From Planctomycetota bacterium (GTDB lineage Bacteria; Planctomycetota; JAJSAM01; JAJVHW01), in the NCBI GenBank assembly GCA_965248445.1, contig CBDFJG010000003.1, forward strand, positions 992,001 to 1,056,000: a stretch of 64,000 bases of DNA. The letters are read 5' to 3'. This document shows, piece by piece, positions 1 through 64,000 of the stretch (position 1 is its first letter; each line of letters starts with the position of its first letter). The position numbers and the translations under genes were made by a program. The notes beneath the pieces were generated by a model. It was not told the origin of the DNA and did not search any database. It was given only the letters and a program-made list of their open reading frames with translations.

Positions 1-9
1 CTGACGAGA

Positions 10-1041
10 CTAACGAGCTGCCGCAGGCTTGGCGGTCATCGCGCCCGCCGGCAATCCGTCGGCGCCCGTGACCCAGCACGCCGCCATGTGTCCCGGCCGG
101 TGTTCCTTCAGCGGCGGGTCCTCGCTGCGGCAGCGGTTGATGCGCGCCGGGCAGCGGTCGTAGAAGCGGCAACCATCGTACACCTTCGTCGGCGACGGGA
201 TCTCGCCGGTCAGCGCGATCCGCTGCCGTGTCTTCTGGACCTTGGGATCCGGAATCGGGATCGCGGAGAGCAGCGCCACCGTGTAGGGATGCAGCGGCGC
301 GTCGTAGATCGACGCGGCGGGCGCGATCTCCACGATGCGCCCCAGGTACATCACGGCCACGCGATCCGAGATGTGTCGCACGACGGCCAGGTCGTGAGCG
401 ATGAACAGGAAAGTCAACCCGAATTGGCTCTGCAGATCCTGCAACAGGTTGACGACCTGCGCCTGCACGGACACGTCCAGCGCCGACACCGGCTCGTCGC
501 ACAGGATCATCTTCGGATTGAGCGCCAGCGCGCGCGCGACACCGATGCGCTGGCGCTGCCCGCCGGAGAACTCGTGCGGGTAGCGGTTGCGCCACGACGC
601 CGAGAGGCCCACGACCTCCAGCAGTTCGCAGACGCGGTCCACCAGTGCACTGCCGCTGGCGAGGCCATAGTTCTTGAGAGGCTCGGCCACGATGTTCAGG
701 ACCGTCATGCGCGGATTCAGACTCGCGTACGGGTCTTGGAAGATCATCTGCAGGTCCTGCCGCGCCTCGCGCATCTCGGTCGAGGACAGCGTCGCGAGGT
801 CCACGCCGTCGAAGTGAATGCTGCCAGTCGTGGGCTTTAGGAGCCGGATGATCGCACGTGCGGTCGTGCTCTTTCCGCAACCGGATTCGCCCACGAGGCC
901 GAGCGTCTCGCCCGCCTTGACCTCGAAGGAGAGGCCGTCCACCGCGCGCACCGCGCCCACCTGGCGCTTGAACAACACGCCCCGCTCGATCGGGAAGTGC
1001 ACCATGAGGTCGCGCACGCTGAGCAACGGAGAGTCGCTCAT
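10..1041 (-). CDS. oppF: Oligopeptide/dipeptide ABC transporter ATP-binding protein (OppF-like)
   Basis: Walker [27 protein letters not shown]-terminal Cys-rich oligoHPY domain. Start moved to MSDSPLL, which overlaps the upstream stop (ATGA). Confidence 0.9.
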
Positions 1042-2051
1042 CCGGCCACCTCCCCTTCCACGGCGTGCGTCGCCGCGTCGCGCACGTCCACGTGACACGC
1101 GATGCGGCGGCCCGGGGCGATCTCACGCAGCTCCGGTCGCTCGGTCGCGCAGCGATCCACTGCGAAGACGCAGCGCTCCCGAAAGGGGCAGCCGGCCGGC
1201 AGGTTCGCGGGGTTCGGGGGCGAGCCGGGGATGGGCTCGAGCCGTCCGCCCTGCGTGCCGTCGAGACGCGGGATGCTGTGCAGCAGCCCGATCGTGTACG
1301 GCATGCGCGGGTCGGCGAACACGTCCTCGGTGGGGCCTTCCTCGACGACCCGTCCCGCGTACATGACCACGGTGCGCTCACACATGCCCGCGACCACACC
1401 GAGGTCGTGTGTGATCAGCATCAGCGCCGTGCCGTCCCGTTGCCGCTGCTCGTTGATCAGATCGAGGATCTGCGCCTGGATCGTGACGTCGAGTGCGGTC
1501 GTCGGTTCATCGGCGATCAGCAGCTCAGGATCGCACGACATCGCCATCGCGATCATCACGCGCTGCCGCATGCCACCGGAGAACTGGTGCGGGTAGTCGT
1601 CCAGACGCTGTCCGGCCGCCGGGATGCCCACACGGTCGAGCATGTCGGTGGCGCGCTCCCGCGCGGCGCGGCGGTCGAGCCCCAGGTGGAGTTCGATCGC
1701 CTCGGTGAGCTGCAGCCCGATCTTCAGGAAGGGGTTCAGACTCGTCATCGGGTCCTGGAAGATCATCGCGCACTCGCCGCCGCGGAACGCGCGCACGCGC
1801 TGCTTCGACCAGTCGAAGACGTTCTCGCCGTTCCACAGCACGGAGCCGGCGTGGATGCCCGGCGGCGTCGGGACCAGGCGCATCACGGACAGGCTCGACA
1901 CGCTCTTGCCCGAACCGGACTCCCCCACGATGCCCACGCTCTCCCCCGGACGCAGCGAGAAGCTCACACCGTCGACCGCCTTCACGAGACCCTTGTCGGT
2001 CTTGAAGTGCGTGACGAGTTCGCGGACTTCGAGGAGGGGGCGGTCGGCCAT
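1038..2051 (-). CDS. oppD: Oligopeptide/dipeptide ABC transporter ATP-binding protein (OppD-like)
   Basis: [25 protein letters not shown]. Start MADRPLL overlaps the upstream stop (TGATG). Confidence 0.9.
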
Positions 2052-3535
2052 CAGTTCCGGCCCCTCTGCTGCGGGTCGAACGCATCGCGCAGCCCGTCCC
2101 CGAGGAAGTTCAGGCTGAACAGCGTCACGCACATCGCGACGGACGGGAAGACCAGCATCCACCAGAACTCGCCGTTGTTCCCGAGCGCCTCGCGGCCGCC
2201 GTTGATGAGCGCGCCCCAGCTCTCGAGCGGCAGACCCTGCCACTCGACGGAGAGACCGATGAACGCCAGGAACGACTCCTGGAGAATGACCGCGGGCACG
2301 GTGAGCGTCATGTAGACGACGACGACTCCGAGGACGTTGGGGATCAGGTGCCGCCAGAGCATCCCCCACCAGCTGGTGCCGACCGTGACCGCAGCGTCCA
2401 CGAACTCCTTCTCGCGCAGACTCAGCACCTGGCCGCGCACGATGCGCGCCATGGTCAACCACTGCAGCAACCCGAGTGCTATGAAGAGCACGATGATGTC
2501 GCGTCCGAACGAGATCATCATCAGGATCACGAGGAATAGGTAGGGCAGCCCGAACAGGATGTCGACGATGCGCATCATCACACCGTCCACACGGCCACCT
2601 GCGTAGCCGGACACCGCGCCGTACAGCACGCCGACGAGCAGGCTCACGATCGTGGCGGCGACGCCCACGAGCAAGCTGATCCGCCCGCCGAAGATCAGGC
2701 GGCTCAGCGTGTCGCGGCCCTGCTGGTCCGTGCCGAGCAAGTGCGAGTGCATCAACTGCTTCCCGTCCAGGGTGACGTCGACGACGTCCTGGGGGAACAG
2801 AGTCAGCGACTGGAGCGGCGCGTCGTCACTGCTGCGAGTGAGAGACGTCAGCGTGCCGTCGCCGGCGAACGCCGCGTCGAGCCGGTAGCGCCCGTCGGGA
2901 TCGCGGCCGATGCGCTCGACCTGCACGACGTAGCGCCCGGACTCGTCCGGCTTCCACAGTTCACGGGGCAACTCGTCGCCCTTCGCGAGTTGCGTGAAGC
3001 CGAGGCGATTGCGCGTCTCCGGGTCGCGGAAGTGCTCGCCCTCCTCGAGATCGAGCAGAGCCGGACGCGTGGGGATGGAGCCCGGCGCGGAGACCTGCAC
3101 CGTCTCGATCGTGCTACCCGACGCGATGATGCGTACGCGCGACACCGTCTCTTCCTGCACCTCGAACCCGAGGCTGTGATTCGCCCCGTCGCCCAGGACC
3201 GCCGCGCACTGCGCGGGGACCTCGAATTCCGTCGGCTGGACGCCCGTCGCGAAGCGCATCTCGTTGCGGAGCGACAGGATGCGCGCACCGGGCGGCAGCG
3301 CCCCGGTCCAGCGCTGCTGGGTGGTCGGGTCGAACGGGCTCACGAGCTCCGCGAAGATGGCGGAGAGATTCATCAGGATCGTGACCACGACGCCCACCAT
3401 GGCCATCTTGTTCTTCTTGAGACGGCGCCACGCGTCCTGCCACAGGCTCTCGCCCTGCACGGCCCCGCGCATCTTGGTGCGGACCATCGCCTCGGCTGCC
3501 GCCTCGCGTCCGTAGCCGCCGTCGCCCATGCTCAT
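2051..3535 (-). CDS. oppC: Peptide ABC transporter permease (OppC-like) with a large extracytoplasmic insertion
   Basis: SLWQDAWRRL N-terminus, LGTDQQGRD, EAA-like loop (EFVDAAVTVG), NFLGDGLRDAFDP. Confidence 0.88.
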   Translation of the reverse strand: MSMGDGGYGREAAAEAMVRTKMRGAVQGESLWQDAWRRLKKNKMAMVGVVVTILMNLSAIFAELVSPFDPTTQQRWTGALPPGARILSLRNEMRFATGVQPTEFEVPAQCAAVLGDGANHSLGFEVQEETVSRVRIIASGSTIETVQVSAPGSIPTRPALLDLEEGEHFRDPETRNRLGFTQLAKGDELPRELWKPDESGRYVVQVERIGRDPDGRYRLDAAFAGDGTLTSLTRSSDDAPLQSLTLFPQDVVDVTLDGKQLMHSHLLGTDQQGRDTLSRLIFGGRISLLVGVAATIVSLLVGVLYGAVSGYAGGRVDGVMMRIVDILFGLPYLFLVILMMISFGRDIIVLFIALGLLQWLTMARIVRGQVLSLREKEFVDAAVTVGTSWWGMLWRHLIPNVLGVVVVYMTLTVPAVILQESFLAFIGLSVEWQGLPLESWGALINGGREALGNNGEFWWMLVFPSVAMCVTLFSLNFLGDGLRDAFDPQQRGRN

Positions 3536-4632
3536 CAGTCGTACCTGATCCGCGGGTCGAGGAAGCCGTACGCGACGTCCACCAGCAGGTTGAACACGAC
3601 GAGGATCGACCCGTAGAGGATCACGGTGCCGAGGGCGAGCGTGTAGTCGCGGTTCAGCGCGGACTCGATGAACTCACGGGCGATGCCGGGCACGGCGAAG
3701 ATCTTCTCGACGACCAGGCCGCCGGTCAGGAGCGCTGCCATGGCGGGGCCGAGGAACGACACGACCGGGAGCATCCCGCCCTTCAGCGCGTGCCGAACCA
3801 CGACCGTGGTCTCCGTCAGTCCCTTCGCGCGCGCGGTGCGGATGTAGTCCTGGTGGATGACCTCGAGCATGCCGGCGCGCATCAGGCGTGCGATGCGGCT
3901 CGCGAAGGGGAGAGCCAGCACGACGGACGGGAGGATGAGCGTCTCGTTCCGTGCGAGCAGCAGGATGACCAGGCACGTCGAGATGGTGAGCGCCCCGATC
4001 CATGCCGCACCGATCTCGCGACCGCTGTTGAAGTTCGCCGTGAACGGGAATCCGGTGCGCGACCACTCGAGCGCGCGCCACGCGACGAACAACCCGACGA
4101 GCGCCCACGCCGGCCACCACTGCCACGCAACCTCGTAGCCGGAGACCGGGAACACCTTCCACTTGAGTGCTAACAACAGCACCAGCACGGGACCGGTCAC
4201 GAATCGCGGCACGCTCATCCCGAACATCGCGACGGACATGCTGGAGTAGTCCCACCACGAGTTCTGCTTGACCGCGCCGATGATCCCGGCGACCAGGCCC
4301 AGGGCGAGTGCGAGGACGATCGCGCCGGCGCCGATCACGACGGTCGGCCCGATGGTGGCCGCGATGATCTCGTTGACGGTCTTGTCCTTCTGCTTGAAGG
4401 ACGGACCGAGGTCGCCCTGCACCGCCTTCCCGATGTAGCTGCCGAACTGCTCGAGACGAGACCCTTTGAGATCGTACTTCTCGTTCAGAGCCTTCAGCAC
4501 CTCGGGCGACGTCGCCCGGTCGTTCGAGAACGGACCACCAGGAGCGGCGCGCATGATGAAGAAGCTGACCGTTACGAGCGCCAGCAGCACCAGCGGCATC
4601 GTGATCAGCCGGCGGAGGATGTACCCGGCCAT
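3535..4632 (-). CDS. oppB: Peptide ABC transporter permease (OppB-like)
   Basis: YILRRL, APGGPF, GDLGPSF, DYIRTARAKGL, LDPRIRY. Confidence 0.9.
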   Translation of the reverse strand: MAGYILRRLITMPLVLLALVTVSFFIMRAAPGGPFSNDRATSPEVLKALNEKYDLKGSRLEQFGSYIGKAVQGDLGPSFKQKDKTVNEIIAATIGPTVVIGAGAIVLALALGLVAGIIGAVKQNSWWDYSSMSVAMFGMSVPRFVTGPVLVLLLALKWKVFPVSGYEVAWQWWPAWALVGLFVAWRALEWSRTGFPFTANFNSGREIGAAWIGALTISTCLVILLLARNETLILPSVVLALPFASRIARLMRAGMLEVIHQDYIRTARAKGLTETTVVVRHALKGGMLPVVSFLGPAMAALLTGGLVVEKIFAVPGIAREFIESALNRDYTLALGTVILYGSILVVFNLLVDVAYGFLDPRIRYD

Positions 4633-4675
4633 GCGCCTAGTTCACGCGGCGCCGTGGCTGGTCGCGGGACAGCAC

Positions 4676-4747
4676 GTTGATCAGTTCCACCGAGTTGATC
4701 GAGCGCACCGAGTTGATCAAGAGTACGGAGTAGATCGAGCGCACGGG
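4676..4747. repeat. Four degenerate 18-bp tandem repeats (GTTGATC-N8-C/GGA-like) between oppA and oppB
   Basis: gttgatcagttccaccga / gttgatcgagcgcaccga / gttgatcaagagtacgga / gtagatcgagcgcacggg. Confidence 0.8.
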
Positions 4748-4751
4748 GGGA

Positions 4752-6536
4752 CTACTTCCCCGTCGCCTTCGGTCCGTCGATGTAGATGAACTGGAACGGG
4801 TGCAGGTCCCGGATGTTCTCCATCAGTCCCCGCAGCCGCGGCCGCAGCATGCCCTGATTGACGTAGAAGTAGATTGGCAGGATCGGCAGGTGCTCGATGC
4901 AGAGGATCTCCTCGGCGCGCTGGAACAGCTTCGCCCGCGCGTCGGGATCCTGCTCGACCGCCGCTTCCTTGATGAGCCGGTCGTACTCCTCGTTGCCCCA
5001 GCCGGTCGAGTTGTTGCCGCCGCCGGTGAGGAACATGTCCATGAACGTGTTCGCGTCGGTGTAGTCGCCGATCCACCCGGCGCGCGCGATCTGATACTGC
5101 AGCGTGTCCACGGCCTCGAGGTACGTCTTCCACTCCATGTTGCGGAGCTTCACGTTGACGCCGAGCACCTCCTTCCACATGGAGGAGATGACCTCGCAAT
5201 TCTGCTTGTGGCTCTCGCTCGTGTTGTACAGCAGCTCGACTTCGGGGAAGTTCTTGCCGCCGGCGTACCCGGCTTCGGCGAGGAGCTTCTTGGCCCTCTT
5301 CGGATCGTAGTCCGGTCCCTTCACGCCCTCGTAGCCGTGGATGCCCGGCGGGACGTAGCCCGTCGCGGGGATCTGCCCCGCCTTCAGCGTGTCCCTGCAG
5401 AGTGACTCCTTGTTCACCGCGAGGTTGAACGCCATGCGCACGCGCTGATCGTCGAACGGCTTGCGTGTCGTGTTGAAGCGGAAGAAGTAGCAGCCGAGAT
5501 ACGGCCACGCGTAGTAGTCGGGGTGCATCTGCACCTCGTCGATGCGCGGCTGCGGAACGGCCTTGATCCAGTCCATACTCCCGGCGAGGTACTCGTTGTA
5601 GGACGTGCTGAGGTCGTCCATCGCCCTTGCACGGATCTTCGCGAGCCGGACGATCCCCCGGTTCCAGTACTGCAGATTCGGCTCCAGGACGACCTGGTCA
5701 CGCGGCTTCCACGCCGTCAGGACGAATGGACCGTTGCCGACGAAGTTCTCCGGCCGCGTCCACTGCAAGCCGTGCTCCTCGATCGTGGCGCGGTGCACGG
5801 GCATCAGCGTCTCGAAGCTTGTCAGGTCCAGGAAGTACGGCGTCGAGGCGCCGAGCGTCACGCGGAACGTGTGCGCGTCCACGGCCTCCATGCCCACCTT
5901 CGCGATGTCGGTGACCTTCTTGTTGAAGAACGCCTCCGCGTTTTCGATTGCGAAGAGCTGATACGCGTACTGGCTCGCGGTCGCCGGATCGATGGCGCGC
6001 TGCCACGACCACAGGAAGTCCGCCGACGTGACCGGATCACCGTTGCTCCACTTCGCATCGTCGCGCAGATGGAACGTGTAGACGCGCCCGTCCGGGGAGA
6101 TCTCCCACCACTTCGCAACGCCGGGGATCGCCTGCAGCGTGGACGGATGGTGCGAAGTGAGTCCCTCATAGAGCGCCAGCGCCAGCGTGTGCTCGGGCAC
6201 GCCCGTCATCAGGTGCGGATCGAGCGTCTCCGGCTCGGTGCCGTTGTTGAACACGAACTCCTGCTCGTGCTCCTTCCAGCCGTCGCCCGCGGGGAAGAAC
6301 GCGTCCCAGTCGAAATCGAGCAGCGCCTTGCCCTGGACGGGGATGCTCATGGAGGCGATCGCGGTGCCGTCACCCGTCGTCACGCGGTCGCGGGGCGTCT
6401 TCGTCGAAGCGTTTCCGTCGCCGCCGTTCGCGCCTGCCGGATCGACGGGCGTCGCGCCTCGGCCGTCGTCGCCGCAGCCGGCAAAGAGGCCGACGCTGGA
6501 CAGAAGCACCGTGGCCGTGAGGATCCGCGTACGCAT
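4752..6536 (-). CDS. oppA: Peptide ABC transporter substrate-binding lipoprotein (OppA, SBP family 5)
   Basis: Lipobox LFAGC, EPETLDP, YTFHLRDDAKWSNGDPVT, GNGPF, RAGWIGDY. Confidence 0.9.
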   Translation of the reverse strand: MRTRILTATVLLSSVGLFAGCGDDGRGATPVDPAGANGGDGNASTKTPRDRVTTGDGTAIASMSIPVQGKALLDFDWDAFFPAGDGWKEHEQEFVFNNGTEPETLDPHLMTGVPEHTLALALYEGLTSHHPSTLQAIPGVAKWWEISPDGRVYTFHLRDDAKWSNGDPVTSADFLWSWQRAIDPATASQYAYQLFAIENAEAFFNKKVTDIAKVGMEAVDAHTFRVTLGASTPYFLDLTSFETLMPVHRATIEEHGLQWTRPENFVGNGPFVLTAWKPRDQVVLEPNLQYWNRGIVRLAKIRARAMDDLSTSYNEYLAGSMDWIKAVPQPRIDEVQMHPDYYAWPYLGCYFFRFNTTRKPFDDQRVRMAFNLAVNKESLCRDTLKAGQIPATGYVPPGIHGYEGVKGPDYDPKRAKKLLAEAGYAGGKNFPEVELLYNTSESHKQNCEVISSMWKEVLGVNVKLRNMEWKTYLEAVDTLQYQIARAGWIGDYTDANTFMDMFLTGGGNNSTGWGNEEYDRLIKEAAVEQDPDARAKLFQRAEEILCIEHLPILPIYFYVNQGMLRPRLRGLMENIRDLHPFQFIYIDGPKATGK

Positions 6537-6579
6537 CGAGCACCTCTCTGTTGTCACTTGAACGCTATCTCTCTGACGT

Positions 6580-7665
6580 CTACGCAAGCGGGTCCGCACC
6601 GTCGCCCTGCACGCCGATGCGCTTTGCCCCGGCGACCTTCTCGCCCAGGATGCAGGCGACCTGGTGGCCCTTGCCGAGGTCGTAGATCGGAATCGGCTCG
6701 TCGTCGGACTTGCAGCGATCCTCGGCGAAGCGGCAGCGCGGGTGGAAACGGCAGCCCGCGGGGGGGTTGATGGGCGTCGGCACCTCGCCGGGCAGAGGAT
6801 CGGGGTTCAGTTTGGCATCGGGGTCGGGACTCGGGATCGCCGAGAGGAGCGCCCGCGTGTACGGGTGCACGGGGTTCTCGTAGAGGGTCTGGCTGTCGGC
6901 GACCTCGGCGATGCGGCCCAGGTACATCACCGCGACGCGATGACTGATGTGCTCCACCACGGCGAGGCCGTGCGCGATGAACAGGTACGAGATCCCCATC
7001 TCCTCCTGCAGCGTCTGCAGGAGGTTGATGATCTGCGCCTGGATCGACACGTCGAGGGCGGAGACCGGTTCGTCGCAGACGATCAGGTCGGGCTCGAGGG
7101 CAATCGCCCGCGCGATGCCGATGCGCTGGCGCTGACCGCCCGAGAACTCGTGCGGGTATCGCGAGATGTGGCGGATCGGATCCAGGCCACTCCGTTCGAG
7201 CAGGTGCTGCACGCGCTCGCGACGTTCCTTCTTGCCGCGTACCAGGCCGTGCACAGTGAGCGCCTCGCCGACGATCGACTCGACCGTCATGCGCGGGTTC
7301 AGCGACGAGTACGGATCCTGGAAGATGATCTGCATGCGCCGCCGCAGCGCGCGCAGCTCGCGGCCCTTGATCGCGAAGAGGTCCTGCCCGTCGAAGTCCG
7401 CCGTGCCCGCCGTGACGGGGTCGAGCAGCCGGAGAATCGTGCGGCCCACCGTCGTCTTGCCGCAGCCGGACTCGCCGACGAGTCCGAGCGTCTCGCCGTC
7501 GTGGATGTCGAAGTCGACGCCGTCCACCGCCTTCACCTGGCCGACGACCCGCGAGAACAGGCCCTTGCGGATCGGGAACCACTTCTTCACGCCGCGCACG
7601 GAGAGCACGACCTTCGAGCGGTCCACGTCGCGCGTTGACGTTCCCCAGTCCGACGTCGCGGTCAC
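6580..7665 (-). CDS. Peptide ABC transporter ATP-binding protein (OppF/DppF-like)
   Basis: [32 protein letters not shown] start overlaps the upstream TGA. Confidence 0.88.
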
Positions 7666-8699
7666 ACCACACCCCCCTTCGCGAGCATGATCTCGTTGAG
7701 GCGGTGCCACTCCCCTGCGGTCACCTTCTCGGCGTGGTGGCAGGCCACCTGGTGCGGGATGTCCGTCCCGATCTCGCGCAACGGCGGCTCGTCGACGGCG
7801 CACTCGGCGGTGGCGAAGGGGCAGCGGTTGTTGAAACGGCAGCCGTCCGGGAACTCGAGCGCGCTGGGGACCATGCCGGCGATCGTGTCCAACCGGTGCG
7901 CCCGCTCGCCCAGCCGCGGGATCGAACGGAACAACCCCATCGTGTACGGGTGGTGCGGGTGCTTGAACAGCCTTTGGGTCGTGGAGCGCTCGACGATCTT
8001 GCCCGCGTACATCACGCAGACGTGGTGCGCGGTCTGCGCGACCACGCCGAGGTCGTGGGTGATCAGCAGGACGGACATCCCGAGCCGCTCTTGCAGCTCA
8101 CGGATGAGCGTCAAGATCTGCGCCTGGATCGTCACGTCGAGCGCGGTGGTCGGCTCGTCGGCGATCAAGAGCTCCGGGTCGCACGAGAGCGCCATCGCGA
8201 TCATGACCCTCTGCCGCATGCCGCCGGACATCTGGTGTGGGTACTCGTCGACCCGCTTCTCCGGGCTGGGGATGCGGACCAGGCGGAGCATCTCGATGGC
8301 CCGCTCGCGGGCCTGCGGCTTGGAGCGCTTCTGGTGCAGCAGCACCGCCTCCATGATCTGGTCGCCCACGGTGAACACCGGGTTGAGCGACGTCATGGGC
8401 TCCTGGAAGATCATGCCGATGCGGTTGCCCCGCACCTTGCGCATCTCGTCCTCGCTGAGCTGGGCGAGGTCCTGGCCCTTCAGGATGATCTGCCCGGCGA
8501 CGATCTTCCCGGGCGGGTCCGGGATCAGGCGCATGACCGAGAGCGCCGTGACGCTCTTCCCGCACCCCGACTCGCCCACGACCCCGAGCGTCTCGCCGGC
8601 CTCGATCCGGTAGCTGACGCCGTCCACCGCCTTGGCGATCCCCTCGTCCGTGTAGAACCAGGTCTTGACGTCGCGCAGTTCGAGGAGCGGTTCGGCCAT
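7662..8699 (-). CDS. Peptide ABC transporter ATP-binding protein (OppD/DppD-like)
   Basis: [10 protein letters not shown] start, [20 protein letters not shown]. Confidence 0.88.
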
Positions 8700-8863
8700 G
8701 CGTTCTCCGAGGGTGGGTCGAGCGGCTCCGGGGGACGGCCCGGACGCGGCGCAAGGATAGCGAATGCCCCGCGTCGCGGCGCGCCTCATCCCCACACCGA
8801 CCGGGGCTGCGGGGAGCCGTTGAGAACACCCTGCGGAAGCCGCTACAGTCCCCCTCCGAGCCG

Positions 8864-10678
8864 ATGACCCGCGACCACAGAGCCCTCGCCCGCGCCCTCC
8901 CGATCCTCGTGCCCCTCCTGCTCACGGGCTGCTGGTTCCCGGAGTCCCAGGGCGCCCCCGATCCGCCGCCGTGGCAGGACATCGACGTCCAGCCCCAGGA
9001 CCGCTCCGACGTGACCGGCGAGTACGGCGGGACGCTCTCGTGGCTCGAGGTAGGCGAGGTCGGCACGTTCAACCCCGTCATGGGCGAGACCGCGATGGAG
9101 AACAACATCAAGAGCCTCGTGTTCGACACGCTGGCTGCGTACGACAACTACCAGTGGAAGTACGTGCCGGGGCTCGCCTGGAAGTGGGACCGCAGCGAGG
9201 ACTGGCTGACGTGGACGTTCCACCTCCGCAAGGGGGTGAAGTTCAGCGACGGAACACCGCTCACCGCCGCCGATGTGGAGTTCACGTATCGTGCCGTGAC
9301 GCACGAGAAGGTCGCTACGAGCAAGAAGGCGTCGTTCCAGGTCGGCAACGCGCCGTTCCCCGAGCTCGAGGTGCTCGACGACCACACGGTGCGGTTCACG
9401 CTCCCGGTCGTGAATGCGCTGTTCCTGGGAGCCGTCTCGGGTCTCGACATCCTGCCGGCGGCCCGGTACGGCCACACGCTGGAGGGTGACGAGCCGACGT
9501 TCGGCGAGCAGATGGTGGCATCCGGCGACCTCTCGACGGTCGTCGGCACCGGGCCGTTTCGCGTCGTCGAGTACAGCGGCGCGGAGCGCGTCGTCTACGA
9601 GCGCAATCCGTACTACTGGCGGATCGCCAGCGACGGCAAGCGCATGCCGTTCGTGGATCGGGTCATCATCCTGATGTCGAAGGACCTCACGTCGCGCTCC
9701 GTGAAGTTCCTGGACGGCGGCGCGGACATGATCACGACGATCCCGCCCTCGGACTACAAGCAGTTCACGCACGTCGAGAGAGACGGCTGGTTCAAGGTCC
9801 ACCGCCTCGGCCTGTCGCTGAACACGAACTGGATCTCGTTCAACCAGCACCCGGGCGAGGCGGACGGGAAGCCCTTCGTCGCACCGCACATGCTGCGTCT
9901 GTTCCAGGACGTGCGCTACCGCCGTGCCGTCAGCCACGCGATCGACCGCGAGAAGCTGGTGCGGCTGTTCGTCCGTGGCAAGGGCGAGGGCATCTACTCG
10001 GGCACGAACCAGGCCAACAAGACGTGGCACGTGCCGGAAGAGCGGTTCCCGTACGACCGCGAGCGAGCCGCCGCATTGTTCGCGGAACTGGGCCTGGCGG
10101 ACACCGACGGCGACGGCATTCTCGAAGACGCCGACGGCAACGTCATCCGCTTCAAGATGATGACGAACGTCGAGAACCCCCTGCGGGTCTCGATCATCGC
10201 GCAGATCAAGGCGGACCTGAACGCCGTCGGGATCGACGTGCAGCTCACGCCCATGAACTTCCAAGAGGTCGTGGGCAAGCTGATGGACGGCCACGACTGG
10301 GACTGCATCCTGCTCGGCTGGGCCTCGAGCGTCCCGCCGGATCCGCTCGGCGGGAAGAACATCCTCCTGTCGAACGCCCGTCTGCATGTCTGGCACCCGA
10401 TGCAGGAAAAGCCGGTCAACGACTTCGAGGCGGAGACGGACCGGCTCGTCATGGCCATGGACGGTCAGCCGGACCCGGTCAAGCGCAAGGTGCTGTTCGC
10501 GGATCTGATGAAGCACCAGTCGGGCGCACAGCCGATCATCTATCTCTACAGCGCCAACGAGTACGCCGCGGTGACGTGCCGCGTGAAGAACGTGAAGGCG
10601 TCGCTGCTACGGCCGCAGACCTGGCACAACATCGACGAGTTGTGGCTGGATGACGGCTGGAGAGAAGCCGCACGCTGA
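8864..10678 (+). CDS. ABC transporter substrate-binding lipoprotein (SBP family 5)
   Basis: Lipobox [35 protein letters not shown]. Confidence 0.88.
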
Positions 10679-11847
10679 TGTGGGTCCTGATCCTCCGCCG
10701 GCTCGCGTTCCTGCCCGTGCTGCTGCTGGTGATCTCGTTCGCGACCTACGGACTGCTCCAGGCGTCCGGCGGAGACTTTTTCCGCAAGCTCGAGGACAAC
10801 CCTGCCGTCGAGCAGGACTACGTCATGAGCCTGCGCCGAAGCGTCGGCAAGGTCATCGAGATCTCGGCCGCCGATCGCGCGCGCAAGCTGGGAGCGTTCG
10901 CCGTCGAGGACGTCGGGTACTCGTTCGACGAGAGCGGAGCACTCCTGCGGGACGGCGCCCTGGCCGACCCGCGGGCCGAACAACAGCGCATCAAGCGATT
11001 CGAGCACAACGGGGACGAGTGGTCCGTGACCCAGCAGGGACGCGTGTACCGGCACGTCGGCGCGCTGCGCGGCTACACACTGTGGCTGTGGAACGTCGTG
11101 CGCGGAGATCTCGGTGAGAGCTTCCAGCACAAGCGCGGTGTCGGGTCCGTCATCATGGAACGGCTGGCGAACACGCTACTGCTCTCGATCGCCGCGCTCT
11201 TGATCGCGTGGGGTCTCGCGATTCCACTCGGCGTGTGGAGCGGCGTGAGACCGAACAGCTGGATCGACCACCTGTGCGGTGGTGTGGCGTACTTCGGGCT
11301 GTCCGTGCCGTCCGTGTTCCTGGCCCTGCTCGCGGTGCTGTTCGCCTACTACACCGGGTGGTTCCCCACGGGTGATGCCCGCGACTCGCTGCGGTGGGAC
11401 GCCATGTCCTGGGGTGAGCGCATCCTCGACGTGGCGCATCATCTGATCCTGCCGGCCGCCGTCGTGGGTCTCACGACGCTGGCGGGTTACATGCGCCAGA
11501 TGCGCGGACAGATGGTCGAGACCATGTCGGCGGACTACGTGCGGACCGCGCGCGCCAAGGGGCTCGCGAACAACGTCGTCATCTTCAAGCATGCGCTCCG
11601 CAACGCGATCAACCCGCTCGTCACGCTCTTCGGGTTCAGCATCGCGGGCCTCCTCTCCGGCTCGTTCCTGGTCGAGATCGTCATGAACTGGCCGGGGCTC
11701 GCCCGGGTGGTCGTGGACGCGGTCTTCGCCAAGGACGAGCCCGTGGTGCTGGCCGCGACGCTCATGACGGCGATCCTGCTCGTGCTGGGCAACCTGCTGG
11801 CCGACATCCTGCTCGGCCTCGTGGACCCGCGGATCCGCGTGAACTGA
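10678..11847 (+). CDS. Peptide ABC transporter permease (OppB/DppB-like)
   Basis: ILRRL, GDLGESF, DYVRTARAKGL, VDPRIR. Confidence 0.88.
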   Translation: MWVLILRRLAFLPVLLLVISFATYGLLQASGGDFFRKLEDNPAVEQDYVMSLRRSVGKVIEISAADRARKLGAFAVEDVGYSFDESGALLRDGALADPRAEQQRIKRFEHNGDEWSVTQQGRVYRHVGALRGYTLWLWNVVRGDLGESFQHKRGVGSVIMERLANTLLLSIAALLIAWGLAIPLGVWSGVRPNSWIDHLCGGVAYFGLSVPSVFLALLAVLFAYYTGWFPTGDARDSLRWDAMSWGERILDVAHHLILPAAVVGLTTLAGYMRQMRGQMVETMSADYVRTARAKGLANNVVIFKHALRNAINPLVTLFGFSIAGLLSGSFLVEIVMNWPGLARVVVDAVFAKDEPVVLAATLMTAILLVLGNLLADILLGLVDPRIRVN

Positions 11848-13160
11848 TGGGCGCCACCATGGGCCACTCGAGCCGGGGTCCCTGGGCCACGCTGTGGTAT
11901 CGCCTGCGCAAGAACCGCGTGGCAATGGCGGGCGGTGTGATCCTCGGCATCCTCTACTTCTGCGCGTGCTTCGCCGGGTGCCTGTCACCCTACAAGTACG
12001 ACGCCAGCAGCCAGGACCGCTCGTTCGTCGGCCCGATGCTGCTCGGCGGCTACGTGCACGAACAGTTCGAGGAGCCGTCCTCCGTCAACCCGGAGCAGAC
12101 GGTCTCCGGTTGGCGCCGGAGCTGGACCTGGCTCGACGGCGGTGTGCACTTCCACGACACGGCGGGCAACTTCACGTTGCGCCCGCATGTGCACCCGCTG
12201 GTTGACAAGGGCTACCGCGACCGGTACGGCGAGATGGAGTACTCCGGCGCGGCGGAGGACCGCTCAGTCAGCGTGCCGATCCGGTTCTTCGTCCCGGGCG
12301 ACGAGCACGAAGTCTTCAGCATCTGCGGCGCGTTGCCCATCTCCGGCAAGACGCACCTGTTCGGCGCGGTGCGGCCGCCGGGAACGACGGACGCCGTCGG
12401 CGTGCACCTGTTCGGCACCGACCAGCAGGGACGCGACCTGTTCTCGCGCATTCTCTACGGCTCCCAGATCAGCCTGTCGGTCGGGCTGCTGGGGATCGCC
12501 GTCTCCATGAGCCTCGGCATGCTCGTCGGCGGCATGGCCGGCTACTTCGGCGGCGGGACCGACACGATCGTCATGCGAATCTGCGAGATCATCATGGCCG
12601 TGCCCGGCCTGTATCTGATCATCGTGGCCGGCGGGATGCTGCGCGAATGGGAGCCGTTCGGCGAACCGCTCACGTCGACGCAGACGTACATGATGATCGT
12701 GCTCGTCATGGCGCTGGTCGGCTGGGCCAGCAACAGCCGCGTGATTCGCGGGATGGTGCTCTCCCTGCGCGAGCGCGACTACGTGCAGGCAGCTCGTGCG
12801 ACGGGCACCCCCACCACGTCCATCGTGGTGAAGCACGTGCTCCCCAACACGTTCTCGTACGCGATCGTGACGGCGACGCTGTACGTGCCGTACTACATCC
12901 TGGGTGAGGTGGCGCTGTCGTTCCTGGGACTCGGCATCCAGGAGCCCGAGGCCTCCTGGGGGAACATGCTCCGGGACGCCCAGCACGCGTTCCAGCTGGT
13001 GGACAACCCCTGGATCATCGTCCCGGGGGTCTTCATCTTCGTGGCGGTCCTGGCCTTCAACTTCCTGGGCGATGGCCTCCGCGATGCGGCCGACCCCAAG
13101 GCTGTCATCTCGCGAAAGGTCCACGGCCTCGACGACGATGAAGAGGGGAGTGCCGCCTAG
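11847..13160 (+). CDS. Peptide ABC transporter permease (OppC/DppC-like)
   Basis: FGTDQQGRDLFSR, SFLGLG, FNFLGDGLRDAADP. Confidence 0.88.
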   Translation: MGATMGHSSRGPWATLWYRLRKNRVAMAGGVILGILYFCACFAGCLSPYKYDASSQDRSFVGPMLLGGYVHEQFEEPSSVNPEQTVSGWRRSWTWLDGGVHFHDTAGNFTLRPHVHPLVDKGYRDRYGEMEYSGAAEDRSVSVPIRFFVPGDEHEVFSICGALPISGKTHLFGAVRPPGTTDAVGVHLFGTDQQGRDLFSRILYGSQISLSVGLLGIAVSMSLGMLVGGMAGYFGGGTDTIVMRICEIIMAVPGLYLIIVAGGMLREWEPFGEPLTSTQTYMMIVLVMALVGWASNSRVIRGMVLSLRERDYVQAARATGTPTTSIVVKHVLPNTFSYAIVTATLYVPYYILGEVALSFLGLGIQEPEASWGNMLRDAQHAFQLVDNPWIIVPGVFIFVAVLAFNFLGDGLRDAADPKAVISRKVHGLDDDEEGSAA

Positions 13161-13296
13161 GCACGCCCCGCTCCGGGATTCGGGTCTGCTCGTAGCGCCC
13201 CAGGCTACGCTTCCCGCGATCTCGGCGGCGGGGCCCGCCGCGAGCCGGAGGACCCGCCACTTGTCCGTCACGCCCGACTCCGTAACACCCAACGCC

Positions 13297-14316
13297 GTGA
13301 CGCCCGCTGCGCTCGCGGCGTTGCGTCGCAAGATCACGGAACGCTACGCCGTGCCCTCGATTCCGCGGGCCGTGTGGCAGCTCGCTGCGACCACAGTCGC
13401 AATGGTGACGTCGTGGTCGCTCGCGAACTGGGCGCTCGACATCTCGCCCTGGCTCACTCTCGCGTTCATCGTGACGACCGCCTTCCTGCTCATCCGGCTG
13501 TTCATCTTCCAGCACGACTGCGGACACGCTTCGTTCCTTCCCTCGCAGCGCGCGTCCGACATCGTCGGTTCGTTCCTCGCCGTCATCACGCTGACGCCCT
13601 ACCTGTACTGGAAGCGGACGCACGCGATGCACCACGCAGGTTCAGGAAACCTCGAGCGCCGCGGCATTGGCGACATCCAGACGTTGACGATCGCCGAGTA
13701 CGAAGCCGCTTCCCCGGCCCGGCGCCTCGGCTACCGGATCTACCGGAACCCGATGCTGCTGCTGTTCATCGGAGCACCGTTCCACTTCCTCGTGTTCCAC
13801 CGCTGGCCGACCAATGTCTCGAAGCGCGACAAGCGCGAACGCCGCGGCGTGATTCTGGCCGACCTCGGCCTGGCGGCCGTCGTCGTCGGCATGTGCGCGC
13901 TCGTCGGCGTCGAGAGGTTCCTCCTCATCCAGCTTCCGGTCTCGTTCATCACGTGTGCCGTCGGCGTCGGGTTGTTCTACGTCCAGCACCAGTTCGAGGA
14001 TGCGTACTGGGAGCACGACGAGACCTGGGAGTTCGAGCGCGCGGGACTCGCGGGCAGCTCGTACTTCCGGATGCCGAAGGTGCTCCAGTGGTTCACCGGC
14101 AACATCGGGATCCACCACATCCACCATCTCTCGAGCAAGATCCCGAACTACCGGCTCGACCGCTGCCTGCGAGAGAACGAAGAGCTGCAGGCCGTACCGA
14201 CGATCGGCGTGTTCGCCAGCCTGCGGTGCCTGTTCCTCAAGCTGTGGGACGAGGAGTCCCGCCGCCTGGTCAGCTTCCGCACCGCCCGCCGTCTTGCGCT
14301 CGCGCGCAACGGCTGA
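13297..14316 (+). CDS. Membrane fatty acid desaturase (start uncertain)
   Basis: Three His boxes (HDCGH, HAMHH, HHIHH) plus IPNY and transmembrane segments. Confidence 0.88.
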   Translation: MTPAALAALRRKITERYAVPSIPRAVWQLAATTVAMVTSWSLANWALDISPWLTLAFIVTTAFLLIRLFIFQHDCGHASFLPSQRASDIVGSFLAVITLTPYLYWKRTHAMHHAGSGNLERRGIGDIQTLTIAEYEAASPARRLGYRIYRNPMLLLFIGAPFHFLVFHRWPTNVSKRDKRERRGVILADLGLAAVVVGMCALVGVERFLLIQLPVSFITCAVGVGLFYVQHQFEDAYWEHDETWEFERAGLAGSSYFRMPKVLQWFTGNIGIHHIHHLSSKIPNYRLDRCLRENEELQAVPTIGVFASLRCLFLKLWDEESRRLVSFRTARRLALARNG

Positions 14317-14319
14317 CGG

Positions 14320-14799
14320 CTAGTCGGTGAGCTGACGCGCCACCGCCGCCGCGACATCGTCGGGCAGCCACCGGCTGGCGTCGCCGCCGTGCCTGATCAC
14401 TTCCTTGATCAATGACGACGACAGGAACGCGTACTCCTCGGACGGCATCACGAAGACCGTGTCCAGGCCGGGCGCCAGGGCGCGATTGGTGAGCGCCATC
14501 TGGAACTCGTACTCGAAGTCGCTGACGGTGCGCAGTCCCCGGAGCAGCGCCGTCAGCCCGTGCTTCTGCGCGTAGTCGACGACCAGCCCCTGGAACGACA
14601 CGACCTCGACGTTCCCGAGGTCTCCCACGTGGCGCTGCAGCGTCGCCGTGCGCTCAGCCACCGTGAACATGGGGTGCTTGCGCGGGTTATCAGCGACGCC
14701 GACGACGAGCCGGTCGAACAACCGCGCGCCCCGTTCCACCACGTCGATGTGGCCGTAGGTCAGCGGATCGAAGGTCCCCGGATAGAGCGCCTCACGCAT
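14320..14799 (-). CDS. coaD: Pantetheine-phosphate adenylyltransferase
   Basis: YPGTFDPLTYGH, RGLRTVSDFEYE, LSSSLIKE; 159 aa from MREALY. Confidence 0.95.
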   Translation of the reverse strand: MREALYPGTFDPLTYGHIDVVERGARLFDRLVVGVADNPRKHPMFTVAERTATLQRHVGDLGNVEVVSFQGLVVDYAQKHGLTALLRGLRTVSDFEYEFQMALTNRALAPGLDTVFVMPSEEYAFLSSSLIKEVIRHGGDASRWLPDDVAAAVARQLTD

Positions 14800-14809
14800 C
14801 AGGGAGACT

Positions 14810-17554
14810 CTAGCGGTACCAGCGCAGAGCGTCGTAATCGAGCTTGCGCCGGCGGGAGAACGGGTCGTCTGTTCCGAACCAGAGGTTCGGGTAGAAGGCG
14901 AACGAGATGGACGAGTTGTCCACCTGGTCGTCGCTGTCGAACTCGATCGCGATGGTGTAGTCGTGCGATCGCCGGTAGATGGTCGCTGTCGTGCGCAACC
15001 GGTTGTCACTGCGCGTGTTCTGCTGTGTCTGCAGCCCAACGGCCCACTTGTCAGTGATCCTGGCATCGCCGCGCACCGTGAAGATGCGCGAGTCGTTGAT
15101 GATCGCGCGGCGGCCGACGTACAGCTGCGCACGGTCGTTCCAGCGGTACTGCAATCCGATCGCCGACGTCTCCACGTCGTGCCGGTCGATGTCGTAGTCC
15201 AACTCGCCCGCCAGCCAGAGACTGCGCGCGAGGCGCATGCGCAGCCGGTGCTGGTGGAAGGCCGAGCCGTGCCGCTTGCGGCCGGCAAACTTGTCCTGGG
15301 CCGTCAAGTCCAGACGTTGGAGCGGAGTCGGGAGATCCTCGCGGAAGCCGAGCAGTGACTTGCGCTGGACGAACTCGTCGATGAAGTGCAGGAACCGCGC
15401 CTCGTAGTCCAGCCAATCGACCATCTCGCTGCCGTCCTTGGTCTGCAGCCGGTTGCGGAGGCGCAAGCTCGCGGTCTCCACCTCGTAGAGCTCGTCGTTC
15501 ATGTCGTTCGTCTGGAACTCGAACGGGTCTTCGCTCGCCTCGAAGCGATTGAAGTACTGCGCGTCGATGTTCACGACGTGGCGGAGCCCTGCGAGTCCAA
15601 ACACATCACTTGTGACGTCAGGGTACTCACGGCTGGCCGTCGTTCCGGCACGCAAGCCGCCGTGGAAGCCCACCCGGCCCTCGTAGCCGCCGCGGTCCGT
15701 CTGGAGGAACCCGTTACGGTCGTCCATCCCGATGGCCGAGCCGCCGAGACTCGGGGTCACCACGATCGGACCCAGCATGAAGGGCGCGGTGACGCGCGCC
15801 TGGATGTCCGCCCTGAGGGTGCCTTCGCCACGCCAACCCGCGAACGCGCGCCGCAGCCGCCGCGCCAGCACGTCGTCGTAGCGGCGCTTCACGTAGTCGA
15901 CGCTCGCTTGCGCGGAGAGGTTCACCGGTGCGAACCCCGTCTGGCCGCGCGTGAAGATGGGCTCGTTCACGAGGTGGTACTCGACGCGCGGTAGGTAGTC
16001 GGTCTGCGTCGCGTAGTCGGTCGTCAGGATGTCGCCCGGCCGCCGCCGCAAAGCCGAGGTCTCGTCGTTGATGCGGTGGGAAGCCAGGATCGAGAGCCCA
16101 TGGTTGCCCCACAGCCGGCGGGCACGCAGGTACGTCTCCTGCTGCTTCCCGGTCTGCGCCTCCTGCGGGTAGTACTCGGGCAAGAACCCGCGGTCGGAGT
16201 AGTACGCGATCTCGCCGTCGAGGCGCCAACCGTCCGGGATCATGCCGCCCTGCCCGCCGTGGTGGCGGAAGCGCGTCCGGAAGCGTCCGCGGTCGTTGCG
16301 CGTCTCACCCCGTGCCGTGCCGTCGAACGCGCGCTCGCTGAACTCGTCCTCACGAGCGCTGTCCCGCTGGTAGTAGCCGGACCCGCGCACCCAGTCGGTC
16401 TCCGTCCCGGCTCCGCGATCGGGACCCTCGAGTTCGAGGTCCGCGCCCAGACCCCAGCCACGCCTGCTGCGGTAATCGGTGTGGACCTGCCAATCGCCGA
16501 TCTCACGACCGTCCGCCAGCCGGATCTTGCTGCCCCATAGCACCTCGACCGCTGTGCCGAATCGCTTCGAGCCCTCGACGGTGACGTTGCGCAGTGGCGC
16601 GATGTCGAACGCTTGACCGCCGACTCTCGGCACCGTCAGAATCGTCGTGTCCGTCCCCAGCAGGGTGTCCGCCTGGAGCGCCGGCCACGGCGCGGTCTCG
16701 AAGACGGCTTGCGGCTGCGAGAAGTCCACCGTCACGGAGTCGGTCGTGAAGTGGTAGTGCGGGTCCTCGTAACTGCACGTCGAGAGCGACGCGTCCTCGG
16801 CCTCGTACTTGCTCTCGGCCGTCCCGCGAATCACCTTCGCGCGCACCGCGAGCGGGAGCGCATCGCGCCCGCTGCGGTCGAACGTCCCGTGCAACTCACC
16901 GTCGACCATGTACGCGCGGTTCTGCGCGAAGTCGATCAGGAGACGTTGCGCCTCGACGGTGTGGCCGGAGCGCGCCATGAACACGTCGCCCTCGGCGTAG
17001 ATGGCGTGAATCACCGGTCCGAGCACGGTTCGTGCGTCCGTGCCGGGCTGCTCCGTCGCTGGACGGCGACGCAGCGTGCCCATCAGCTTGTCTTGGTCGG
17101 CCGTGCCCCAGATGACGACGCCCTTGCATCGCAGCTCCAACTCGGGCAGGCGGATCCAGATCGGCTGGCCTACGCCGCCGACGGCGTAGACGACGCGTTC
17201 GTCGCCGACGATCGGGCCGCTGAACGTGTCCCCGAGCACGGCGCCGTAGAAGTCTGGCGACGTGGGGTCGACGCGCGGGCGGGTCGAGCCGCCGGTCGAT
17301 GGCACGACACCGCCAGAATTGGGCCGAGGAGCGGTACTGGGCCGAGCGGTACTGGGCGGCATCGGCACCGGGCCCCGGGTGGGTGCACGCGGCGGCAGAG
17401 GCGCCGGACGCCCGGACGGAGCCCTGTCCGCGACCGGCGGCGGCAGCGGCGCAGGCTGATCGTCAGCCCGTACGGGTACCGCGGCGGCGAGCATCGCCGC
17501 GACGACTGTTCCCTTCCACACGGCGACTCGACCGCCGGGCGCCCTCATACCCAT
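14810..17554 (-). CDS. lptD: LptD-like outer-membrane LPS assembly protein
   Basis: Signal peptide, Pro-rich linker, OstA-like jellyroll segment (IYAEGDV...), STC...PHYHF, SDRGFLPEYY and a long amphipathic beta-strand C-terminus. Confidence 0.65.
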   Translation of the reverse strand: MGMRAPGGRVAVWKGTVVAAMLAAAVPVRADDQPAPLPPPVADRAPSGRPAPLPPRAPTRGPVPMPPSTARPSTAPRPNSGGVVPSTGGSTRPRVDPTSPDFYGAVLGDTFSGPIVGDERVVYAVGGVGQPIWIRLPELELRCKGVVIWGTADQDKLMGTLRRRPATEQPGTDARTVLGPVIHAIYAEGDVFMARSGHTVEAQRLLIDFAQNRAYMVDGELHGTFDRSGRDALPLAVRAKVIRGTAESKYEAEDASLSTCSYEDPHYHFTTDSVTVDFSQPQAVFETAPWPALQADTLLGTDTTILTVPRVGGQAFDIAPLRNVTVEGSKRFGTAVEVLWGSKIRLADGREIGDWQVHTDYRSRRGWGLGADLELEGPDRGAGTETDWVRGSGYYQRDSAREDEFSERAFDGTARGETRNDRGRFRTRFRHHGGQGGMIPDGWRLDGEIAYYSDRGFLPEYYPQEAQTGKQQETYLRARRLWGNHGLSILASHRINDETSALRRRPGDILTTDYATQTDYLPRVEYHLVNEPIFTRGQTGFAPVNLSAQASVDYVKRRYDDVLARRLRRAFAGWRGEGTLRADIQARVTAPFMLGPIVVTPSLGGSAIGMDDRNGFLQTDRGGYEGRVGFHGGLRAGTTASREYPDVTSDVFGLAGLRHVVNIDAQYFNRFEASEDPFEFQTNDMNDELYEVETASLRLRNRLQTKDGSEMVDWLDYEARFLHFIDEFVQRKSLLGFREDLPTPLQRLDLTAQDKFAGRKRHGSAFHQHRLRMRLARSLWLAGELDYDIDRHDVETSAIGLQYRWNDRAQLYVGRRAIINDSRIFTVRGDARITDKWAVGLQTQQNTRSDNRLRTTATIYRRSHDYTIAIEFDSDDQVDNSSISFAFYPNLWFGTDDPFSRRRKLDYDALRWYR

Positions 17555-17688
17555 CCACGCCTCCCCGCCTTCATCGCGGCATCCGGGTGCGGAGTCTAAC
17601 CCGTGGGTGGCGCTCGGGCGTCAGCCCCTCCTGACGGAAATGGGCGCTCCGAACGCGACCGCGCGGCCACGGGCGGCGTCCTCCTGGC

Positions 17689-20077
17689 GTGCCCCTTCGA
17701 AGTACCCGTCTGCCCGCCGCCCCGGTTCTCGCCGCGGGACTCCTGGCGGGTGCCGCGAGCGTTCCCACCGGCCCCGTGGGACCCGTCGTCGGCCTCCTAT
17801 CTGCGCCCCTGCTCGTCCTGGCCGCCGGCGGGGCCCTGCGACTCGGAGCGCGCTCCCGTCACGGCCTCCTGGCCGCTCTGGCGCTTTCGGCGGCCGCCGC
17901 AGGCGCGGTGCGAGCAGCCGCCGCTCAGGCGCCGCGGCCACCACCCGGGCTGGACACCGGTCCGGGACGCCTCGAGCTGATCGTGACGCGCGCCTCGCCG
18001 GCCGTGGCGGCCGGCCGTGCCCCTTCAACACCGGGCGCCGCCGCCTGGGTCGCGGGACGGCAGGCGGGACCACGGGGCGCCGCAGAGGGACCGGTCATCC
18101 GGGTGCGCATTCCGCAGTCAGAGGGTCTCCGGCGGACCGGCCGGCGGGCGCCCGTCCGCCCGGGGGAGCGCGCCCTGGTCAGCTTCGGCTCGTTGCGGAC
18201 CGTCGACTCGGGCGCCCATGCGGGCGCACACCGAGCGCCGCGCCTGATCGCACACGTCGCCGGACCGGATTCGCTGCGACCCGTCGGCCGGGCGCCGTCG
18301 CCGTTCGCCCCCCTGCTGCGCCTGTCAGCGCGGGCGCGGAGCGGAGTCCGCACGCGGCTGACGCAGGCGACAGGAGATCGCGGCTCCGCCGCCGTCCTGG
18401 CGTGTCTCTTGGTAGGCGACCGCGACGGGATCCCGCCGTCGCTCCGCTCCGCGTTCCGACGGGCGGGCCTGGCGCACCTGCTCGCGGTCAGCGGCCTCCA
18501 CGTCGTGCTCCTGGCGCGGGTGGCGGAGGCGCTGCTGGCCGCGGCTCTCTCCACGCGCGTGCGGCCGCGACGACGGGAACTCGTGCTCGCGGCGGTGCTC
18601 CTGCCGGCACTGACCGCCTACGCCTTGCTCTGCGGACTCGCGCTGCCGGTCGTGCGGGCCTGCGTGTTCCTGGTGGTCGCACGGATAGCGCGCTGCGTCC
18701 GGCGGCGCAGCACGACACTCGATCATCTAGCGGTGGCTGCGACCATCATGATCATCGCAGCACCGGGCGAGAGTCGTGCGCCGGGCTTCCACCTGTCCTT
18801 TGCTGCGGTCGCCGGTCTGGCCCTGCTCACTCCGCGGTTCGAGGAGGCGCTGTTCCCGGGCCTCGCGGTCTTGCGCGCATTCCCCGCGGCGGTGCCGCGC
18901 TGGCGCCTGCGGGTCCACACGTTCTTCGCCCGGGCTGTGTCGGCTGCACTCGCAGCGCACGTCGGCGCAGCGCCGGTCGTGGCCGCCGCGTTCGGCGACG
19001 TGCACCTCGTCGGCCCGCTGGCGAACGTCCCGGCGGTCGCGCTGACGGCGTGGCTGCTCCCCGCAGCCGCTGTCGGTGCTCTGTGCGGCGGACTCCTGCC
19101 ACGTCCCGGGGGTGCACTGCTTCGCGTCGCGACGGACGCGCTCGAGGGCCTCGCGAAGAACGGCCGCTGCCGTACCCCACGCCACGCTCTCGCCCGGTAG
19201 CCCCCCCGTCGTCTCACTCGCCGCGGCGATCGCGCTCCTGTTGTACGCAGCGAGCCGCGGGCGCTGGACCCGAGTCCACCTGCTGTTGCCGCTCGGCGCA
19301 CTGCTCCTTCTCTCTCTCGGGTCGAACCCACTCCGGTCGGGCAGCCCCGACACAGGCATAACCGTGCTGCCCGTGGGACATGGGCAGGCGGTACTGCTCC
19401 GCGCGGGTGGCACGAACGTCCTGGTCGACGCCGGCTCGCGGCTTCCGTCGGTCGCCGCGCGGCGCATCGTGACCTCGTTGGGTCGCGCCGGGGTGCGACA
19501 CCTGGATGCGCTGGTTCTCTCGCACGAGGACGCCGACCATTGCGGTGCGGTCGCGGCCCTCCTGGCGCTTGTGTCCGTGGATCGTGCACTCGTGCCCGCC
19601 GGGTTCGGGGGCGACGCAACGGCTGAAGCCGCTCTCGCGGCGCTCCACGACGCCGGCGTGCCCGTCTCGCGGATCGGGCGCAACGACGTTCACGAGTGGC
19701 CGTCGCTGACTCTTCGAGCGCTCCATCCGCGCGCGGACCGCCCGGGTCCGGTCGGCAACGAGGGCTCGCTCGTGCTCCACGCGCGACTCCTGCTCGATGA
19801 CGGCGAACTGAGCGTGTTGCTTCCGGCCGACGTCGAGGGACTGGCGCTGACCACCCTCGCCCGTGACCCCACTCTTCCCCGTTCGGACGTGCTCCTGCTG
19901 CCCCATCACGGTCGCGGCCCGCCGCGGCAACTGCGTGCGCTGGCCCGGCGGGTCGGCGCGCGGCACCTGATCGCGAGCGCCGCCACAGCAGCGGACGTAT
20001 CGCTGCGCGACGTGCACGTCACGGGACGCGACGGCACGATTCACGTAGACCTCGACGGACTGAGAACCGGGCGCTGA
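17689..20077 (+). pseudogene. comEC: ComEC/Rec2 competence protein split by a +1 frameshift near 19155-19160
   Basis: ORF 17689-19200 has HLLAVSGLHV and GFHLSF. ORF 19076-20077 has the MBL-fold motifs VGHGQA, SHEDADH, NEGSLVL, PHHG. The two frames differ by 1 nt. Confidence 0.8.
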
Positions 20078-20728
20078 TCAGCGCAGGACGCCGACCCAGA
20101 GGCCGTCGCCGATCGGCACGATCACGCTCTCCACGCGGTGCTCTGCCGCCATGCGCTCGTTGAAGGCGATGACTGCCGGCACCTCCCGGTCGGTCGGGTG
20201 CTCCTGGAACAACTGCCCGAACGCGAACGCATTGTCGACCATGACCAGACCCCCCGGACGGAGTATCCGCAGGCACTCGGTCAGGTACACGTCGTAGCCC
20301 GACTTATCGGCGTCGAGGAAGCAGGCATCCGCCGACCGGTCCTCGAGCGTCGGGAGCACCGCGCGCGCGTCGCCACGCAGAACGTCCACGCGCCCGGCGA
20401 CGTCTGACCGGGCGATCCACTCGTCGGCGAAGTCCGCGTGCGCGTCCAGCAGTTCGAGGGTGCGCACACGGCCGTCCGGCGGGAGCGCGCGCGCCATCGC
20501 GATGGCGGAGTAGCCGGCGAGCGTTCCGACCTCGACGACTTCGCGCGCACCGCGCAGCCGCAGGAGGATCTGCATCAGCGCCGCTTGCTCGGGCGAAACC
20601 CAGATGGCTGGGATTCCAGCGGACTGCGCAGCGGTCTTCAGATCCCGGAGGAAGTCGCCCTCGTCCGTCGTGCGCTCGCGGATGTACGCGAAGTGCCGGT
20701 CGGTGACCCGCGTGGACTCTTCGGACAC
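20078..20728 (-). CDS. Class I SAM-dependent O-methyltransferase (caffeoyl-CoA OMT/TrmR-like)
   Basis: VEVGTLAGYS, FLDADK, LRPGGLVMVDN, PIGDGL. Confidence 0.9.
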   Translation of the reverse strand: MSEESTRVTDRHFAYIRERTTDEGDFLRDLKTAAQSAGIPAIWVSPEQAALMQILLRLRGAREVVEVGTLAGYSAIAMARALPPDGRVRTLELLDAHADFADEWIARSDVAGRVDVLRGDARAVLPTLEDRSADACFLDADKSGYDVYLTECLRILRPGGLVMVDNAFAFGQLFQEHPTDREVPAVIAFNERMAAEHRVESVIVPIGDGLWVGVLR

Positions 20729-20831
20729 GTCATGCCTCCCTTGGCGTCACGCGCCGTGCTGAACGACGCCGCCGGGATCGTCCTCGACTCACGGCCTCGA
20801 TTGATGCGAAATCGGGAGCGGAGGATCCGCC

Positions 20832-21194
20832 ATGGCCCACACCCCGACGCTCGCCGACCTCACCACAGCCGTACGCCGCTTCCGCGACGACCGCAACTGG
20901 AAGCAGTTCCACACTCCGAAAGACCTCGCTATCTCGATCGTCCTGGAGGCGTCGGAGTTGCTCGAGCAGTTCCAGTGGAAGACGGACGACGCGGTTCGAG
21001 CGCACCTGGCGGACTCTGCCGGACGGGCCGCCGTCACAGACGAGCTGGCGGACGTGCTGCTTCTGCTCGTGAACGCCGCTGACGTGCTGGAGGTCGATCT
21101 GCTGCCGGCCGCGTTCGACAAGCTCGCGCGCAACGCGGCGAAGTACCCCGTCGAGAAGTCGCGGGGCAACGCGCAGAAGTACGACTCGCTCTGA
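20832..21194 (+). CDS. MazG-like nucleotide pyrophosphohydrolase (dCTP pyrophosphatase-like)
   Basis: RNWKQFHTPKDL, EASELLEQFQW, DELADV, NAAKYP. Confidence 0.88.
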   Translation: MAHTPTLADLTTAVRRFRDDRNWKQFHTPKDLAISIVLEASELLEQFQWKTDDAVRAHLADSAGRAAVTDELADVLLLLVNAADVLEVDLLPAAFDKLARNAAKYPVEKSRGNAQKYDSL

Positions 21195-21200
21195 CCTGGG

Positions 21201-22484
21201 CTACTGCCGCACGTCCGGTTCGTGGCGGATGCTCACCACGGCCGTGCCGCCGTTGGCCAGGTTGGCCATCGGCAGCAGGAACCGTCGCGAGTTGAGCGGC
21301 GCACCAGCGGCGTGCGTGTGAACGACCGGCACCTCCAGAGTGACGGCGGGGCCGTCACCTGAGAACCGGGTGGTGTACGGCACCCAGTTCGGCGACACGA
21401 GCCACACCACCTCGAGTGCGCCGTCCGCTGTGACGCGCGCGGTGTATCCGCTCTCGAGCGTCGCGACCACGGGTTGGAACACGTTGGGAAGTCCGGCGGC
21501 GTCGCTCCTGGCATCCGGGCTCACCTTGCCCGGCTCGTACCCGCCCACGTAGCTCTCCATCAGGACGACTCGTGCGTGAGAGCCGGGGACGTCGACCAGC
21601 CGCGACGCCGCGAGGGCTTGCATGTCCCCGAACTGCCGCTCGTCCCAGTGGATCGGCGTGCCCGGTACGAGATGCTGGCGCGCCGTCCACGCGCCGACTT
21701 CCAGTGTGTTCGCCCGCCCGCTCCGCACCGCGAGCGCGTCGAGCAGCGCGCGCAACTCCGCGACGTCCTCGTCGTCGCCGAAGTCGAGTACGTCGTCCGG
21801 AGGGTCGATGTTCTCGGCCGCACGCACGGTGATGCTCCCCCGGCCGCGCCGTCCGACCGACGTCGTCGCGAACCAGCGCTTCTCGCCCGGAGTCAGCCGC
21901 AGTGCCCCGGCCACCTCCTCCACGATCAACTTGGGGATCTGGATCGTCCCGCCGGGGGCGCCCTTCTGGAACGCCACACTCCGGAGCGGGATCGGATGCT
22001 GGAGGTCAGTTGCCGTCAGTCGGTAGGCGACGTCGATCTTCCCGTCGTCCGACGGCGCGGACCGTACGACGTACTCGATAAGCAGACCGTCCTGGATCAC
22101 ACCGACGATCGGATCCGAGACCCACGCTCCGTGCGTGCGCTCGACCTCGAAGGTCTGCACGAACGATGTCTGGTTCGCGACGGATACGTTGGCCGCCTGG
22201 TCCTCGAACAGAGTGACCCGCGGCGCGGTCAGCGTCGTGCCCTCGGACGAGAGGACCTCGACCGAGACCTCGAACATGCGCGACGAACGCCCGGCCTGCG
22301 CGGGCGCCGACGCGCGAGGCAGGTCGAGCGCTCCGGCGGCCGCAGTCCCCACGGTCGCTCCGTGCGGCACCGTGTCCAGCGAGACCAGCGCGGGGACGGC
22401 ACCGCGCTCGGCCCGATCGCTCCCGCAGCCGGCAAGGAGGCCAAGCCCGGCCAGGGGGATCAGGACGGCCGACGCCATGCGCAT
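21201..22484 (-). CDS. Hypothetical lipoprotein with secretin-like sequence segments
   Basis: Lipobox LLAGC. APRVTLFEDQAANVSV...SFVQTFEVE...DPIVGVIQDG resembles secretin gate motifs. Confidence 0.6.
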   Translation of the reverse strand: MRMASAVLIPLAGLGLLAGCGSDRAERGAVPALVSLDTVPHGATVGTAAAGALDLPRASAPAQAGRSSRMFEVSVEVLSSEGTTLTAPRVTLFEDQAANVSVANQTSFVQTFEVERTHGAWVSDPIVGVIQDGLLIEYVVRSAPSDDGKIDVAYRLTATDLQHPIPLRSVAFQKGAPGGTIQIPKLIVEEVAGALRLTPGEKRWFATTSVGRRGRGSITVRAAENIDPPDDVLDFGDDEDVAELRALLDALAVRSGRANTLEVGAWTARQHLVPGTPIHWDERQFGDMQALAASRLVDVPGSHARVVLMESYVGGYEPGKVSPDARSDAAGLPNVFQPVVATLESGYTARVTADGALEVVWLVSPNWVPYTTRFSGDGPAVTLEVPVVHTHAAGAPLNSRRFLLPMANLANGGTAVVSIRHEPDVRQ

Positions 22485-22599
22485 CCCGGCACGTTCCCGG
22501 CACGCGGTCACGCCGCGGTCATTCGATCCGTCATGGCCTGTTTCGGCCGCTCGCGGACCTCACCGTGAGCGGCGCCGGGCCGCTGTAGCATCCGGAGCC

Positions 22600-23196
22600 A
22601 TGGAGATCCGCGCTGACGACCTGTCCTCGCGGGACGCGTACCGGCTCTCGATCGCCTGCGTGATCCCGCGACCCATTGCCTGGGTGAGCACCTGCGACCA
22701 CTCGGGCCGGGCGAACCTCGCGCCGTTCAGCTTCTTCGGTGGCGTGAGCAGCGCTCCCCCCACCGTGATGGTCTCCGTGGGACGGCGCCGCGGCGAGCGC
22801 AAGGACACGGCGCGGAACCTGCTCGCGCGGCGGGAATGCGTCGTCCACCTCGCCGATCGGGCGCTCGCCGAGCCGATGGTCCGTACTTCGGCAGAGGCTC
22901 CGCACGGCGAGAGCGAGTTCGAGCTGGCCGGGCTGACAGCCGTCGCCTCGACGGAGGTCACACCGCCCCGCGTGGGCGAGGCCAAGATCGCGATGGAGGC
23001 GATCCTGGCACGGCACCTGGAGATCGGGGCCGGTCCCGTCGATCTCTTCCTCCTGGAGGTGGTGCGGTTCCACCTGGACGACGGGATCGTGGTGGACGGC
23101 CTGCCGGATGCTGCTCGGCTGGCAGCCGTGGGGCGTCTCGGGGGTATCTCGTACTGTGACACGCACGAGGTGTTCGACATTGCGCGACCCGGGTAG
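22600..23196 (+). CDS. Flavin reductase (DIM6/NTAB) family protein
   Basis: VIPRPIAWVST, NLAPFSFF, KDTARN, VGRLGG. Confidence 0.9.
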   Translation: MEIRADDLSSRDAYRLSIACVIPRPIAWVSTCDHSGRANLAPFSFFGGVSSAPPTVMVSVGRRRGERKDTARNLLARRECVVHLADRALAEPMVRTSAEAPHGESEFELAGLTAVASTEVTPPRVGEAKIAMEAILARHLEIGAGPVDLFLLEVVRFHLDDGIVVDGLPDAARLAAVGRLGGISYCDTHEVFDIARPG

Positions 23197-23217
23197 CGCG
23201 ACCGGAGGCGGAGCGGC

Positions 23218-24579
23218 ATGCACATCGTGATCGGCGGTGCCGACGAGGTTGCATACCGCCTCGCCGAGACGCTCATGGACGACCACGACGTCGTCATGGT
23301 GATCCCGGAGGACGCGCGCACCCCGCGGCTGGACGCTCTCGACGTGCAGGTCGTGTTCGGGGACGGTCCGGCTGGGCCCGGGCTCCGTAAGGCGCGCGTG
23401 GAAGACGCCGCCGCGTTCGTCGCCTGCACGGTCAACGACGAGCGCAATCTCGTCGCCTGCGTCGCCGCCAAGAAGCTCGGCGCGGCACGGACGATCTGCT
23501 TCCTGTTCCGGCGCGACACCACGACGACGACCCGCGACGACGACGCCGAGTTGGCACGCTCACTCGGCATCGACGTCGTCGTGCGGCCAGCCCAGCAACT
23601 CGCGGACGAGATCGTGCGCATCGTGACCGTGCCCGGAGCACTGGACGTCGAGGACTTCCTGGACGGCCGCGTGCAGCTGTTCCGCCACTCCGTCGAGGAC
23701 GGCGCTCCGATCACCGCGGGACCGCTCCGCGAGATCGGCGCCCCCGAGGGCGTCGTGCTCGTCATGGGCCGCCGCGGCGACGAGATCTTCCTGCCCAAGG
23801 GCGACACGCACTTCCAGCCGGGCGACAAGGTCACCGCGATGGGAAGCCCGCGCCGGCTGCAGAAGCTGCTGCGCAAGCACCTGCGGTCCCGTGGTCACAC
23901 CTCCGACAGCCACTCCGCCACGATCGTGGGCGGCGGCGCCGTCGGGATCGAGATCGCCCGCGGACTCGAGAAGCGCGGCTGGTCCATCAAGCTCATCGAG
24001 CAGAACAGGCGCCGATGCGACGAGATCGCCCCGCTGATCCGGGGACTCGTGCTGCACGGCGACGGCGGAGACCTGGAGCTCCTGGAGCAGGAGAACGTCA
24101 GCCAGGCGCCCGTGCTGATCGCGGTCACGAGCAATGATGAGAAGAACCTGCTCGTCTCGTTGCTGGCGAAGCAGATCGGCGTGCCGCGCATCGTGACGCG
24201 GGCGGACGTACTCGCGAACGAACGCCTGTTCGATCGCGTGGGCGTCGACGTCGTGCGCAGCGCTCGCGGTGCCGCCATCCATGCCGTGGCACGCCGGTTC
24301 CTGAGCCACCGCACCGAGCTGCTCGTCGAGCTGGAGCACGGTGACGCGGAAGTCCTCGACCTGACTCTCCCGGCCGAGACACGCCGCGTGCGCTTGAAGG
24401 ACCTTCATCAGCCGGTCTTCGCGATCGTCGGAGCGATCGTGCGCGGACGCGACGTCATCATCCCGACCGGCAATGACGAGGTGAGAGGGGGAGATCACAT
24501 CCTCGTGTTCTGCACGAGCGATGCTGAGGAGCAGGTGCGCGATTTCTTCCTCCGCGAACTCCAGGAACCCGTGGAGTAG
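23218..24579 (+). CDS. trkA: Trk system potassium transporter RCK subunit
   Basis: Two RCK_N/RCK_C pairs, IVGGGAVG, DEKNLL; adjacent to trkH. Confidence 0.9.
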   Translation: MHIVIGGADEVAYRLAETLMDDHDVVMVIPEDARTPRLDALDVQVVFGDGPAGPGLRKARVEDAAAFVACTVNDERNLVACVAAKKLGAARTICFLFRRDTTTTTRDDDAELARSLGIDVVVRPAQQLADEIVRIVTVPGALDVEDFLDGRVQLFRHSVEDGAPITAGPLREIGAPEGVVLVMGRRGDEIFLPKGDTHFQPGDKVTAMGSPRRLQKLLRKHLRSRGHTSDSHSATIVGGGAVGIEIARGLEKRGWSIKLIEQNRRRCDEIAPLIRGLVLHGDGGDLELLEQENVSQAPVLIAVTSNDEKNLLVSLLAKQIGVPRIVTRADVLANERLFDRVGVDVVRSARGAAIHAVARRFLSHRTELLVELEHGDAEVLDLTLPAETRRVRLKDLHQPVFAIVGAIVRGRDVIIPTGNDEVRGGDHILVFCTSDAEEQVRDFFLRELQEPVE

Positions 24580-24585
24580 CGCGGC

Positions 24586-26157
24586 GTGCGGATCGGACTC
24601 GTCCTCGGCGTGGTCGGACAGATCCTGCGCCCGTTCTCCCTGGCGTTCATCCCCCCGCTGCTGATCGCGCTCCGCGACGGTCTCTTCGACGAGCACTGGG
24701 TGCTCGACTATCGCGCCGAGAATCTCACGGAGGCCGCTCGCTTCGCCGTCACCGGCCTGACGACGTTCGCGCTGGGCACGCTGCTCGCCCGCATGTTCCG
24801 CAAGCAGCCGTTCTTCCGCCGGAACGAGGCACTGGCGGTCGTGGCGCTCACCTGGTCGCTGATCGGGCTCGTCGCGGCCGTCCCCTACCTCCTGAACGGA
24901 TTCGCCCCCGAGGACGCACTGTTCGAGTCGATCTCCGGGCTGACCACGACGGGCGCCACGATCCTCGACGGCGAGATGTGGGACCAGTCCCGCGCGTTCT
25001 TCCTCTGGCGCGCGATGACGCAGTGGTTCGGCGGACTGGGTGTCATCGCGCTGTTCGTCGTCGTCCTGCCCCGCCTCGGCATCGCCGGGCGGCAGATCTT
25101 CTTCGCCGAGTCATCCAGCGCTCCGTCCGAGGCGGTCGCGCCGTCCGTCCGCCGGAGCGCGCGGAAGCTGTGGATCTTCTATGTGGCGGCGACCATCGTC
25201 ATGGCCGGTCTGCTCACCTGGGCGTTCAGGGACAGCAAGCTGTCGACGGGCGCTGACGCGGGCATCTACGAGGCGTTCATCCACTCACTCACGACGCTCT
25301 GCGCGGGCGGCTTCTCGAACGATCCACGCTCTATTCTCGGAATCACGAACTCCGCGGATGCCGAGTGGATCTTCTGCGGCTTCATGTTCCTGGCCGGCGC
25401 GAGCTATCCGCTCATGTTGATTGCCGTCACCCGCAATCCGCTGGTGCTGTTCAAGGACGGCGAGTTCAAGCTCTACACACTGGTTGCGCTGGCGACGACC
25501 GCAGCCATCGCACTCCTGCTCATGCAGCGGTACGCGAGTGAGGGCCTCGACGTCGAGAACGCCGATGCGATCCGCCACGCGCTATTCCAGGTCGCGAGCC
25601 TCATCTCCTCGGCCGGATTCGCGAGCCAGGACTTCGAGATCTGGTCGCCGGGCATCAAGGCGATCCTCATCATCGTGATGATCCTGGGCGGTTGCGCGGG
25701 CTCCGCCGCCGGCGGCGCAAAGGAGGTTCGGTTCCTCCTCGTGTTCAAGTTCCTGCGCCGAGAATTCACACGCGCGCTGCACCCGCGCGCCGTCATCCCC
25801 ATCCGGCATGGCGGACAGGCGGTCAGCGAGAACGTCATGCGCGCGATCTTCCTGCTCGTGCTGCTGTACGGCATCGGCTACGGCGTCGTCGCGCTCCCCG
25901 TGATCCTGCTGGGTCCGGAGATCTCGCTCGAGGAGGGCTTCTCGGCGGCCGTCGCGTGCCTGTCCAACGTCGGTCCCGCGTTCGGCCGGGCGGGGCCGAT
26001 GGGCACGTACCAGGAGTTCCACTGGGGTTCGAAGCTGACCCTCACGTTCGCCATGCTCGTCGGCCGCCTCGAGATCGTCACGATCCTCAGCCTGCTGCAG
26101 TGGCAGGCCTGGCAGGGACTTCGGCTGGGCCTCGAACGCGAGCGCTCGGTTAGATAG
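24586..26157 (+). CDS. trkH: TrkH-family potassium uptake membrane protein
   Basis: FESISGLTTTGAT, QWFGGLG, GGCAGSAAGG, LSNVGP, MLVGRLE. Confidence 0.92.
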   Translation: MRIGLVLGVVGQILRPFSLAFIPPLLIALRDGLFDEHWVLDYRAENLTEAARFAVTGLTTFALGTLLARMFRKQPFFRRNEALAVVALTWSLIGLVAAVPYLLNGFAPEDALFESISGLTTTGATILDGEMWDQSRAFFLWRAMTQWFGGLGVIALFVVVLPRLGIAGRQIFFAESSSAPSEAVAPSVRRSARKLWIFYVAATIVMAGLLTWAFRDSKLSTGADAGIYEAFIHSLTTLCAGGFSNDPRSILGITNSADAEWIFCGFMFLAGASYPLMLIAVTRNPLVLFKDGEFKLYTLVALATTAAIALLLMQRYASEGLDVENADAIRHALFQVASLISSAGFASQDFEIWSPGIKAILIIVMILGGCAGSAAGGAKEVRFLLVFKFLRREFTRALHPRAVIPIRHGGQAVSENVMRAIFLLVLLYGIGYGVVALPVILLGPEISLEEGFSAAVACLSNVGPAFGRAGPMGTYQEFHWGSKLTLTFAMLVGRLEIVTILSLLQWQAWQGLRLGLERERSVR

Positions 26158-26187
26158 CGGCACCAACAGGACCTACCCTGACAGCAG

Positions 26188-28563
26188 ATGACCGCCTCCT
26201 CGCCGACTCCCCGCCGCCACTTCACGACCGTCGAGCACCGCCACGTCGATCTGCCCGACCGCGTCGGCGTCATGTTCCTGGTCTCCCAAATCGTGTTTCC
26301 GTTCGGAGCCTCGCAGGTGGCTGTGCGAATGAGGGCCAACCTCGCGCTGCTGGATTCGCTCGGCGACGACGACGTCTTCGCCATCGGATTCGCGCCGGGG
26401 AACGACCCCGGAGACGTCACGCCAGCCGACCTCGGCAACATCGGTGTTGCGGCGCGAGTCATCGCGCGCCTGAAACTCCCCGACGGCTCGGAGCAGGTCA
26501 CGCTGCAGGGGCTGCAACGCCTTCACTTCGAGGACGTGACGTTCGAGTCGGGCTGGTTCACGGGGTCGGCAGCCTGCGTGCTCGAAACCCCGCCCGAACC
26601 ACGGGCCGCTGACAAGAGGGTGCGCGGGATTCTGGAACACGTCCGCAATCTGGTCGGCTTGGACGTGGGCGTACAGGAGGAGCACCTCCAGGTGCTGCAA
26701 GCCAACGTCGGCGATCCGGGCGACTTCGCCGATCTCGTCGCGGCGATGGCGGGGTTCGACAGCGACGAGCAGCGGCGGATCCTCGAGTGCATCGACGTCG
26801 GCGACCGCCTCGAGCTCGTGCACCGCTTCGTCCGTGAACAGGTGGAGTTCGCACAGGTCCGGCACGAGACCGCGGCACTGGTCCAGCACGACATCTCGAA
26901 GGCGCAGCGCGAGTACTACCTGCGCCGACAGATGAAGGTGTTGCGCGAGGAACTCGGCGAGAAGAGCCGAGAGGAAGAGGCCGCCGACGAGGCGCTCGCC
27001 CTGCTTGATAAGAGCGACCTGCCCGAAGCGGCGGAGCGCGCGGTGCGGGCGGAGATCGACCGGCTGCGGGCGACGAACGCCGCCAGTGCGGAATTCGCCG
27101 TCATCCGCAACTACGTCGACTGGATGCTGGCTCTGCCGTGGCGGAAGAGCGTGGACATCGGCATCGATCTCGACGCCGTCCGCAAGCGACTCGACGCCGA
27201 TCACTACGGGCTGGATGAGCCGAAAGAGCGCATCCTCGAGTTCCTCGCCGTGCGCAAGCTCACGGCCGGCGCGCACGCCCCCATCCTCTGCTTCGTGGGC
27301 CCGCCGGGAACCGGGAAGACGTCGCTCGCTCAGTCGATCGCCGAGGCCACCGGACGGCCGCTGGCGCGCATTGCCGTCGGCGGCGTGCGCGACGAGTCGA
27401 CGATTCGCGGCCACCGCCGCACGTACGTCGGGGCCATGCCGGGCCGTCTGATCCAGGCGATCCGCCGTGCCGGTTGCAACAACCCGGTGATGGTCATCGA
27501 CGAGGTCGACAAGCTCGGCTCCGGACCGCAAGGCGACCCGAGCGCGGCGCTGCTCGAGGTTCTCGACCGCGAGCAGAACCACGCGTTCACCGACCACTAT
27601 CTGGACGTGGCGTTCGACCTCTCGCGCGTCCTGTTCATCACGACCGCCAACGACCTGTTCGAGATCCCCGCACCGCTGCAGGACCGCATGGAAGTGATCC
27701 ACCTCTCGACCTACGTGGAAGAGGAGAAGATCGAGATCGCCAAGCGTCACCTCGTGCCGCGTGCGTCCGAGCGCACCGGGCTGCCCCACCGCGTTCGGTT
27801 CGACGTCGCGGCCCTGCGCTTGCTCGTGCGTCTCTACACCGCGGAAGCCGGCGTGCGGTCCCTCGCCAGGAAGCTCGAAGCCGTGTGCCGCAAGCTCGCA
27901 CTGCGCGTGGCGACCGGTCAGACCGCCCCGAAGCGCGTTACAGCGTCCCTGGTCGAGGAATTGCTCGGGCCGCCGCCGCTGGCCGAGACGTCGCGGCGGA
28001 GGAAGGACGAAATCGGTGTCGTGAACGGCCTTGCGTGGACGCGGCTCGGCGGCGACGTCCTCTTGGTCGAGGCGATCCGCATGCCGGGCGATGGCGGCAT
28101 TCAGATCACGGGAAGTCTCGGCGACGTGATGCGCGAGTCCGTGCAGGCCGCGCTGACGTGGGTCCGCAGCCGCGCCGAAGACCTCGACATCCACCCTGAC
28201 GACTTCGCCGATTGGGACGTACACCTCCACTTCCCGGCCGGCGCAACGCCCAAGGACGGCCCCTCCGCCGGCGTCGCGATCTGCGTTGCTCTGGTGTCGC
28301 TCTACACCCGGCGGCCGGTCCGCGCGGACGTCGCGATGACCGGCGAGGTCACGCTCCGCGGGAAGGTCATCCCGATCGGCGGACTCCGCGAGAAGCTCTC
28401 CGCCGCGGCCCGCCTGGGCATCCGCCACGTGATCATCCCACGGGACAACGAGCGCCACCTCCATCGGCTCCGAGACTCGGTCCGGTCCAAGATCGAGGTC
28501 CATCCGGTCGATCAGGTGGACGAGGCCCTCGATCTCGCGTTGCGTAAGCGCCCACGGCGTTGA
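26188..28563 (+). CDS. lon: ATP-dependent Lon protease (endopeptidase La)
   Basis: GPPGTGKT, GHRRTYVGAMPG, KDGPSAG, PIGGLREK. Confidence 0.95.
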   Translation: MTASSPTPRRHFTTVEHRHVDLPDRVGVMFLVSQIVFPFGASQVAVRMRANLALLDSLGDDDVFAIGFAPGNDPGDVTPADLGNIGVAARVIARLKLPDGSEQVTLQGLQRLHFEDVTFESGWFTGSAACVLETPPEPRAADKRVRGILEHVRNLVGLDVGVQEEHLQVLQANVGDPGDFADLVAAMAGFDSDEQRRILECIDVGDRLELVHRFVREQVEFAQVRHETAALVQHDISKAQREYYLRRQMKVLREELGEKSREEEAADEALALLDKSDLPEAAERAVRAEIDRLRATNAASAEFAVIRNYVDWMLALPWRKSVDIGIDLDAVRKRLDADHYGLDEPKERILEFLAVRKLTAGAHAPILCFVGPPGTGKTSLAQSIAEATGRPLARIAVGGVRDESTIRGHRRTYVGAMPGRLIQAIRRAGCNNPVMVIDEVDKLGSGPQGDPSAALLEVLDREQNHAFTDHYLDVAFDLSRVLFITTANDLFEIPAPLQDRMEVIHLSTYVEEEKIEIAKRHLVPRASERTGLPHRVRFDVAALRLLVRLYTAEAGVRSLARKLEAVCRKLALRVATGQTAPKRVTASLVEELLGPPPLAETSRRRKDEIGVVNGLAWTRLGGDVLLVEAIRMPGDGGIQITGSLGDVMRESVQAALTWVRSRAEDLDIHPDDFADWDVHLHFPAGATPKDGPSAGVAICVALVSLYTRRPVRADVAMTGEVTLRGKVIPIGGLREKLSAAARLGIRHVIIPRDNERHLHRLRDSVRSKIEVHPVDQVDEALDLALRKRPRR

Positions 28564-28694
28564 GGGTCTCTCTTCACGCTCCCGCCCCGTTGAAGTTTGG
28601 GCGGCGGCGGGCCCGCGGGACAATGCGGGGCTGATCTTCAGAACCCGTCGGAAGCGTCCGCCGGACCTCTCCCCGAACCCTCTCGAGTGCCCCC

Positions 28695-30797
<2,103 letters not shown>

Positions 30798-30824
30798 CGC
30801 CGAGAGGGGCAGCCGGCGCGCCGG

Positions 30825-31328
30825 CTACCGGCTTCTGAACTGGCGGAACGCGTCGTGCGCCCAGCCGTGCACCGTCCGCACGAAGAACAACTCCTGCTCT
30901 TGGTCATCCTGGCCGCGCAGACGCAGCCGCACGTGCGAGTCGTCGTCGCTTTCCTCGCCGACGACCTCCGCCTTGGCGAGCCAATCGCCGCGCGCCGCCA
31001 CCTCGCTCGAGGTGAGAACGAACCGAGCGAGCGCATCGTCCTCGCTGCCGTCGGCGTAGTACCCGGCGGTCTGCCCGCCTCCGGGGAAGATCTCGGCAAT
31101 CGAGTCACCGCGTTCCAGGCGGGCGCGGACCTCGCGCACCTGACTCCGGTAGAACGCGCGGGACTCAGGATCGTGCAGCTGAGCGATGCGCTCACCGTCG
31201 TCATCCGCGAGCGCCGAGCGCAGTGCGTCCAGCGCTTCACGCGCCGTCGCCGGCTCGCTGCTGCACGCGGCGAACAGAGCAGGTACGAGGATGAGGATCA
31301 CGATGGCCAGCGCGCGTCGGAACAGCAT
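30825..31328 (-). CDS. Hypothetical lipoprotein
   Basis: Signal peptide with lipobox FAAC; good codon usage; 2 nt from its neighbour. Confidence 0.7.
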   Translation of the reverse strand: MLFRRALAIVILILVPALFAACSSEPATAREALDALRSALADDDGERIAQLHDPESRAFYRSQVREVRARLERGDSIAEIFPGGGQTAGYYADGSEDDALARFVLTSSEVAARGDWLAKAEVVGEESDDDSHVRLRLRGQDDQEQELFFVRTVHGWAHDAFRQFRSR

Positions 31329-31330
31329 GG

Positions 31331-31873
31331 CTAGTCCAGCGACATCAGCAGCCAGTCACCGTCCTCGCCGGGACGAGCGCGCATCGTGTGGTCGTCGCCG
31401 GTCGAGGAGATCCAGTGCACCAGCATGTCGCCGGGTACGTCGGGCGCGGGCTCGGTCCGGGAGATCCGGGCCTCCGTCATGAACACCTCGCTCGCCTGCC
31501 CGCCTCGCCCCCAGATCGCGGGGTACTCGAAGCTCATGTACTCCTCGATCGAGCAGTTGGACTGGTGTGTGAGGTCCGTGGCCCCAGGGTTCTTCCTGTA
31601 GAACTCGCGCGACTCCTCGACACGGACTCTGAACTCGTTCTGCTGATCGGGGTGCAGCCGGAACCAGGTCGCTTCCCACTCCCCGGCGGCGCCGAGCAGT
31701 CGGACCTCCTCGAACAGATCCTCGGGCGAGTCCGCGCCTCCGCCGCTGCACGCCGCCATCAGGCCCGCTGACGCTGCGGCGAGCAGGCCCAGGATCAGCA
31801 TGACCGTCGCGACTCCGCGACCGACGCTCCCCGAGCCGGCCGGCGCGGACTCCTTGCGGTTCTGGGCTTCCAT
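31331..31873 (-). CDS. Hypothetical lipoprotein
   Basis: Hydrophobic segment ending MAAC; architecture similar to the downstream gene. Confidence 0.7.
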   Translation of the reverse strand: MEAQNRKESAPAGSGSVGRGVATVMLILGLLAAASAGLMAACSGGGADSPEDLFEEVRLLGAAGEWEATWFRLHPDQQNEFRVRVEESREFYRKNPGATDLTHQSNCSIEEYMSFEYPAIWGRGGQASEVFMTEARISRTEPAPDVPGDMLVHWISSTGDDHTMRARPGEDGDWLLMSLD

Positions 31874-31893
31874 CCCGGCGATCATACCAGCGC

Positions 31894-33066
31894 ATGCAGG
31901 ACCGCGTTCCGCCGCCAGAAGACGGCACACTGCCGGATCTCGAGCCCGCCGAGTACCGCCGGTACGGGCGTCACCTGACGCTGTCGGAGGTCGGCGAGGA
32001 CGGCCAACGGCGGCTGAAGGCGTCGTCGGTGTTCGTGGTCGGCGCCGGCGGCCTCGGCTCCCCCGTCTGCCTGTATCTGGCAGCCGCTGGCGTCGGCCGG
32101 ATCACGCTCGCGGACTTCGACGTCGTGGACCCGACCAACCTCCAGCGTCAGGTGCTGTTCGGGACGGATGACGTCGGGCGTGGGAAGGTCGAGGCGGCCA
32201 CGGAACGCCTGCGCGCGCTGAACCCGCACGTCGCGGTCGAGCCCGTCGCCGCCCGCGTCTCGTCGGCCAACGTGCGGGCTCTGGTGCGCGCGTCCGACGT
32301 GGTGATCGACGGCAGCGACAACTTCACCACAAGGTACCTCGTGAGCGACGCCTGCGTGCTCGAGGGCAAGCCGTACGTCTACGGCAGCATCCTGCGATTC
32401 GAGGGCCAGGCTTCGGTGTTCCACGCCCCCGCCGGGCCGTGCTACCGCTGCCTGTTCCCCGAGCCACCTCCCGAGGCGCTGGTGCCGAGCTGCGCGCAGG
32501 CCGGAGTGCTCGGCGTGCTGCCTGGCCTGGTCGGGTCCATCCAAGCGAGCGAGGCGCTCAAGATCCTGCTCGGGATCGGCGAGACGCTCCTCGGCCGTCT
32601 GCTGCTCGTTGACGCTCTCGGTACACGCTTCCGGGAGGTGCGCCTGCGCCGCGATCCGGCGTGCCCGGCCTGCGGCGACGAAGCGACAATCACCGACGCG
32701 ATCGAGATGGGCGGCGCGGCGTGCGCAGATGAGGTCGGCGGCGCCGGCGGTCCGTCCGTCTCCGCGGCGGAACTGCGCGACATGCTCGCCGGGGACCCGC
32801 CGCCGATGCTCGTCGATGTGCGCGAGCCCTGGGAGTTCGGCGCGGGCGCGCTACCGGGTGCGGTCAACGTCACGCTCGGCGACGTCCCCCTGCGCGGGGG
32901 CGGGTTTGCGCGCGACCGGGTCGTGGTGGCGTACTGCCGCGTCGGACCGCGCGGGCAGCGTGCTGCCGAACTGCTGCGGGCGGCCGGGGTTGAGCGCGCG
33001 CTCAACCTCAGCGGAGGCCTGCTCGCTTGGCGCGACGAGATCGACTCGGCGCAGGTCGTCGCCTGA
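31894..33066 (+). CDS. moeB: MoeB/MoeZ-type adenylyltransferase with C-terminal rhodanese domain
   Basis: RYGRHL, VGAGGLG, NLQRQ, CYRCLFP, CPAC, rhodanese DVREPWE...YCRVG. Confidence 0.92.
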   Translation: MQDRVPPPEDGTLPDLEPAEYRRYGRHLTLSEVGEDGQRRLKASSVFVVGAGGLGSPVCLYLAAAGVGRITLADFDVVDPTNLQRQVLFGTDDVGRGKVEAATERLRALNPHVAVEPVAARVSSANVRALVRASDVVIDGSDNFTTRYLVSDACVLEGKPYVYGSILRFEGQASVFHAPAGPCYRCLFPEPPPEALVPSCAQAGVLGVLPGLVGSIQASEALKILLGIGETLLGRLLLVDALGTRFREVRLRRDPACPACGDEATITDAIEMGGAACADEVGGAGGPSVSAAELRDMLAGDPPPMLVDVREPWEFGAGALPGAVNVTLGDVPLRGGGFARDRVVVAYCRVGPRGQRAAELLRAAGVERALNLSGGLLAWRDEIDSAQVVA

Positions 33067-33089
33067 GACCGAGTGGCTGCACAGAATCG

Positions 33090-33125
33090 AGAAGGCCCCG
33101 CGCGGCGAGCCGCGCGGGGCCTTCT
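33090..33125. terminator. Hairpin between convergent genes (probable bidirectional terminator)
   Basis: Perfect 16-bp stem agaaggccccgcgcgg-cgag-ccgcgcggggccttct. Confidence 0.75.
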
Positions 33126-33142
33126 TCACGCACTGTCGCGGG

Positions 33143-33670
33143 CTACTGAACGCCGCGACGGTGGGATGCCGGCACCGGGCCGATCAAACCCTCGTTCGCG
33201 TACACGTAGTCGACGCCCGGCGTCGGCGGACGCATGTAGCGCGGACGCGCATGCGGCGGGGTCGTGTACTTGTAGATCTCCTGATCCGTGATGAACGGGT
33301 TCTGGAGAACCTGGAACAGGTTGTCGTCGCGCTCGACGAAGAACGGCTCGATGCCGAGTCCGTTGACCGTGCCGATCACCGCTCCGAACGCCGCACCGAT
33401 CGGCGCGGTCAGCGTGCCGGAGATCGGCTCGCCGGTCATCTCGTACCAACCGACCGTGCCCTGCACCAGACCGACGAGCGGTGTGGTGACAAGCTTGTAC
33501 GGAATCCAGATCGCGTTCTCGACGATCGAGAGCGGGATGTTGTCCGTGCCGCCGCCCTGCGCGAGTTCGTTCTTGCTGCCGATGTCGCCGTCGCGACACG
33601 TGACACAGCTCGACAACAGTCCGACGGTCGCCACGAGGGCGAGAGACATCATGGTTCGCGTGATCCGCAT
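33143..33670 (-). CDS. Hypothetical lipoprotein with hydrophobic Gly-rich helices
   Basis: RBS GGAGG, lipobox LLSSC, biased codon usage. Confidence 0.7.
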   Translation of the reverse strand: MRITRTMMSLALVATVGLLSSCVTCRDGDIGSKNELAQGGGTDNIPLSIVENAIWIPYKLVTTPLVGLVQGTVGWYEMTGEPISGTLTAPIGAAFGAVIGTVNGLGIEPFFVERDDNLFQVLQNPFITDQEIYKYTTPPHARPRYMRPPTPGVDYVYANEGLIGPVPASHRRGVQ

Positions 33671-33823
33671 GCTTCCTCCGGAGGTGGCGGCCCCCTCCAT
33701 CCGGGGATCGCCATGCGCACGACGGGAGCCAGCCCCGTCTCCTCCGTATGGGCTGCAATCGAGCCTGCTTTGCTCTCAATCCGGGAATCCGGAGCCTGAG
33801 TCAGAGTTGCCCGCGGAGCGCCG

Positions 33824-34534
33824 TCAGGCGGAGCCCAGATACGCCTCGCGGACCTGCTCGTTCGCAGCCAACTTCGCTGCCTCGTCCTCCATCAGGACGG
33901 TGCCGGTCTCGAAGACATATCCGCGATGCGCGGTCTTGAGCGCGAGCGAGGCGTTCTGCTCGACGAGAAGGATCGTGATGCCCTCCGCCCGGTTCAGTTC
34001 GGCGACGACCTCGAAGATCTGCTTCACGATCAGCGGAGCGAGACCGAGGGACGGTTCGTCGAGCATCAGGAGCTTCGGTCGCGACATCAGCGAGCGCGCG
34101 ATCGCGAGCATCTGCTGCTCGCCGCCGGACAGCGTGCCGCCGTACTGCGCACGCCGCTGCCCGAGGATCGGGAACAGCTCGAACATGTGCTGGCGATCGC
34201 GCTCGATGCCGGTCGAGTCCTTGCGCAGGTACGCCCCCATCGACAGGTTCTCGTCGACCGTCAGCTCGGGGAAGATCCGGCGCCCCTCCGGCGTATGGCA
34301 GATGCCTCGCGCGACGATCTCCGCCGGCGGGGTGCGCGAGATGTCCTGGCCTTGGTAGATGATCGTGCCCGACCGCGGACGGAGTAACCCCGAGATCGTC
34401 CGCAGCGTCGTCGACTTGCCTGCGCCGTTGCAACCGATGACGGTGACGATCTCGCCTTCATCGACGCGCAGCGAGATCCCGCGCAGCGCTTGAACAGCGC
34501 CGTAGAACACCTCGATGTTCTCGAGTTCGAGCAT
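33824..34534 (-). CDS. livF: Branched-chain amino acid ABC transporter ATP-binding protein
   Basis: GCNGAGKS, PEGRRIF, LSGGEQQML, DEPSLGLAP. Confidence 0.93.
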   Translation of the reverse strand: MLELENIEVFYGAVQALRGISLRVDEGEIVTVIGCNGAGKSTTLRTISGLLRPRSGTIIYQGQDISRTPPAEIVARGICHTPEGRRIFPELTVDENLSMGAYLRKDSTGIERDRQHMFELFPILGQRRAQYGGTLSGGEQQMLAIARSLMSRPKLLMLDEPSLGLAPLIVKQIFEVVAELNRAEGITILLVEQNASLALKTAHRGYVFETGTVLMEDEAAKLAANEQVREAYLGSA

Positions 34535-35322
34535 CAGACCGCCTCGTCCCCGAGATACGCCCGGATGACCTCCGGGTTGCTCTTGACCTCGTCGGGGGTC
34601 CCGTCTGCGATCACCTCGCCGTGGTCGAGCACCACGATGTGCTCGCTGACTCCCATGACGAGCCGCATGTCGTGTTCGATCAGGAAAACGGTTATGCCGA
34701 GATCGCGGATGCGCCGGATGAGCGCCATCAGATCCTCGGTCTCCTGCGGGTTCATCCCAGCGGCCGGCTCATCGAGCAGCAGGAGACTCGGCGCCAGCGC
34801 GAGCGCGCGCGCGATCTCGAGACGCCGCTGCTCGCCGTACGGCAGATCGCCGGCAAGCTCGTTCGCCTTGCCCGCCAGGCCGACGAAGTCCAGGTACCGG
34901 AACGCAGCCCGCGTGACCTCACGCTCCTCGCCGCGGGCCGGGAAGCCGAGCAGGCCCGCGAACACGCCCTTTCGCGTGCGCGGGTGCATGCCGAGCTTCA
35001 CGTTGTCGAGGGCCGGGACGTCGCCAAACAGTCGGATGTTCTGGAACGTGCGTGCCACTCCGAGCCGCGTGATGTGGTCCGGGCGCGCGCCGGCGAGCCG
35101 GTGAGCAGTTCCGCTGGCGTCCACGAACTCGACGGACCCGTGCGTCGCCGCGTACATCCCCGTGAAGCAGTTGAACGCGGTGGTCTTGCCGGCGCCATTC
35201 GGGCCGATCAGTGCTGTGATGCTGCCTTCGCGCACCTCGAACCCGGCCTCGTGCACGGCCTTCACCCCGCCGAAGTACTTGCAGAGGCCGCTGACCCGGA
35301 GAACGACGCGTGGCTCGCTCAT
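34534..35322 (-). CDS. livG: Branched-chain amino acid ABC transporter ATP-binding protein
   Basis: GPNGAGKTT, RTFQNIRLF, LPYGEQRRLE, DEPAAGMN. Confidence 0.93.
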   Translation of the reverse strand: MSEPRVVLRVSGLCKYFGGVKAVHEAGFEVREGSITALIGPNGAGKTTAFNCFTGMYAATHGSVEFVDASGTAHRLAGARPDHITRLGVARTFQNIRLFGDVPALDNVKLGMHPRTRKGVFAGLLGFPARGEEREVTRAAFRYLDFVGLAGKANELAGDLPYGEQRRLEIARALALAPSLLLLDEPAAGMNPQETEDLMALIRRIRDLGITVFLIEHDMRLVMGVSEHIVVLDHGEVIADGTPDEVKSNPEVIRAYLGDEAV

Positions 35323-36560
35323 GCCGCGTCCCCCTCGTCACGCAACGCGTACAGGTCACACTCGCCTGCACTGAGATCGCTCACGCGTTCTGCGGTGAGC
35401 GGTCTCTCCCGACGATTCGGGGGCAGGATGCCCTGGGGCCGGAATCGCATGACGATGATCAGAAGCAGGCCGTAGATGAGGAAGCGAGCTTGGTTCGGGA
35501 TCTTCACGCCGCCGATGTCCTCGCGCAGGATCTCGCCGAGCGACATCAGCACGGCCGTTCCGAGCGCGACCCCGCGGATGCTGCCCATCCCCCCGAGGAC
35601 GATGCAGCAGAGAATGATGATCGACTGCCACACGTCGAGGCTCTTGACGCCGACGAAGCCCGCCCAGACCGCGTAGAGCCCGCCACCCACGCCGCCGATG
35701 AACCCGGACACGGCAAACGCGGTCAGCTTCGTCCGCGCCACGTCGACGCCACACGAACGGGCAGCCGTTTCGTCGAGGCGGATGGCGGCGAACGATCGGC
35801 CGACGCGCGAGCGGTTGAGGTTGTGGCAGACCACGAAGGTCAGGATGACGCCGACGAGCATCAGGTAGTAGAAGCCCGGCGTGTTCCAGTACGCGGGCTC
35901 GCCGAACAAGCGCGGGTGATTGCCGGGATCGAGTAGTTCCTGAGTCGTGCGATCGATACGTGTCGGGATGAACGGCAGGCCGAACGCACCGCCCGTGAAG
36001 CGCGTCATGTTCACCAGGCTGTTCTCGGCCCACAGCGACGTCTCGAAGAAGATCTCGGCGAAGCCGAGCGTGACGATGGCGAAGTAGTCTCCGCGGACGC
36101 GAAGCGTCGGGATGCCCCGCAGCACGCCGAGGAGGGCGCACGCGAGCCCCGCAAGGAGCAGGATCACGAGGATCGAGCCGTCGAAGCCGAACACCAGGTC
36201 GCGGACGGCTACTTGGTCGCCCAGGTTGTTCGTGGGGTTGGGCCAGTCGAGACCGGCCCCCGTGTGCTGCACCGTCGCCAGTAAGTAGGTGATCACCGCT
36301 CCAGTAGCCATGAACACGACGTACCCCAGGTCGAGGAGCCCGGTGAAACCGACCACGACATTCAGGCCGAGCGCCAGGATCAGGTAGATCTCGACGTACA
36401 GGACGACGTTGAGCGGCGCGGCGCGGAACTGCTTCCCGAACGCGAATGGCAGCAGCGCCATGATGAGTGCCAGCACCCACGGCAGCCAACGGCTGTTCCG
36501 GCCGGCCCAGAGAGAGCGCGCGACGCGCAACACGAGGCGAATCAGGGCGTGCTCGCTCAT
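35319..36560 (-). CDS. livM: Branched-chain amino acid ABC transporter permease
   Basis: GLNVVVGFTGLLDLG, RGDYFAIVTLGF, RPQG. Confidence 0.9.
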   Translation of the reverse strand: MSEHALIRLVLRVARSLWAGRNSRWLPWVLALIMALLPFAFGKQFRAAPLNVVLYVEIYLILALGLNVVVGFTGLLDLGYVVFMATGAVITYLLATVQHTGAGLDWPNPTNNLGDQVAVRDLVFGFDGSILVILLLAGLACALLGVLRGIPTLRVRGDYFAIVTLGFAEIFFETSLWAENSLVNMTRFTGGAFGLPFIPTRIDRTTQELLDPGNHPRLFGEPAYWNTPGFYYLMLVGVILTFVVCHNLNRSRVGRSFAAIRLDETAARSCGVDVARTKLTAFAVSGFIGGVGGGLYAVWAGFVGVKSLDVWQSIIILCCIVLGGMGSIRGVALGTAVLMSLGEILREDIGGVKIPNQARFLIYGLLLIIVMRFRPQGILPPNRRERPLTAERVSDLSAGECDLYALRDEGDAA

Positions 36561-37663
36561 GCGCGCCCCGCGTCGGGTTCACCGAGGATGCCACGGGGCA
36601 GGAACAGCAGAACGATGATCATGACCAGGAACGGCGCCGAGAAGGTGCCCCCGGTAAAGCCCTGCACGAATCCGATCAAGACGCCGCCGAGCATGGCGCC
36701 GCGGATGTTCCCGATCCCGCCGAGCACTGCCGCGGCGAACGCCAACAGGCCGGGGTAGTAACCCATGCGGAACGAGATGTTGCCGTCCACCTTCGCCGCG
36801 TAGAGCACACCGGCAACGGCTGCCATGCCCGAGCCGACGAGGAACGTGAACGCAATGACCTTGTCCACCGAGATGCCCATCAGCGCGGCGGTCTGCTGGT
36901 CCATGGACGTCGCGCGCATGGCCGTGCCGATCTTCGTGCGCGTCACGAGGACGTGCAGGCCCAGCATCATGACCAGCGCAACGATCCAGATGATCGCCTC
37001 TTTCCACTTGAGGCTCTCGATGCCCAACACGTTCTCGGTCATGAAGCCGGGAATGCTCTCCGGCTTGAACACGCGGTAGTCGGCACCCCAGATCAGCTGC
37101 ACGAGTGTCTGCAGCATCAGGGACATGCCGATCGCCGTGATGAGCGCCGACAGTCGGTCGGACTTGACGGTCTCGCTGGACACGCCGAGCCAGCCGAACT
37201 TCTCGAGTGCAGAGAGCAGCATCATCGCACCGACGACGGCGACGATGCCCCAGCCCCACACCGTGCGCCACTGCAGCGAGTACCACTCGTGGTCCACATC
37301 ACCCGTGAGCCGGTACATGATCGCCAAGCAGGACAACCCGGCGAGCATCGCGACCGAGATGCCGTCCGCGACCGGCAGTCGGCGGCGCAACGAGAGGTAT
37401 GCGCCCCAGTCGATGGCCATGCCCACGCCCGCGCAGAGGATGATCGCGGGCACGATTGCGACGAACAGGCTGTAGCCCGTCGCCTCCTCCATCCCGGTGA
37501 TCAGGAGCGCCCAGAACGCGCCCAGCATGAAGATCTCACCGTGCGCGAAGTTGATGAGCTTGATGATCCCGTAGACCATCGTGTAGCCGACGGCGATGAG
37601 CGCGTAGAGCGCGCCGAGCGACAGCGCGTTGACGAGATTGTCCGCTGTCAGGATCGAGCTCAT
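36557..37663 (-). CDS. livH: Branched-chain amino acid ABC transporter permease
   Basis: YALIAVGYTMVYGIIKLINFAHGE, AAVLGGIG, PRGILG. Confidence 0.9.
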   Translation of the reverse strand: MSSILTADNLVNALSLGALYALIAVGYTMVYGIIKLINFAHGEIFMLGAFWALLITGMEEATGYSLFVAIVPAIILCAGVGMAIDWGAYLSLRRRLPVADGISVAMLAGLSCLAIMYRLTGDVDHEWYSLQWRTVWGWGIVAVVGAMMLLSALEKFGWLGVSSETVKSDRLSALITAIGMSLMLQTLVQLIWGADYRVFKPESIPGFMTENVLGIESLKWKEAIIWIVALVMMLGLHVLVTRTKIGTAMRATSMDQQTAALMGISVDKVIAFTFLVGSGMAAVAGVLYAAKVDGNISFRMGYYPGLLAFAAAVLGGIGNIRGAMLGGVLIGFVQGFTGGTFSAPFLVMIIVLLFLPRGILGEPDAGRA

Positions 37664-37687
37664 GCGTGGGCGGGCGCCGGCCGCGCT

Positions 37688-38917
37688 CTACTCGGGCTGC
37701 TTCGGGGCGGGCGCGAACTTGCCGTCCTTGACCTGCGCCACGAACAGCGGCTTGGAGTAGCAGTCACCGTCCTCGTTGAAGTACGTCGTTCCGGTGACGC
37801 CCTTGTAGCCGGCAGCCTCGTCCTGGATGCCCGCCAGGTGCTCGCGGATCTTCTCGCGGTCGGTGCCGACCGCCTCGATCGCGCTGAGCGCCATACCCAT
37901 CGCGTCGTAGGTCAGCGCTGCCCACGTGTCCGGGTCCTTGCCGTACGCGGTGCTGAAGGCGGTCGCGAACGCCCGGATCTTGTCCCCCGTCTCGCCGGTC
38001 ACGAACTCGAACGGAGCAACGGGCGTGACGACGAACGCTCCCTCGGCGGCGGCACCGGCGTTCGCGATGAACGTGGGGCTCATCACGCCGTCACCGCCGA
38101 GGATCGGGATGTCCATGTTGAGGTCATTGCGCGCCGCCTTCGTGATGAGTGCCGCGTCGTTGTAGAGGCCGGCCACGAAGATGCTGCCCGGGTTCGCCGC
38201 CTTCGCCTGTTGCACGATCGGCTTGAAGTCCTGGGTTCGCTCGCGCAGGTACGAGAACGTGCCGACGACTTCGACCCCGATCTTCTTGCACTCTTCGGTG
38301 AACGACTCCATCAGCCCCTTGCCGTAGTCGTCATTGTCGAAGATGACGGCGACGGACGAGAGGCCGAGCTGGTCCTTGGCGTAGTTAGCGATCGACTGGC
38401 CCTGGAAGTCGTCCCGGTAGAGGTTGCGGAACATGTACGGGTAGCCCTTGCACACCTTCACGTTCGTCGAGCCCGGGCTGATCGCGGGAATTCCGGCGCG
38501 GTCGTACTCGACCTTGGCGTTGTTCGAGCACACCGAGTTGAAGTGCCCCACGACCATCACGACGGAGTCGTCTCCGGCGACCTTGCGCGAGACGTTCGTC
38601 GCCTCGGTGATGTCGCCCTTGTCGTCGAAGACCTCTGCCTCGATCAGGCGCTTCTTGCCGTTGACGGTGATCCCCCCGGCCGCGTTGATCTCCTTCTCCT
38701 TCAGCTTGGCCGCGTTGCGGATCATCTCGCCGAACGCCGCCGCCGAACCGGTCATCGGACCGCAGACGGCGATCCGCACGGGCTCGCCCCCGTCGCCGCC
38801 TTCGCCACCGCCGGAGTCGCCGTTGCAGGCTCCCAGGGTCAGAGCAGCCGCTAGCACCGCCGCGATCAGCGGTCGAACCCCGAGGACGCGGAATCGGCGT
38901 GAATGGTCGGACGACAT
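37688..38917 (-). CDS. livK: Branched-chain amino acid ABC transporter substrate-binding lipoprotein
   Basis: Lipobox LGAC, GPMTG, VVGHFNS, DDFQG, DDYGKGL. Confidence 0.85.
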   Translation of the reverse strand: MSSDHSRRFRVLGVRPLIAAVLAAALTLGACNGDSGGGEGGDGGEPVRIAVCGPMTGSAAAFGEMIRNAAKLKEKEINAAGGITVNGKKRLIEAEVFDDKGDITEATNVSRKVAGDDSVVMVVGHFNSVCSNNAKVEYDRAGIPAISPGSTNVKVCKGYPYMFRNLYRDDFQGQSIANYAKDQLGLSSVAVIFDNDDYGKGLMESFTEECKKIGVEVVGTFSYLRERTQDFKPIVQQAKAANPGSIFVAGLYNDAALITKAARNDLNMDIPILGGDGVMSPTFIANAGAAAEGAFVVTPVAPFEFVTGETGDKIRAFATAFSTAYGKDPDTWAALTYDAMGMALSAIEAVGTDREKIREHLAGIQDEAAGYKGVTGTTYFNEDGDCYSKPLFVAQVKDGKFAPAPKQPE

Positions 38918-39033
38918 GGCCAGTCTCCTTGGAAGGCGGGCGCGCGCCCGGAACGGGCGCACCGCGAAGCGAACCTAAGCCCGTGCCGGAGAGGGGTCAA
39001 GAGGCGCGGTCGATGCCCGCGTAGGATGCGCCC

Positions 39034-40506
39034 GTGGACCCCGCCGACGAGCCTCTGGTGCCCGGTCGAGAGACTCGTGAGCTCTGGCTCCGGGTCTTCG
39101 CCGAGCTGGTGCACGACGCACACGAGGAGCTGGCGGCCGGACCGGCCGTCGGCGCGCTCGGCAAACAGGCTCTCGCAATCCTCGAGGAAGTCTCCCTCCC
39201 GATCCCCGAGGAGCCGCTCGCGGGGGGCGCCGCCGAGGCGGCGGCGCTGATCCGGCGGGCCGCCTCGGCGGGCCTTCGTCCAGGAGGGCACGGCTACTTC
39301 GCCTACGTCCCGGGCACCGGGCTCTTCGCGACGGCGATGGCTGATCTCGTGGCCGGCTCGCTCAATCGCTTCACCGGCGTCGCCCCGGCCTCCCCCGCAC
39401 TCGCCCGGCTGGAGTCGGACGTGCTGCGCTGGCTGGCCGCGGAGTTCGGTTACGACGAGCGCGCCCGGGGCGTGCTCCTGTCGGGCGGGTCGCTCGCCAA
39501 CATGGTGGGCGCCGTCACCGCGCGGGACGCGATTCTCGGGCCGGAACCGGACCTGCGCCTGGCCACGGCATACGTCTCGTCGCAGGTGCACCACTGCGTC
39601 CCCCGCGCGCTCCGCTTCGCGGGGATCCCGGGGTCCGGCATCCGTGAGGTCCCCGTCGACGACGCATGGCGGATGGACGCGGTCGCGCTCGCCGCCTCTA
39701 TCACACGCGATCGCGAGGATGGGCGGACGCCGTTCCTCGTGGTCGCGACGGCCGGGACCACCAACACCGGCGCAGTGGATCCACTACCGGCGATCGCACA
39801 CATCGTGAAGGGCGAGAGGATCTGGCTACACGTCGACGCGGCCTACGGCGGTGCGTTCGTCCTGTGTGAGGAGGGGCGGCGCGTGCTCGAGGGCATGTCC
39901 CGGGGGGACTCGATCGCGTTCGACCCCCACAAGGGCCTGCACCTGCCGTTCGGCACCGGCGCACTGCTCGTGAAGCGCGGCGGGCGCCTTGCCGCCGCCC
40001 ACTCCTCGGACGCGCACTATCTGCAGGACTTCGAGGGAGTGGACAGCCGGCGCAACACGCCGAGTCCCACGTCACTCGGGCCCGAGTTGTCCCGCGATTA
40101 CCGCGGGCTGCGGCTCTGGCTGCCGCTGATGCTCCACGGTGCGCGGGCGTTCCGGGAGAGCCTGGCCGCGACGCTCTCGCTCTCCCAGCAGTTCCACGAA
40201 GAACTCTCGGCGCACATCACGGCCGGACTGCCGGTCGAGATCGTGGCGGCTCCGCAGTTGTCCATCACGGCGTTCCGGCTGACCCGTCGGGACGGCGAGC
40301 AACTGGACGACTGGAACGCACGCAACGCCGCGTGGCTGGGCCGGGTGAACGCGAGGAAGCGCGTCTACCTGTCCAGCACCGCGTTGCCCGTAGCGGACGG
40401 CGAGGCGTTCACCCAGCGGGTGTGCGTGCTGAGTGCGCGCACGGGCGCCGCGGACGTCGGCAACTGCCTGACGGATCTCGTGGAGACCGTGCGTCCCTCG
40501 TCGTGA
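39034..40506 (+). CDS. Group II PLP-dependent decarboxylase (aromatic-L-amino-acid decarboxylase family)
   Basis: SGGSLAN, AGTTNTGAVD, HVDAAYGG, DPHK (PLP lysine). Confidence 0.9.
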   Translation: MDPADEPLVPGRETRELWLRVFAELVHDAHEELAAGPAVGALGKQALAILEEVSLPIPEEPLAGGAAEAAALIRRAASAGLRPGGHGYFAYVPGTGLFATAMADLVAGSLNRFTGVAPASPALARLESDVLRWLAAEFGYDERARGVLLSGGSLANMVGAVTARDAILGPEPDLRLATAYVSSQVHHCVPRALRFAGIPGSGIREVPVDDAWRMDAVALAASITRDREDGRTPFLVVATAGTTNTGAVDPLPAIAHIVKGERIWLHVDAAYGGAFVLCEEGRRVLEGMSRGDSIAFDPHKGLHLPFGTGALLVKRGGRLAAAHSSDAHYLQDFEGVDSRRNTPSPTSLGPELSRDYRGLRLWLPLMLHGARAFRESLAATLSLSQQFHEELSAHITAGLPVEIVAAPQLSITAFRLTRRDGEQLDDWNARNAAWLGRVNARKRVYLSSTALPVADGEAFTQRVCVLSARTGAADVGNCLTDLVETVRPSS

Positions 40507-40521
40507 CTGGTGAACGAAGCA

Positions 40522-40547
40522 CGCCGGGCCCTGTGAGGGGCCCGGCG
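40522..40547. terminator. GC-rich hairpin between convergent genes
   Basis: cgccgggccc...gggcccggcg. Confidence 0.5.
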
Positions 40548-40618
40548 CAATCGGGTTCGCCGGAGCGGGACGGCGCTCCAGCGGGGATGGACTGGTTCAG
40601 AGCGTCAGTTCGCCAATC

Positions 40619-42001
40619 TCAGTTCTTCGGCGCGACCTCGATCTGGTTCGCGCGGAACGCGACGCGGCCGGTGGAACTGACGCGCTTCTGAGAGACCAGC
40701 GTCAGCGTGAGCGTGCCCGCATCGGTGAGCTCAGCCGTGAACGCGATCGCGTTGGGGGCGACGACGCGCGTCTCGCCGTCCTGCGTGCGAGTGAGCTTGC
40801 GGTTCGCGATCCGGAACTCGATCGGCGTGCTCCACACGATCGCGGGCATGCCAGTCGTCGTGTCCACGCCGAAGTCGATGACCTTCTGGAAGCGCAGTAT
40901 GTGGTTGAGGGGGATCGACTTGCGCCGCGCGCGCAGAGCGGGCGAGTTCGTGAGCGTGGCACCGGCAAGCGACGCGCTGCGCTCGCGACCGATGCGTGTG
41001 CCGCCGCGCGATCCGCTGCCGCGGGCCGCGCCACCACCGATCGTCATGCCGTTGCCTTCGCCGAACAGGCCCTGGCCAGATCCGACGACCTCGCCGCCTC
41101 CACCGCTCGTCGAGCCGCCGCCCACGGATCCGCCGCCGCCACCGCCGAACGGTGCCGGGGGATTGCCGGTGCCGAAGCCGCCGTCCCAGTCGCCGCCGGT
41201 CGGCGTGGGGGCAGGCTCGGGCTCGGGCTCAGGTGCCGGCGCGGGCGCCGAGACACCGGCGGTCGCGATGGCCGTGGACATGATCGTTCCGGAGAGCGTG
41301 AACGTCCCTTGGAGTGTCTGGTTCCCGTTGGTCTCGACGACCGCGGTTCCCGTGCCTTCCACGCTGAACTCGGATCCGTTGCTCGAACTCATGTCCGTGT
41401 TGGTGCCTTCCAGCACAACTCCGCCCATGTACGGCTGGCGCACCTCCACGAATCCGTCGATGAGGATCGACCCCGCGTCGGCATCGATGGTGAACGTCGT
41501 CGAACCGGTGCTGTACCAGTCGAAAACCGCGTCGACGAGCGCCTGCTCCTCCGGTGTCAGCACCTGAGGGGCTGCGTTCACGAGTCTGCCCAGGTCCCCC
41601 CACGAGAGGGCGAGATCGAGCGCTCCGCCGGGACCCGGGTCGTTCGTCGGGTCCTCGTGCGTGCCGAGGATGCCGCGGAACCCGCCGAGATCGCCGCTGC
41701 GAGCGTCCACGATCGCATCGGGTGCGTCGCCGTTCAGGATCTGGAACCGGAAGTTCCCCAGTTCGTCCTGCGCGGTCGTGCTCGTGTTCTGCAACTCCGA
41801 CGCGATGCGCGTGAGCGCCTCGAGGTTGTCGGCCTGCGTCGTGACGCGGGCGGAACCCTCGTCGCCGGCGTTGCCCACGGACTGGAGCAGAGGCACGCCG
41901 AGCGCCATCGTGCCGGCCAGAACAGCCGTCGCGAGCGTCGTCTCCATCATCGTGACGCCGCGCTGTCGCGCGGTTCGGGGGGTCGTGTGCGGGGCAACCA
42001 C
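40619..42001 (-). CDS. Type IV pilin/pseudopilin-like protein (PilW/PulJ-like) with large insertion
   Basis: Prepilin motif RQRG/VTMME plus hydrophobic helix; Pro-Glu and Gly-rich linkers; pilin-like C-terminal beta strands. Confidence 0.72.
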   Translation of the reverse strand: MVAPHTTPRTARQRGVTMMETTLATAVLAGTMALGVPLLQSVGNAGDEGSARVTTQADNLEALTRIASELQNTSTTAQDELGNFRFQILNGDAPDAIVDARSGDLGGFRGILGTHEDPTNDPGPGGALDLALSWGDLGRLVNAAPQVLTPEEQALVDAVFDWYSTGSTTFTIDADAGSILIDGFVEVRQPYMGGVVLEGTNTDMSSSNGSEFSVEGTGTAVVETNGNQTLQGTFTLSGTIMSTAIATAGVSAPAPAPEPEPEPAPTPTGGDWDGGFGTGNPPAPFGGGGGGSVGGGSTSGGGGEVVGSGQGLFGEGNGMTIGGGAARGSGSRGGTRIGRERSASLAGATLTNSPALRARRKSIPLNHILRFQKVIDFGVDTTTGMPAIVWSTPIEFRIANRKLTRTQDGETRVVAPNAIAFTAELTDAGTLTLTLVSQKRVSSTGRVAFRANQIEVAPKN

Positions 42002-44016
42002 TAGAGCACCTCTCTCAGAATGCGTGCGATCTCGACGGGTCGCGCCATCGTCGGGAAGCCGATCGGCGGTCGCCGGAGTTGTGAGCGGTCGAACACGCTC
42101 TTCGCGAAGATGAAGCCGTGCGTCACGGCATTGCTCGAGTCGATGTACGTCGAGACCGGGCGGTGGTACGACACGACCCCGCCCAGGCGGCGGAACCCCA
42201 TCTTCCGGAAGCCGCTTCCGGTCGTGTAGACGCTGCCGTCACTGTCGACCGCAGTGTCGTTGACACGGACGTGGCCGGTCTTCGCCAGGAGAGTCGCGTT
42301 GATCTCGGAGTGATCGGGCATCCACTCCGTGTATTCGATGTCCGAGAGCGCGATCAGGCCGAGCACGCTGTCGCCCGTGTAGTCGGGGTTGGGCGTGTAC
42401 TCGGCGGTGTGGCTGTCGCCGTTCAGGTACGCGGTCTCGAGGGTGGCCGAGCCTCCGCCGCCCTCGTCGTCGTCGTCGTCATCGTCACCGCCCCCACTCG
42501 AACCGCCGGCCATGTGGCCGTAGACGATCGAGTCGGCGATGTGGATGTCGCCTCCCGAAGCGAACGTCACCTGGCCGTCCAGCACGTGGGTGTCGAGGCC
42601 GTCGTGGCTCGAGCGCATCGGGTCGAACACGATGTCGCCGGAGACGAAGACCGTGCCGTGGGTGCCGAGCACGTGGTCGTTGACCTTGCGCTCGTCCACC
42701 CACACGGACTCGTCGGAGACGGTCTCGATCCACTCGTCGATGACCTCGACCTCCTCGGTGACCGTGACCATGTTGCCGGTCTCGACCTCGACGTCTTCGG
42801 TGTGCGTTTCTTCGTACGTATCGCCCGTGGCCACCCAGTGCGTGTCCCAGTGCGACGTGTCCTCCCAGCCGACGACCTCGTCGACCCAGACCGTGTACTC
42901 CTCCTCGACGAGCTGGCTCTCCCAGTACCCGACGCCGCTGCCGCTGCCGCTGCCGCCGGTGTCGCCGCCGCCGCCGCCTTCGACCCAGACGTCGCGCCAC
43001 ACCATGTGGGTGTGGGTCTCTTGGTGTGACTCGATGATCGGGGAGGTCTCCTCGATCCAGATCGGCTGCTCCTCGTAGACGTTCTCCGTCGTCGTCCACG
43101 TGTGCGTCTCGATGACCACCTCGGGAACCTCGTGGGTCACCGTCTCCATGTGCGAGACGGGGGTCCAGGTGGAGACGCCCTGGTTCTCGTAGTGCGCGGC
43201 CTCCCAGTGCTCCAGGTGGATCTGGTCGCCCAGGAGCTTCACGTGGGCGTAGTCCCACTCGCCGCTCAGCGCGAGCATGGTGTCCGCACGCGTGGCGAAG
43301 CCGCCGACGTCGACGTCCAGCAGGCCGCCGATCGGCGCAGCGGCGTCGTTCGACGGTCCGTGGAAGAACGTGTTCTGCGGGTCCGTCTCGGCGGGACCGA
43401 CGGCGCCCGACACGTAGTCGAACCCCGTGACCGCCGTGACCGCATCACGGAAGTGCTTGTCCGCGAAGTAGAACTGGATGTTCTGGTTCGAGTGGATGGC
43501 GCCCTCGGGCGCATCGATCCACGGGAACACGGGCGAGCCGCCGCCGGAGATCCCGAGCGGGTGCGCGTCCACGAAGTAGTTGAAGTCCGCGAACGACTGG
43601 CGTTCGCGCACGAGCGCCATCACGCGCCGCGTCTGGTCGCCGCGCTCCGCCTCGGAGATGATCCGATACGTGGCACCGAGGCCCGGCACGGGGGCGCCGA
43701 ACTGCATCGCGGTCACGCCCGTCTCCCAGCCGTCCAGGTCGATGAACTGGTCGTCGCCGCGTGCGAGCGCCTGCTGGATGGCGAGGTTCCGTCCGCCCGC
43801 GTCGTAGCCGGACGAGTTGATCAAGTGGGAGACGACCTCGAGCTGGCCGAGCGCCTCGAAGAGGGCCGCCTCGCGGTGCGCATACGCCTCGGACTTGGCG
43901 CTCTCGCGCAACTGCCGCATGGTGTACCCGGCCGTGAGCGCGCCGACGCCGATGCCGACGGCGAGGATGATCGGGAGGACGCTGCCGTCCTCACGTGAGC
44001 GGTTCAGACTTCTCAT
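42001..44016 (-). CDS. PilX/PulK-like pilin-associated protein with a long Trp/Thr/Glu-rich insertion
   Basis: REDG/SVLPIIL N-terminus (no Glu5, PilX-like); IHSNQ, SVLGLIA, PPIGFP C-terminal motifs. Confidence 0.7.
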   Translation of the reverse strand: MRSLNRSREDGSVLPIILAVGIGVGALTAGYTMRQLRESAKSEAYAHREAALFEALGQLEVVSHLINSSGYDAGGRNLAIQQALARGDDQFIDLDGWETGVTAMQFGAPVPGLGATYRIISEAERGDQTRRVMALVRERQSFADFNYFVDAHPLGISGGGSPVFPWIDAPEGAIHSNQNIQFYFADKHFRDAVTAVTGFDYVSGAVGPAETDPQNTFFHGPSNDAAAPIGGLLDVDVGGFATRADTMLALSGEWDYAHVKLLGDQIHLEHWEAAHYENQGVSTWTPVSHMETVTHEVPEVVIETHTWTTTENVYEEQPIWIEETSPIIESHQETHTHMVWRDVWVEGGGGGDTGGSGSGSGVGYWESQLVEEEYTVWVDEVVGWEDTSHWDTHWVATGDTYEETHTEDVEVETGNMVTVTEEVEVIDEWIETVSDESVWVDERKVNDHVLGTHGTVFVSGDIVFDPMRSSHDGLDTHVLDGQVTFASGGDIHIADSIVYGHMAGGSSGGGDDDDDDDEGGGGSATLETAYLNGDSHTAEYTPNPDYTGDSVLGLIALSDIEYTEWMPDHSEINATLLAKTGHVRVNDTAVDSDGSVYTTGSGFRKMGFRRLGGVVSYHRPVSTYIDSSNAVTHGFIFAKSVFDRSQLRRPPIGFPTMARPVEIARILREVL

Positions 44017-44018
44017 GA

Positions 44019-44611
44019 CTAGGACCCCTCCACGGGAGCAGCGCGAACGGTCCGCAGCACGGGCTCGCCGTTCCAGAAGATCTCGATACGGAGCAGACGC
44101 GGATCGCCTTCGCTCTCCAGCGTCACCAGCGAGGTGCCGTCTCCGGCCGACGTGGCGAGGTTGCCCGACGTCGGGTCATCCGCGCCGCGCACGCCCTGGA
44201 ACGTCCCGTTCCCGTCGAGGTCAGCGTTGATCTCGACCTCGAAGACGCCGCTCGTCTCGAACCCGTCGAGGCGGAAGCGCCAACCGGCAGCGCCGACCGG
44301 AGTCTCAAGGCTGCGCAGGGTGAGCACGCCGGTCGAGGTGACCGAACCGTCGTCGTCGAAGAACTCCTGGATCTGCGGGGAGCTCGCCGTCTCGCCGTCG
44401 GGTCCACGTTGCTCCCGTACGGAAGCGCCACCATGCGCTCCATGTACTTGTAGGCCTGCAGGCGAACGACCTCGCGCTCGCGAGTGCTCGCCGAGGCGCT
44501 CTCGGCAGAGAGGACGGCCATGACGAAGCCGCCCATCGACACGGCGAGGATGCCGATCGAGACGAGCACTTCGACGAATGTCAAGCCGCGTTCGCGGCGG
44601 GTTCTGCGCAT
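44019..44611 (-). pseudogene. PilV/PulI-like pilin frameshifted by an 8-bp tandem duplication
   Basis: RERG/LTFVEVLVSIGIL prepilin motif. CTCGCCGT is duplicated at 44383-44398; removing one copy gives a 585-nt, 194-aa ORF. Confidence 0.8.
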
Positions 44612-44660
44612 GTGACTGACTCCACTTGGGACGCGGACGGAGTGCCCGGCCGGTACCCAT

Positions 44661-44676
44661 GGCAAACGACAGGCCG
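44661..44676 (-). promoter_or_regulatory. Putative sigma54 (-24/-12) promoter of the pilin-like operon
   Basis: Minus strand CGGCCTGTCGTTTGCC = GG-N10-GC with TTTGC, about 50 nt upstream of the ATG. Confidence 0.55.
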
Positions 44677-44754
44677 TGAGAATCCGATTCGCAGCAACAC
44701 CCTTAAGTCCCTTCGCTCTCTTCTCTTACGACAGTCTCTGTGTCGCGAACGGCC

Positions 44755-44783
44755 TCTCATTCTGAGACGATTCGCAATTGCGA
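44755..44783. promoter_or_regulatory. Palindromes, candidate enhancer-binding-protein sites
   Basis: TCTCA-TTC-TGAGA (44755-44767) and TCGCAATTGCGA (44772-44783), 80-110 bp upstream of the -24 box. Confidence 0.4.
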
Positions 44784-44865
44784 CGTGAGAACGCGGCGTG
44801 CTCCATGGGGACCGTAAGAGGGACGGTCAAGGCGGGTCCGTGCGGGTACCGATGCTCAGGTAGCC

Positions 44866-44976
44866 ATGCGTCGCAGTCGCCAAGTTGTCCTCTGGGTTCT
44901 CGCGCTCGCCTGCTTTGCAGGCGGCGTGGTCCTCATGCTGGACGACGGCGAGCCGGCCGATGCTCCTCACGCGTAA
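44866..44976 (+). pseudogene. 5' remnant of a membrane/secreted protein gene truncated by an IS66-like insertion
   Basis: MRRSRQVVLWVLALACFAGGVVLMLDDGEPADAPHA*; the stop TAA is supplied by the IS end GTAA. Confidence 0.55.
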
Positions 44977-46439
44977 CCGTTCACCCCTTCGTCGCGAGCC
45001 AGGATCCAGATCGTTCGGCCATCGGTCGATCAAGATGTTGTGGGCGAGCGGCAGGACGAGGATCTGCGGGCGATGGTCGAGGGCCTTCTGGCCTGGATCG
45101 AGGAGCTGGAGCGTCGCGAAGCGAAGCATCTGCGCCGCATCGACGAGCTCGAGTCGCGTCTGAAGCGTGACTCCCGCAACAGCTCGAGGCCTCCGTCGTC
45201 GGACCCGGCGTGGTCCAAGCGCCGTCGCGGCCGAAGGCCGCGTAGCGGTCGCAAGCAGGGCGGACAGCCGGGCCATGAGGGCACGGCGCGCGAGCTGGTG
45301 GATCCGTCCAACGTCGATGAGACCAAGGAGCACCGTCCCGACCTCTGCGACGCGTGCGGACACGACGATCTCGAGCAGGGCATCGGCGATCCGTACCGGC
45401 ACCAGGTGACGGTGCTCCCGCGCGTGCTCGTCACGGTGCGGGAGCACCGGCTGCACAAGGCGCGGTGCCGGCGCTGTCGTGCGGTCACGACGGCGGTCCT
45501 GCCCGATGGCGTGCCGACCGGGGCCTTCGGTCCGCGGCTGACCACACTTGCCGGCGCGCTGCGCGGCGTGTACCGCGTGAGCGTGCGGGAGACGCAGCGG
45601 CTGCTCGGTGAGATCTTCGGTGTGAAGATGTCGCTGGGCAAGATCAGCGACTGTGAGCGTCGGCTCAGTGACGCTCTGCACTCGTCGTACCTCGAAGCCC
45701 TCGGGGCAGTCCGCACGTCGCTGCGAGCCAACGTGGACGAGACGTCGTGGAAGGAACGGGGCCGGGTGTGCTGGCTGTGGGCGGCGGAGAGCGAGCACGC
45801 CACAGCCTTCGGGATCGATCGCCGCCGCAGTGCCAAGGCGAAAGGGCGGCTGATCGGGCGGCGCTTCGGTGGCACGGTGATCAGCGACCGGATGGGTGCC
45901 TACGAGTCACACCCACTTGCCCGCCGCCAGCTCTGCTGGGCGCACATCGAGCGCGCCTTCCGTGCGCTGGCCGAAGGCCCGCGAGGACATCGCCGCTTCG
46001 GCAACAAGGGCGTCATGATCGCGCAGTCGGTCATGCGCAGCTACCGGCTCTTCGGTGAGCACGGCGACCGTGACCGGCTGCAAGGCGAAGCCGCTGTGCT
46101 GCGCGGACGGCTCGAGCGACTGATCGCGAACGACGACTCGGCTCTGGCCAACCATCTGCGCCCCCGCGTGGTCGCCCTCTTCACCTATGCGCGGACCCAG
46201 GACGTGAGTCCGACGAACAACGCCGCCGAGCGCGCGGTCCGCAAAGCGGTGCTCTGGCGCAAGGGCTCCTTCGGAAGCCAGTCCGCTCGCGGACTCCGCT
46301 TCGCCGAGCGCGTGTTGACCGCCGCGGCCACGCTGCGACGCCGTGGCGACCAAGTCTTCGACTTCCTCGCCGACTCGGTCGCCGCGCACCTCACCGGCGC
46401 CGACCCGCCCGTCATGGTCCCGCTGCCCGTCGCACGCTG
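44973..46439 (+). mobile_element. IS66-family (single-ORF, ISBst12-like) element 1; right end missing or interrupted
   Basis: Left end GTAACCGTTCAC; transposase follows; no matching right IR seen. Confidence 0.75.
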
Positions 46440-46464
46440 GTACCCGTTCAGCCCTTGGTTCTGA
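45040..46464 (+). CDS. IS66-family transposase
   Basis: NSSRPPSSD, GGQPGHEG, CxxC zinc motifs, DET, SDR, QLCWAH, TNNAAER. The last codons read into element 2. Confidence 0.9.
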   Translation: MGERQDEDLRAMVEGLLAWIEELERREAKHLRRIDELESRLKRDSRNSSRPPSSDPAWSKRRRGRRPRSGRKQGGQPGHEGTARELVDPSNVDETKEHRPDLCDACGHDDLEQGIGDPYRHQVTVLPRVLVTVREHRLHKARCRRCRAVTTAVLPDGVPTGAFGPRLTTLAGALRGVYRVSVRETQRLLGEIFGVKMSLGKISDCERRLSDALHSSYLEALGAVRTSLRANVDETSWKERGRVCWLWAAESEHATAFGIDRRRSAKAKGRLIGRRFGGTVISDRMGAYESHPLARRQLCWAHIERAFRALAEGPRGHRRFGNKGVMIAQSVMRSYRLFGEHGDRDRLQGEAAVLRGRLERLIANDDSALANHLRPRVVALFTYARTQDVSPTNNAAERAVRKAVLWRKGSFGSQSARGLRFAERVLTAAATLRRRGDQVFDFLADSVAAHLTGADPPVMVPLPVARWYPFSPWF

Positions 46465-47971
46465 GCTCGGATCCAGATCGCTTTCCGTTCGGTCGATGAA
46501 TCGGATGTGGGCACCGATGAGCTGCGTGATCTGGTCGAGCGCCTGACCCGTCGTCTGGACGCTCGGGACGAGACGATTGCCGAGCAGGCGGAGGTGATCG
46601 AGCGGCAGGCGGCACGGATCGACGATCTCGAGAGCCGTCTTCGCCGGGACTCCCGCACCTCCTCGCGCCCACCGTCCTCGGATCCGTCGTGGTCCAAGAA
46701 GCGGCGGCGGCGCAAGCCGCCGTCGGACAAGCGCCAGGGTGCGCAGCCCGGCCACAAAGGGGCGACGCGCAAGCTCGTGGACGAGTCCGAGGTCGATGGC
46801 GTAGAGGACCACCGCCCGCGCGAGTGCAGCGCGTGTGGGAGCGACGTGCTCGTCCCGATCGATCGCGCCCCGACACGCCAGCAGGTCTTCGAGGTCCCGC
46901 CACGGCTGATCCAGGTGACCGAGCACCGGTTGCACCGGGCACGGTGCACGGACTGTGGCGCCACGTCCACTGCCTCGCTGCCAAGCGGTGTGACGGCGAG
47001 TCCCTTCGGCCCGCGACTCTGTGCGCTCACCGCGGCTCTGGTCGGCGTCTTCCGCCTGTCGCGGCGCGAGACCAGTCGTCTGTTGCGTGACGTCATCGGC
47101 GTCTCGATGTCACCGGGCACGGTCAGTGCGATCGAGGAGCGGGTGTCGGGAGCCATCTCCTCAGCGCACATCGAGGCCCTCGGGGCCGTACGCACGAGCA
47201 GCGTCGCCTATGTAGACGAGACACCGTGGTCGCGTCGTGGCACGCTGCATTGGCTGTGGAGCGCGGTCTGTGAGCACGCCACGGTCCATCGTATCGATCG
47301 GCGCAGGAGCGCCAAGGCCATGCGGCGACTCGTGGGCAAGCGCTTCAGGGGCGTCCTCGTGACCGACCGTATGGGCGCTTACGACCAGCATCCCACCGAG
47401 CGCCGCCAGATCTGCTGGGCGCATCTCGAGAGGGACTTTCGAGCGCTGGCCGAGGGCTCGCGCGGCGGCCGGCGCTTCGGCAAGCAGGCCGTGCGTCTCG
47501 CCCAGGCTGTCATGCGAGCTCAGCGTCACTTCGGCGAGCACGGGGACCGCGACCGCATGCGGCGTGAGCTGCGTCTCACATGGGACCGACTCCTGACGCT
47601 GCTCGTGCGCGGCGCAGACAGCAAGCACCGCCGAGTACGCGGAACGACTCGGCATCTGCTCGACCGAGCGGAGGCTCTGTGGACCTTCGCCGACGTCCCT
47701 GGCGTCTCCCCGACGAACAACGCCGCTGAGCGCGCGGTGCGCAAGCCGGTCCTGTGGAGACGCGCAACGCACGGAAGTCAGAGCGAGCGCGGACTCCGCT
47801 TCGTCGAGCGCATCCTGACCGTCACCGCCACGCTCCGCCAGCGTGGCGAGAGCGTCTTCGATTACCTCGCAGACGTCAGCGCGGCACTCGCGCACAACCG
47901 CTCGCCGCCGGCTCTCGTCGCGCTCCCGATCACGCGCTGAGGCCGCGGATCGTCATACCCTGAACGGGTAC
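46440..47971 (+). mobile_element. IS66-family (single-ORF) element 2, complete
   Basis: 12-bp perfect terminal IRs GTACCCGTTCAG (46440-46451) / CTGAACGGGTAC (47960-47971); no flanking direct repeat. Confidence 0.85.
46507..47940 (+). CDS. IS66-family transposase
   Basis: TSSRPPSSD, GAQPGHKG, DET, TDR, QICWAH, TNNAAER. Confidence 0.9.
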   Translation: MGTDELRDLVERLTRRLDARDETIAEQAEVIERQAARIDDLESRLRRDSRTSSRPPSSDPSWSKKRRRRKPPSDKRQGAQPGHKGATRKLVDESEVDGVEDHRPRECSACGSDVLVPIDRAPTRQQVFEVPPRLIQVTEHRLHRARCTDCGATSTASLPSGVTASPFGPRLCALTAALVGVFRLSRRETSRLLRDVIGVSMSPGTVSAIEERVSGAISSAHIEALGAVRTSSVAYVDETPWSRRGTLHWLWSAVCEHATVHRIDRRRSAKAMRRLVGKRFRGVLVTDRMGAYDQHPTERRQICWAHLERDFRALAEGSRGGRRFGKQAVRLAQAVMRAQRHFGEHGDRDRMRRELRLTWDRLLTLLVRGADSKHRRVRGTTRHLLDRAEALWTFADVPGVSPTNNAAERAVRKPVLWRRATHGSQSERGLRFVERILTVTATLRQRGESVFDYLADVSAALAHNRSPPALVALPITR

Positions 47972-48056
47972 AGGCGCGCTTCGCTTGAAAGCGCTGCCCT
48001 ATCGAGTGGTCCTTCCGCCGCGCCTCTCCGGGGAGCCTGAGGGGCTCCCCACGCGA

Positions 48057-48203
48057 CTACTTCTTCTTGGGCATGATCTTGAACATGCCGGTGCCGCAGG
48101 TCGCGCACTTCCCCTTCATGGCCTTCTTGCCGTTCTTCATGGTCACCTCTTGGGTGTTCTCCATCTGGCGCTTGGCGCGACACTTGACGCAATAGCCTTC
48201 CAT
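48057..48203 (-). CDS. Small basic zinc-ribbon protein (DUF5679-like), 48 aa; below the ORF-track cutoff
   Basis: MEGYCVKCRAKRQMENTQEVTMKNGKKAMKGKCATCGTGMFKIMPKKK; RBS GGAGG; two CxxC. Confidence 0.85.
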   Translation of the reverse strand: MEGYCVKCRAKRQMENTQEVTMKNGKKAMKGKCATCGTGMFKIMPKKK

Positions 48204-48414
48204 GGCTTCCTCCGGGGTCTTGCGACCTTCGTGAACACGGAATCGACCCCTGCCGCACGGCCGAGGTCAGTCCGAGCCTGAACGAGGCTACACGCGCCCG
48301 GGGACTACGACGCGGAATCCAGGCTCGGGCGAGGCTGAGGGGTCGCCCGGCCCAGGCCAGGCGATCCTCCGCCGCGGCTCCCCGCCCCGTCTGCAGGACC
48401 CGTTCTGCGGTCGT

Positions 48415-48966
48415 TCAGCGCCGCGCGGCCGCGGCGATCGCTGCGCTGTTCTTGCTGAACCGGATGTCCTTGGAGTCGGCGTACTCCATGAGCTCCTCCA
48501 CCATGCTGCGGTGGATCAGGCCCTCCTCGGCGAGCAGGCGGAGGAAGATCCGGCCCTCTCGGTTGTCGATGCGCGACGAGGCCTGGTTGAAGAAGCGCGT
48601 CGAGAGTTGCTCAGCCTTGAGGATGCAGGTCACGGCGACGTCCATCGAGCCGCGGTCCTTGACCTCGAGGAACGTGAAGTACTCCTTGAGCCGCTTCTTT
48701 TCATCGCCGAGCAACTCGATCGCCGCGGTCCCCACCAGCTCGCGCCGGTACTTGCGCAGGATCTTGCGGTGATCGCGCTCCTCCGAGGCCATCAGGCGGA
48801 AGCGCTGCTTCATGATGGCGTCGCTGACCACCTTCGAGAGGAACTCGTAGTACTGGGACGTGAGCGTCTTCCAGAAGATGGACTGGTCGAGGATGCTCTT
48901 GGTGTCCCCGAGTTCAGTGGTGCCGTCGTCGCTCATCTCGGACTCTGCGATCCTGGTCTCCGTCAT
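48415..48966 (-). CDS. Ferritin/rubrerythrin-like four-helix protein
   Basis: Two ExxH-type motifs (SEERDH, AEEGLIH); YYE...F and AE...FF helix pattern. Confidence 0.65.
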   Translation of the reverse strand: MTETRIAESEMSDDGTTELGDTKSILDQSIFWKTLTSQYYEFLSKVVSDAIMKQRFRLMASEERDHRKILRKYRRELVGTAAIELLGDEKKRLKEYFTFLEVKDRGSMDVAVTCILKAEQLSTRFFNQASSRIDNREGRIFLRLLAEEGLIHRSMVEELMEYADSKDIRFSKNSAAIAAAARR

Positions 48967-49258
48967 CACGGCCGTGCGGAGCACCGCCATGCGCTCCCAG
49001 GGGCAATTGGGCACTCTAGGAGCGACGCCTGAGCCTCAAGCCTCCAGCCTGAGAGCTCACCCCGACAGCCTTGTACAGAACGAGCGGGTCAGGCGTCTCG
49101 CGTGAACTTCTGCCGTCCGTTCGATCGAAGTCCCGAATCGTAGGTCGCCTGAGGCCGCTGTAAAGCGAAAAGCGGAACAGGCGAGCCTGGCACTCTGCCT
49201 CACTCGGTCCGAAACGCGGAGGCGCCGCGGGAGCTTCCCGGATACGGGGCCCGGCTAG

Positions 49259-50927
49259 CCGCATCTGTTCACGAGACGTCGCGATGACGGTGCTTTCGGA
49301 GTCCACAGGGTCAGATCTTGGCCAGGCGAGGGCGGATGCTGTCGTCGTTGCCACAAGGGCAACGCGAGTGAGCGGCCGAAACGGCGCGGATTCTGCGGTG
49401 TGGGCAGACCGTAGGCCGGGCGGTGGTGTGGCGGACGGCGCGGCGGGACGTCAGGTCGGCTTCGGGGATGCCAGCAGTCGTTGCGCGCAGCGCTCGAAGA
49501 CGTGCTGCCAGGGCCACGACGAGGACATCGAGACCCAGATCCGGCGCGTCGTGATCCGCACGAGCGCGCCGATCTTGAGCAGCCGCAGGCGGATCGTGCC
49601 GGCTTGCGCACGCGCCATCTCGGTGCCGGCGAGACCGATGCGTCGCAGCGCACAGGTCAGGACGTAGGCCATGGCCGACATGGCCATCCGCACGGCGTTG
49701 CCCTGCATCGTGTGCACCGACAGACGGGTGCCGAAGAGCTCGAGCTGCTGCTCCTTGATGCGATTCTCCGCCTCGCCCCGGGCGCAGTAGAGCTGCTCGT
49801 AGAGACGCTTGCTGCTCCAGCTACGAGGCGGCAGATTGGTCACCACGAAGCGGGGATTGCGCTTGCCGCCCGGCAGGTGCTCGGCCTTGGCGACCACGCG
49901 ACGCCTCTGGCTCCAGCTCCCCAGCGTGGTCCAGGCAAAGTCGCGAAAGACCCGGGCTGCTCGGCCGGTCTGCACGGCACGGGCTGCGGCCTCATCGAGC
50001 GCGTCTTCGACGTGTCGCTCAAGGCGCTCATTGCGCGCCATGCCCAGCAGGTAGAAGTGGCCGGCGGCCTCGCACCAGGCCATCAGCTCCTCGCGGCAAA
50101 AGCCCGAGTCTGCGCGCACGAGCACCTTGGCCCGGGGCCAGCGGCGCCGCAGACGTAAGACCAGCGCACGGAGCTCGTCCACGACTCCGCGCGCGGGATC
50201 TCTGTCAGCGGTCTGGAGCCGAGCGAGCAAGAGGTGCTCGCCGCAGAAGACGTACAGCGGCAGGTAGCAGTAGTGCCCGTAGTAGCCGTGGAAGAAGCGG
50301 CCCTCCTGCCGGCCGTGCAGCCGCACGTCGGAGTGGTCCAGGTCCAGCACGAGCAGGCCCGGATCCTCCGGCCCCATGGCCTCGCAGAAGACGTCGCTGA
50401 GCACGCTGTCCACGCGCTCCTGGTCCATCTCGATCTTGGCGTAGCGCGTCTGTGCCGTGGCGCCGAGCTGCGTGGTCTCGAGCCGCGAGAGCGTCGGGTG
50501 CGTGGCCAGAGCACCCTCGCGCTTGCCGCACGCCGCGGCAAACAGCGGGTCCTTGCCGACATGGTCGTGGTCCACCAGATCCTCGTAGCCCGCGCACAGC
50601 CCGAAGACCCGCTGACGCAGCATCTGGCCGACCGTGTGCTCGACCCGACGCGGGTCCCGGTGGTCCCCGAAGCAGCGCGCAAACCGCGAGAGCAGATCGA
50701 TGCGACGATCGACCCGCTCGAGCAGCAGCACGCCCCCGTCGCTCGTCACGGTACCGGCGTCGAAGCGCGTCACCGCGGTGCGTCCACAGATGCCCGCGAA
50801 GAGGGTCCCCTGCGGGCTACAGTCTGTCGTCATCGGGCCGGCGCTCCTGTCGGTGCAAGTACTAGCGAGTACGAGCACTTAGACAGACGACGGCCCGCTC
50901 AGATTCCCGGCTGGTGAACGATTCGGG
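49259..50927 (-). mobile_element. IS1380-family element, copy 1 (1669 bp) flanked by CTAG
   Basis: Ends ccgcatctgttcac...gtgaacgattcggg (imperfect IR); CTAG at 49255-49258 and 50928-50931. Confidence 0.85.
49451..50833 (-). CDS. IS1380-family transposase (DDE_Tnp_1_4)
   Basis: TSDGG, GYED, HGRQEGRFFHGYY, RADSGF, YCARGEAENRIKE. Confidence 0.92.
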   Translation of the reverse strand: MTTDCSPQGTLFAGICGRTAVTRFDAGTVTSDGGVLLLERVDRRIDLLSRFARCFGDHRDPRRVEHTVGQMLRQRVFGLCAGYEDLVDHDHVGKDPLFAAACGKREGALATHPTLSRLETTQLGATAQTRYAKIEMDQERVDSVLSDVFCEAMGPEDPGLLVLDLDHSDVRLHGRQEGRFFHGYYGHYCYLPLYVFCGEHLLLARLQTADRDPARGVVDELRALVLRLRRRWPRAKVLVRADSGFCREELMAWCEAAGHFYLLGMARNERLERHVEDALDEAAARAVQTGRAARVFRDFAWTTLGSWSQRRRVVAKAEHLPGGKRNPRFVVTNLPPRSWSSKRLYEQLYCARGEAENRIKEQQLELFGTRLSVHTMQGNAVRMAMSAMAYVLTCALRRIGLAGTEMARAQAGTIRLRLLKIGALVRITTRRIWVSMSSSWPWQHVFERCAQRLLASPKPT

Positions 50928-50931
50928 CTAG

Positions 50932-52600
50932 CCGCATCTGTTCACGAGACGTCGCGATGACGGTGCTTTCGGAGTCCACAGGGTCAGATCTTGGCCAGGC
51001 GAGGGCGGATGCTGTCGTCGTTGCCACAAGGGCAACGCGAGTGAGCGGCCGAAACGGCGCGGATTCTGCGGTGTGGGCAGACCGTAGGCCGGGCGGTGGT
51101 GTGGCGGACGGCGCGGCGGGACGTCAGGTCGGCTTCGGGGATGCCAGCAGTCGTTGCGCGCAGCGCTCGAAGACGTGCTGCCAGGGCCACGACGAGGACA
51201 TCGAGACCCAGATCCGGCGCGTCGTGATCCGCACGAGCGCGCCGATCTTGAGCAGCCGCAGGCGGATCGTGCCGGCTTGCGCACGCGCCATCTCGGTGCC
51301 GGCGAGACCGATGCGTCGCAGCGCACAGGTCAGGACGTAGGCCATGGCCGACATGGCCATCCGCACGGCGTTGCCCTGCATCGTGTGCACCGACAGACGG
51401 GTGCCGAAGAGCTCGAGCTGCTGCTCCTTGATGCGATTCTCCGCCTCGCCCCGGGCGCAGTAGAGCTGCTCGTAGAGACGCTTGCTGCTCCAGCTACGAG
51501 GCGGCAGATTGGTCACCACGAAGCGGGGATTGCGCTTGCCGCCCGGCAGGTGCTCGGCCTTGGCGACCACGCGACGCCTCTGGCTCCAGCTCCCCAGCGT
51601 GGTCCAGGCAAAGTCGCGAAAGACCCGGGCTGCTCGGCCGGTCTGCACGGCACGGGCTGCGGCCTCATCGAGCGCGTCTTCGACGTGTCGCTCAAGGCGC
51701 TCATTGCGCGCCATGCCCAGCAGGTAGAAGTGGCCGGCGGCCTCGCACCAGGCCATCAGCTCCTCGCGGCAAAAGCCCGAGTCTGCGCGCACGAGCACCT
51801 TGGCCCGGGGCCAGCGGCGCCGCAGACGTAAGACCAGCGCACGGAGCTCGTCCACGACTCCGCGCGCGGGATCTCTGTCAGCGGTCTGGAGCCGAGCGAG
51901 CAAGAGGTGCTCGCCGCAGAAGACGTACAGCGGCAGGTAGCAGTAGTGCCCGTAGTAGCCGTGGAAGAAGCGGCCCTCCTGCCGGCCGTGCAGCCGCACG
52001 TCGGAGTGGTCCAGGTCCAGCACGAGCAGGCCCGGATCCTCCGGCCCCATGGCCTCGCAGAAGACGTCGCTGAGCACGCTGTCCACGCGCTCCTGGTCCA
52101 TCTCGATCTTGGCGTAGCGCGTCTGTGCCGTGGCGCCGAGCTGCGTGGTCTCGAGCCGCGAGAGCGTCGGGTGCGTGGCCAGAGCACCCTCGCGCTTGCC
52201 GCACGCCGCGGCAAACAGCGGGTCCTTGCCGACATGGTCGTGGTCCACCAGATCCTCGTAGCCCGCGCACAGCCCGAAGACCCGCTGACGCAGCATCTGG
52301 CCGACCGTGTGCTCGACCCGACGCGGGTCCCGGTGGTCCCCGAAGCAGCGCGCAAACCGCGAGAGCAGATCGATGCGACGATCGGTCCGCTCGAGCAGCA
52401 GCACGCCCCCGTCGCTCGTCACGGTACCGGCGTCGAAGCGCGTCACCGCGGTGCGTCCACAGATGCCCGCGAAGAGGGTCCCCTGCGGGCTACAGTCTGT
52501 CGTCATCGGGCCGGCGCTCCTGTCGGTGCAAGTACTAGCGAGTACGAGCACTTAGACAGACGACGGCCCGCTCAGATTCCCGGCTGGTGAACGATTCGGG
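50932..52600 (-). mobile_element. IS1380-family element, copy 2 (tandem direct copy)
   Basis: Near-identical at an offset of 1673 bp; CTAG at 50928-50931 and 52601-52604. Confidence 0.85.
51124..52506 (-). CDS. IS1380-family transposase
   Basis: Identical to copy 1 except V->T (ERVD/ERTD). Confidence 0.92.
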   Translation of the reverse strand: MTTDCSPQGTLFAGICGRTAVTRFDAGTVTSDGGVLLLERTDRRIDLLSRFARCFGDHRDPRRVEHTVGQMLRQRVFGLCAGYEDLVDHDHVGKDPLFAAACGKREGALATHPTLSRLETTQLGATAQTRYAKIEMDQERVDSVLSDVFCEAMGPEDPGLLVLDLDHSDVRLHGRQEGRFFHGYYGHYCYLPLYVFCGEHLLLARLQTADRDPARGVVDELRALVLRLRRRWPRAKVLVRADSGFCREELMAWCEAAGHFYLLGMARNERLERHVEDALDEAAARAVQTGRAARVFRDFAWTTLGSWSQRRRVVAKAEHLPGGKRNPRFVVTNLPPRSWSSKRLYEQLYCARGEAENRIKEQQLELFGTRLSVHTMQGNAVRMAMSAMAYVLTCALRRIGLAGTEMARAQAGTIRLRLLKIGALVRITTRRIWVSMSSSWPWQHVFERCAQRLLASPKPT

Positions 52601-52643
52601 CTAGAAGCGTTAGGCGTGTCAGCCCACGCACGGGTAGCCACCC

Positions 52644-52686
52644 TTTCGTAAAGCGGGGGTCGTCGGTTCGAATCCGACCGCGGGCT
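52644..52686 (+). tRNA. 3' half of tRNA-Thr(CGT) (fragment/pseudo-tRNA, att-like)
   Basis: Loop TTCGTAA, 3' anticodon stem AGCGG, variable GGGTC, T arm GTCGG-TTCGAAT-CCGAC, acceptor strand CGCGGGC-T; no proper D arm upstream. Confidence 0.8.
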
Positions 52687-52740
52687 CGCGTGGCGCGTGG
52701 ATCGCGGGGCGATCCGCGCGCCACGCTCCCCGCGGGCGTC

Positions 52741-52911
52741 TCCCTCCTCCGCGGTCTCCGACCGCTACGGAGGGCTGCGGTCACGCCGCTCGCTACGCGA
52801 CCGTCGCGCCCGTGAGTGAGCGGCGCGCGGAGCGCCGCGAACGAACGCCTGCGACCCAAGTCCGCGTGCCAGCGGACGAGGGGGCAGAAGCCGTGAACAA
52901 CGGCTTCTGCA
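52741..52911. repeat. Modular REP-like structured repeat, copy 1
   Basis: 54-nt module shared with 60989-61042; about 110-nt module shared, inverted, with 61082-61195. Confidence 0.75.
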
Positions 52912-53048
52912 GCGGGACGCAGTTCGCAACTCGGGCGTCAGCTGAGTCGTGAGGCGCTGGCGCGCCTGCGAACCCGGATCGCGGATCGCGCGGCGAGTGC
53001 GAGGCAGATCGGCGGACGCGGCTGCGTCTGCGTTCGGCGGCGCGCCAG

Positions 53049-53483
53049 CTATGCCGTGGGCTGGGCGGTGGGCTGGGCGGCGACTTCGCTCTCGGGCGTC
53101 GGTGCGCCGGCGGGGGCGTTGTCGAGCGTCTTCTTCGCGGCGCGGAAGAAGTCCACGGCGGTCACGGGCATGTTGATCAGCGTCGAGATGCCGATCTCGG
53201 CGCGCTCCTTCGCGAAGAAGCGGGCCTGGTTCTTGCCGCGCGTGATCAGCCAGAGTTCCGCGTCCGGCTGCAGTGCGCGCACCTGGCGCAGGAACTCGAT
53301 GCCGTCGGAGCCGTCGCCGAGGGCCGTGTCGGCGATGACGAGACCGAACGCGCGCTCTTTCGCCATCTCGAGACCCCACCCGTCCGTGACGATCTCCACG
53401 TCGACTGCCTGGGTTTGGTCGAGTCCCGTCTTGATGACGTCTCGGGCGACACGATCACCGGTCACGAGCAGGCACTGCATCAT
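53049..53483 (-). CDS. Single-domain response-regulator receiver (atypical)
   Basis: Receiver fold pattern (LVIADT, DGIEFLRQVR, LWLIT); lacks the acidic pocket DD and the conserved Lys. Confidence 0.7.
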   Translation of the reverse strand: MMQCLLVTGDRVARDVIKTGLDQTQAVDVEIVTDGWGLEMAKERAFGLVIADTALGDGSDGIEFLRQVRALQPDAELWLITRGKNQARFFAKERAEIGISTLINMPVTAVDFFRAAKKTLDNAPAGAPTPESEVAAQPTAQPTA

Positions 53484-53618
53484 CACGCACCTCCAGGGGG
53501 CGTCGGAACCCCGCCATACCATCGGCGCTCCGCTCCGCCGAACCTGAGTCCGCCTCCAGGCTGGTCGGCGGACAGGCTGGTTCAGCGAGGCGGAAAGGCT
53601 GGCGGAGGCAGAACGCGC

Positions 53619-54638
53619 GTGCTGGTCATCGGGATCGACGAGGCCGGATACGGACCCCTGCTGGGGCCGCTGGTGGTAGCCGGATCCGCGTTCCGGTGCG
53701 ACCTCCTCCCCGGCCTGCCCAACCTCCGCGGCCTCCCCGATCTCCGCGGCCTGCCGGGCGGCTCAAAGGGAGAGGGAGCGCTTGCAGGCGCCCTCGATGC
53801 CGAACGGCGGGTTCGCGACGTGTTCCGGACACCCGGCGTGCCGGTCGTCGGCGACAGCAAGGTCCTGCACGCTCGCGGCGGCGTCGCGGCGCTCGAGCGC
53901 CCGCTGCTCGCCATGCTCCGATTGCTCGGTCACCCATGGACGACCGACCTCGACGACGTGCTCGGCGCTGTGGGCGTGGCCGCAGAGGACCGCCGTGCCC
54001 CCCGGTGGTACGCGGGCGAGCCGCCGGAGTTCCCCCTCGGAAGTGACGCAACAGAAGTGCGGGCAGCGGCGGACGGACTCGACGCGGCGCTCTCCGCGCA
54101 GTGCGTCACACCGGTGGCACTCGCCGCGCGCGTCGTGCCCGAGGACCGGTTGAACCGCCGGTTCGCGGACCGCGGCAACAAGGCCACGGTTCTGTTCGAT
54201 CTTGCGACCGACGTGCTGGCGTCACTGCTCGACCACGCGCGGCACGCCGAGCCGGTCGTCGCAGTGTTCGACCGGCATGGCGGCCGGAAACGCTATCTCG
54301 GACCACTGCAGGAGCGCTTCGCGGACGGTTTCGTGTGGCGGCTCGGCGAGGCGCGGGCGGTCTCGTCGTACCGGCTCCGCGTGGAGGGCCGTGACGTCCT
54401 GGCGCGTTTCGTCGTCCGCGGCGATGCCGAGGCGCCCCAGGTCGGACTGGCGTCGATGCTCGCGAAGTACCTCCGCGAGGTCTACATGACGCTGTGGAAC
54501 GGCTGGTTCGCAGGGCTGTGCCCGGAAGTGCGGCCAACTGCCGGCTACGTGACGGACGGCAGGCGCTGGCTCGCCGAGAGCCGTTCAGCCCGCCTCCTGG
54601 CCGGCATCCCCGACGACGTCCTCGCCCGCACTCGCTGA
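53619..54638 (+). CDS. Ribonuclease HII-like protein
   Basis: GIDEAGYGPLLGPLVV, GDSK, RGDA...LASMLAK, TAGY. Confidence 0.75.
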   Translation: MLVIGIDEAGYGPLLGPLVVAGSAFRCDLLPGLPNLRGLPDLRGLPGGSKGEGALAGALDAERRVRDVFRTPGVPVVGDSKVLHARGGVAALERPLLAMLRLLGHPWTTDLDDVLGAVGVAAEDRRAPRWYAGEPPEFPLGSDATEVRAAADGLDAALSAQCVTPVALAARVVPEDRLNRRFADRGNKATVLFDLATDVLASLLDHARHAEPVVAVFDRHGGRKRYLGPLQERFADGFVWRLGEARAVSSYRLRVEGRDVLARFVVRGDAEAPQVGLASMLAKYLREVYMTLWNGWFAGLCPEVRPTAGYVTDGRRWLAESRSARLLAGIPDDVLARTR

Positions 54639-54774
54639 GCGCGGGCGGCCGGCTCCCGATCCTCGCGCGCGCCCGCGGGAGGCCTCGTAGACTCCCAGGC
54701 TCGATCGAACGGCCGGCGCGGGTTCCGTGCGGCCCGTGGATGAAGCAGTACGGCGGCGCCGTGGGGACGACAGA

Positions 54775-56469
54775 ATGCTCGACGACCTGACCATCGCACG
54801 ACGCGCGCGGCTGCGGCCGATCCAGGAGGTGGCCGAGCGCATCGGCCTGCGCGAGGCCGACCTCGAGCCCTACGGCCGCTACAAGGCCAAGGTCTCCCTG
54901 GATGTCCTCGACCGTCTGCCCGAGCGGCCGAACGGACGGTACATCGTGATCACCGCGGTCACCCCGACCCCGCTCGGCGAGGGCAAGACGGTCAACACGA
55001 TCGGAGCCGGTCTCGGTCTCAACCGGATCGGCAAGAGCGCGATCACGTGCATCCGGCAGCCGTCCATGGGGCCCGTGTTCGGGATCAAGGGCGGCGCGGC
55101 CGGCGGCGGGTACAGCCAGGTCGTCCCGATGGAGGACTTCAACCTGCACCTGACCGGTGACATGCACGCGGTCGGCGCCGCGCACAACCTGCTCGCCGCG
55201 TGGGTGGACACCTCTCTGATACACGGCAACATCTACGACATCGACCCGGACTCGATCCAGCTGCGCCGCGTCGTCGACGTCTCCGACCGAGCGCTCCGCC
55301 GCATCTCGGTGGGACTGGGGGAGAAGTCCGAGCTGTTCCCGCGGGAGTCGGGTTTCGACATCACGGCGGCATCCGAGGTGATGGCGTGTCTAGCGCTCGC
55401 CAAGGACTACCAGGACCTGCGGCGCCGGATGGGGCGGATCATCGTCGGTGCGAACAACGCCGGCGACCCGGTCACGGCCGACGACGTCGGCGCCACCGGA
55501 TCCATGGCCGTGATCATGAAGGACGCTGTCCTGCCGACGTTGATGCAGACGATCGAGGGTACGCCCTGCCTCGTGCACGCAGGTCCGTTCGCCAACATCG
55601 CGGTGGGGAACAGTTCGATCATCGCCGACCGCGTCGCGAGGCGGTGCGCGGACTACGTCGTGACGGAGGCCGGCTTCGGCGCGGACATGGGAGCGGAGAA
55701 GTTCTTCGACCTCAAGTGCCGCGCCTCGGGAATGCGGCCCCATGCGGCCGGGGTTGTCGTGACGCTGCGCGCTCTCAAAATGCACGGGTCGGACGTCAAG
55801 GTGCGGCTCGGCAAGGACCTGCCGAACGAGTTGACCGAGGAGAACCAGGAGGCTCTCGAGCGCGGCTTCGCGAACCTTGCGAAGCACATCGAGAACGTCC
55901 GCAAGTTCGGCGTCCAGCCCGTCGTCATCGTCAACCGCTTCCCGGGCGACACCGAGCGCGAGATGGAGTGGGTGCGCGAGGCCGCCGTCGCGCACGGCGC
56001 GTTCCGGGCGGAGATCAGCGAGGCGTTCATGCGCGGGGGCGCGGGCATGGAGAACGTCGCAGAGGCGCTCGTCGAGGCGTGCGAGGCCGCTGGTGAGTTC
56101 AAGCTCCTGTATCCCGACGAAGCGAGCATCGAACAGAAGATCGAGACACTCGCCACCGAGATCTACGGCGCCGAGGGCGTCGACTACGAACCCGCCGCGA
56201 GCGAAGCGATCGCGCGCTACACGAAGTGGGGACTCTCGAACCTGCCGATTTGCATGGCGAAGACGCAGCTCTCGATCAGTCACGACGCGGCGCTGCGGGG
56301 CCGGCCGTCCGGATACCGATTCCCGATTCGCGACGTGCGCGTGTCTGCGGGCGCCGGGTTCCTGTATCCGCTCGCCGGCACGATGCGCACCATGCCCGGG
56401 CTGCCGAAGAGGCCGGGTCTGCTGAGGATCGACGTGGACGCCGACGGCAACCCGCTAGGTCTGTTCTGA
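54775..56469 (+). CDS. fhs: Formate--tetrahydrofolate ligase
   Basis: PTPLGEGKT, GIKGGAAGGGYSQ, HAGPFANIA, TEAGFGAD, TMPGL. Confidence 0.95.
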   Translation: MLDDLTIARRARLRPIQEVAERIGLREADLEPYGRYKAKVSLDVLDRLPERPNGRYIVITAVTPTPLGEGKTVNTIGAGLGLNRIGKSAITCIRQPSMGPVFGIKGGAAGGGYSQVVPMEDFNLHLTGDMHAVGAAHNLLAAWVDTSLIHGNIYDIDPDSIQLRRVVDVSDRALRRISVGLGEKSELFPRESGFDITAASEVMACLALAKDYQDLRRRMGRIIVGANNAGDPVTADDVGATGSMAVIMKDAVLPTLMQTIEGTPCLVHAGPFANIAVGNSSIIADRVARRCADYVVTEAGFGADMGAEKFFDLKCRASGMRPHAAGVVVTLRALKMHGSDVKVRLGKDLPNELTEENQEALERGFANLAKHIENVRKFGVQPVVIVNRFPGDTEREMEWVREAAVAHGAFRAEISEAFMRGGAGMENVAEALVEACEAAGEFKLLYPDEASIEQKIETLATEIYGAEGVDYEPAASEAIARYTKWGLSNLPICMAKTQLSISHDAALRGRPSGYRFPIRDVRVSAGAGFLYPLAGTMRTMPGLPKRPGLLRIDVDADGNPLGLF

Positions 56470-56582
56470 ATGGCCGGTGGGTCTCTTCTAGTGGCCGAGT
56501 CGGCGGCGACTGCCGACCCCGGACAGCCGATGTAACCTCGACGCGCTCCGCCCCGTCCTCACGAAAGGAACACCCGTACCAC

Positions 56583-58124
56583 GTGGTCCGACCGCTCTTG
56601 CTCATCGTGATCGACGGGTTCGGGCTGGCACCGCCGGGCGACGGCAATGCCATCTCGCTCGCGCGCACGCCGGTGCTCGACCGTCTGCATGCCGAATTCC
56701 CGTGGGCGCCCGTGCAGGCGTCGGGGCTCGACGTCGGACTGCCCGCCGGGATCATGGGCAACTCCGAGGTCGGGCACATGAACATCGGTGCCGGCCGGGT
56801 GGTCCCCCAGGACATCGTCCGGATTGACGAGGCGATCTCCTCGGGTTCGCTCCCTGACAACGAGACCCTTCGCGACGCGGCGAACGCCGCGCTGCGTCGC
56901 GGGGGGCGCCTGCATCTGATGGGCCTGTACTCGCCGGGCAAGGTGCACGCCTCGGACGCGCACGTGCGCGCCCTGATCGACGCCGCCGCGGCCCACCTGC
57001 CGCCGGATCGCGTGTTCGTGCACCTGTTCGCCGACGGGCGCGACACACCGCCCCGTTCGGCCGAGGCGTACTTCGAGGGCCTGATCGGTCACGCCCAGGG
57101 AAAGGCGATCTTGGCAACCGTTTCCGGCCGCTACTTCGCGATGGACCGCGACACGCGCTGGGAGCGCACGGAACTCGCGTATCGCGCAGTCGTAGCGGGT
57201 GACGGCGCAGCAGCCGGCGACGCTCTCGACGCCGTGCGGCGGGGGTACGACCGCGGAGAGACCGACGAGTTCCTGACGCCAACCGTGCTCGCTTCTGCGC
57301 GCGAGGTGGTGGGCGACGGCACACCGCTGATGGGAGTCGGCGACGCGACGTTCTTCTGGAACTTCCGGGCGGACCGGGCGCGCCAGATGTGCGCGGCGCT
57401 CGTGGATCCCGCTTTCGACGGATTTGCGCGCGGCGCGCCCGTGCGCGACCTGCACCTCGCGTCGATGACGGTCTACGACGAGCAGCAGACGTGGCCCGCT
57501 GCGTTCCCGCCGGTGACCTACGACGGCCTGCTGAGCGAGGAGTGGTCCGCGGCCGGTCTTCGGCAGCTGCGCATCGCTGAGACCGAGAAGTACGCCCACG
57601 TCACGTACTTCTTCAACGGTGGCAAGGAGGCCGTGCTCCCGGGCGAGGATCGCATCCTGATCCCGAGCCCACGGGTGGCCACGTACGACGAGAAGCCCGA
57701 GATGAGCGCGCCCGGGATCACGGCCGCGCTGCTGGCGGCGCACGCCGGGTTCGACCGGATCGTGCTGAACTTCGCCAATCCGGACATGGTCGGCCACACG
57801 GGTGACGTGGCGGCCACCGTGCGGGCCGTCGAGGTCGTGGACGACTGCATCGGACGCCTCGCGGAGGCGCTGTTCTCGCGGGGCGGTGTGGTTGCCGTCA
57901 CGGCAGACCATGGCAACGCGGAGATGATGTTCGACCCAGCGACCGGCCAGCCGCACACGGCCCACACCATCCATCCCGTTCCCTTTCTCGTCGCCGGCGC
58001 TGGAAACGGGTTCACTCTTGCGCTGGGAGGGCGTCTCGCGGACATCGCGCCGACGCTCTTGGAACTCGACCAGCTGGAACCACCGCCCGAGATGACCGGC
58101 AGGAGCCTCGTAACCCGCCCATGA
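56583..58124 (+). CDS. gpmI: 2,3-bisphosphoglycerate-independent phosphoglycerate mutase
   Basis: MGNSEVGH, GRYFAMDRD, AETEKYAHVT, NPDMVGHTG, TADHGN. Confidence 0.95.
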   Translation: MVRPLLLIVIDGFGLAPPGDGNAISLARTPVLDRLHAEFPWAPVQASGLDVGLPAGIMGNSEVGHMNIGAGRVVPQDIVRIDEAISSGSLPDNETLRDAANAALRRGGRLHLMGLYSPGKVHASDAHVRALIDAAAAHLPPDRVFVHLFADGRDTPPRSAEAYFEGLIGHAQGKAILATVSGRYFAMDRDTRWERTELAYRAVVAGDGAAAGDALDAVRRGYDRGETDEFLTPTVLASAREVVGDGTPLMGVGDATFFWNFRADRARQMCAALVDPAFDGFARGAPVRDLHLASMTVYDEQQTWPAAFPPVTYDGLLSEEWSAAGLRQLRIAETEKYAHVTYFFNGGKEAVLPGEDRILIPSPRVATYDEKPEMSAPGITAALLAAHAGFDRIVLNFANPDMVGHTGDVAATVRAVEVVDDCIGRLAEALFSRGGVVAVTADHGNAEMMFDPATGQPHTAHTIHPVPFLVAGAGNGFTLALGGRLADIAPTLLELDQLEPPPEMTGRSLVTRP

Positions 58125-59467
58125 GCAACGAACTGTTCACCGTGGACGTGACCGCCGCAATGGACGCGGCCGTCGGCGCCGAGAATGGGGTGCGACAGGC
58201 GGAGTTCGACGCGCTGGTCGCCGACGGACGAAAGGTGCACGACGACCTGTTGCTGTCCCGGGCGCGGGGCCAAGTCGGGTTCGGTGACCTGTACATGCTC
58301 GGCCGCGAGGCGATGCGCGCGCGGGATGCGGCCGAGTCGCTAGCCAGCCGGTTCGACAACGTCGCGGTGCTCGCCCAGGGTGCGGAGGCTGATGTCGCGT
58401 CCGCGATGGTCGGCGCACTCGCCCATCCGTTCCACAACCTGTTGCCGAGGGCGGGCCGTGCCGGCCGGCCGCGCGTGTTCCTCGTGGACTCGATGGGTCC
58501 GGCACGGCTGGGCGCGTTCCTGGAGAGCTTCGCAGTCGAACAGACGCTGATGCTGCTCCTGTCGAAGTCCGGTTCCGACATCGGCGCAATGGTCCAGTAC
58601 GGGATCGTGCGCGACATGCTGAAGAAGCGCGTCGGACCCGGGTACCAAGACCACCTGGTGATCGTCACCGATGGACGCAGCGGCACGCTGCGCGAGGAGG
58701 CGCTGCGCGAGGGCTACCTGTCGTTCGAGGTTCCAGCGAACGTCCCCTCGCGCTTCTCGGCGCTCACTCCGGTGGGCCTGCTTCCGGCCGCACTGGCCGG
58801 AGGCGACGTGCGCGGCGTGTTGGGCGGGGCGCACGGCGCGGCGGAACTCACGGCGGGGGAGGACCTGCGCACGAACCCGGCGTATCGGTTCGCCGCCGCG
58901 CTGCACGTGCTCGCGCGCGAACGCGGCCGGCGCCACGTCTTCGTGACCGCCTGCCAGGGCACGCTGTCGAGCACGGCCGTTCAACTGGCGCGCTTGCTGG
59001 AACAGTGCATGGGCAGCGACGACGGCCCGACGTTCAGTCCGATCACGCTGACGCGCGACGGCGCTGCGCTCGCGGAGCGCAGCCTCACCGGCCGCCGCGA
59101 CACCGTGGTCGTGCTCCTCGAGGTGCAGAAGGAGTCGCGCGACCGCGTCTTGCCCGACGACGTGCCCGGACTGCCGGCGGTCGCAGGCGGCCACCTTTCC
59201 GACGTCTCCGGCGCGCTGGTGGAAGCCACTGCCGACCTACTGCGGGAGGCGGGCGTTCCCGTGCTCCGGCTGCGGCTGCCCACGCTCGCCGCGAACGCGG
59301 TGGGAGCGCTGCACATGACCGCGATGCTGGGGGCTGCGTTCGGTGCTGGCCTGGCGTCGCGGGAGCACTCTGACTCGACGGGCAGGGATCGCCTGCGGGC
59401 CGCACTGGTCGAGCGCCTCGGCGCCCCGCCCCCCGCACCGTCCGCCGCCTCTCAGCCCGGCGACTGA
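58121..59467 (+). CDS. Glucose-6-phosphate isomerase-like protein (catalytic motifs degenerate)
   Basis: SKSG, VTD, RFSALTPVGLLP, NPA in PGI-like positions; GIGGS, ESxGK and QPGVE are absent. Confidence 0.7.
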   Translation: MSNELFTVDVTAAMDAAVGAENGVRQAEFDALVADGRKVHDDLLLSRARGQVGFGDLYMLGREAMRARDAAESLASRFDNVAVLAQGAEADVASAMVGALAHPFHNLLPRAGRAGRPRVFLVDSMGPARLGAFLESFAVEQTLMLLLSKSGSDIGAMVQYGIVRDMLKKRVGPGYQDHLVIVTDGRSGTLREEALREGYLSFEVPANVPSRFSALTPVGLLPAALAGGDVRGVLGGAHGAAELTAGEDLRTNPAYRFAAALHVLARERGRRHVFVTACQGTLSSTAVQLARLLEQCMGSDDGPTFSPITLTRDGAALAERSLTGRRDTVVVLLEVQKESRDRVLPDDVPGLPAVAGGHLSDVSGALVEATADLLREAGVPVLRLRLPTLAANAVGALHMTAMLGAAFGAGLASREHSDSTGRDRLRAALVERLGAPPPAPSAASQPGD

Positions 59468-59652
59468 TCAGGCGCGCGACTGGGATCGGCCCGATCGGCC
59501 CCGCCACTCATCCACCCGCTACTGATCCACTGGGCGCCGCGATTGAGCCTGAGCGCGGGTCTTCACGGCCCCCGTAAGGCGTCCCTCGCGGGAGATACGC
59601 TGAGCGGTCGCCCTTCCGTTCTCGGTGTCAGACGGCCCTCGGCGCTCAAAAC

Positions 59653-60096
59653 TCAGGCGTCCAGGTCGAGAGCCTCTCCGGCTCGCTGGATGTCTGCGGA
59701 GAGACGCAGGAAGTCGTCGAGTTGGAGACGATCCCCATCGGACATGCTCGTGAAGAAGATCGCTGTCTCGTGCTCGCCCGGCCCGTCTGGCGGCCCGTCT
59801 ACCGTCTCGGGATCGACGGACGCGTCCGTCGAGTGGGAGCCCGTCGGTCTGCACCGCACGACGACTCCCTGGCAGTTGACGTGGTGCTCCACACCCCCGC
59901 TCCCCGGCAGGACCAGCACGAGCCCCACCTGGGTCATGACCGGGAGTGCGTGGTCCGTCGTGCAGCGCACGCCCGACAGCGACACGTCCTCGACAACGGC
60001 CTTGCCGCCGGCACCGCTGGCGCCGGGAAGACGGAGTTCCACCGGCAGTCGTGCGCGGTGGCGGCGCGTCCGGCGGCGTTCGGTTGCGGGCTTCAT
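59653..60096 (-). CDS. PilZ domain protein
   Basis: RxxxR (ERRRTRR) and DVSLSG motifs, GVVVR. Confidence 0.8.
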   Translation of the reverse strand: MKPATERRRTRRHRARLPVELRLPGASGAGGKAVVEDVSLSGVRCTTDHALPVMTQVGLVLVLPGSGGVEHHVNCQGVVVRCRPTGSHSTDASVDPETVDGPPDGPGEHETAIFFTSMSDGDRLQLDDFLRLSADIQRAGEALDLDA

Positions 60097-60306
60097 CGAC
60101 TCTTCCTCTCGCGCGCAGTTCGCAGTGCCATTTCGCCGCGATGGTCGCTTCGGGACGCTCCCGGCGAGCGCGATGGTAGCAGCGCGCACGGCAGCGTGTT
60201 CGGCAAGTTGCACGTGGCGGTCGATCTCAGGACGGGAACATCGCACGGGCGTCGTCCCCGTGAGAGAACATGGCGTGTTCATTCACGCACCAGACGACGC
60301 GTACAA

Positions 60307-60372
60307 CTGACAGTTCTCTGTGGCACCTGACAGCTTGCATTTGCGCCTGACAACTCAACGGGCTGACTGACA
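60307..60372. promoter_or_regulatory. Four CTGACA direct repeats at exact 20-bp period upstream of ssb
   Basis: CTGACA at 60307, 60327, 60347 and 60367. Confidence 0.6.
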
Positions 60373-60449
60373 CACACTCTGCATAGCCCTCTCTCTCCGG
60401 GAACCTCTCTCTCTGGGAACAATGGGCTCTCTTGAAACGAGGAGACGAC

Positions 60450-60953
60450 ATGGCCAACTTCAACAAGGTGCTCCTGATCGGCAATCTGACGCGCGATCCC
60501 GAGCTGCGCTTCGGCGGCGGCGGCGGGAGTGCGATCTGCAAGTTCGGGCTGGCCGTGAATCGCACGTTCACCACGAAGAGCGGTGAGCGCCAGGAGGACA
60601 CGTGCTTCGTCGACGTCGTCGTTTTCGGGCCGCAGGCGGAGACCTGCAACGAGTACCTCTCCAAGGGCCGGCCGGTGTTCATCGAGGGACGGTTGAACTT
60701 CAGCTCTTGGGAGGACCGCGAGACGGGGAAGCGCCGCTCCAAGCTGGAAGTCGTGGGCGAGCGCGTCCAGTTCCTCGGTGGTCGCGGCGAGGGCGGCGGT
60801 GGTCGCATGGGCGGTGGCGATCGCGGCGCAGATCGCGGATCAGATCGGGGCGGGTACGACCGAGCTCCCCGCCGAGAGCCGCAGTCCGAGCCGGCACAGA
60901 AAGCGGCGCCTGCGCCCGCACCCGGCATCGACTTCGACGACATCCCCTTCTAG
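60450..60953 (+). CDS. ssb: Single-stranded DNA-binding protein
   Basis: NKVLLIGNLTRDPELR, IEGRL, Gly-rich linker, C-terminal DDIPF. Confidence 0.96.
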   Translation: MANFNKVLLIGNLTRDPELRFGGGGGSAICKFGLAVNRTFTTKSGERQEDTCFVDVVVFGPQAETCNEYLSKGRPVFIEGRLNFSSWEDRETGKRRSKLEVVGERVQFLGGRGEGGGGRMGGGDRGADRGSDRGGYDRAPRREPQSEPAQKAAPAPAPGIDFDDIPF

Positions 60954-61195
60954 TTACGGCTCCGCCGTAACTAGAAGGGGATGATGTGTCCCTCCTACGC
61001 CGCCTCCGGCGGCTACGGAGGGCTGCGGTCACGGCGCTCGCTCCGCAAGCGCCGTGACCTTCGCGATTCACGCAACGAGTGCGGTTGTTCACGCCGTCGA
61101 GCGCTGGCACGCGCTCATCGGGTCGCGGGCGTTCGGTCGCGCCGCCGCGTGGAAGTTGTGCGAGCACTGCAGCGTCGACACGGGCGTGTGACGGC
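60941..61195. repeat. 20-bp perfect hairpin over the ssb stop plus modular REP-like repeat, copy 2
   Basis: IR 60941-60960/60964-60983; module A 60989-61042; inverted module B 61082-61195. Confidence 0.75.
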
Positions 61196-61206
61196 TTGGT
61201 CCCGCA

Positions 61207-61848
61207 CTACTCCGTGATCGTCGGTGGCTTCCTCTGCAGGGCGCCGGGGCGGCGCTGTGCTTCCGCCATCGCTTGACGTGCCTCGTCCTGTCGTCCGGCC
61301 GCCGCCAGCAACCTGGCGCGGCGTTGCAGAGGCTCTTTGGCGAGGTCGTTGGTGGCGGCTGCGAGGCGGAACCAGTCGAGCGCTTCGCCGGCCCGGCCCT
61401 GGTTCTCGGCGAGGGCGCCCAGGTTGAACAGTGCGGGCGCGAACCCGGGGTCGGTTCGCACCGCGCGCACGAGCCACTCACGACCCTCGGCCGTGCGGCC
61501 CTGTTGCAGGTAGGTCATCGCCAGCGCGACGCCGGCGGCGGTGAGCGTCGGGTCGGACTCGAGGGCCTTCGTGTACGCCGCGCGCGCTGCGTCGAGGTTC
61601 CCGCGCCGCTCTTCGAGGTTGGCCAGGAACATCAGCGGATCGACGAAGCCGGGGCGTTCCTCGGCGGCTCGCGCGAGCAGTTCGGCCGCGCGATTGTCGT
61701 CGCCTGCCTGGGCTGCCGCGATCGCCTCGCGCACCGTCTCGACGGCCTGCTTCTCCGGCGTGGTCGAGCCGCAGGCCGCGGAGAGCAGGGCCGCGGCGAC
61801 GACCACGAGGGCCGCCCAACGGCTCTGGCATCCCCAACGGCCGCTCAT
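61207..61848 (-). CDS. Tetratricopeptide-repeat lipoprotein
   Basis: Lipobox SAAC; TPR patterns (YTKALESDP, ALFNLG). Confidence 0.8.
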   Translation of the reverse strand: MSGRWGCQSRWAALVVVAAALLSAACGSTTPEKQAVETVREAIAAAQAGDDNRAAELLARAAEERPGFVDPLMFLANLEERRGNLDAARAAYTKALESDPTLTAAGVALAMTYLQQGRTAEGREWLVRAVRTDPGFAPALFNLGALAENQGRAGEALDWFRLAAATNDLAKEPLQRRARLLAAAGRQDEARQAMAEAQRRPGALQRKPPTITE

Positions 61849-61889
61849 CGATTCCCAACCGCACTGGGAATCCAAACGGCTCTGGGAAT
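61815..61889. repeat. Degenerate ~18-bp tandem repeats spanning the TPR gene start
   Basis: cccaacggctctggcatc / cccaacggccgctcatcgatt / cccaaccgcactgggaat / ccaaacggctctgggaat. Confidence 0.6.
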
Positions 61890-61950
61890 CACAGAGGGGA
61901 GCCGGTGTGCGGCTCCCCTCCATTCGTGTCATCTCTTGGGGGCGTATCGG

Positions 61951-62718
61951 CTACTCGCCGCCCAGGCCCCGCTCCTCGAGCATCACGCGGTGGAGGTCCG
62001 CCCACGTGTCGTCGCCCATGACGTCGAACACGGGGTGGTGGTAGCCCATCACGTTGGCGATCAGACCGGGCGGGAACAGGCCGGCCGCGAAGTCGAGAAC
62101 CTCGACCGGGCTGGCTGCAGCGCGCGCGCCGATCGCGAGGATGTTGGCGTTGCCGCCGACCTCGGACCAGTCGTTGTCGGTGCGCTTGTCGCTCGACTTC
62201 TCGAAGAGGTCCCAGCCGGTGTACTTGTAGTCCTGACCGTGGACCGTCTTCGTGCCCCACTGCGGGGTGCGCTCGACCTCGATCCAGTAGAACGGACCGA
62301 GACCACGGTGGTTGCGGTGTTCGTCCCACACGCCCCACGTGCGACCACGCATGCCCCAGTGCGAGCCGTCCCACCAGCCGGTGCCGGCTTGAGCGAACTC
62401 GGTGAGGTGTGCGTTGACGCCGAAGCCGCGACCGAAGCCGATGTCCCACGACACGACGTCGAGCAGATCGAACCAGCGGTCACGTCCCCACACCCACAGC
62501 CAATTGACCGTGCCGGGGTAGTGCTCTTCGAAGCGCCGATCCACCTCTTCCTTGTCCGGCGCGCTGCGGAGCGGGTACTGCTCCTGCGTCGCCAGATCTC
62601 GGTGAGGATTCGGGTGCCCGAGCGGGTTCGGACTGTGCAACGGGCCGGTCAAGCAGCCCGGGAGCATCAGGCCGGCGGCCATTGTGCCCACGAGGAAAGC
62701 AAAGCCCTTGATGCGCAT
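61951..62718 (-). CDS. Hypothetical Trp/Gly-rich lipoprotein
   Basis: Lipobox LPGC; RBS GGGAG; strong codon bias; amphipathic beta-like segments. Confidence 0.75.
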   Translation of the reverse strand: MRIKGFAFLVGTMAAGLMLPGCLTGPLHSPNPLGHPNPHRDLATQEQYPLRSAPDKEEVDRRFEEHYPGTVNWLWVWGRDRWFDLLDVVSWDIGFGRGFGVNAHLTEFAQAGTGWWDGSHWGMRGRTWGVWDEHRNHRGLGPFYWIEVERTPQWGTKTVHGQDYKYTGWDLFEKSSDKRTDNDWSEVGGNANILAIGARAAASPVEVLDFAAGLFPPGLIANVMGYHHPVFDVMGDDTWADLHRVMLEERGLGGE

Positions 62719-62976
62719 CGTTCTCCCTTCCGCGATTCACGCGGATCGGATGGAGCCACACGTCGACGCCCAGTGCCGACGAACGGGTCCTCCGGTTCCC
62801 AACTGCCCTAACGGCGCGAGACTCTAGCAAGGCTCCGGGAGGGGCGCAAACCCTGAATCTCGCGGATTCAACCGGTCCCTCGGGAGGGGCCGATATCAGA
62901 GGCAACTGCTTGTCTCGCAACCACTTTCGTGGATCGTGGGAGGGCGCTGTGGCGCGCAGACCGGAGGCGAGTGGCG

Positions 62977-63573
62977 ATGACCCAGGACGCGAAGTGGTGG
63001 GCCCATGAGACAGCAGTCGTGGACGACGGCGCCGAGATCGGTCCCGGCACCAAGGTGTGGCACTTCTCTCACGTCATGGCCGGGACCCGAATCGGCGCCG
63101 GCTGCAGCCTCGGCCAGAACGTGTTCGTGGCTCCCGGGACATCGCTCGGAAACAACGTGAAGGTGCAGAACAACGTCAGCATCTACGAGGGCGTCCACCT
63201 CGGCGACGACGTGTTCTGCGGACCGTCCATGGTTTTCACCAACGTCGTCAATCCGCGGGCGCACGTGTCGCGCAAGGACGAGTATCGCGAAACCCACGTC
63301 GGCCGCGGCGTGACGTTCGGTGCCAACTGCACCGTCGTCTGCGGTCACGACGTCGGGCAATTCGCGTTCGTCGCAGCGGGCGCCGTGGTGACGCGGAGCG
63401 TGCCCGACTATGCGCTCGTCGTCGGTGTGCCGGGCCGTGTCATCGGCTACATGTGCGACTGCGGATTGCGCCTGCCGGTGACCCCGTCCAACGCCGCGCA
63501 GTCGGTGGTCTGCGGACCGTGCGGTGCGGACTACGACTGGGACGGTCACGAACTTGCACGGCGGGGCGACTGA
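62977..63573 (+). CDS. Hexapeptide-repeat sugar N-acetyltransferase (WbpD-like)
   Basis: KVWHFSH, KVQNNVSIYEGV, FCGPSMVFTNVVNPR, C-terminal CxCG/CxxC. Confidence 0.88.
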   Translation: MTQDAKWWAHETAVVDDGAEIGPGTKVWHFSHVMAGTRIGAGCSLGQNVFVAPGTSLGNNVKVQNNVSIYEGVHLGDDVFCGPSMVFTNVVNPRAHVSRKDEYRETHVGRGVTFGANCTVVCGHDVGQFAFVAAGAVVTRSVPDYALVVGVPGRVIGYMCDCGLRLPVTPSNAAQSVVCGPCGADYDWDGHELARRGD

Positions 63574-63606
63574 GTCCGGGGGGACGTCGGGGCTAGTCTC
63601 TCCAGC

Positions 63607-64000
63607 GTGCCAGATGAGATCGATCCCGCTGCGCTGGAGACGCTCCGCATCGGCTCGGCTGTCTTCGCGTTCCTGTTCGGCGCAGCTATCGGCTCGTTCC
63701 TGAACGTCGTCGCGCACCGGCTCCCGCTGGGACTCTCGATCGTCAAGCCGCGCTCGCGGTGCCCGGCCTGCCGCACCCCCGTGGCGTCGCTCGACAACCT
63801 GCCGGTCATCTCATGGGTCCTCCTCGGCGGACGCTGCCGAGGCTGTCAGGGCCGCATCTCGCCCCGTTACGCGATCGTCGAGTTGCTGATGGGCTGCATG
63901 ACGGTCCACGTTCTCTGGGTGCTCGTGCTGCACCCGGGAGCCGTCCTCGAGGTCGCCGCGTGGTTGCACTTCGCGGCGGCGACCGCGTTTGTCGCAGCGC
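63607..64000 (+). CDS. pilD: Prepilin peptidase (partial, runs off the window)
   Basis: GAAIGSFLNVVAHRLP, RSRCPAC, DNLPVISWVLLGGRCRGC, ISPRY. Confidence 0.92.
   Translation, partial: MPDEIDPAALETLRIGSAVFAFLFGAAIGSFLNVVAHRLPLGLSIVKPRSRCPACRTPVASLDNLPVISWVLLGGRCRGCQGRISPRYAIVELLMGCMTVHVLWVLVLHPGAVLEVAAWLHFAAATAFVAA

What the first reader, a model, noticed from the sequence alone, without database searches (positions are those of the whole stretch)
42680..43220. Mirror-symmetric giant beta-hairpin stalk inserted in a PilX-like pilin
Seen: in the 671-aa protein, about 75-80 residues rich in T/V/E/H/W (HWEAAHY...VWRDVWVE) lead to a Gly/Ser turn (GGGGGDTGGSGSGSGV). A similar-length stretch then returns (GYWESQ...SVWVDER). 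Aromatic motifs pair off around the turn: WVE with GYW, WIEE with SHW, HWEAAHY with VWVDER. The segment has almost no Lys/Arg and is very acidic and His-rich. Inference: one long antiparallel, Trp-zippered two-stranded ribbon, roughly 25 nm at 0.33 nm/residue, projecting from a pilus or pseudopilus subunit. It could be a spacer or ruler, or a metal/mineral-binding probe. I know of no characterised minor pilin with this architecture.
Basis: partly seen in the sequence, partly recalled or inferred. Interest (0 to 1): 0.75.

Follow-up and report, generated by a model that had tools for sequence, protein, structure and literature searches.

The report
Giant beta-ribbon stalk on tip pilin
A bacterial pilus-tip protein has one hairpin stretched into a predicted thin two-stranded rod about 24 nm long, whose outgoing and returning strands lengthen and shorten together across relatives, suggesting an undescribed way to build adjustable-reach protein antennas.

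Summary
Real. The 671-aa protein (minus strand, 44016-42001) models as a ComZ-like PilX pilin: pilin fold plus beta-solenoid. Residues 271-443 extend one capping hairpin into two continuous strands around a Gly loop. AlphaFold2 gives two ~75-residue strands. Arm lengths match across 48 homologues (r 0.986, slope 1.0, 39-152 residues), after phylogenetic correction and in 13 further stalks (r 0.993). The stalk is built from mirrored units: Pro-Val-Tyr faces Gly/His about every 14/15 residues, and AW faces HPAV. Stalkless relatives exist. Two relatives carry a helical-looking insert at the tip (one folded). Three genomes hold paralogues with no stalk, ~100 and ~133 residues. Acid/His richness and Trp are not conserved, so a metal probe or Trp zipper is not the family's principle, and a fixed ruler is disfavoured. 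Best reading: a length-tunable spacer presenting a conserved Gly loop beyond the pilus tip; function inferred. The neighbouring pilV-like gene is frameshifted here. Not found in the papers searched. This scan noted the same architecture in another genome (e1-6554792).

The parts
42001..44016 (-). 671-aa ComZ-like PilX minor pilin (P0001), single copy in the genome
   Evidence: ORF; AlphaFold2; Foldseek 6QVI E 8.5e-4; VIA-align 6qvi_A Z 12.5, rmsd 9.5, 316 aligned; one hit with protein and with body profile
43813..44016 (-). Class III-type leader (probable cut after Gly11) and N-terminal pilin helix, residues 14-68, without Glu5
   Evidence: Sequence; helix in model; 0 of 14 close relatives with a readable leader have Glu at +5
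43201..43254 (-). Base of the stalk: capping strands 255-263 and 266-272 at one end of the solenoid. In stalkless relatives the hairpin closes here within 13-24 residues.
   Evidence: DSSP; 15 of 69 anchored homologues are short
42979..43206 (-). Outgoing arm, residues 271-346
   Evidence: E275-321 and E324-346, block pLDDT 64-91; arm length 73
42931..42978 (-). Gly-rich tip loop, residues 347-362, flanked by conserved W-V and G-[YH]-W motifs; replaced by 137-222-residue inserts in 3 of 48 homologues
   Evidence: pLDDT <50 at 351-360; 45 loops of 16-28 residues, 40% Gly, a G-x-x-[VITL]-G-G-like core in 31 of 45; long loops in P0042, P0055, P0056
42688..42930 (-). Returning arm, residues 363-443
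   Evidence: E363-386 and E389-440, block pLDDT 62-87; length tracks arm 1 across the family
42067..42669 (-). Main beta-solenoid coils, residues ~450-650, including a Gly/Asp loop (504-524) that is longer here than in the aligned relatives
   Evidence: DUF3494-type ice-binding beta-helices Z 10.8-11.2, rmsd 3.3-3.6; alignment
44019..44665 (-). PilV-like minor pilin, frameshifted by an 8-bp tandem duplication at 44383-44399
   Evidence: PF07963; TIGR02523 27.7 bits, below cut-off 52.2; two frames match one intact gene in L005; duplication; same letters in short-read contigs
40619..42001 (-). 460-aa PilW/GspJ-like minor pilin with Glu5 and its own variable insert
   Evidence: Sequence; neighbour of the pilX gene in L005, L006, L007; insert 226 aa here, 529 in L005, 44 in L006; PilW label inferred from position and leader, no family cut-off met

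Best explanation
The protein is the capping (PilX/GspK-position) subunit of a type IV filament tip complex, with PilV- and PilW-like partners encoded on either side. Its body is the ComZ architecture: a pilin fold with an inserted beta-solenoid. One capping hairpin at the solenoid end, most likely the end away from the pilin domain, is extended into a free two-stranded antiparallel ribbon exposed on both faces. The ribbon is built from paired half-units on the two strands: a 14-residue unit with Pro-Val/Ile-Tyr faces a 15-residue unit with a Gly or Ser-His bulge; in one clade an 18-20-residue AW unit faces an HPAV unit. These landmarks lock the register and probably set the twist. Length is tuned by adding or removing matched units in both arms. 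The stalk works as a thin spacer that holds a conserved Gly-rich loop, or occasionally a small domain, 13-50 nm beyond the pilus cap, so the tip can contact a surface or cell receptor through a surface layer. Shown: sequence symmetry, coupled lengths, mirrored landmarks, gene cluster. Predicted: fold. Inferred: tip location, distal direction, rigidity, spacer/adhesion function. Confidence is about 0.85 for the ribbon, 0.85 for a tip pilin, and 0.5 for the whole statement including function.
For: Model: strands of 47+23 and 24+52 residues with mirrored breaks; no other partner of that length exists in the chain. A second model (P0042) gives E257-355, helices 358-492, E502-604. Arm lengths: r 0.986, slope 1.005, SD of difference 4.1 vs 34 in permutations, 48 homologues; 47 independent contrasts r 0.988, 27 of 27 large contrasts with the same sign; 13 further stalks from 7 genomes r 0.993, difference 8-14. 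Mirrored landmarks counted from the tip: P0004 AW at 15/35/55/75 vs HPAV at 15/34/53/72; P0010 15/35/53/71 vs 15/34/52/70. Pro-x-Tyr faces Gly/His in 63 of 105 vs 32+-5 and 29 of 62 vs 14+-4 in the later set, with positions 14/28/42/56 vs 16/31/46/61. In G282c, 15-residue tandem copies in arm 1 face 14-residue copies in arm 2. The tip loop is conserved while arm charge is not. ComZ is the best match in both structure searches. ComZ is argued to be a tip pilin, and its solenoid ends in two antiparallel strand pairs (PMC6561018, passages and section 6). Cyanobacterial PilX proteins carry extra domains on the distal solenoid end (PMC13759059, section 7). The genome has 7 secretin matches, 6 PilT over cut-off, PilM, PilO, PilC-type and prepilin peptidase genes.
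Against: No experiment. No coordinates or contact map were returned, so pairing is read from DSSP and the direction of the stalk from ComZ topology. pTM is only 0.57 and mid-stalk pLDDT 62-75. A free two-stranded ribbon may be floppy. A first, fully automatic tip placement gave only r 0.44 (Spearman 0.73) because long tip inserts misplace the centre; the 0.986 figure uses motif anchors, 17 tips set by hand, and leaves out 6 of 54 long or intermediate inserts without a recognisable tip. Two of the 48 are mismatched by about one unit (P0024 +14, P0026 -15). Only 3 of 48 have a tip insert, one is low-complexity, and the folded knob has pLDDT 37-71 with no fold match. No ligand is known for the Gly loop, which could be only a permissive turn. 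The pilV-like partner is frameshifted in this genome, so this cluster may be off.
Confidence: 0.5

Rival explanations
1. Envelope-spanning leader or plug: with the pilus retracted, the stalk runs from the priming complex up into or through the secretin. It would centre the tip, help open the gate, or act as a standing antenna, with length matched to a particular machine (the 'ruler' reading).
For: Stalks of 13-50 nm bracket the 37-nm inner-to-outer-membrane distance of a piliated V. cholerae machine (PMC12632996, passages). In M. xanthus the tip protein PilY1 supplies a plug at the secretin entry (PMC7541494, passages), and solenoid PilX is proposed to replace the PilY1 cap (PMC13759059). The genome has 7 secretin matches, some of ~900-1000 aa, so several lengths could serve several machines.
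Against: Paralogues in one genome differ: G121 none/104/132, G097 none/102/134, G282 none/100/134. 15 of 69 homologues need no stalk. Close relatives differ by 59-152 residues. No stalk-to-secretin pairing was tested.
Confidence: 0.2
2. The stalk's own faces and free edge strands are the binding surface (polymer, DNA for basic variants, or edge-strand pairing with a partner protein), and the tip loop is only a turn.
For: Both faces are polar and aromatic-rich (V 16%, T 16%, E 12%, Q 8%, Y 7%). Charge swings from strongly acidic to strongly basic between relatives and paralogues, as expected if ligands differ. ComZ binds DNA (PMC6561018), and a ComEC-family gene lies about 23 kb away.
Against: This stalk is strongly acidic (D+E 40, K+R 2), so DNA binding is unlikely here. 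Apart from the register landmarks, arm positions are poorly conserved while the tip motif is kept.
Confidence: 0.14
3. Metal- or mineral-binding probe, or a metal-bridged zipper between stalks of neighbouring cells, as with Zn-dependent Aap repeats.
For: In this protein the arms hold 40 D/E and 10 His, with His and Glu in alternating runs. Zn-dependent homophilic binding of Aap B-repeats is described (PMC9802226, PMC3110253; search listing only).
Against: Not conserved: many relatives have 0-2 His and some are basic (P0032 9 D/E vs 21 K/R; G097b 31 vs 61). It could at most be a local adaptation of this lineage.
Confidence: 0.08
4. Membrane-inserting hairpin that assembles into a beta-barrel pore with other copies.
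For: Weak Foldseek rows to long-hairpin pore structures (best E 0.027, TM-score by query under 0.1).
Against: No amphipathic alternation (0.79 vs 0.75 in shuffles for the family; 0.60 and 0.74 vs 0.72 for this protein) and a hydrophilic tip half (mean hydropathy -0.67). Length varies threefold, and a tip subunit is expected in one copy per filament (inference from GspK/ComZ).
Confidence: 0.02
5. Neutral, disordered repeat expansion with no fixed structure.
For: Biased composition and tandem duplications within arms. A few relatives have irregular inserts (6 of 54 skipped).
Against: Two distant segments gaining and losing the same number of units through many independent changes requires selection on their pairing.
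Confidence: 0.03

Closest known systems
ComZ of Thermus thermophilus (PDB 6QVI; PMC6561018, passages and section 6 read)
   Same: Pilin fold with an inserted beta-solenoid resembling ice-binding proteins; encoded beside minor pilins; top hit in Foldseek and VIA-align; antiparallel strand pairs at one solenoid end.
   Different: 10-15% identity. The word 'hairpin' does not occur in the paper's main text and no long ribbon is described in what I read. ComZ binds DNA through lysines, whereas this stalk is acidic.
Cyanobacterial solenoid PilX (PilX-Com, PilX-EPS/HpsA; PMC13759059, passages and section 7 read)
   Same: Same body; proposed cap and adhesin; extra domains grafted on the distal solenoid end; several PilX/PilV sets per genome priming different filaments.
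   Different: Extension there is by a longer solenoid and added domains, not by an out-and-back two-stranded ribbon ('hairpin' 0 times in main text). Its supplementary structure figures were not seen.
Periscope proteins such as SasG, Aap and Sgo0707 (10.1101/2020.12.24.424174, abstract read)
   Same: Variable-length rod that sets how far a distal site projects from the cell.
   Different: Those are head-to-tail arrays of folded domains, so one repeat indel changes length. Here the repeats are nested, half on each strand, so length change needs two matched indels far apart; the rod is on a pilin, and no G5 or SHIRT family hit was seen.
Bovine ultralong CDR H3 'stalk and knob' (PMC5994613, PMC11229553; search listing only)
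   Same: A beta-ribbon stalk that grows out of a hairpin and presents a knob.
   Different: The whole CDR is at most about 70 residues; this stalk has 39-152 residues per arm and periodic landmarks, and is unrelated in origin.

Membership tests
ComZ-like / solenoid PilX tip pilins | Prepilin-type leader ending in Gly, long hydrophobic N-terminal helix, no Glu5 (PilX/GspK trait, recalled) | tested here: met
   Helix 14-68; 0 of 14 with Glu5
ComZ-like / solenoid PilX tip pilins | Beta-solenoid of ice-binding-protein type inserted before the last pilin strand | tested here: met
   On a predicted model: 6qvi_A Z 12.5, rmsd 9.5, 316 aligned, range 47-671; ice-binding proteins Z 10.8-11.2 over 140-649; pilins over 39-671; Foldseek E 8.5e-4
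ComZ-like / solenoid PilX tip pilins | Encoded with PilV- and PilW-type minor pilins | tested here: met
   Same three genes, order shuffled, in the window and L005, L006, L007; family labels below curated cut-offs; pilV-like gene frameshifted in the window
ComZ-like / solenoid PilX tip pilins | Located at the filament tip; DNA binding or adhesion | not testable with these tools
   Needs localisation and binding assays
Pfam DUF4900 (PF16241) | Score over the curated cut-off of 29.4 bits | tested here: not met
   14.9 bits, E 0.035. The nearest Atlas cluster (0.95) has the family on 19% of members: a lead only.
Periscope proteins | Head-to-tail tandem array of folded domains | tested here: not met
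   Units are split between two antiparallel arms; models show continuous strands
Periscope proteins | Length varies among strains by repeat gain or loss | tested here: inconclusive
   Variation seen between species and paralogues; only one sample was available for this organism, with no variant
G5 / SasG-type repeats | G5 family profile match | tested here: not met
   No such hit in P0001 at E up to 1 or in 25 homologues at E up to 0.1
Tryptophan-zipper hairpins | Cross-strand Trp-Trp pairs as the main stabiliser (recalled definition) | tested here: inconclusive
   Modest W-W excess, 31 of 114 vs 20+-3.6; none for W/Y; p 0.20 in this protein
Beta-pore-forming hairpins | Alternating hydrophobic/polar faces in a membrane-spanning stretch | tested here: not met

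The most novel reading that the evidence does not exclude
A new class of length-tunable protein rod: a free two-stranded beta-ribbon assembled from nested mirror repeats of about 14/15 residues (about 4.6 nm per unit), evolving by paired indels on opposite strands. Some Planctomycetota keep a graded set of pilus caps (no stalk, ~33 nm, ~44 nm). The stalk is long enough to pass the secretin from the resting priming complex, giving the cell a standing surface antenna or an interchangeable display mast without extending a pilus.
Probability: 0.22. Interest if true: 0.87.

Novelty: new variant of a known kind. Interest (0 to 1): 0.68.

Why it matters
Free-standing beta-hairpins in solved structures are usually short or braced by other chains (recalled). 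A monomeric two-stranded ribbon of 70-150 residues per arm, with a readable register code, would extend what a single chain can build and offer a natural template for thin protein rods of chosen length. The family also makes an evolutionary question testable: how two distant segments gain and lose repeats in step. The two one-unit mismatches (P0024, P0026) are candidate intermediates. For pilus biology, it adds a route to specialise filament tips in a little-studied phylum and gives clear predictions for what cryo-tomography should see at the tip or in the secretin channel.

Tried and rejected
Plus-strand reading of 42001-44016: has stops. Sequence search of the PDB: 6 weak rows, best E 0.37, none meaningful. 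NCBIfam: nothing for P0001, P0010, P0042, P0103. Atlas search with the insert alone: no usable hit, which shows neither absence nor novelty. Search for the stalk module in other, shorter proteins (P0010 region 330-560, proteins of 30-444 aa): none at E 0.001 among 7,999 scored. Search for much longer forms (1349-3850 aa): none among 8,000 scored, weak evidence. So whether this ribbon occurs in other protein families is open. Viral fold library: best E 1.5e-4 with TM-score 0.07 and rmsd 32, read as long-hairpin noise. Fold search with the knob-bearing model: nothing at E 0.001; ComZ first at E 0.13. No stalk-only model was folded or searched, so the lack of a solved match for the stalk is not established. 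Two stalk copies plus zinc in the complex predictor: no answer, score 0.00, controls not folded. PilY1 family search in the genome: no match, but the control rang nowhere, so uninformative. Sequencing runs: no RNA holder listed. Automatic tip placement by Gly density alone fails for long tip inserts. Quantised arm length: peak at 13.5 residues, R 0.46, p 0.001 against jitter, but 0.33 on the 27 distinct lengths and inflated by kinship; the landmark positions are the better evidence. In-print searches (listings only); none listed a pilin with such a stalk.
Full report
Observation. The finding lies in a 671-aa ORF on the minus strand, 44016..42001. The 179-residue insert has 43 D/E, 27 V, 24 T, 13 W, 12 H and 3 K/R. 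It is the most T/V/E/Q/Y/W/I-rich 120-residue window among 18,359 six-frame ORFs of the genome (0.64; next 0.55). Codon GC3 is like the rest of the gene. Contigs of four runs of one sample, which may be the source, agree with the assembly across the locus. The aromatic mirror in this one protein is not significant by itself (p 0.20).

The host protein. Pfam gives only a sub-threshold DUF4900 hit. AlphaFold2 on an 18-sequence alignment gives mean pLDDT 71.7 and pTM 0.57, a long N-terminal helix (14-68), a pilin sheet completed by the last strand, and a beta-solenoid. ComZ of Thermus thermophilus is the top match in Foldseek (E 8.5e-4) and in VIA-align against 48,161 chains (Z 12.5, rmsd 9.5, 316 aligned), followed by ice-binding beta-helices (Z about 11) and GspK/PilA-type pilins. 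The leader ends in Gly and lacks Glu5 in 14 of 14 readable close relatives, the PilX/GspK trait (recalled). The gene sits between a PilV-like and a PilW-like gene; the same trio, in shuffled order, recurs in three loci titled Planctomycetota. The genome has full type IV filament machinery: 7 secretin matches, 6 PilT over cut-off, PilB/GspE-type ATPases, PilM, PilO, a PilC-type protein and a prepilin peptidase, much of it within about 100 kb. An alignment of the family matched 47 of 401 genomes of the phylum, stalked or not, and the protein matched 4 of 17 in the class.

The stalk in the model. DSSP gives E275-321 and E324-346, a low-confidence loop, then E363-386 and E389-440, with block pLDDT 62-91. 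Strands this long and unbroken can pair only with each other. The breaks mirror (322-323 with 387-388; 273-274 with 441-442), placing W320 opposite W390 and Y276 opposite W439. No coordinates were returned, so this is read from DSSP. At 0.33 nm per residue (recalled) the 73-residue arm spans about 24 nm. The stalk extends a capping hairpin that follows a linker and short helix. In ComZ the equivalent linker crosses to the other end of the solenoid, which ends in two antiparallel strand pairs (PMC6561018, passages and section 6). I infer that the stalk points away from the pilin domain.

Coupled arm lengths. Of 104 proteins of 300 aa or more, 74 had both flanks and 69 could be anchored; 15 close the hairpin within 13-24 residues. 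A first automatic pass that placed the tip by Gly density gave r 0.44 (Spearman 0.73), spoiled by long tip inserts. With the conserved tip motifs as anchors (17 set by hand) and 6 of 54 inserts left out for lack of a recognisable tip, 48 stalks gave r 0.986, slope 1.005, arm 1 from 39 to 152 residues, SD of the difference 4.1 against 34 in permutations. On a tree of the stalk-free bodies (FastTree, midpoint root, no support values examined), 47 independent contrasts gave r 0.988, and 27 of 27 large contrasts had the same sign. Short forms fall both in a separate clade and among stalked clades; gain and loss were not polarised. From 18 further genome loci, 13 stalks in 7 genomes gave r 0.993, 3 were stalkless and 2 lacked the C anchor. 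Two of the 48 are off by about one unit (P0024, P0026).

How it is built. Counted from the tip, P0004 has AW at 15/35/55/75 in arm 1 and HPAV at 15/34/53/72 in arm 2; P0010 has 15/35/53/71 and 15/34/52/70. In the wider family Pro-Val/Ile-Tyr faces Gly or His on the other arm in 63 of 105 cases against 32+-5 for shifted arms, and 29 of 62 against 14+-4 in the later set with the same window. Positions run 14/28/42/56 against 16/31/46/61, and polarity flips along the stalk. In G282c, 15-residue tandem copies in arm 1 face 14-residue copies in arm 2. I read this as a one-residue bulge per unit that fixes register and twist (inference). The window's own protein has a degenerate version, for example P326 level with G383. 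The arms are not amphipathic, as expected for a sheet exposed on both faces.

What varies and what is kept. Charge, His and Trp are not kept: D+E/K+R runs from 40/2 here to 9/21 and 31/61, His 0-13, Trp 1-16. W-W facing is modestly enriched (31 of 114 vs 20+-3.6) but W/Y pairs are not. The tip loop is kept: 16-28 residues, 40% Gly, a G-x-x-[VITL]-G-G-like core in 31 of 45, flanked by W-V and G-[YH]-W. Three homologues replace it with 137-222 residues at unchanged arm lengths; one folds as a 99-residue strand, a low-confidence helical knob and a 103-residue strand. Three genomes hold one stalkless and two stalked paralogues (none/104/132, none/102/134, none/100/134), and two others hold 88 and 102.

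Mechanism. The best-supported reading is a tip-capping pilin whose stalk is a length-tunable spacer presenting the Gly loop or a knob beyond the pilus cap (0.5 overall; 0.85 for the ribbon itself). A conserved tip on arms of free composition, swappable tip content and graded paralogues all fit a spacer. Cyanobacterial solenoid PilX proteins are proposed caps and adhesins with domains grafted at the distal end, with different sets priming different filaments (PMC13759059, passages and section 7). The main rival is an envelope-spanning leader or plug (0.2): stalk lengths bracket the 37-nm envelope of a V. cholerae machine (PMC12632996, passages), and PilY1 forms a plug at the secretin entry in M. 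xanthus (PMC7541494, passages), but within-genome length spread argues against one fixed ruler. Binding along the stalk (0.14), metal probe or zipper (0.08), pore hairpin (0.02) and neutral disorder (0.03) follow. A caution for this genome: the pilV-like gene is frameshifted by an 8-bp tandem duplication, also seen in the short-read contigs, with two IS66-family transposases just upstream, so this cluster may be silent or switched off while the pilX gene itself is intact.

Comparison and novelty. The body files with ComZ-like solenoid PilX pilins on leader, fold and gene cluster; tip location and ligand could not be tested, and the DUF4900 cut-off is not met. The stalk works like a Periscope-protein rod (10.1101/2020.12.24.424174, abstract) or a bovine antibody stalk-and-knob (listing only) but fails their defining architecture. 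Eight paper searches aimed at it (listings) showed no pilin with such a stalk. The library lacks most subscription papers, and the supplementary structure figures of PMC13759059 were not seen and could show related grafts. This scan noted the same architecture in another genome (e1-6554792); my reading was recorded before that and the tests here are my own. I score it a new variant of a known kind, carrying a structural element that may itself be new; interest 0.68.

Noticed in passing
window 44383-44399 (- strand gene 44665-44019): The pilV-like gene is frameshifted by an 8-bp tandem duplication, also present in short-read contigs of the same sample. 8 bp is the IS66 target-duplication length (recalled), so it may be an excision footprint or a slipped-strand switch.
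   Followed up: partly
window 45040-47940 and 49451-52551; L059:12935-14359: Two different IS66-family transposases in tandem just upstream of the pilin cluster, two near-identical DDE_Tnp_1_4 copies in tandem, and a further ORF with the same start sitting between the pilM gene and the next gene of that operon. The IS66 end has 30-60-fold higher summed contig depth.
   Followed up: partly
window 40619-42001; L005:8070-10334; L006:8028-8804: The PilW-like neighbour has its own hypervariable insert at one site: 226 aa (Gly/Pro linkers around a small beta-looking block) here, 44 aa in L006, and 529 aa in L005, where it is Ala-rich, looks like a long out-and-back helical hairpin and has a Lys-rich centre. 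L005 also has a second pilW-like gene.
   Followed up: partly
P0042, P0055, P0056: Tip loop replaced by 150, 137 and 222 residues with arm lengths unchanged; the first two look helical, the third is a charged low-complexity tract.
   Followed up: partly
L041-L055 (G141, G073, G121, G097, G282, G324): One family of genomes carries 2-3 paralogues each, typically one stalkless, one ~100 and one ~133 residues per arm; the longest are the most basic.
   Followed up: partly
G000:C3:936000-1066000: About 130 kb around the window holds a PilM/PilO/secretin/PilT operon, two long secretins (917 and 1014 aa), a ComEC-family gene (window ~18400-19140), a prepilin peptidase (window 63607 onward) and a PilT-PilB-PilC-pilin operon. 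The genome has 6 PilT-family genes over cut-off.
   Followed up: partly
window 42445-42507: A Gly/Asp run (residues 504-524) enlarges a solenoid loop that is short in the other 16 close homologues except P0002.
   Followed up: no
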